Below the pieces are notes generated by a model. The model searched no databases and was not told where the DNA came from. It was given only the letters and a program-made list of their open reading frames with translations. A stretch of 63,978 nucleotides of DNA, filler included, from Collodictyon triciliatum (lineage: Eukaryota): the NCBI GenBank assembly GCA_043381765.1. It is 17 parts of 17 records of this genome, joined end to end, with 100 filler letters (N's around TTAATTAATTAA, not from the genome) between each part and the next. Parts side by side here need not be neighbours in the genome. Positions count along the whole stretch, not along the records: positions 15,074 to 18,740 come from JBHJMP010007017.1; 16 more parts are not named here. One strand, 5' to 3'. The translations under genes and the position numbers were made by a program. The first letter of the stretch is position 1, and each line of letters opens with the position of its first letter. Below are positions 1-63,978 of the stretch, one piece after another.

Positions 1-57
<57 letters not shown>

Positions 58-131
58 ATTTCCATCGATTGTTTGGAGTTGTTGTGATTTCAATATGTAA
101 CATCTTGCAGACAGATAAGTGTCGGTAACCG

Positions 132-356
132 CGTGCGATATCTCCCACAGCACATCCAACCCCTGCTACCCAAACAACCAATCAACCAGTTGGGACGCCC
201 ACCTGACCAACTCGCTATCACCGATTTCTTTCCAGTGCTAGCCCCTCCACAGTAGTGTCTTCTATTACTCGCGTTTGCTCTCTACCATGCGCACCTATCT
301 CGCCCCTTTGTATGGCTCAACCTCGATGGACTTTGAATCGAATAAAGGGAGAAAAA
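132..356 (+). mobile_element. 5'-truncated 3' end of L1/Tx1-like non-LTR retrotransposon (family A)
   Basis: Nearly identical to 24608-24720 and to the reverse complement of about 29750-29912 (VRYLPQHIQPLLP..QLGRPPDQLAITDFFP). Ends in CTTTGAATCGAATAAAGGGAGAAAAAG. Confidence 0.8.
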
Positions 357-1404
357 GTATTTTTTTTAACCTTATTATAGATACTAATTATACTATTGTA
401 TTATTCAGGTTGCTTCTTGGATTCATCAAAGCTCTTGCTTTTGTCAATCCAGACTTAATTCGATGGTTGTCTGTGCAATAAACTGCTATAAATGAGTACA
501 CTTTCGTTTTATAAAAAGTGGTGTGCCTTGAAAGGGATAAATCCAAGTTCGTCACAACCTTTGTAATGAAGTTTATCCGTCCACAGGCCGAACGAGACCG
601 AAGAGAAAGGAAACGAAAAGAATAAAGGAAAGAAGAAAAGAAGAAAAGAAGAAAAGAAGAAAAGAAGAAAAGAATGAAACGGATGAAACGGATGAAACGG
701 ATGAATGATTCAGAGCAACTAATACTGAGCACTATATTCATACTTATCTTGCTCCTCGTGAGTCGATGGCTAGGGCTCGATCGGTGTTTTTTTTTTTTTA
801 TTATAACTTATTTATTTCAAAGAGCTCCATCCGTCTTATGAGTAGGTTGTTTTACTCACAGGTCGGTGGCAGCTGGTGTCTTTATCGTCAGTGCGTCTCG
901 GTGCATGACCTGTGTTGTGAAGGACGCGGTAAAGTGACTTTTTCGCTGTCTGGGCTCGCTGCGTCGGCCTTCTTGTTTGCGTACGATCAGTAGGCGTTCA
1001 TTGGCGCGGGGCTGTGGCGCCGGTCTCCGGTAGGCGGTCTCGTCCTTCTCGGGATCCTTCTTTTCGATCGCTTGCGTGTTTTTTGTGTTTATTTTCCGGC
1101 TTCAGAATTCAGTGGGTCGAGAGAAGAAGAGAAGAGCCCCAGTGTAATAATATTATTTTACGGAGAATGTGTCTTTAGTCTCTGTCCGTGTATTTGTTTT
1201 TCAGCAAAAGAGACTTTCTCTCGATTATTGCGTTTTTTTTTTTATTGTTCCTCTCAAGCCTGTCTCTTTATTTATTTATTTTTTTATTCTTCCTTTCAAT
1301 TTTGTGCAGGATAGTGGAGATGTTACCTCAAGCCTGTCTCTTGGTTGATCACCACACTTATTCACATTGTTAGTATATAATATATTACCTTGGAAATTCT
1401 TTTT

Positions 1405-1532
1405 CAAACAAACAAACAAACAAACAAACAAACAAACAAACAAACAAACAAACAAACAAACAAACAAACAAACAAACAAACAAACAAACAAACAAACAAA
1501 TAAATAAACAAACAAACAAACAAACAAACAAA
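1405..1532. repeat. (AAAC)n microsatellite
   Basis: Read directly from the sequence. Confidence 0.98.
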
Positions 1533-1577
1533 GCCTGTAAACTTTTTTATTCGATATTTTTAAAAGAGGGTGGCCGC

Positions 1578-3433
1578 TTAGTACTGACGATGGTTCGGAT
1601 GCATCTGCGGTGGGAGGTTTTGATAGCCTGTGTGCGGCGGGATGGCCATACCTGAAGGGGGCGCGTTTGGAGGGTGAATCTGGGCGGGGCCCTGGTGTGG
1701 ATAGGTTTGCGGCGGGTACCCGACTTGGGGAGCCTGATATTGCTGGTGTTGAAGGAGCTGTGGGTGCTGTTGATGTTGGGGATATGGGGCATTGCGGGAG
1801 AACGGGCGCTGTTGGGCTGCAGGCTGCTGTCCATACTGGTGGGGAGGCGCCAGAGATTGTCCGGAATAGCCAAACGATGGTGGAGATGGGTGTGTTTGCT
1901 GTTGTGGTTGCTGAGGTTGCTGTGATGGCTGTGATGGCTGTGACGGCTGTGGTTGGGCAGAATAGTGGGGTGGATATTGTGATGGGTGTTGGGATGGGTT
2001 CTGGGGCAGGTTTCTGGGTGGCTGCGAGTTTGGTGACGGGTTGTGGTTGTGACCAGGGAAGGCCGCTTGGTTTTGCGATTGGCTTCGTTGGTACGGATGA
2101 GGGGGTTGCTGAGAGCCCTGCCCGGCGGCTTGGCCCTGTCCCGGAATCAAAGGTGCAGTCGGGCTCTGGCCTGTGCTACGGGGTGGTTGGTGGGCGTTCG
2201 GGTGAGTCGGCACATTTGGGGTGGCTTGGCTGCTTGGTGCATTTTGGCCCTGCAGGACGCTTGGGTGCTGGCCTGTCGGTGAGGCTGTGGGATGATTTGA
2301 AGGATGGCTGAGCAACCCAGCTGGGCTTTGGTTGGGACTTCGGTTAGGGGCTTGCCCAGGACCTTGGTTGGGTGGTTGGCCAGGCCTTGGAAACTGCAAT
2401 TGCTGTCGATTTTGTTGGTAGTTCGGCCCGCGATTTGGCTGCTGGGTGGGCGTTGTGGACGGTGTTGTGTTGCGGTTTGGTCCACCTGCTGGTGGTTGCC
2501 TAATGAGATATGACCAAGGATTAAAAGCTCATTTTACAATTTTAAGGATGGCTTTATTTATCTTCTGTTTGTTTGTTTGTTTGTTTGTTTGTTTGTTTGT
2601 TTGTTTGTTTGTTTGTTTGTTTGTTTGTTTGTTTGTTTGTTTGTTTGTTTGTTTGTTTGTTTGTTTGGTTGTTTGTTTGTTTGTTTGTTTGTTTGTTTGT
2701 TTGTTTGTTTGTTTGGTTGGTTGTTTGTTTGTTTGTGTTCATAATTGCGCAGTTATTGAATTATGTAATCGCTCTGAAACGGACGCACTATCCACGGGTT
2801 CAGGTAAGTGATTTATATGGAAAAATTCTTTTGTTTTTATGAGATTTTTTTAAAAAAAAAAATTCGTATTTTAATCCTTACATTCCTGGTGTTTGTCGTG
2901 GGATTCCCTCTCCTGGCGCTCTGTCACCTACGCGATAAGGATTCTGCTCTCTTGGTGGTCTACCCAGTAAATTAGGCGTTGTCCTTGGGGATTGAGTAAG
3001 CGCTCCGTTCGGCCCACCTTGATTTTGAAGTCTATTGGAGTATGCCATAGGGGACCCGTGCAAACCAGGGGGTATGCTACCCATGCGGTGCGCTGGGCTG
3101 CTTGTTGTAAGTCCTGGAATGACATCTCCTGAATCCGAGTAATCTACACGCGAGTGAAGTGTCAATTGTAAAATTATGACATGATGTATATAGAAAAGTA
3201 TGTTCTTTATCCCCATCTGATTTGTTGTTATTATTATCATTGTTTTGTTTCATGTCGCTACACTTTGAATCGAATAAAGGAAAAAAAAATTGTTTTGTTT
3301 CATGTGCTGGACAGTTGAATATGTAGTTAAATTCTGAGTGTGGTTAGTACAATAATACTTTTATCATTTCAACTAACCATTAGCAGATGACTGGTCGTGG
3401 ACCATTGAATAGCGCTCCTGGCCTACGTCACCT
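1578..3433 (-). CDS. 3' part of a spliced gene with a Gln/Pro/Asn/His-rich low-complexity C-terminus (hypothetical, 5'-truncated)
   Basis: Exons at about 3433-3378, 3145-2882 and 2500-1578 are joined by GT-AG introns. The last exon is a ~300-aa Q/P-rich ORF ending HPNHRQY-TAA. Confidence 0.6.
2566..2735. repeat. (GTTT)n intronic microsatellite
   Basis: Read directly from the sequence. Confidence 0.98.
3239..3305 (+). mobile_element. 33-nt retrotransposon 3'-terminus insertion with a perfect 17-bp target-site duplication
   Basis: ATTGTTTTGTTTCATGT (3239-3255), then CGCTACACTTTGAATCGAATAAAGGAAAAAAAA, then ATTGTTTTGTTTCATGT (3289-3305). Confidence 0.85.
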
Positions 3434-3575
3434 GGCAGCTCGCGGCACCAAAACTATATACCCGAAAATTTACTATCAACAAAACACTTTGTAAACATAA
3501 ATATAAATAGAGTAAAAAGAATTCTCCATAGTTATATGAAAATGAAGATTGTTTGGGTGGGGTTACCATTCTTCA

Positions 3576-3576
3576 T

Positions 3577-3667
<91 letters not shown>

Positions 3668-3670
3668 TTT
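3576..3670. repeat. (ATTT)n microsatellite at contig end
   Basis: Read directly from the sequence. Confidence 0.98.
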
Positions 3671-3770
3671 NNNNNNNNNNNNNNNNNNNNNNNNNNNNNN
3701 NNNNNNNNNNNNNNTTAATTAATTAANNNNNNNNNNNNNNNNNNNNNNNNNNNNNNNNNNNNNNNNNNNN
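3671..3770. other. Artificial contig spacer (N44 + six-frame-stop linker TTAATTAATTAA + N44), first of 16
   Basis: The same 100-nt spacer also starts at 7439, 11207, 14974, 18741, 22499, 26362, 30126, 33890, 37652, 41413, 45174, 48935, 52696, 56457 and 60219. Adjacency across spacers has no biological meaning. Confidence 0.99.
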
Positions 3771-5138
3771 GAATGAAACAGGATGTAAACCTTGTCTGAG
3801 ATAGACGGTTGAAAGGACTCGTCGGAATCGATTTGAGAAGTAACTGCCATGTGCGTACTTTCATCGACCCGACAACTTTATCCGCTCCTCTGTCAGTCTT
3901 GAATGCAACCAGAAATCGCGTTGGAGCTGATTCACCTCGGGTAGAATAGTCTGCGTGTGAGAACACTTACTCTCCTTTCTATGTTATTTTTCTTTTTCTT
4001 TTTTTTCTTCCACCCAAAACACAAAAACTCCAACCACACAATCCGGGTGTTTGCACTGTCTTGTCCGCAGCTCATTTTTGTCCTAGAGGCGAAGGCGGTT
4101 TCTTCGGCTTTGTTTTACCAAAAGAAAAATAAAACATACCAGAACCACATGATTATATAGCTCATTTTTGGATGATGATGATAATAATAAGAAGAATAAT
4201 AAGAATAAGAATAATGTGGCATTCTGCTTAGGGGGAGAGCGTCTCGAAGAATTATAATTACCTCATCCAACCTCGAGAATGTGTTTTTCTCTTCCCTTTT
4301 TTTGTTTTCGAGCGAGAGAATCCATACATCCAAAGTGAGTCCCGAATAATGCCAGAGTTTGTGTGGTACTTTCTGCATCTTGAGAAAAAAAAAAGCATAT
4401 GCAAATCTCAACCCCAAAGCTAGTGCCCGCACTGGAAAATAATAATAAATTCTACAATTCTGGATATTAATTCACATATAATTTTAAGCCTTCATATAAC
4501 GATATCAAGGTTATCGTATTGAATAATATAACATTATACACATACGAATATATATTTATTGTGATTCTCATCTGGTTCAGGACTTATTCATAGAATTAAA
4601 GACCGTTTGTCGGTTACTCTCCCACCAACGGCAGGGTTTCCCAAATTCCCAGGACTATACATAGATAATACTTGTTGCTGCGGTCATTATATTAGAAGAT
4701 GAAGCTCATACAAAATCTATCCGATTAACGGTTTAACAGTGGCGCATGGTGCCGCCAAAGGACATCGGTGACAGAATGACTTGGGCAACGAACAGAGCCT
4801 GGCAGCAGCCCGCACCTGACACACCAATCTGCACGCTTCTGTCACCTCGAGCCCCAAATGCCACCAGACAACACGAATGATCACACATCAAACACACAAC
4901 CACTAAACATAGACATCACACCACACACCAGCCAAACTCGCCTGCCACATCGCCCCTTGTCAGAAGTTTGACCTTCCCTTTCTTTTTTTTTTTTTTTGTC
5001 CTTTCTTTTTCTCACCACAGATCCCCCCAAAGCCGCCGTATTCGACGCGCAAATCCACACACCGCCGCCACCGCACAGAAACCACACAGTAGAAGTCTGA
5101 CTCGCCCGTCGACCAGCAAAGCCACCCAACAAGCAAGG

Positions 5139-7166
5139 ATGCTGCACAAGGCCGTCTTCGCCCTCCTGACCACGCTGGTCGCCTCTGCGCTGGGCAGCAC
5201 ACTGCTGCCCTTCAACACGGACGGCAATGCAACCTTCCTGACAGGTCTAGACGACTCTTGCCATAGCGTGGCGGGCTCTGTCGTGTTCTTTGGCCTGGCT
5301 TTCAGCTCCATCTACGTCTGCACAAACGGCGTCCTCTCGCTCGACCAGTCCTTCACCGTGAGCAGCACCAGCCCGCTGCCTTTCTTCGGCCGCGCACTCA
5401 TTGCCCCCTTCTGGAACGATCTGGACACACGCAACCAGGATGGCAGCGGCGCCGGGCGCGTCTACTACGAGGCGATCCCCACGGGCACGACCTACTCGGC
5501 CCAGTATGACAGCTACGTGCGAGGCAGCGACCCGTCTGGCGCCCACGCCTCCTTCACGGCCTCGCGCATCTTCCAGGTCACGTGGAGCGAGGTGGGCACC
5601 TACCCGCGCGTCACCTTCCCCAACAACACCTTCCAGGCTGCCATCGTCACCGACGACTGGGACTACTTTGTTGTCTTCAACTACCCTGAAGGCCTCATCA
5701 ATCTCCCGCTCTCGGGCACCACTGTCGGTGTCGCTGTCGGTGATTCCTACAACTACTTCATTCCGAGCTTTTCCCGCCAGAACGTGTCCCGTGCCGCTTA
5801 CGAGTCGAACATTGGAGTTCCTGGTGTCTGGCTGTGGAACGTTGGTTTGTTGGCTCTCTGCTTCTTCCATCTTTCGTTCCGGATACTTTCTTTTTTCGAT
5901 TTTTTTTTTTTAAAAAAAAATAAGAGCAACATTGCCAATGTATGAAAAGTTTCTCCTTTGTCCCTTGAAAATGTTTCTATTTTCTCTCCCAATATTCAGC
6001 GTGAATGTTTATTTTCTCTCTGACTTTGAGGGGCAAATAAGTACACAAATGCATTATTGAAAGGGTTTTCTCTATGGAAACGCTTACAGGAAACTCACTG
6101 CCCAGCCCGACCTTCAGCCAGAGCCCAACTGCTTCACAAAGTCGAACTGCTTCACAGTCACCGTCGCAAAGCCCTTCGCTTCCAGATGGCGCCATGGTGT
6201 ACCGAAACATTCACGGCAAGTCAAATGCACTTGGATACTCGGTGTCTGCCGAAGGAAACGAAGTAGCCATTAGTCAGCCCTCCTGTTCTGAATACAGTCA
6301 GAGCGACAAAGCCTGCGGAAAGGTGTACCTACTTCAAACATCATCCGAGGGCTGGTGGCTGAAGCAATACTTCCAGTACCTGGGGAAAGCAGTCTACAGT
6401 CGCTTCGGAACAAAAGTCCTTCTTCAGAATGGATGGCTCCTCGTCCAGTCCGAGGCTCTCTATGATACCTCTTCATACACAGAAATGTCTGCTGTGTACG
6501 GCTTTCGCTACAACCCTTCTGTGAACCGCTACGTTCGTAAGTTCTCTATAACCTCTCCGATTTCGCAAAACTGGCAATATTACGGAAGTGCGATTGCCAT
6601 GGACGGCAACTTTACTTTCGTTTCGTCGCCTTACATCGATACGGATGGCTATATGGATAACGGAATTGTCTTTGGCTATCACTATCCCAAATCGATCGAC
6701 CGAGTTCAGGGCCCAAGGTATCTTACAATCAAGTCTCCAAACATCCAGTCTTATGAAAACTTTGGCAAGGCTGTTGCCGCGTCCGCTGGTCTGTTGGTAG
6801 TGTCTGCGGGTAACGTATATGCTGCTGTCCAAGACATTTTGTGTGTTTTTACGTACTCCATGGATAACACTACCCTCGTACAAACACTTTATCCCAGCAA
6901 CTCGTACTCATACTTTTATGGAAGCAACGTTATCTTTGATGGATACAACCTCTTCGTCGCGGCGCAAGGGTACTCTGCAAATGTCTACAAGAGCGGTTCG
7001 GTCTATCGCTATACCTTAAACCAATATGGCACTTTTGAAGAGTCAGACTTTATCACTCCCTACGATACCCCTCACATGGCGTACTTTGGTACTTCCATGG
7101 CATACAATCGCGAGGGACAGTATCTTGTTGTTGGATCGACATGCGGTGACACCTGTGGAGTTCGAG
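5139..7166 (+). CDS. Secreted or surface protein: signal peptide + NIDO domain + Ser/Pro/Thr linker + FG-GAP beta-propeller (3'-truncated)
   Basis: Exon 5139-5844 has MLHKAVFALLTTLVASALG and the NIDO motifs LIAPFWNDLDTR, GRVYY, FQVTW, NTFQAAIVTD and SNIGVPGVW. Exon 6090-7166 has six FG-GAP-like repeats (LGYSVSAEG, FGTKVLLQN, YGSAIAMDG, FGKAVAASA, YGSNVIFDG, FGTSMAYN). The intron is GT-AG, phase 1. Confidence 0.85.
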
Positions 7167-7569
7167 GTTTCTTTTTATTTTACTTTGTTTTCCTGTCTAT
7201 TTATATCCTTTTTTTTTTTCCCTTTACATTCATGGGCTCTTTTTCTTCATTTATCTATATACTTCCACAATTTAATTGGTCTGGTAATGTACGTTCCAGT
7301 TGCAAGTATTTGTTTTTTTATTTTTTTTTCTTTTTTGATATTTATTTATTCTATATATCTAGAATAAATAAATATCAGTTTATTTCGTGCTTTATTGTTT
7401 TATGCGTTTTTTTACCTATTATTATATCTAATTCAATANNNNNNNNNNNNNNNNNNNNNNNNNNNNNNNNNNNNNNNNNNNNTTAATTAATTAANNNNNN
7501 NNNNNNNNNNNNNNNNNNNNNNNNNNNNNNNNNNNNNNCAATTCTATTTTTTCAAGACGAAAACAGTAA

Positions 7570-10500
7570 ATAATATCACATTTACTTTCATGAGATCGAT
7601 AGAATTCTGAGTCAATATCAGTGAATTTTCTTTGTAGACTGAATGAAGTTCCTCGAGAAATGATAATGCTAACAGTTTGTGTGGTGAATAAATGAAAAGG
7701 AGAATGTAGATTTCCATATATAAAGGGTTACTTTCTCCAAAGAGCTCAAATCGTTTATGAGTCCCCAGAACCGTACCGTACACAAAGCCTGTATGAACAC
7801 GAACATTTGGCCGAATTCCCTTGAAAACAGAAATAATCAGATATACTGTTAGGGTGATATTTGGAGTGATGTTTTTGAACAATCTGATTACTTACCTTGT
7901 CTTTTCAAAGGAAAGGAAACAAGTAAAACATTATGCCTAATGAGAAAATGATTTCCACGATAGGTGCGGTTAATTGAATAATAGAATCGATTTACCAATG
8001 TCAAAAAAGAAGCCGATTTCGTTAATTTTGTAGCCAGAACAAATAATCTTCTCGACCCAGCGACATGGTCATCAGAGTCAAAGAGCCCTACCACTCCCTC
8101 CAAGTATATAGAATTGTGCATGTGAATCATCTCAGAACAACATATGAATGTGTATTCAATCTGATTTTTTGAATTTTTTTAAGTGAGTAAATAAAAAATA
8201 CCAAAATTCTCCCGCCTTTCAGTCGATTCGATCAAATGAATCATGAATTTAGCGTAATATGGGTAACGAGTCGCAGTCAATTTAATTCCGTCGTCAGGAG
8301 ATAAAATCGTGAGAATAACAATAAAGTTCATGGTTAAAGGAAAAGAAAATATGAAAAAGAGAAATTTTTAAAAAAAAGAGAAGCATCTGTAAATGGCCAG
8401 GCCTGTGGTACTTACTAAACGTTCCTATTTTGTCTATTTTGAGCCTATAGATTAAGAATAGGATATTAATCATATTGTAATGATCAATACTAATTAACGA
8501 AATAACAAGGATTAGTGCGATTTGTTACAATAAAGATTGAAAGCACAAACAGATCGAAGGCCTTATCCATAGCTCTACAGTATAGTTGAAATATTTGTTA
8601 TTTTGAAAGGTATTTAGCTGAATATTTCCATCTCAACGTAACTTTTCAAATTAGAAGTAAAAGATAAATTATATGATCACGAAAAGATAATAAGTAAATG
8701 ATTTTACGAATAATAAAAATTCATTCTCACTCGAAGATGGATTTCAGTCTCAAATTGAAAGGTTGGCGATCGGAGGTCTCTGAAAATTCATGCAAGGAAG
8801 GTATTTCGATTGAGATACACGTCACATGAGATCCAAAATAAAGGTATTCCCCCACAACTTTGTTTGATATATTATCGTATATTTCCCTTACAGAAAGAAT
8901 ATATTTCAGAAAAAATATGAAAATTGGTTAAGCTCAAGTAAATGGAACGAAATGTTTTTACATGAATAATTCATTTTATTTTACCGAGTAGGGGGAAATT
9001 TTTAAGAAAAATGGTTTACTTTGGGTAGAGTTTGCTAAGAACTTTTTCTGTTTCCCCTTTATCTTTTTCTGCTTGGGATTTGAGAAATCTAACTGCCCTT
9101 CCCATTAAAAAAGACCTGCAGTAATTCTCATCGAAATTTGATTGAACTCAATATGCAAATGGGCATTATATAACATCAAACATTCAATAGTATAATGGTG
9201 AAAAGAAAACAAAGAGATGAAAACAAGCTGCTTGAAAATTTCAATTTATCTAACCTTCTTTCAGTCCTCTCCAAGAAGTAATGAACAAACATGAAAATTG
9301 ACCCAACTACCGTGGTTATAAGAATTTTTTGGATGATGAATGCATTTTGAATATGAACCGAAGATATGACTATGTTTCCGAGAATTATCATGAAAGAGTA
9401 TTTGAAGGTGATACGGAACGCCCCTCGGACGTATACTTGATGCACCTTTTGGTTTTGGTTTTGGTTTTGTTTTTAACAACAATAAACCCTCAGTAAGTTT
9501 AATGTGATTAAAAGAAATAGTAAAGGCAATGGTAATAATGATAATAAAACAACATTCAATTATGCGCTTGGAGGATCGACTTACAAACAATAGTAGTGTC
9601 AATATTGGGTCGATTGTCTCTCTATTCTGGAGGAAATTGAATACCATAATTGAGAGGCATGTAATCAGATAAGAAAATGTGGTCACACTGTGGAACCCCC
9701 TATACAGATACATTTGGTTGCAATTTTAATTTTTAGATGAATGAGGGTGGACATAAGAGGCCGGGATTAGTAGAGTATAGGATTGATGATGATATCAACT
9801 GTAAGATATTTCAAGTTGGTTTATTAGCTTACATCGGCAGCGAATTTTCTTTGAACGTCAAAGGTATATTGATTAGGCAAGCGACGAAGGGCAGGCCAAG
9901 AGAAATGAGACACTCCAGTCGATTAGGTATATCCGATCTTTTCAGAAAATTGGTTGAGATAGGTGAATAACATGAAGCGGGCTAGAATGCGGATACCTAC
10001 TTACCGTGACATGTACAATTCTATGATATATGCCGATAAATTCAATATCAACACAATCAAAAATATTCTCAACGGGCGTTGCATCGCCTTTGGCAGGGAC
10101 TCCACATACTCTTTCTCCAAGCTATCGTCCTTAAACCTAGTTATCATCGATCATTCATAACATATCCACAGATATTAATGAAAGAGGATGAATAAATGAA
10201 TGAAAAGGATGAATCACCTCAGAGGGAACGCCTTCATCGTGCCTTTCTTTTGCTGAAACCTATCCTGCTCCCAAGTGAATATATCCTGCAGCTCTTCATA
10301 CCAGGCTTCATTACTTTCTGTCATTCTTTTACTCGAGGCAGATGAAAACTCCGAGATGCCTCTGCTGTTGATGCTGCCTGACTCCCAATCGCTTCCGCGC
10401 ACCGAAGCGCCTCCTTTGCGGCTGCGGCGTGTTGGGCGCTGATTGCTTTTGCTTGTGCCTTTGCCTTTGCCTTTGCCTGTGCTTTGACTGACTCCACTCA

Positions 10501-10846
10501 CACTGCTGGCTCCATTATGCGCAAACGAAGGAACAGCACGATTGCTGCTACTGCTGATGCTGCTTCGTTCTCCAGGTTCGTTATCTGACAGCGCTGCAAA
10601 GCGCTCTTTTGTGGTGGTTTCCAGTGTCCGCGGCGCGGCATTGCGAAGCCGAATGTTCTGTTTGATTGTCGAGTACGCTGCGCTTCCGGCTTCTCTGTTT
10701 GACTTTGTGGAGTCGCTGGATATATTACGAGAACCGGACGATGGGCGTGCTGGGATTTGGATTGGCTCGAAAGAAGACGGCGGTGAGTCGCCTCTGAGAG
10801 AAATGATTTGATTTGCCTTTGGGTGTGCGCCGTGGGAATCAGCCAT
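7570..10846 (-). CDS. Membrane-bound class III adenylyl/guanylyl-cyclase-like protein with a degenerate cyclase domain (3'-truncated, about 13 exons)
   Basis: The spliced product has a Ser-rich N-terminus, FPLRFKDDSLEKEY, about 6 hydrophobic segments, the helical linker ERTERRSFL..ETEKVLSKLYPK, and then HVTCISIEI, KIGTFSGRILGVVGL, DDHV and VHTGFVYGTVLGTHKRFELFGET. These are colinear with the cyclase fold motifs. Confidence 0.7.
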
Positions 10847-11306
10847 GTCTGTCGGGGTTGGGCTTCGTGAGCTTTGATGTGCTTGTAGGTGTGCTTTTGG
10901 AATGGGACTGTGGTAGAGATCGACATGATTAAGTATTCCGATAAAGATTATATGACTATGACCTGAATTGAGTTCTTTGCATTTCTTATTACTTCGTTGT
11001 TTTTATGGTTTTTTTATGGTTTTTTATGGTTTTTTATGGTTTTTTATGGTTTTTATGGTTTTTTATGGTTTTTTATGGTTTTTTGTTTTTTGTTTTTTGT
11101 TTTGTTCTTTGTTTTTTTGTTTTTTTGTTTTTTGTTTTTTGTTTTTTGTTTTTTGTTTTTTGTTTTTTGTTTTTTGTTTTTTGTTTTTTGTTTTTTGTTT
11201 TTTGTTNNNNNNNNNNNNNNNNNNNNNNNNNNNNNNNNNNNNNNNNNNNNTTAATTAATTAANNNNNNNNNNNNNNNNNNNNNNNNNNNNNNNNNNNNNN
11301 NNNNNN

Positions 11307-11424
<118 letters not shown>

Positions 11425-11544
11425 AAATATATCAGTAAAATATGAAGACATATACATCATGCAAGAAAAAATAAAGACACGGAGGACTATGCGCTAGCCG
11501 TCCACGCGAACATGGGAAGGATATAGTTGGGACAACGGTCAGAC

Positions 11545-14500
11545 CTTCGAGATTCAGTGTTTTGAGTTTCTTTTCGCTCAGGTCAGCTAACTCTCTGGGG
11601 AGCTCCTCGATCAAGTTGTCCTTGAGGTTGAGAGCAGACATGTTTTGAAGACGCCCGACTCCTGCAGGAATCTCGGCGATTTGGTTTCCGCATGCCGATA
11701 ATCCACTTAGCCTCTCCATCTTGGCAATCGGCAGCTATGAATATGTCATACAACAAATGGAGAAGTATGTCATCAATTAATTAATGCACAAAGTGGACGA
11801 TGATGTAACTGTCATCTGGTAAGTGAATAGGAAAAGTGGAGATCTGATTTTTGTGCCATAATCGATTTATAAAAAGAAAAAAAATGAGATGTATATGTGG
11901 AAAGCGCAAAATTTCTGAATTCACTGGTTTTTTTTAAAAGAAAAAAAATGCAAACGTATGAAAGAGAAAAAAAGAAAATATTGTTTACCACGTCAAGCGT
12001 AGGTATTTTGTTGAAGTCTACATTGATTGAAACTAGACCGCTTAGAGAGGCGAGTGCCTCCAATGAGGTAATTTGATTGTATGATACGTCCAAAACCTTT
12101 TCATGATAGATTTAACCAGGAGTTACTAACCAACAGCTATAATATCATATTTCATGATTATATTCATAGGCGAACAGGTTTGGAATTGAGCCAAGAAAAA
12201 AGGTGGCGATGAAATTGCTTTTTGTTCGTGGAATGCTACCTCTAACTTCGTCAGGCCAGAAAATGATAAAGGAAGCGATGAGAGAGTATTGTAGCTGGCT
12301 TCTACAATTTTTAAGTTGTGCAAAAGCCCGATTTCGTTGGGCAGAGCGGACAGAGCATTATGGTTGAATATAATGGCGGCAAGGTTTGATAGGCGAGATA
12401 TCTGAGCAGGGATTTGGACCAAGGCACCAGTAGGCATGCGAATCTGTAGTCGATTCAGCGATATACACGACCAGAGTGCAGGGTCAATCACAGGGTCCCC
12501 TATCTAGAAGAAAAGAGTGGTTGAAAATGGCATAACAAAAAGGAGATGAAATGGCAGAATAATGGCCATAAAGAGGGTCTGCAACTGGTAGTGCAGATAA
12601 ATTGAGTCTATGAGATTCAGAAAACTGTTAAATCAGCACATAACTTTGCTTGCTTACCTCTTTGTCTTCCAGTCTGTTGATGGTGATTTCGTTCTTTTTA
12701 TCCTCTAGAAGCTTCTTCACTTCGGGCCACTTTGCTTCTGTCACAACCGGAGCTTCAGCCTCTGCCTTTGGCTCTGGCTCAGAATCAGGCTTTGTGGATG
12801 TTGCGGTTACCTATTTACTCAGTAATTTATGCTTTGGAAGCATGCCATCCCCATTTCTACATGACCTTAACGTTTCGTATTTGCAGTAAAACACTTCAAA
12901 TGATGAAACTTAAAAAAATGTGTGTAAAGATAATGGCCATATGTAGTCGCACGCAACCATAACAAAGCAAATCAATAGTTAGTATAGAAGAAAATATACT
13001 GCAAACCTTTTTTTTCAAGGCTGCGCTCTTGCTTCCTGCTTCAAGCTCTTTCCTTAAGCGCCTAACCGAAAGGTATCGTTTTTTTTTTTAAATAAATTAG
13101 GTATAAATATTATTTCATAAAATATGAAAAATTAATGTGTTGTCGCCCCATTTTTCTTCCACTTTTCAGACTGCTCAATTAAACTTTGCAACATTTCATA
13201 GAATATCTTGACTAGATTACTTCAATCCATCAAATAATCATGGGTATGTATAAACAATTAGATGCCATCAAATACCGATTCCTTTGGGTGCTCGTTTCCT
13301 CCCCATCAAACTCAACAACCTCGACTTCCTCAACACTCATCTGCTCCAAAAGGTACTCTAAAACCTCGGTGTGGCCGCGCCTCTCTGCATAATCCTTCGC
13401 AGTGTAACCTTTGGTGCATTTAGCATCAACAACCGCGTCGGCCTATGTTTGATATATTTGCATGAATAGTGTAATACATTATTCATATTTATGTTCTCAC
13501 GTCTACTTAATGCAAAATATATATACAATTAGAAGAGAGTACAAAGATAGGGGCGGTGACAATAAAAGTATATTATCCCGATGATAGGTTTCTTTCCTCG
13601 CCAAAAGTCAGCAAGGGATCCATATGAGAATTACACACAACATACTCGTATCAATTCTTTGACACATCCAATGTGGCCATTAGCAGCTGCCATCATCAGT
13701 GCAGTGCGTCCACCCTCGTCTGTTAACTCCAGGAGGTCTGCTTCATTGCGGAGATCGATATGCTCAATCAGCGTGCGCAGCGACTTCTGCCTATTTCCGA
13801 ATAGAAAGCATTCGAGTCATAAGTGCATGTTGAATGAGAGCTTGTATGGAAAGAACGAATGAGTACGGTTTATGGTATTTTCGAATGCCGGTTTATCTTG
13901 ACTTTTCTAGGGTGGCTGCATGAATACTTCACCATGTCTGAGGCTATGTTTTGATGATTTTTTCATCTGTATTACTTATTTGATGCTGCAGCAATGTGGA
14001 TGCCTGTGTGGTCTTCATCGTCTCTTGTGGCCTACGTTTCACCAAGTTGAAAAAAAGCTTTAAAAGCAGTCTACATTTTCGTTAGACATACAGAAGCTAT
14101 GTGTTACTTATTAAAAGATAGAATTGTATACAATTTATGGGAGAAGAAAGGAAAGGAAAGGAAAGGAAAGGAAAGGAAAGGAAAGGAAAGGAAAGGAAAG
14201 GAAAGGAAAGGAAAGGAAAGGAAAGGAAAGGAAAGGAAAGGAAAACTCATGATTTATCTTCATAATACAGAGTGATTTGTATACAAAGATGTACCTGGGA
14301 AACATTACCGTTGGCCAAACAGTTTCTGAGAATCTCAAGCTTCTCACTGCGTATGGACTATAAAAAGAGATAAGTTTGACAAGCAATTGCAACAACAAAA
14401 AAAGGAGAAAGGAAAGCACAGGGGCTGTTTTTCTGCACTTAAATCATATTATTTGTGCTATACTTGTCTGTATGCGTGTTTTTTCGTTGTTTTTTTTCAT

Positions 14501-14727
14501 TTTTTTCTTCAGTATACTTGTGGCCAAAGAATGAAAGGGAAAAAGAGAGCACGTAATGTATAGAGGCAAAGAGGGCTGACCGAAAAGAACTGAGCGCGTA
14601 GATCGGCCTTTGGTTCCTCCTTCTTCGGCTTCTGCTCTCGTGTGTCCCGTGACTGCGGTGCATCCCGACTCGGCCCGGCCGATCCTCCACGTCCACCGCG
14701 TCCGCCTCGTGCGCCTCGTCCACTCAT
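11545..14727 (-). CDS. RGG-box + ankyrin repeat + leucine-rich repeat protein (LRR region LRRC47-like, 3'-truncated)
   Basis: Ten GT-AG-joined exons. Motifs: MSGRGARGGRGGRGG; ankyrins DHTGIHIAAASN, GRTALMMAAANGHIGCVKELI and GYTAKDYAERRGHTEVLEYL; then KWPEVKKLLEDKKNEITI and multiple LxxLxLxxN repeats. Confidence 0.85.
14145..14244. repeat. (GAAAG)n intronic microsatellite
   Basis: Read directly from the sequence. Confidence 0.97.
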
Positions 14728-17415
14728 TCGTGTTCCTGTTGTTAGGTAGTTGTTAGGCCCGGAGGTTCGGCTCTTATTGAATTCCCATTTTGTTTTGTTT
14801 TTGTTTTCTGTTTTTGTTTTTTGTATTTGTTTTGTTTTGTTTTTGTTTTTGTTTTTGTTTTTGTTTTTGTTTTTGTTTTTTGTATTTGTTTTTTGTATTT
14901 GTTTTTTGTATTTGTTTTTTGTATTTGTTTTTTGTATTTGTTTTTTGTATTTGTTTTTTGTATTTGTTTTTTGNNNNNNNNNNNNNNNNNNNNNNNNNNN
15001 NNNNNNNNNNNNNNNNNTTAATTAATTAANNNNNNNNNNNNNNNNNNNNNNNNNNNNNNNNNNNNNNNNNNNNAATTCTCAATTATAAATTACCTTTGAA
15101 ACGATTGTGCTCGTAAATTTATTAACATTCAGACTTTTGTTGCCTTTCTCATAGTAATAATTATATTTTGTATCAAAAATCTAGTACTAACCTTAGTGCA
15201 ATAGACTTATTCTATTCAGAGCTCCAAAGAACCTTTATAGCACATAGTCTACAAATTCTCAATGAAATTATATATATATACATTAAACATATCACTATAA
15301 ATAGTCAAAATAATAAATCAATTTTTATCAGAGTGATTTGGTTTTGATTAGTATAGCTGGTTTTAGTTCAATGAATCATGTTAATATGGTGACTGTGACA
15401 AATATGTCCCTTAAAGAGAGTTCAATTAAAAATCACTATTTTAGAGACTTATGATAGAAAATGAGATAATAATTGATATGAATCAGATAAATAAATGCAT
15501 AATAATACGGGTTGTGAATCATGAAATCTATTAGAGATGATATCCAACATTCACACAACATATCTTTATTACTGCAATCAGTTGTTAATGAAATTTTACC
15601 GAATATTAGGATGTAGTTCATCTCTTGAGCCCTATTTTGTACATAGATGGTTATTCTTCAAGGGTTAAATATTTTAAATATAGTCAATAATATAGTTAAC
15701 TGAAAGACAATTTGCTAAGTTATATAAAATCATAATTTTAATTTCTATCAGATATTATCGAATCCATGTTCTAAAGGAAATATTTTTTGTTTGCTCCTGT
15801 ATGATATTCATTCGATGTACTCCAGCGAACAGTAATTTATTTTATCATTGAACAATATCAGAGTAAGTTATCTAACAATATGACTATTATAAAGTTATGA
15901 TTATCTGATTAATTATATGCATAAATATTATACGGAAGCAATAAACGAATTGAATCAGTATATCTCGATAAATATGCACATCATGAGAATGAATAATTAT
16001 AGGTTGATTAATTTTAATTGTATTTTCTTGATTTTATACTTTTCATTTAGAGGAATATTAAAATAAATGTTCAACCAATAAAGCAATTTTTCAAAGGATA
16101 CCACTGATTCTGGTAAACAATATCTCATGAAATTATATTTTACAATATTCATCTGATGAAGAATCTATTAATTCTTGCACTTAAATTTGTTATCGTATAT
16201 CATTTCAATTTTAATGTTATTTCCATTAAATATCTAATAATTAATCAATATAACAATTGATTAGTTATTAAAATTATATGTCATTAACCACTTCTTACTT
16301 TTAAACATCATATCATCCGCTCATCTAATTTTGGAATGCTTAGAAAACGAGGACTTAATGTATGATATATTTTTGATCGATTAATTAAAATATTGGATGT
16401 TTTGTGAATTTAGACGCTGTTTTAAAGAATAAATGATTAAAAAACCAATTATCAATTATTTCTTTACTTTATCAATATTTATATACGAAATGTGAAAAAT
16501 ATAACCAAATGATTGGCATGTGTTTTCCTTGATGACATGTTATTCATAATTTTAATATACACTTAATTTCTTGATAAGCTCAACATATATCTGTTTTATC
16601 ATATTGCATCCTTTTAAAATCGTGCAAATTGTTAGAATTATAATAATAAATTCCATATTTTTAATTATAGGTGTGCTATTTTTAATTATAGGTGTGCTAT
16701 TTTTTGATTTAAAAGTGCATATAATTGATTGATAAAGTCTTCTGTGGAATCGTAAGCTATTTTTGGTCACCACAATTTATTGATTTATCACTTAGACAAA
16801 CCAAACCTATTCTTCTCAAACTGAAACATGTATTATCGTATCATTTAAACTTAAACTTGAATTTTTTGATTTATTCTCATGTCCTATTCACAATGAGGCT
16901 AATTTGCATGAGTCCCATACTTAATATTGTTTTCCGTATGTCGTAAATTGATATATTTGTTTTTAAGGCATGATTTATCTAATAATTGATTAGTGATTTT
17001 CCTATAAGCATCAAATCAAAATCTACTTATAACTGATACAAAAATGACCTTGCTAAAAATATAACCGAAGACTAATGAATTTTTATCAATTAATTTTTGA
17101 GTTGAAATCGATTTAACCTGATATGATGACTATTTTGCATTTTTAATATATATGATTTGATTGAATAAGTCACTATACCATCAAATAAAATAGTCATGTT
17201 TATCCATGGATATGAATAAGAGTATTCTATAGATTTATTTATGAGTATTATTGAAGTTATGTGTAGATAGTCTATCTATGTATTTTTGAATGAATCAATT
17301 AAAATTTGAGTAGAGTGATTCAATATTAGATGTTTAAGAAAATATGTTGATTGGGTATTACACTATTTCGTTATATGTTATATAAATGTTTAAACAGTCA
17401 TCACATTAGTTTAGA

Positions 17416-18740
17416 ATGAGATTGAACTCAAAGTCGTTTGCAGCTCTGTTGCTGTTGGGTGAGTTTTAAATTGTTTGTTTTTATTTTATTGACCACAAAT
17501 TACATAGAATTTTAATTGATATATCTTTAGGATTGATACTCCACTGCCAATTGTGTCTTGTTGAAGGGCAAGATGATTCGATTCGCACGTTGACTGGTCA
17601 TACTAGTGTTGTTACCAGTGTTGCTGTTACTCCTGATGGTTCAAAAATTATTTCTGGAAGCTATAAAGAAATCAAAATCTGGAATCTTTCTGATGGAGCT
17701 TTGATTCGCACATTGACTGGCCATACTAGTATTGTTGAAAGTGTTGCCGTTACTCCTGATGGTTCAAAAATTGTTTCTGGAAGTGATGATAGTACAATCA
17801 AAATCTGGAACCTTTCTGATGGAGCTTTGATTCGCACATTGACTGGTCATACTAGTGTCGTTTACAGCGTTGCTGTTACTCCTGATGGTTCAAAAATTGT
17901 TTCTGGAAGTTATCAAGAAATCAAACTTTGGAATCTTTCCGATGGGTCTTTGATTCGCACATTGACTGGCCATGACTATAGTGTTGTTACCAGTGTTGCT
18001 GTTACTCCTGATGGTTCAAAAATTGTTTCTGGAGGTTACGATAATACAATCAAAATCTGGAATCTTTCTGATGGAGCTTTGATTCGCACATTGACTGGTC
18101 ATACTAGTGTCGTTTACAGCGTTGCTGTTACTCCTGATGGTTCAAAAATTGTATCTGGAAGTTATGATAATACAATCAAAATCTGGAATCTTTCTGATGG
18201 AGCCGTGATTCGCACATTGACTGGTCATACTAGTTATGTTAACAGTGTTGCTGTTACTCCTGATGGCTCAAAAATTGTTTCTGGAAGTTGGGATAATACA
18301 ATCAAAATATGGAATCTTTCTGATGGAACTTTGATACGCACATTGACTGGTCATACTTGGATTGTTTACAGTGTTGCTGTTACTCCTGATGGCTCAAAAA
18401 TTATTTCTGGAAGTGGTGATAATACAATCAAAATCTGGGGACTTTGTGTCGCTGGTCAGTTTTATGATTCAGTTTCAAAGTCTTGTCAAATATGCCCATC
18501 TGGAAGCTATAGTGCCGGAGGAACATCATCTTGTCTTTCATGCCCAAGTGGCACATACAATCCATCAACTGGTTCTACAAATGTTGGTGCTTGTCTTTCA
18601 TGTGCAGCTGGAACATACAACCCATTAACTGGTTCTACAAGTGTTGGTGCTTGTATATCATGCGCAGCTGGCACATACAATCCATCAACAGGTTCAACAA
18701 GTGTTGGTGCTTGTCTTTCATGTGCAGCTGGAACATACAA
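17416..18740 (+). CDS. Signal peptide + seven near-identical WD40 repeats + Cys-rich (GCC2/GCC3, ephrin-receptor-like) repeats (3'-truncated)
   Basis: Exon 17416-17458, intron GTGAGT..TTTAG at 17459-17530, exon from 17531, giving MRLNSKSFAALLLLGLILHCQLCLVEG/QDD. There are seven ~126-bp WD units at 17581-18438 and 60-bp CxxGTYNPxTGSTxVGACxS units from 18541. Confidence 0.92.
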
Positions 18741-18840
18741 NNNNNNNNNNNNNNNNNNNNNNNNNNNNNNNNNNNNNNNNNNNNTTAATTAATTAANNNN
18801 NNNNNNNNNNNNNNNNNNNNNNNNNNNNNNNNNNNNNNNN

Positions 18841-18950
18841 TCATTTTATTCATTTTATTCATTTTATTCATTTTATTCATTTTATTCATTTTATTCATTT
18901 TATTCATTTTATTCATTTTATTCATTTTATTCATTTTATTCATTTTATTC
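18841..18950. repeat. (TCATTTTAT)n tandem repeat, intronic
   Basis: Read directly from the sequence. Confidence 0.95.
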
Positions 18951-19060
18951 ATTTATTCGCTTATTTTGTTTCGATTGACCATGTAATATTGGTTATATAT
19001 TGTGTCGGAATGAGTTTGATGGACTCGTTCTTTTTCATAAAGATTACTAATCAACATCAG

Positions 19061-20255
19061 GATGCGCTGTATTTGGTGTCACTGAACACCAGCATCATTC
19101 AAGGCTATCAAAAGGCAGTGCTAACTCCAAATAATGTTGAGTTTTCCAGGCTTTGGAAAGCTGTTTATCATTCGGACTTGCCTGAAGATACGCAACTCGA
19201 AGAGAAGATAAGGCAAACAAATGATTTGTCTCTGAGGTGAGAGTGGAAGATACATCGTCTATCATTCCCTTTTTAAAGGCATACTATGAAACGATATAAT
19301 TTAAAAAAAAAGAATGCATTAAATATATCGTATGTAGTACTAATTGGGGTTTCTTGTCACATCTAATCGTAGGTTTGGTGGAGTTACAATGATAAGGAAA
19401 GGACCGATTGATATCATCTCCAACGGCACAGATTGTATTTTTATTTATTTTTTCGCTTTATTTTTCGTTTTATTTTTTCGTTTTATTTTTTCGTTTTATT
19501 TTTTCGTTTTATTTTTTCGTTTTATTTTTTCGTTTTATTTTTTCGTTTTATTTTTTCGTTTTATTTTCGTTTTATTTTTTCGTTTTATTTTTTCGTTTTA
19601 TTTTTTCGTTTTATTTTTTCGTTTTATTTTTTGTTTTTTCGTTTGATTTTCGTTTGATTTTATATTTATTGATCGTTTTAGTTTTATTATATCATGTTAT
19701 ATTTCGTTTTATTTTATATATTGTATTCAAATATTTTACCGCCTGCTGGCAATATATATCACTTGTCTCGCTCAGCGATTTTATGAGCGACATAGCGCAA
19801 TTTTGAAAGCAAAAAAGTGAATGACTTTCTCTTACCAGATCGACTTTGCGAAGAACAAGGTAGTCCCCGCCGATGCGGGGGTCAGGGCGATGTGTTGGCG
19901 GGAGCCGTCGGCATATTTTCTGCCTGGGCAATTGGGATGGGTCGCACTGGATTCAGGTGAATACACAGTAAGAGCGGCTATTTGAACGAGAGAGAGAAAA
20001 AAAAGGATAATCCCCATAATTATCTCCTGTCGAATGGCTTTTAACTTTCTCTAAAACTTTCTTCCGAGCTTTCAAAGATGGATAACATCGTGATATTTAT
20101 ATCATAGCACATTGGACGCTGCCTTGGCATCGTGTATCATTACAAAGCGTTGTGCCAATTCAGCATTTGAGAAGCATTTTCGTTCCACAACTACCATCGA
20201 AATCATGAAGGAAATCGGTCCAGTTTTCCAAAGTGCATTTCCATCGAGTCTGTAA
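19061..20255 (+). CDS. NAXD: ATP-dependent NAD(P)H-hydrate dehydratase (YjeF C-terminal family), 3' half
   Basis: Four exons: AVLTPNNVEFSRL, TMIRKGPIDIISNG, GSPRRCGGQGDVLAG, and a last exon ending FPSSL-TAA. Confidence 0.93.
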
Positions 20256-20377
20256 GGGGAGAGACGGAGACGTCAAATGGAAGTAGTAGCGAATTAAACA
20301 GACAGTCAAATAGAATCGTAATTGATATAGTTTACGAGGAAAGTATCATAAAGGATAGGAGCTTTATTGTGAAATTT

Positions 20378-20463
<86 letters not shown>

Positions 20464-21000
20464 TAACTTCAAATTATGAGAATAAACAGACGTCAGGAAA
20501 AAGAAAGCAAACGTGAATCAATAATCGCCAAAAGTAATCCCATCAACAAGTGGATTCATCTGAACCAAAGATTCTTTAGAATGATAATAAAAAAAAAATA
20601 TTATTTCCATAAAAGCCACAAAAGCCAATTCACGGAGGGTGTGATGTGAGCTTTGTTGACGACCGAACACGTCATCGGTAGAGCTCTTTTTAATCCATGT
20701 CATAAAGTCACGCGATATTGTACTTACCAATCCACACCACGCTTTTCTAAGGCCAGCTTAACATATTGTGAAACGAAAAAATCGCTCAAAACAACTTTTT
20801 AGAGTCTGTATCTAAAGTGTTCATCCAGAGCTTGTTTTCAGTGTTTATTTCCCACAGTCAGCTATTCTCTCGTTTGTTGTTTTACCAAGGTATCCCATTG
20901 TATTGATTAAAATATTTAATTTGCCACCCTTAACCTATGAGGTGATGTAATAATGATTTTGACTCAGTCATAACTCAGCAGCCAAAAAGAATCTACCTCC

Positions 21001-21397
21001 ATGGCCGACAAGTCCTACACCGCTCCATGGGACCCACGCTTCCCCAATGCAAACCAAACGAAGCATTGTTGGTACTCCTTCGTGGAATACCAGCAATGCA
21101 CCAGACAAAAAGGTGAAGGTGCGGCCCAATGCGACAGCTTCAAGCGCACATACACATCTATCTGTCCATCATTCTGGGTGGGTCAAACTCTTTTAGCCCA
21201 TATTGTCTCGGTTGTGGTACAATCAATGGGAGTTCTAGATTCGCTCAAACCTAATTCTGATTCGTGGTGTATTGAATTTTCGATGGATGAAGCCATTTGT
21301 TTCCCTGATGCCCTTTTAATGTTTTGATTGATTCATCAAATAGATTGAAAAATGGACCGAACAAGTGGAGAAGGGCACTTTTCCTGTGGAGTTTTGA
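21001..21397 (+). CDS. COX6B: Cytochrome c oxidase subunit 6b (Cox12)
   Basis: TAPWDPRFPNANQTKHCW..YQQC..C....ICPSFW (21001-21177) splices to IEKWTEQVEKGTFPVEF-TGA (21344-21397). Confidence 0.96.
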
Positions 21398-21511
21398 TGA
21401 GCATTGAACCCAGCAAGAAACTCTATTTTTGAATGAGACTGGGGATTCCTCTTACAAATCTTCGTCTTACAAAAGCCGTCTTTGTGGACTGTTCATCAAA
21501 AGAGAGCAACA

Positions 21512-21558
<47 letters not shown>

Positions 21559-21936
21559 GATACTGTCAAATAATATCGGGTCAATTTTCAGCGGTACTGA
21601 ATGATCATGTGTGTTTCTTGTTCATAAATGAGCATATCGCTTTCTGCATCTTTGCTGGATAATCAGGATTAATGTGTTTAATAAATGAGTAATCTGTGTA
21701 GATTTTCTACGGCGGCAATGCGGTGAAGATATTAAGATATGTCGTGAGTATTGCTAGGCAGATAGAAATAATGGAGAACAGCAGAAATAGAAGCATAACT
21801 TCGATGTGAATATGACCACCATGGGTTCAATAAAATCGCAGGTTCTCATGAAGTATGCTAGAAACTAACCCTGAACCCCCTATGTTTCCAATACAGTTAT
21901 CTTCTACTCAGAGAGGCAATACAAGGATTCATTCTT

Positions 21937-22398
21937 TCAGTAACACCCACCTAATCGCTTTTTGCCTGCCAGAATGTTAACTTTCTCTGCAAACCAGACG
22001 CGACGACCAGTGCGAGTTGATACACCAAAAGCAATAACTAAATCTTTGCTTTGTCCCTCTCCGGTCTCAGAAAAAAAGGTTTTCTGTAACGATTCTGGAA
22101 TTTTTCTGTTATTTCTGCAAACAAACCGCCCGAAGGACTGGCCATCGAATTTCTTTGCCGTAATAAATATGTTCAGGTATATTAGATATGTCTTTCTGTG
22201 AATGGGCACGAGCAAGTTTCAATGAATGGTAAAAGGCCAGATTAGGAGTAAGTGTCATTATTCTTTCCGTGTCTTTTTCTTTGGGTTTATTTGCCACCGA
22301 ATTGCACCAGTCTTTGCCCCGACTCGTAAATTACATGCTCGAATGACATCGTGGCGCATGGGCAGTATGTACGTCAAATAGGACCGGAAGAATGGCTT
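21937..22398 (-). CDS. Possible last two exons of a hypothetical protein
   Basis: AG/GT-bounded segments join in frame (KPFFRSYLTYILPMRHDVIRAC..R / KTYLIYLNIF..GGCY-TGA). No family recognised. Confidence 0.3.
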
Positions 22399-22598
22399 CT
22401 CCTTTTTCTCTCTCTTTTTTCTCTCTCTTTTTTCTCTCTCTTTTTTCTCTCTCTTTTTTCTCTCTCTTTTTTCTCTCTCTTTTTTCTCTCTCTTTTTTNN
22501 NNNNNNNNNNNNNNNNNNNNNNNNNNNNNNNNNNNNNNNNNNTTAATTAATTAANNNNNNNNNNNNNNNNNNNNNNNNNNNNNNNNNNNNNNNNNNNN

Positions 22599-23638
22599 CA
22601 AGTGCAACAAGGTCGGCAAGCCTGTCATCACGGCCACACAGATGCTCGAGTCCATGATCAAGAACCCCCGCCCAACCCGCGCTGAGGCCACCGATGTAGC
22701 CAACGCCGTCTTTGACGGAACCGACTGCGTCATGCTCTCGGGCGAGACAGCCAAGGGTAAAGTCATCCATTCCTCCGTCTCATAGATGCCCTATGGTTTC
22801 TTCAATCAGTCTATTCATCAATCTATTCATCCATCCATTCATCCATTCATCCATTCATCCATCCATTCATCCATTCATCCATTCATTCATTCATCCATCC
22901 ATTCATCCATTCATCCATTCATCCATTCATCCATTCATCCATTCATCCATTCATCCATCCATTCATCCATTCATCCATTCATCCATCCATCCATTCATCC
23001 AACCATCAGGCCACTAATTCAAAATACTCAAATCGCTCATCCAGGTGACTACCCCTGCGAAGCCATCCGCACCATGGCCAACATCTGCCGCGAGGCCGAG
23101 AGCCACATCGACTACCGCGAGCTGTATCAGAAGCTGCGCGCAAACGTCGTGCCACCCATCAGCATCGCAGAGTCCATCGCCTCCTCAGCCGTCAAGACCT
23201 GCTGGGACATCAACGCCAAGGTTTGCAATCTTCTCCTACATACGCACAGAGTGTGATGGCTCTTCAAGTGGCGCCCTTGCACGCCAAGCAAGCACTAACC
23301 GCAGTCCTCCTTCTCCTTCTCCTTCTCCTCCCTGCCAGCTGCTGATTGTCGTCACCGACACGGGCACAAGCGGCCGCCTTGTCTCGCGCTTCAGACCGCA
23401 CTGCCCCGTCCTGTGCGTGACCCGCTCCGAGGAGGTTGCGCGCCGCCTGCTTGTCCACCGCGCCTGCTACCCGTACCTGACTCACTCCATCACAAACTCG
23501 GATGCTGTCTTCCAGCGCGTCATCGAGAAGGCCACGGAGCTCGGTCTCTGCCACGCCGGCGACCAGGTTGTCGTCACGTCCGGCAGCGTCGAGGGCGTCC
23601 CCGGCGCAACTAACATCATGAAGGTCATCACCGTCTAA
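22599..23638 (+). CDS. PYK: Pyruvate kinase, C-terminal part
   Basis: [51 protein letters not shown] and C-terminal [14 protein letters not shown]. Introns at 22757-23044 and 23221-23338. Confidence 0.97.
22805..23000. repeat. (CATC/CATT)n intronic microsatellite
   Basis: Read directly from the sequence. Confidence 0.95.
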
Positions 23639-24121
23639 ATGGGCGCACCAGCCGGGTGGATTTGGTCGGCCGCCTTTGCTGCATCGCCATCGTCATCGTC
23701 ATCGCCATCGTCGCCGTCGCCGTCGCCGTCGATTATCTTCGTGGAGCACCAAACTTTTTCTTTTTTTCCGGCTGCAGATTCTTGAGTCACTTATATTGTT
23801 GCTTTTAATCCCTTTTGTCGTCCTCTTTTTCTTTTTTTCCACCTCTCTTTCCCAATAAGAAAGAGAATCAAGACCTTGTGACAATATAAGTTTCTCTCAA
23901 ATATCCTTTCTTGCTAACAAGCCGTAACGAGTTCCTTTTTTTTTCTTCCTCCTGCTGCTGTTCCAAAGACATCTTCGTATAGCCATAGTTTTTTTTTTTT
24001 TTTAACATAAGCAGGTTACTTGTCGAGTAGTATTATATTCAAAAAAAAATATTAGAAAGGGAAGATTAGCGAGTAATTAATTTCACGTCTGCATACGCCA
24101 TACTTTCAAATATGAGATGTA

Positions 24122-24815
24122 GTGTTCCTCCCGAAACACCGCGCCCTACTTCTCAATATCTCCAACAGAGAGCTGTGGATAGGTGCGCGCGTAGTCCATG
24201 CAGCAACGACCTCCCCAGAATGCACCATGTGCCATAGTGGAGATGACTCTATCGAATACACATTTGTGAAGTGCTCTCTTGCTCTAAAAGTGACAGAATC
24301 TACCCACAAGATGCTCTCTGAGCTTGATTATGCTCCCAGCCGTCTCAGCGCGTCTGACATTCTGTTTGGCCCACAATACCAAATGACCCACGACTCTAGA
24401 ATACTCTGGACAGTCACAAGGGGACATATCTTATTGCCCTTATGGAGTGTGCGTGCATTCTCTCGCTCCAATGATTCACCCGAACGAGAAATCAATGTAT
24501 CCAGGCTTGAGAGCCTCGTGCAATACAGCTTCCTGAACAGCCTGCTGAAACACACCCGCATTCTTTGCTACTCTGACCGCAAGCGAAGAGAGATGTGGGA
24601 ATGTGTCGTGCGGTATCTCCCACAGCATATCCAACCCCTGCTACCCACGCAACCAATAAACCAGTTGGGTCGCCCACCTGGCCAACTCGCTATCACTGAT
24701 TTCTTTCCAGAAGTGACTTCTTCAGATTAGGGTCATCTCTTACTCGCGTTAGCCCTCCTCCTGTGCATATTTTATTCACACGGCATGTGGTTCAACCCAT
24801 AAATCTAGGAGGGAA
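24122..24815 (+). mobile_element. 5'-truncated L1/Tx1-like non-LTR retrotransposon (ORF2 C-terminal zf-RVT-like region + 3' UTR), family A
   Basis: PKHRALLL..ECTMCHSGDDSIEYTFVKC resembles the CxxC..H..C zinc knuckle of L1-clade ORF2, with His replaced by Tyr. It has no introns, has homologous copies on two other contigs, and ends AATAAAAAAA. Confidence 0.75.
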
Positions 24816-25282
24816 TAAAAAAAATATGCATACATTTTACATCTTGGATGTGATTCGACCTCATCTGCTTCTTTTTTAATAGCCGCATCGAATTCTGCTT
24901 GGCTTGTGTGGGTGGGTTGGGTTAATGGAAACAGAGATAAAGTAGGATAGGATGGCATATTGGCAATTGAGCGCGCCTTGCTCGGCTGCCTCGCAACTTT
25001 GAGATGGGGATCGATTGTGGGGATTTTAATGGCCACGGAGAGAAAGCCAAAGTGTCAATATTCGCTCCTCTCAGCATTGTAGAGAAAACATGTTCCATGA
25101 TGCGGATGGGAGAGAAAAAAATCATAAACTTGAATAAGACTAGAGTGAGCGAATAGAATGACAGAGAGGGATAAGAAAAAAAAATGCAAAGGGAGTAATA
25201 TTGGTGATTCCTTGTTATGCTTCTCTTCTCTGCTGATATGTACCAGCCCATATTAATAAGAGTACACATCCTCATTCCAGTG

Positions 25283-26268
25283 CTAATATGCTTCAGATTG
25301 ACCGCGAACACGCCGAGCAAGTTGAATGTCTTTCACCATGATTGTTACTCTTCTTGCGTGAATTGCACAAAGGTTCCTGGGTTGGGATAAAGAGCAAACG
25401 GAGCAAGTAAATGTTGATGTATGGTAATATCTTCAATTAAGAAAAGGTATAATAGCTTTCTATGAGTCAAAAAATAAAAAAATCAAATAAAAAAACCAAC
25501 GCGTCTTCCATCAAGCTGACGATGTACGCCTCAGCCGCCTCTTGGAGGGCCATAATTGCATCTGCTTGGAAACGGATGGGCTGTTCTCCGTAGATACGCT
25601 GCGCTATTTCTCGCACCTAAGTGACGGGTATTGAACTTCATCATCAGGATGGTGTATTCTTTACATGACAGAGCTGCTGTGTTGGTAATGAAATAAAATG
25701 ATTGACCGTGGTTACATCCACGGAAAAATAACGTAATTAGGTAATCTGGCTTACAAGACGAGCAAAAGGAAGTTTTCTGATCAAGAGGTCGCATGACTTT
25801 TGGTACTTTCTGATCTCTCGAATTGCAACTGTCCCAGGACGAAAACGCTTTGTCTTCGCTTTTGGTGGGGGTGGATGGGCTAGATTAAAAGGGAAGCGTT
25901 ATTGGAAGTGATTAATAAAACAAATGATATCACAGAGGGTCATCTTGTGTGTATATCTTTCATTTTTCTCTACACGGGATGATTAAATAGTGTCCAAAGT
26001 AATTTGTGGTGTTTCTGGGTACCTTTCTTTTAGTTTGACTTTTGTAAGTGAAAAAACGAATAGAAAACTGAAAAGCAACAATGAACGGCTAGGGTTATAT
26101 TCGATTCCCAAGTAGAAGGGTTTGTTGAGCTATCAATGGCCACCGTCTTAGAGACTTACCAAGGACCTTGTTCTTAACGGGGGCGGGTGATTTCCGTGCG
26201 GTTGAGTTAACCCCTGAGGTAGACTCTTTCCGGGCTCCCCCAATAACAGAGGAGGCCTTGCGAACCAT
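25283..26268 (-). CDS. CENH3: Histone H3 variant, probably centromeric CenH3/CENP-A (147 aa)
   Basis: Exons 26268-26160, 25879-25755, 25616-25501 and 25376-25283 give [103 protein letters not shown]. It has a divergent tail, a loop 1 two residues longer than H3, Q68A and T107A. Confidence 0.8.
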
Positions 26269-26318
26269 TCTTGTAGAAAAGTAAAAAATAGAAAACAGAA
26301 AACAGAAAACAGAAAAAC

Positions 26319-26361
<43 letters not shown>

Positions 26362-27095
26362 NNNNNNNNNNNNNNNNNNNNNNNNNNNNNNNNNNNNNNN
26401 NNNNNTTAATTAATTAANNNNNNNNNNNNNNNNNNNNNNNNNNNNNNNNNNNNNNNNNNNNAGAAAAAGAGAAAAAGAGAAAAAGAGAAAAAGAGAAAAA
26501 GAGAAAAAGAGAAAAAGAGAAAAAGAGAAAAAGAGAAAAAGAGAAAAAGAGAAAAAAAGAGAAAAAAGAGAAAAAAGAGAAAAAAAGAGAAAAAAGAGAA
26601 AAAAGAGAAAAAAAGAGAAAAAAGAGAAAAAAAAGAGAAAAAAGAAAAAAAGAGAATAAAAGAAAAAGAGGAAAAGAAAAAAAATAGAACATGAACCGCT
26701 AGCAAACGTGTCTTTTATTTCTCCAAAGTAATGTTTACTTTTGTGCCTGATTCTGTTGTCTGTCTCGACGCGATTTTCTTCGGATCAGGCGGAATTGAAG
26801 CAGGATCACTCAGCTTTGTTCTCGTCCGTAATACCCACCAGGACGAGATTTGAAGGCTGCAAAAGTCTCACATAAAGCATGCATAATTAGATGATAGCAA
26901 AGCAGAGGAAGAAAGGCTGCCTGCTCTGTTTTGGAACAACTTGGAGAGGCTCATGGCACAAAGGGAAAAAAAAGCCTTATTTTTTATCTGCTTGCGTTCG
27001 GCGGTTGGGCAGTGCAGCCTGCTAAGTATTACTGAACTAGACTGTGTAGACCACAGGGACACTGCCAGGAGAAGGAGTGGGAAAGCTCAAGAAGC

Positions 27096-29156
27096 ATGGC
27101 GGATGCTGCAAAAAAGATGAGCAAGCGAGCAAAAAAGAGAAAGTACATTCTGAACCACTTTAAGGTAGCGTTGTGTTCTTCGAAGACATGCCTTGTACAT
27201 GGTATTTTCCTGTGCGAAAGGTTGAGGGTTGCTGCGCCCCACAATATCCCCTCTTTTCTGTTCTGTTCCTCTGTTTCTTATCTTTTTCTCCTTCCATTTG
27301 TTTTTTTTCTTTGTTTCTTTTCTTTTCTTTTCTTTTCTTTTCTTTTCTTTTCTTTTCTTTTCTTTTCTTTTCTTTTCTTTTCTTTTCTTTTGGATTCTAT
27401 CTCGACAGGATCGCAGGTCACTCGCAGGCACGATCGGCTCCAAAGGGGTCGTAGTTACTGGTGATCAGTATCGCGAAGAGGACTGCAAAGTCCAAATCCT
27501 GACCCTTCTTGACGAGGTTATTATTTCACCTTTTTCTTCCTCTCTATTTGCTCAATGGCTTTTTTCAACTAACCACCACTTCAACGCATTCATATGCCTT
27601 ATTATGATTATTTATTAACTTCGAATTGTTACTTCATTTTGAATCAAATGGCAAATGGCTTCCTATATATTATTCTTACATACAGACTCCTTCATCTAGT
27701 ATGCCGACCTATGGTATCCAATTGAGTCGGCCGAAAAGAGCGAAGGTCATTCTGTTGACTCATTACTGGAGCAAGAACTTGAGAAGCTGAAGTCCAAGGA
27801 TAACTCAGAATCCAGGTTACTGCAACTCTTGTTTTTTTTTCTCTCATTTTATTCGATTAGTAGTATTCAAGACTCCTCTTTCTTTATGTGGTAGCGAAAG
27901 GCTATGCACGGATTTAATGGGTTTCTCTCTTCTTTATAATTTTGTGAGGGATAATTTAATACGTTCGAGCATGCAGATTCAGTTTATTGGATACTGGTTG
28001 TAAAGGAGTTTTGTTTGTGAGGTTCAACGATTCCAACATTTCCCCAACCGAGTTTGTCACTAGAATAATGAAGACAACGCTCGAGACAGGAAAAAAAATG
28101 ACTAAGTAGGCGGAATAATTTATTATAATCTTTTAGGATCAAATTCTTTTGAAGCTGCCTCTTCTTCATATGATTAATCAATCTCATAATTTAATAAATA
28201 TCAAAATCAGAACCATTCTTTTTTTATTGTCAGAAACATCGCAAGAGTTGTTCCTGCCGAGCTTTCTTGCTATGCAAAACCAGAAGATATTGAGAAAATG
28301 GCTCGCCCCTTCATCCAAAAGAAGTTCTCTGAATTTGAACCTTTGAATGTAAGAATTTGTTCAATCTCAAACATATGTCATTTTACAATTTGTGCTATGG
28401 ATAAAATTTGAACTAAAATACTGCACATTACCGTATTTTGTTTCACACTCTTTGCAAGTCTCAAAAAAATCTTATTTTCAAAGTTAAGACACACATTTAT
28501 GTACATTTTAGTACGCTATCGTCTACAAGGCTAGGGTAAACGAGAGTGTTAACAGAGAGGAAATTATCAAGCTCGTGGCCTCCTTTGTTCCAGAGGGGTT
28601 TACAGTGAATCTTGGAAACCCAGACATTACTATTCTAGTAGAGATTGTGAAGGTTTTTTTTCTCTTATGACCTTTCTGCTCTTTTCCTTACCCTTATTGG
28701 TGTATATGTCTTGACCAGCGTACGTTTTCCTTACATATATCACACTTCCTTTCAGACTATCTTCACTGTTTCTGTCGTCCAGGATTTTCTCGTGAGGAGA
28801 TAACTTTTCATCAATCAATAATTTTACCATCTAGTAGCTTATCATTCCACCTTCATAAAGCTGTAATCGATGCCATTTTTTTTCATGTTTTTACCACTTC
28901 ATTCATCACATCTATCATCAAAACTCATATTCGCTTTCATTTGGCCGATCAATTGCCATAGAAATACTCCCGTTTCAACCTTCAAGAAATTGGTGTCGAT
29001 AAAGAATCAAGAGTGAGACAACCAAAGAGCAAAGTGGTCGTATGTCCAACGGAGAATGACGAAGGGAATGCTGAAAACGCCGGCCAAAGCGATGAAGAAG
29101 AAAAAGAGGAGGAAACAGAATCTTCTTCGAAAAAGGCCAAACCAACCAGCGAATAA
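27096..29156 (+). CDS. THUMPD1: THUMP domain-containing protein 1 (Tan1-like tRNA acetylation adaptor)
   Basis: Eight GT-AG-joined exons with GSKGVVVTGD, LEQELEKLK, LLDTGCKGVLFV, IARVVP, NREEIIKLVA..VNLGNPDITILVEIVK and KYSRFNL, then an acidic tail and TAA. Confidence 0.88.
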
Positions 29157-29359
29157 AGGGTATCCTTGTCTGGTGAAGTATCACGGACTGACATTATTGT
29201 CCACACGTGTTCTCTCGACACTTTTTCTCCCCTTTGAGACCAACAACACACTGAGTCTGATATTCTTGAGCTGTATCGCCCTGAACATGAAAACAATCAA
29301 TTACAAAACTGGCAGGAGCACCCAGACGCATATGCTACCAAACGAGACCAAACGTGTTT

Positions 29360-29695
29360 TTTTCTTGAATTCCATTGTTTTATTCTTCCTTTCAATTCTG
29401 TCCTGGACGATGGGGGTTTGGCTTTGGTTCGCTAGCCATCTTTTGCGCGGAGGCTACTTAGTGACTGGGTGGCTAATTAGTCGGCAATCAGGATTCCCAT
29501 CTTGTGTTGGAGACTGTTGCTTGGGTCTTGTGCTTACATGAGAGGCAAGATGAGGTTTAATACCTTTCTCAGCTTCTTTCCACATTTCTCTTTTCACAGG
29601 GTCTGAGTAATCGAGAACGTGAAGGTGGCGAAGAAAGCTGCTGAGGAATGATATTTGCATGATATCATCCAGTCTCTTGTCGGGAATCAGCGGGT
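29360..29695 (-). mobile_element. 3' end of a second, diverged member (family B) of the same non-LTR clade
   Basis: RLDDIMQISFLSSFLRHLHVLDYSDPVKREMW aligns with family A RLESLVQYSFLNSLLKHTRILCYSDRKRREMW. It is followed by a stop, AATAAA and an A-rich end. Confidence 0.6.
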
Positions 29696-30125
29696 TTTTC
29701 CTTTTATTTGACTCAAACCGCAACAATGTAAAATCACAAAAAAAAAAAAAAAGTGCGCATGGGAGAGAGCAAACACGATAGGAGAAGACACTTTTGGGAG
29801 AGGCCAGCACTGGAAAGAAGTCAGTGATAGCGAGTTGGTCAGGTGGGCGTCCCAACTGGCTGATTGATTGCGTGGGTAGCGGGGGTTGGATATGCTGTGG
29901 GAGATATCGCACGGAACATTCCCGCATCTCTCTTTGCCTGCGGTCAGAGTAGCGAAGAATGCGCGCGTGTTTCAGTAAGCTATTCAGGAAGCTGTATTGC
30001 ACGAGGCTCTCAAGCCTCGATACATTGATTTCTCGTTCGGGTAAATCATTGGAGCGAGAGAATGCACGCACACTCCATAAGGCCCACAGCATATGTCCCC
30101 TTGTGACTGTCCAGAGTATTCTAGA
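29696..30125 (-). mobile_element. Non-LTR retrotransposon family A, 3' fragment (runs off the contig end)
   Basis: The reverse complement is nearly identical to 24395-24720 and ends GTTTGAGTCAAATAAAAGGAAAAA. Confidence 0.85.
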
Positions 30126-30386
30126 NNNNNNNNNNNNNNNNNNNNNNNNNNNNNNNNNNNNNNNNNNNNTTAATTAATTAANNNNNNNNNNNNNNNNNNN
30201 NNNNNNNNNNNNNNNNNNNNNNNNNATCTTTTTTTATCATCTTTTTTTATCATCTTTTTTTATCATCTTTTTTTATCATCTTTTTTTATCATCTTTTTTT
30301 ATCATCTTTTTTTATCATCTTTTTGTGCAGAACAACAACAAAGGTGGGGAACCAGACAAAAGAAGCCACAAGCAAAGAGGCCTTAC

Positions 30387-30680
30387 CCTGGAGGCCACAA
30401 GAACCCGCCCACCAGCGGACTCGGCAGCCCTGACGAGATACTCGACCATCGGGGTCTTCCCTGTGCCGCCCCACGCGACATTCCCCACGCTGATCACCGC
30501 CCACCCGGGCAGATCGATCTGCCTTCCTGCGCGGTCTCTTCGGGCATTCTGCGCGTATCTCGACACAACACGGCTGAGTCTGCCCAGAACTCCAACAAGT
30601 AGCCGCGGTGCTCTCTGCTCCTGTTCCCGAAGCAGGCGGACCCACCAGTCCTCCCCGAGCGAGGCGAGCCGCGAAAGCAT
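30387..30680 (-). CDS. lpxK: Tetraacyldisaccharide 4'-kinase (lipid A 4'-kinase), first exon
   Basis: VISVGNVAWGGTGKTPMVEYLV..RVLVASR is the LpxK Walker A signature up to SR(GY). It is followed by a GTAAGG donor and an intronic microsatellite. Confidence 0.88.
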
Positions 30681-32144
30681 CTTTCCGGGTGATCGGGAAA
30701 CAACTTCTGATTCACGCTGGCTTGGAGGGAAAAAAAAAAAGGAAAACCTTCTAGTTATATCTGGATTTTATATATAATGTTTATTATTTATAGTTCATAT
30801 TTATAAATAGTACCAATATTATATAATACTATATTGAATATGTATTATTATTATGATAATATTATTGAAATGCATAGTGTTGACATTTGCTTTTCCTTTG
30901 TGAAGCGTTTGTGTTGACATATAAAAATAGAACACATGTGGCTGTTTTCATCGGCCACACGAAACGCATTAGTCGTGTGTGGCTAATTTTATACGGCCAG
31001 ATTTGTATGTTGATGGTAGACATAGTCTTATTCTGTCACCAAGAATCCTACCTTTTGTCCCCACAAAAAATTATGTTTAAAATAGGCAAGTGTGTGAAGA
31101 AACAGAAAAGACGGTCAGCCTATTTTTGGAAATTACATGGATATATTCTATTCCTGGATAATACTATACTTATGATTAAATATAATTAATATGCAGTATA
31201 TGTGCATAGAGATGCTGGATTATATAAATTTATACAAATATTATAGTGAAAAAAAAATATGGGAATCGGCTCTTCCCAAGGCAAAGCATACCAACTTTTG
31301 ATGCAAACTGGAATGGTATTTTGTGAGACAGAGCAAAAGATTAAGGAAAAAGCTCGCGTCTGCAAGATCATGCGGGAGAGTATATCCGAGTGTGAACATA
31401 TATTTGGTCAATGCAAACCAAGCCGCGGGTTTCAAGCGAGGCAGATCGTTTGTTCTGCAGGCAGAGAAGCAGAATAACACGAAGCAGGTATGCCAGTGGG
31501 ATAGTGGAAGGATGTATCCGTGTGGGTGTATGTTTGGCGGGTGGTTGTTTGCGTCGCCTTGTTGATGTGCCCACGTGTATACTGGGCAAAGTATGAAGCC
31601 TAATTTCCTTCTGTCTGCCTCTGTTGGGGACTGGCGACTCTTCGTAGTCTCGGTCTTTCCGTCTCCGTGAATCTGCTTGCTTTCCAGTCCGACTATTCGC
31701 TTTCCTTTCCTTCTGTATTAAAAGTATGATGTTAACAAAACATACCACCCAACCTTGGGGTTCCTTTCGCCTTTCGCCTCATCAGCCATTGAAGTTCTCG
31801 TTTAGTCACAAAAGAAAGAAAAAAGTCCCTCGTTTCACAATCACCGTCAAGAATCAAACACGCGGTCGACGTGGCAGATTCCCATTTCACTTATTTGACT
31901 TTTTCTAACATAAGCTTGAGAAACAAAAACAAAACAAACAAAACAAAACAAAACAAAACAAACAAAAACAAACACAAAACAAAACAAATCAAAAAACAAC
32001 AAAAAACAACAAAAAACAACAAAAAACAACAAAAAAACAACAAAAAAACAACAAAAAACAACAAAAAAACAACAAAGAACAAAAGCAAAAAGCAAAAGGA
32101 CCACTCCCACTCCCACTCCCACTCACTGACGTATTCTCAGAAAC

Positions 32145-33635
32145 ATGAGTGCGCTTCCCTCCCCAAGCCCGGCGATAGTCATCCTCGATCCCCGTCAGAT
32201 ACAACCAGACGATGTCGACTCCGAAGCCGAAACAGACACGGAGGCCGATCTCTACCCTGTTTGGGAGGGGCACTCTGGACGGACAAAGTCCCTGCCTGGA
32301 GGCTCGCCAAGCGGACGGGATTCGAGGACCCACTCACAGAAACCGCCGACCCAACCGCGAGGCTCTCGCCGAACGCGGGAGTCTGTGTCTTGCTCGGCCC
32401 TGCCAGCGCCTTCGTCGGCCCGATGTTCCTTTGTGCAGCCGGCCGTGTCTGTCCTCCCAACGCCGCCGCTGCCGGCCCTTCCGGGGCTGCCGAGCCTCTA
32501 CGAGCGAGATTCAGACCACCGGGCCGCAGCCCCGCCCGGCGATCTGTTCAAGACAGAGATGTGCCGCTCGTACGAAGAGAACGGCTGGTGCCGCTACGGA
32601 CCCAAGTGCCAGTTTGCCCACGGGTACGAGGAGCTCCGACAGCCGCCGCGCCACCCAAAGTACAAGACAGAGATCTGTATGACCTCTCATTCTGTGCGAT
32701 CCACTCGCGCCACATGATACCCTCCCACCAAACCAACATTCATACAGAGGCCTTTTTGTTTTCTCTCCTGTGAAATGATAAGGAGCGGCAAAGAACCACA
32801 CAGAAATGAAAGGCGTGCCGCCCACTCGCTCGCACACAAATACTTACGCACATGCACACGCACACGCACACATTCAGGCAAGACATTCCACTCGATCGGG
32901 ACGTGCCAGTACGGAAAGCGGTGCCGATTCATCCACAACACGCCGCCACCCGAAAACGTGAACCAGCTTCTGCCTTGCGCCTCGCACCCGGTCGCCATCG
33001 CAGGGCCAGCAGCAAACAGCCTCAACGCCCTCGGTTCGATCCCGGCCGGGTGCATGGCCTTGTCAACCACCCCGGATGACAGCCACGGGAGATCGCTTCT
33101 TCCACCACCGCTTCTGCCTTTGCCTCTGCCTGTGCCTGTGGCCATGTCCTTTCCTCTGCCGTACGCATACCCACCTTTGGCACACAATGCAGCCGCCCTT
33201 CAGCCCCAGTCGCCGCGGCCGTCCTTCCTCTGCGACGAGCAATCCGCAACACCGGCGCATTCTCCCTTCCGACACGACTCGGCCACGTGGTCCTATGCTT
33301 CGCCCTTTGTCGCGTCTGATACATCGTCCATGGCATCCGACTTCTCGGACAGTGGCGTCCGCTCACGCTCCAGCTCCACACGGTCGCGGGGCGATTCTGT
33401 CAGAAGGCGTCTCCACATCTTTGAAGAGCTTGGCAGTGCCTGCGAGTCTCAGGCGCAAACACATACTTGGCAGACGCCCGACTCGGTTGCAAAGCTGCCA
33501 CCACGTTGCCCTCCGCTGGATCTCTGCATCGACATCGACATCAGCGTTGAGGACCTCGAGGTATCCAGCCCCACTTTCAATGCTGCGGTGATGGCCTCCG
33601 TCGACGCCATATTGGACGATGGCCACGACAACTGA
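32145..33635 (+). CDS. Tristetraprolin/TIS11-family tandem CCCH zinc-finger ARE-binding protein
   Basis: [35 protein letters not shown], intron 32677-32877, then [22 protein letters not shown]1-binding-like [10 protein letters not shown] follows. The start codon is uncertain. Confidence 0.92.
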
Positions 33636-34053
33636 CCCCGGTGCATCGCTCTGGAGTAGAATCACGATCTTATCTGTTCACTTTCCTTGTGTGTTTGTGT
33701 TTTTTTTTTAATAATAATTCCTCCTTGTTTGGTCTATTGTGCCTTCCCACATCTTCGATTTCTCTGCATCCCTAGATATAGCACACCCACTTCTCCATGG
33801 CAAGGGCCTTGGAAGAATGTTTAATCACCTGTGTTTATCCCGCCCCAACAACCCCCCCCCCCCCCCCCTTCTCTTTTTTTTTTTTTTTTNNNNNNNNNNN
33901 NNNNNNNNNNNNNNNNNNNNNNNNNNNNNNNNNTTAATTAATTAANNNNNNNNNNNNNNNNNNNNNNNNNNNNNNNNNNNNNNNNNNNNTTTTTTTTGTT
34001 TTGTTTTGTTTTGTTTTGTTTTGTTTTGTTTTGTTTTGTTTTGTTTTGTTTTG

Positions 34054-34084
<31 letters not shown>

Positions 34085-36025
34085 TGTTTTGTTTTGTTTT
34101 TTTTTGTTTTGTTTTTTTTATGAAAAGCAACCATTCGTGTCGTTTTTGAATTCAGTCCTTGTGTGGCAATTCGCTCGAGGGCGAAATGAAGCTATGTATA
34201 AAATTGGAGATGGATGTTTGCTGCATTAGCCAAGCGAAATCGTTTGTGTGCTGTGTGTTAGAGGCTATCTTATGGATGATAATAGAAAGAAGGGAAAAGG
34301 CTGAGGTCTGGCCTGGGATATTAATCGAAGCACTATGTAAAAAAAAACAACCGCAAGAAAATGCAGTATCTCACACCTTTAGAGAGCCTTTTCTTTCCTT
34401 ATTTTTGAAAAAAAAAAATAGTTATGGGGAAATCAGGATGGATAAGTACAAGATTAAACAGTAGGAGGCAGGGGAGCAGAATCTGCATACAAATTCAGAC
34501 GTAATAATTCTAAATAACTGAGTTTATCTTTGAATCGAATGAAGGAAAAAAATAAGCGAGAAAATATTTAATTGCTTGGAAGGTTACACTTATTAGAATA
34601 TATGAGGATGGTACGTGCTTTTTTTTTTTATTACTTGCTTCAGCATAAGATTAAGAGTGCACTAACTAGAGGTGAAATCAATGTGAAAGTTTCTTTCACA
34701 CACAAGCTCTCCTTTGAGTTAACTAATGGAATTATGAACTTTTTTAGATCAATGAGTTAGGATTAAATATCCTCCATATGGATGAAGACTAAAATGTCAC
34801 AGAAATTCAATAGTCATAGAGATTGCTATTGCCTCAATGTCTTGTTAACTTTGGAAATTATATTTCAAAAAAAGGTATTAGATCTGAATGGGAAACTCCT
34901 TACTTCATTTTTTTTTTTTGAAGACTAACTTATGGCGAAATCATAGAATAAAGCATAAGCAGAATATACACGTGACTATGGATGACCTTACCTAAAACCC
35001 CATAAAATTTGAACTTGTTAGTTTTCATTTATTTGATACAGAATCTCAAAAAAGAAAGAGAAATAAGATTGTTTTTTTTTTCTAACTTGATACTAATAAA
35101 GCGTGGATTTCTGGCCAAAAAGTGGACGGGCGGGATGATAGGAGCCAACACCGTCGCCATCCTCAAAGAACAGGCAGAGGATGATGACGGATGAACCACT
35201 AAAATATGGGGAATTCATCCCAGTCTCCTTACACACAGCAATACGACGCAGTAACCAAGCGTTGAAGACCAAAAGAACTCAGTGCCAAATGTAGCGCACA
35301 AACAAACGAACGCACACCCTCCCACCGAACAAAGCCTTGTGTTCGACTTGAAGATACCATATATGTAAAAAAACGGTGTTGCCTGATGAATCTGGGGCAA
35401 AGGAAGCTTCGGGTTTGGGCTCTGGCTTGTGATTACTGCAGTTGTGCGAAGGCAAACTTGCTTGTGAGCATTTGACTTAGCGATGTCTGCGCCTTGTTCG
35501 CAAACCAGTCGATGTGCAAACTAAGAAAGAAAAGAAACCAAGCTGCAAAAGCTCAATAGGGTATCCAACCATCCATGAGAAAGCTAAGAGCGGAATCTAA
35601 CCCGAAAGGCGACTGCAGCATTTTTCGGCTGCTGGGATAAACTAGTGTTTTTTTTTCTTTTCGGTTTTATTCATCACCCACTATACCCCCAAGACCAGAG
35701 AGAAATATACTTTTAACATATGAAGATAATATAGCGTGCAAATCCCACTAGAAAATTAAAAACAAACAAACAACTGGAGTCGTGCTCTTCTATAAACAAC
35801 ACTTCATATCTATCTTTTTTTTCCCCAAAAAGAAAAAAGGAGAACATCCCTTCGATCTACTGCAGCTTCGATCAACAAACACTTGATGAGTGAGACTACT
35901 TCACTTTCGGGCACAGATCGAGACTCAGTTCGGACTTCTCGCAGAAAAGTGTGTACTTTGGCTTTTGACCTTCATTATTTTTTTTAAAAGAAAATGGAGG
36001 GACAATAAGAATAAAATAAAAGTAG

Positions 36026-36077
<52 letters not shown>

Positions 36078-36685
36078 AGGAAATATAAACATATTCGAGT
36101 AGCTTCAATATTCTACCTTAAAACCGCTTTTTTGAAATACAAATCTATATAAAAAAGTCATGATAAAAATGGATTATTTACATTCTTAAGTACTTATCAT
36201 AGTCTACACAAAGCAACGGGGTATTGACAAAGTGAGTTTGTTATTTATTCTGACATACATAATACTCATTTGCAGAGTATATTTTTTATATTGATTGGAT
36301 GAAAAAAAAAGGACCTTGTTCCGTTTTTTTTTTTTTTTTGCATGAATTTTAAACCTCATTCCGTCCCTATTTTGTAATATATTTTTGTATACAGGCTTTG
36401 AGCCCCATTACAACCCGACTAACATATCCCGATTAACCAGAACAAAAAAGAAATCTCACAAAGATGATAGAAATATCATAACTGAGCACCCTATAGCAGA
36501 GATAAGTAGCACTGAAGAGGTTTGATTCGATTGATCGCACCTCGTGGTGAAATGCACGTTTCACTCTTATGAGCACGTATTGTATCCCATGATGATAGTT
36601 GAATATTTTCCATTTTGTTGGCAGTCACTTTTGAAAAAAGGCTCATGTGATTGTAACAAATCAAAAACAGAAATCCCCGCAAAAA

Positions 36686-63978: not shown

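What the first reader, a model, noticed from the sequence alone, without database searches (positions are those of the whole stretch)
17416..18740. Candidate extracellular variable receptor: signal peptide + homogenised WD40 propeller with hypervariable top-face codons on a Cys-rich stalk
Seen: a short first exon missed by the ORF track supplies a signal peptide. Exactly seven WD40 units follow, nearly identical even at synonymous sites. Amino-acid differences concentrate in two patches: after GH (TSVVT, TSIVE, TSVVY, DYSVVT, TSVVY, TSYVN, TWIVY) and after SG (SYKE, SDDST, SYQE, GYDNT, SYDNT, SWDNT, SGDNT). These include multi-nucleotide codon swaps and in-frame indels. Tandem 20-aa Cys-rich repeats follow. 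Known: these positions form the top binding face of WD40 propellers and are the positively selected ones in the Podospora HET-D/HET-E (HNWD) non-self receptors, which are cytoplasmic and carry a NACHT domain. WD40 domains are rarely extracellular. Inference: this may belong to a diversifying surface recognition family (prey, pathogen or self/non-self) that reuses HNWD-type repeat shuffling outside the cell.
Basis: partly seen in the sequence, partly recalled or inferred. Interest (0 to 1): 0.78.

Follow-up and report, generated by a model that had tools for sequence, protein, structure and literature searches.

The report
Secreted WD40 propeller on cysteine-rich stalk
A truncated eukaryotic gene appears to send an ordinary-looking seven-bladed WD40 propeller, a fold that normally works inside eukaryotic cells, out through the secretory pathway on a cysteine-rich stalk, but whether it is a fast-diversifying receptor is not shown.

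Summary
On a 3,667-base contig (window 15074-18740; the window is 17 unrelated short contigs joined by spacers) lies a gene fragment. It has an ATG exon (17416-17458), a 72-nt GTGAGT..TTTAG intron, seven WD40 units (17581-18438) and Ephrin_rec_like cysteine-rich repeats that run off the contig end at 18740.

Splicing gives the only Met and the only hydrophobic segment, a textbook signal peptide. No RNA evidence could be obtained. AlphaFold gives a closed 7-blade propeller (pLDDT about 98).

Blade differences cluster in the D-A loop/strand A start and the B-C turn, which form the top face. Units 3 and 5 are mosaic (0 of 63 versus 12 of 60 differences), so units have exchanged sequence.

Two corrections apply. 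Units are 82-90% identical (dS about 0.2), not near-identical. Patch dN/dS is 1.75, indistinguishable from neutrality (p=0.53).

None of 360 retrieved proteins or 80 metagenome loci combines WD40 with this stalk. Contigs in two other public runs do join a WD40 blade in frame to the same stalk, so the fusion is real.

The closest WD40 relatives are cyanobacterial, and many of them look extracytoplasmic. The architecture parallels plant CRINKLY4. The C-terminus, the organism, expression and family size remain unknown.

The parts
15074..18740 (.). The contig that carries the gene (3,667 bases, GC 0.296). It is bounded by artificial spacers, and the gene runs off its 3' end.
   Evidence: 16 spacers and 17 segments.
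15074..17415 (+). AT-rich upstream region with no recognisable coding sequence. The last 300 nt or so are about 90% conserved in contigs of two other runs.
   Evidence: 0 Pfam hits in 10 ORFs. records 9 and 16: 29 differences plus 10 gaps over 17100-17437/17473.
17416..17458 (+). Exon 1. It holds the start codon, a basic n-region (R2, K6) and the first half of the hydrophobic core of a signal peptide. It ends in phase 1.
   Evidence: It supplies the only Met of the 417-residue model.
17459..17530 (+). Predicted spliceosomal intron: 72 nt, GTGAGT..CTTTAG, GC 0.19. It is 24 codons long, in frame, with one TAA at 17467-17469.
   Evidence: No RNA support was obtained.
17531..17568 (+). Start of exon 2: the second half of the signal-peptide core and the V-E-G c-region. 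The predicted cleavage lies after 17568.
   Evidence: the only 19-residue windows with Kyte-Doolittle above 1.6 start at residues 6-10. The cleavage site is inferred from the -3/-1 rule.
17569..18444 (+). Seven-bladed WD40 propeller. The N-terminal strand (from 17578) closes blade 7 as its outer strand. Units start at 17581, 17704, 17830, 17953, 18082, 18208 and 18334.
   Evidence: pLDDT about 98, 28 strands; TM-score 0.97 normalised to the target, rmsd 0.7 A, to a 7-bladed WD40 design.
18445..18740 (+). Cysteine-rich Ephrin_rec_like / TNFR-like repeats (11 Cys in 98 residues). The tandem 60-bp array runs from 18530 and is cut by the contig end.

Best explanation
This is the 5' two thirds or less of a real eukaryotic gene for a secretory-pathway protein.

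**Proposed structure**
- A cleavable signal peptide is split by a 72-nt intron and is followed within three residues by the propeller.
- The propeller is a canonical seven-bladed WD40. It is closed 'velcro' fashion: the first mature strand serves as the outer strand of blade 7.
- After a two-residue linker (G-L) comes a run of disulfide-rich Ephrin_rec_like/TNFR-like modules, which probably hold the propeller away from the membrane or matrix.
- The missing part (more stalk; a TM helix, a GPI signal or nothing; possibly a cytoplasmic domain) lies beyond the contig end.

**Proposed working**
- The blades are young copies of one 126-bp unit (82-90% identical) that have exchanged segments.
- They differ mainly at the loops of the propeller's top face, so the protein presents an asymmetric ligand-binding surface outside the cell.

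**Shown**
- The sequence anatomy, the fold, where the variation lies, and the mosaic units.
- The in-frame WD40-to-stalk junction in independent data.

**Inferred**
- Splicing, secretion, the stalk role and ligand binding.

**Not shown**
- Diversifying selection, a gene family or a receptor function.
For: **Start and signal peptide**
- The ORF has no Met without exon 1.
- The splice is canonical and in frame, and it joins two hydrophobic halves into one signal peptide.

**Domains and fold**
- Pfam WD40 scores 259.8 bits in 7 stretches. Ephrin_rec_like scores 56.9 bits against a cut-off of 23.1.
- AF2 on alignment A1 gives mean pLDDT 85.2, about 98 over residues 15-305.
- The best Foldseek matches are 7-bladed WD40 proteins (7big_A TM-score 0.97 normalised to the target; 5yzv; 2ymu; WDR5).

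**Secretory-type composition**
- 0 Cys in the 292-residue propeller against 11 in the 98-residue tail.
- One N-L-S sequon in each of blades 1-6.

**Where the variation lies**
- 8 of 10 patch columns vary against 5 of 32 others (p=3.7e-4).
- Minimal events are 15 nonsynonymous to 3 synonymous in the patches, against 6 to 12 in the scaffold (Fisher p=0.006).

**Exchange between units**
- Units 3 and 5 show 0 of 63 differences in the 5' half against 12 of 60 in the 3' half (p=1e-4).
- 20 of 55 informative site pairs fail the four-gamete test.

**Fusion seen independently**
- One contig in run X1 and one in run X10 join a WD40 unit (to 18312) to the stalk (from 18441).
- They carry 14 other letters at the joint. 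Counted against the unit-7 junction this is +12 nt, so the joint is in frame.
- An X1 contig covers 18441-18618 with 15 differences (tables 5, 5c, 8).

**Upstream**
- The upstream region plus exon 1 are about 90% conserved in X4 and X10 contigs.
- No domain is found in 10 upstream ORFs.
Against: - There is no RNA evidence. No contig of the four runs laid joins 17458 to 17531. The X4 and X10 contigs keep the start of the intron, so they look like DNA.
- No signal-peptide predictor was available. The call rests on hydropathy and the -3/-1 rule.
- The C-terminus is missing, so membrane anchoring and signalling are unknown.
- Only 13 of 120 Cys-rich relatives show a TM-like segment after the repeats. 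Most are fragments.
- The AF2 tail has low confidence (pLDDT about 50), so 'stalk' is by analogy.
- The contig's codon use (GC3 0.21) differs from ORFs on the other contigs of the window (0.37-0.71). The source organism is therefore uncertain, and the contig may come from an associated organism.
- An 89-nt exact repeat between units means a short-read assembler could have produced the unit order, the mosaic or even the count of seven.
- No protein with both domains was found among 360 retrieved or in 80 metagenome loci. There is thus no family to lean on.
Confidence: 0.65

Rival explanations
1. The gene belongs to a multigene family of surface recognition receptors. Their WD40 blades are shuffled and are positively selected at top-face codons, making an extracellular counterpart of fungal HNWD non-self receptors.
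For: - The variable codons have the HNWD geometry: two pairs 18 codons apart, each flanking a conserved residue (PMC1805685 passages).
- dN exceeds dS in the patches (0.41 against 0.23, ratio 1.75; patch 1 alone 2.38), while the scaffold ratio is 0.16.
- In-frame indels occur exactly in the two loops.
- The units are mosaic.
- In run X4, 53 contigs were laid on the stretch. Ten are 99% alike or more, although the flank is only about 90% alike.
- A second X4 contig shares exon 1 from 17408 but has a different 5' flank.
- A relative with a different linker occurs in X1 and X10.
Against: - With seven units, the patch ratio cannot be told from neutrality (15 of 18 events nonsynonymous against 0.81 expected, p=0.53).
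- The patches were chosen after looking at the data.
- The same loops vary among the blades of any WD40 protein.
- No second copy exists in the window and no genome is held.
- Summed contig depths are not copy numbers.
- There are no population data.
- The receptor role is open because the C-terminus is missing.
Confidence: 0.2
2. Wrong 5' end. The true protein is cytoplasmic. Exon 2 is joined to exons on another contig (for example an NLR-type NTPase), and the hydrophobic start is coincidental.
For: - The splice has no RNA support.
- Highly repetitive WD40 arrays of this type usually follow NACHT/STAND NTPases or kinases (names and Pfam lists).
Against: - The 2.3 kb upstream holds no domain.
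- The candidate exon 1 sits 72 nt upstream with consensus splice sites and the right phase. Its peptide continues the hydrophobic run that opens exon 2.
- Exon 1 and its flank are conserved in other runs.
- A C-terminal PF07699 disulfide array is an extracellular-type domain.
Confidence: 0.07
3. Assembly artefact or dead gene. The contig is a chimera of a WD40 gene and a Cys-rich gene, or a collapsed or mis-ordered repeat array, or an unexpressed pseudogene.
For: - The assembly is short-read and fragmentary (17 contigs of about 3.66 kb).
- There is an 89-nt exact repeat between units.
- The contig ends inside a tandem array.
- There is no expression evidence.
Against: - 404 codons stay open in a 30% GC sequence across both domains.
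- The junction sequence is unique.
- Contigs from two other runs bridge a WD40 blade to the same Cys-rich sequence in frame.
- Seven units with exact propeller boundaries fold with pLDDT about 98.
Confidence: 0.06
4. There is no intron. The organism reads TAA as Gln (ciliate-type code), and the ORF runs unspliced from 17290 or 17416 through the 72 nt.
For: Under table 6 the frame is open from 17290 into the gene. The 72 nt are 24 in-frame codons with a single TAA.
Against: - All five Gln codons of the 404-residue frame are CAA or CAG (read).
- No other TAA or TAG occurs in frame.
- The unspliced N-terminus would be an odd 51-residue leader with charged interruptions. The spliced one is a clean signal peptide with GTGAGT/TTTAG borders.
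- A 1,012-codon ORF on another contig is open under the standard code.
Confidence: 0.02

Closest known systems
Podospora anserina HNWD/NWD NOD-like receptors (HET-D, HET-E, HET-R)
   Same: - Arrays of 42-residue WD40 units with high internal conservation.
- Variation focused on a pair of codons in the D-A loop/strand A and a pair in the B-C turn, each flanking a conserved residue (PMC1805685, passages read).
- Evidence of exchange between units.
   Different: - Here there is no HET or NACHT domain. Instead there is a signal peptide and an extracellular-type Cys-rich tail.
- The units are less alike (82-90%).
- Positive selection is not demonstrated.
- The host is a different, unknown organism.
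Plant CRINKLY4 receptor kinases (ACR4, PpCR4 ectodomain structures)
   Same: The order is the same: signal peptide, seven-bladed propeller, short linker, TNFR-like cysteine-rich domain (bioRxiv 10.1101/2020.08.10.245050, abstract and passages read). TNFR_c6 and TNFR_ELAPOR1 also hit the tail here. TNFR_ELAPOR1_6th just reaches its cut-off (33.4 against 33.2 bits) and TNFR_c6 falls below its own (28.2 against 29.4).
   Different: - The CR4 propeller has a disulfide in every blade and a buried N-terminal strand. Its best structural neighbour is BLIP-II, and UVR8 also superposes. That these are RCC1-type folds is recalled, not from a call.
- The propeller here is a sequence-canonical PF00400 WD40 with no Cys.
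- The CR4 cysteine-rich domain is one 90-residue beta-sandwich, not a tandem 20-residue array.
- The TM helix and kinase cannot be checked here.
Cyanobacterial Ser/Thr-kinase-WD40 and trypsin-like-peptidase-WD40 proteins
   Same: - They give the highest sequence identity to the propeller (55-63% over the WD40 part).
- All 36 listed rows that carry an organism name are bacterial, mostly Nostocales.
- Solved relatives are 2ymu and 5yzv.
- Many look extracytoplasmic. Of the 27 hits at 55% identity or more that I scanned, 12 have a hydrophobic 19-mer before the WD40, usually about 20 residues upstream with more K/R on the kinase side. Overall the figure is 55 of 120 (a crude hydropathy scan).
   Different: - They are prokaryotic genes without introns and without an Ephrin_rec_like tail.
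- Their propeller is C-terminal to a kinase or peptidase.
- Identity this high may partly reflect that both are near-consensus repeats (51% to a designed consensus propeller). Gene transfer is therefore not shown.
Uncharacterised protist/metagenome proteins with another beta-propeller plus Ephrin_rec_like repeats
   Same: The Cys-rich repeats are 40-63% identical to the tail. They are combined with RCC1 (for example P0288, 1,577 aa, cluster of 302; P0326, cluster of 274), NHL (P0130, P0143, P0188) or Kelch (P0286) propellers.
   Different: - None has a WD40. A local phmmer search over all 360 retrieved proteins gives 219 with WD40 hits, 141 with Cys-rich hits and 0 with both.
- None has been studied experimentally, as far as my searches show.
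Environmental WD40-TM proteins (locus L066; protein P0362)
   Same: Near-identical WD40 units of the same type are followed by a short Cys-containing linker, one TM-like helix and a basic tail. By the positive-inside rule the propeller lies on the non-cytoplasmic side.
   Different: - They have no Ephrin_rec_like stalk.
- The N-terminus is unknown, because both are fragments.
- Only 3 hits turned up in 1.84 billion representatives.

Membership tests
WD40 repeat beta-propeller (Pfam PF00400) | Repeats score above the Pfam gathering threshold | tested here: met
   259.8 bits against a cut-off of 27, in 7 stretches.
WD40 repeat beta-propeller (Pfam PF00400) | Closed propeller of four-stranded blades | tested here: met
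   - 28 strands over residues 17-304, pLDDT about 98.
- TM-score 0.97 (normalised to the target) and rmsd 0.7 A to 7big_A. WDR5, 5yzv and 2ymu are also among the best matches.
WD40 repeat beta-propeller (Pfam PF00400) | GH ... WD dipeptide signature in each unit (signature recalled, not from a call) | tested here: inconclusive
   GH is present in all 7 units. The closing dipeptide is W-N in 6 units and W-G in the last, not W-D.
Ephrin_rec_like / GCC2_GCC3 cysteine-rich repeat (PF07699) | Scores above the Pfam gathering threshold, with regularly spaced Cys | tested here: met
   - 56.9 bits against a cut-off of 23.1.
- 11 Cys in 98 residues.
- 60-bp period.
Fungal HNWD/NWD NOD-like receptors | NACHT NTPase (and a HET domain in HNWD) N-terminal to the WD40 array | tested here: not met
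   The propeller starts 3 residues after a predicted signal peptide. There are 0 Pfam hits in 10 ORFs of the 2.3 kb upstream.
Fungal HNWD/NWD NOD-like receptors | Highly internally conserved WD40 units that exchange sequence | tested here: met
   - 82-90% nucleotide identity.
- mosaic units 3/5 (p=1e-4), and 20 of 55 site pairs fail the four-gamete test. Caveat: the assembly is from short reads.
Fungal HNWD/NWD NOD-like receptors | Positive selection at top-face codons | tested here: inconclusive
   - patch dN/dS is 1.75.
- not different from neutral (p=0.53). The scaffold is under purifying selection (p=2.6e-4).
CRINKLY4-type receptor kinases | Ectodomain of a 7-bladed propeller followed by a TNFR-like cysteine-rich domain | tested here: met
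   at the level of architecture only.
CRINKLY4-type receptor kinases | One conserved disulfide per blade, and a crinkly-repeat type of propeller | tested here: not met
   - 0 Cys in the propeller.
- canonical WD40 families only among the 25 shown of 57.
CRINKLY4-type receptor kinases | Transmembrane helix and cytoplasmic kinase | not testable with these tools
   The contig ends at 18740 inside the Cys-rich array. No genome is held.
Bacterial kinase-TM-WD40 sensors | Ser/Thr kinase and TM helix N-terminal to the WD40; a prokaryotic gene | tested here: not met
   - There is no kinase upstream.
- The start is interrupted by a GT-AG intron.
- The tail domain is of eukaryotic type.
- Only the propeller sequence is similar.

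The most novel reading that the evidence does not exclude
A freshwater eukaryote (or an organism living with the sequenced one) has moved an NLR-style, internally homogenised WD40 array into the secretory pathway. It uses a small family of such genes as surface or secreted recognition molecules. The propeller may have been captured from a cyanobacterial extracytoplasmic sensor. Blade shuffling and loop-codon turnover would generate binding diversity, making a third kind of repeat-based variable receptor beside LRR and fungal cytoplasmic WD40/ANK/TPR systems.
Probability: 0.15. Interest if true: 0.85.

Novelty: new variant of a known kind. Interest (0 to 1): 0.55.

Why it matters
In eukaryotes, sequence-canonical WD40 propellers are treated as cytoplasmic or nuclear scaffolds. 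The known extracellular seven-bladed propellers belong to other repeat families. Examples are the CRINKLY4 propeller and the RCC1, Kelch and NHL combinations seen. YWTD, FG-GAP and EPTP propellers are examples recalled from memory, not from a call.

A secreted WD40 with high internal conservation would matter in three ways:
- It would show that the fold works in the oxidising secretory environment without disulfides.
- It would give a natural counterpart to designed consensus propellers.
- If the family and the selection are confirmed, it would extend the 'repeat shuffling makes recognition repertoires' principle from cytoplasmic NLRs to the cell surface of a microbial eukaryote.

The finding also points to a cheap test of gene transfer from cyanobacteria, whose closest proteins look extracytoplasmic.

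Tried and rejected
- **Own genome:** none is held.
- **Earlier notes of the scan:** nothing by place or by sequence.
- **The look-up of sequencing runs:**
  - 13 runs, none with half of the words, best share 0.09.
  - No habitat or source is inferred from these.
- **Read laying on X1, X4, X10, X9:**
  - No joint at 17458/17531, so there is no splice evidence.
  - The one declared RNA run (X9) holds only 5 WD40-like pieces, none above 95% likeness.
  - The excess depth over the WD40 units is not used as a copy number.
- **Protein searches:**
  - They were swamped by multi-blade WD40 or multi-repeat Cys-rich proteins.
  - No both-domain protein occurs among the 360 retrieved.
  - Remote same-architecture proteins could be outranked and missed.
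- **Metagenome scan:**
  - 80 of 336 confirmed loci were kept, and 0 hold both parts.
  - Apparent long matches in L062, L052, L074, L005, L019 and L053 are single-domain alignments stretched across the junction.
- **ESM Atlas:** only WD40 clusters, best score 0.85.
- **Representative search with the L066 TM tail:** 3 hits. P0362 and P0363 are fragments, so the N-terminus of that family stays unknown.
- **Guessing the missing C-terminus from Cys-rich relatives:** only 13 of 120 have a TM-like segment after the repeats.
- **Other copies in the window:** none.
- **AF2 model of the tail:** pLDDT about 50, not interpreted.
- **Ciliate-code read-through:** considered and judged unlikely.
- **Paper searches:**
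  - 'WD40 + ephrin receptor-like + secreted' found 0 papers.
  - 'Ephrin_rec_like + WD40' found 1 irrelevant paper.
  - 'WD40/ectodomain/beta-propeller/cysteine-rich/protist' found only CRINKLY4 and unrelated papers.
  - 'prokaryotic WD40' was unproductive.
- **Organism identity:**
  - Not established.
  - ORFs on other contigs (NIDO, FG-GAP_2, pyruvate kinase, zf-RVT, PP-loop) have very different codon use. They may not belong to the same organism.
Full report
**What the window is.**
- The 63,978-base window is not one locus. It holds 17 stretches of about 3.66 kb, separated by N44-TTAATTAATTAA-N44 spacers (16 spacers against 0.08 expected).
- The finding lies on the stretch 15074-18740 (3,667 bases, GC 0.296, the lowest in the window).
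- The 'gap' at 18741 is the end of that contig, and the sequence after 18841 is unrelated.
- No whole genome is held, and the scan has no earlier notes on it.

**The observation.**
- The ATG is at 17416 and exon 1 runs to 17458 in phase 1. A 72-nt intron follows, starting GTGAGT and ending CTTTAG (GC 0.19). Exon 2 runs from 17531 and stays open for 404 codons to the contig end.
- That long frame contains no Met at all. An upstream exon is therefore required, and the proposed one is the nearest that fits in phase.
- In the spliced model, the only 19-residue windows with Kyte-Doolittle hydropathy above 1.6 start at residues 6-10. R2 and K6 precede them and V-E-G follows, which is a classical signal peptide split by the intron.
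- Seven WD40 units follow (starts 17581, 17704, 17830, 17953, 18082, 18208, 18334). Tandem Repeats Finder gives period 126, 6.8 copies, 87% matches. Pfam WD40 scores 259.8 bits in 7 stretches.
- After a G-L linker come Cys-rich modules. Pfam Ephrin_rec_like scores 56.9 bits against a cut-off of 23.1. TNFR_ELAPOR1_6th scores 33.4 against 33.2, and TNFR_c6 falls below its cut-off. Their 60-bp tandem array (3.5 copies) is cut by the contig end.

**Fold.**
- AlphaFold2 was run on a 56-row alignment (A1). It gives mean pLDDT 85.2, about 98 for residues 15-305, with 28 strands arranged as seven four-stranded blades. The tail is at about 50 and is not interpreted.
- The first mature strand (S-I-R-T-L) supplies the outer strand of blade 7. 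The domain boundaries are therefore exact: signal peptide, propeller, stalk.
- Foldseek against the PDB puts a designed 7-bladed consensus WD40 first (7big_A, TM-score 0.97 normalised to the target, rmsd 0.7 A, 51% identity). Next come the Thermomonospora WD40 domain (5yzv), the 'highly repetitive propeller structure' 2ymu, and WDR5.

**Variation among blades.**
- Amino-acid variable columns are 9, 10, 11, 13 (patch 1), 28-31 (patch 2) and 25, 35, 37, 42, 43.
- In the model's secondary structure, patch 1 is the D-A loop and the first residues of strand A. Patch 2 is the B-C turn. By textbook WD40 topology these form the top face.
- The strongest variation is in two codon pairs 18 codons apart, each flanking a conserved residue (V, D). 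This is the geometry reported for Podospora HNWD repeats (codons 7/9 and 25/27 around 8 and 26; PMC1805685, passages read).
- 8 of 10 patch columns vary against 5 of 32 others (p=3.7e-4; the patches were defined post hoc).
  - The units are 82-90% identical in nucleotides, with pooled dS about 0.21. They are similar but not near-identical at silent sites.
  - Patch dN/dS is 1.75 (patch 1: 2.38; patch 2: 1.13) against 0.16 for the scaffold. Counted as minimal events, the patches show 15 nonsynonymous to 3 synonymous changes. That is what neutral evolution predicts for those codons (expected share 0.81, p=0.53). The scaffold shows clear purifying selection (6 to 12, p=2.6e-4), and the two classes differ (p=0.006).
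  - The data therefore show relaxed or diversifying evolution of the loops on a constrained scaffold, and they cannot tell the two apart.

**Exchange between units.**
- Units 3 and 5 are identical over the first 63 aligned nucleotides and differ at 12 of the next 60 (p=1e-4).
- 20 of 55 pairs of informative sites show all four combinations.
- Patch-1 and patch-2 variants are re-assorted among units 1, 3, 4 and 5.
- This is the signature of gene conversion or unequal exchange.
- The same 89-nt exact repeat (17812/18064) could also mislead a short-read assembler. The mosaic and the count of seven therefore need long reads.

**Is the fusion real?**
- No run holds the stretch as a whole (best share of words 0.09).
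- Laying four runs at 85% likeness or more was still informative.
  - Contigs of X4 (1,068 nt) and X10 (916 nt) cover the upstream region, exon 1 and the first bases of the intron, with 29 differences and 10 gaps. They then diverge inside the intron. They look like DNA, so they say nothing on splicing.
  - One contig in X1 and one in X10 join a WD40 unit ending at its IKIW Trp codon (18312) to the stalk from 18441, with 14 other letters between. Counted against the unit-7 junction this is +12 nt, that is four extra linker codons in frame.
  - An X1 contig then follows the Cys-rich sequence to 18618 with 15 differences.
- A diverged relative in two independent data sets therefore has the same WD40-to-stalk junction. 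This argues against a chimeric contig.

**Relatives.**
- With the whole fragment as query, the best 120 proteins of 222-707 residues match only the WD40 part for the most part (mostly about 70% of the query, up to 63% identity). All 36 rows that carry an organism name are bacterial, mostly filamentous cyanobacteria. Many are named Ser/Thr kinases or trypsin-like peptidase proteins.
- With the Cys-rich part as query, hits are Ephrin_rec_like proteins from metagenomes and scattered eukaryotes (up to 63% identity). None lists PF00400. Several combine the repeats with other propellers: NHL, RCC1 and, among longer proteins, Kelch. They include RCC1 + PF07699 proteins of about 1,600 residues in clusters of up to 302 members.
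- A local phmmer search over all 360 retrieved proteins finds 219 with WD40 hits, 141 with Cys-rich hits and 0 with both.
- Of 80 metagenome loci kept from 336 confirmed, 13 have WD40 hits, 67 have Cys-rich hits and 0 have both. The apparent long matches are artefacts of alignment.
- The ESM Atlas returns only WD40 clusters.
- Four paper searches found no description of a PF00400 propeller on an Ephrin_rec_like stalk.
- All these searches list only the top-scoring proteins, so distant examples may have been outranked.

**Two findings qualify 'WD40 is rarely extracellular'.**
- First, a crude hydropathy scan covered the 27 bacterial hits at 55% identity or more that were included in alignment A1. 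It finds a hydrophobic 19-mer ahead of the WD40 in 12 of them.
  - In nine kinase-WD40 proteins it lies about 20 residues upstream, with more K/R on the kinase side.
  - Three peptidase-WD40 proteins have it at the N-terminus.
  - Over all 120 hits the figure is 55.
  - The closest relatives of this propeller are thus often predicted to face the periplasm.
- Second, locus L066 and protein P0362 (environmental, fragments) carry near-identical WD40 units followed by a TM-like helix and a basic tail. This places the propeller on the non-cytoplasmic side. That family is tiny, with 3 hits in 1.84 billion representatives.

**Closest described architecture.**
- The plant CRINKLY4 ectodomain is the closest. 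It has a signal peptide, a seven-bladed propeller, a short linker and a TNFR-like Cys-rich domain (bioRxiv 10.1101/2020.08.10.245050; abstract and passages read).
- The CR4 propeller has one disulfide per blade, and its best structural match is BLIP-II.
- The propeller here is a canonical WD40 with no cysteine in 292 residues.
- This gene is therefore an analogue of CR4, not a member of that family.

**What it most likely is.**
- It is a secreted or surface-anchored protein that displays a WD40 top face on a disulfide-rich stalk (confidence 0.65).
- The reading as a diversifying receptor family remains possible (0.2) but rests on geometry and hints.
- Rivals are a wrong 5' exon (0.07), an assembly artefact or dead gene (0.06) and unspliced read-through under a ciliate code (0.02).

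**Open points.**
- The organism is unknown. GC3 is 0.21 here against 0.37-0.71 for ORFs on the other contigs, so the contig may come from an associated species.
- Also open are expression, the C-terminus, copy number and variation between strains.
- Supplementary files of the cited papers were not consulted.

Noticed in passing
window 1-63978: The window is a concatenation of 17 contigs of 3,658-3,763 bases, roughly sorted by length, joined by N44-TTAATTAATTAA-N44 spacers. Neighbouring stretches are not physically linked, so any cross-spacer 'context' is meaningless.
   Followed up: yes
window 17530-18738 versus ORFs at 45646-48684, 23198-23638, 32130-32717, 6041-7300: Codon use of the WD40 gene (GC3 0.21) is far from that of ORFs on the other contigs (GC3 0.37-0.71). 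The assembly may mix organisms, or the genome may be compositionally very heterogeneous.
   Followed up: partly
L066:70-594 and protein P0362: These environmental contigs or proteins carry near-identical WD40 units followed by E-C-V-N-C-P, a TM-like helix and an Arg-rich tail. They look like a membrane-anchored WD40 whose propeller probably faces outward. Only fragments are known.
   Followed up: partly
proteins P0015, P0017, P0095, P0073, P0087 and others: Many cyanobacterial Ser/Thr-kinase-WD40 proteins have a TM-like helix about 20 residues before the WD40 domain, with more basic residues on the kinase side. This suggests receptor-kinase-like topology with a periplasmic WD40 sensor.
   Followed up: partly
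proteins P0288, P0312, P0318, P0326, P0330, P0331, P0336: A large family of uncharacterised metagenome proteins of about 1,600 residues (clusters of up to 302 members) combines RCC1 propeller repeats with TNFR/Ephrin_rec_like Cys-rich repeats. This is reminiscent of the CRINKLY4 ectodomain plan outside plants.
   Followed up: no
window 5151-5942 and 6041-7300: One contig carries a NIDO (nidogen-like) domain ORF followed by an ORF with FG-GAP_2 repeats. This looks like another extracellular-matrix-type gene or gene pair.
   Followed up: partly
window 24116-24730 (+) and 29454-30173 (-): Two different contigs share a closely similar ORF segment with a zf-RVT (reverse-transcriptase zinc-binding) match. 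It is probably a dispersed non-LTR retroelement remnant.
   Followed up: no
window 18841-18958, 19444-19637, about 20380-20460: The next contig is rich in microsatellites: a 9-mer in 13 copies, a 13-mer in 15 copies, and an A run of about 80 bases. Similar simple repeats occur on many of the contigs.
   Followed up: no
window 32130-33635: A GC-rich contig encodes a tandem CCCH zinc-finger protein of the tristetraprolin/TIS11 type. The reading frame changes inside the second finger, as if an intron lay there. The family name is recalled from the motif, not tested.
   Followed up: no
window 41643-41726: This is a tRNA gene, the only Rfam match in the window (58.9 bits).
   Followed up: no
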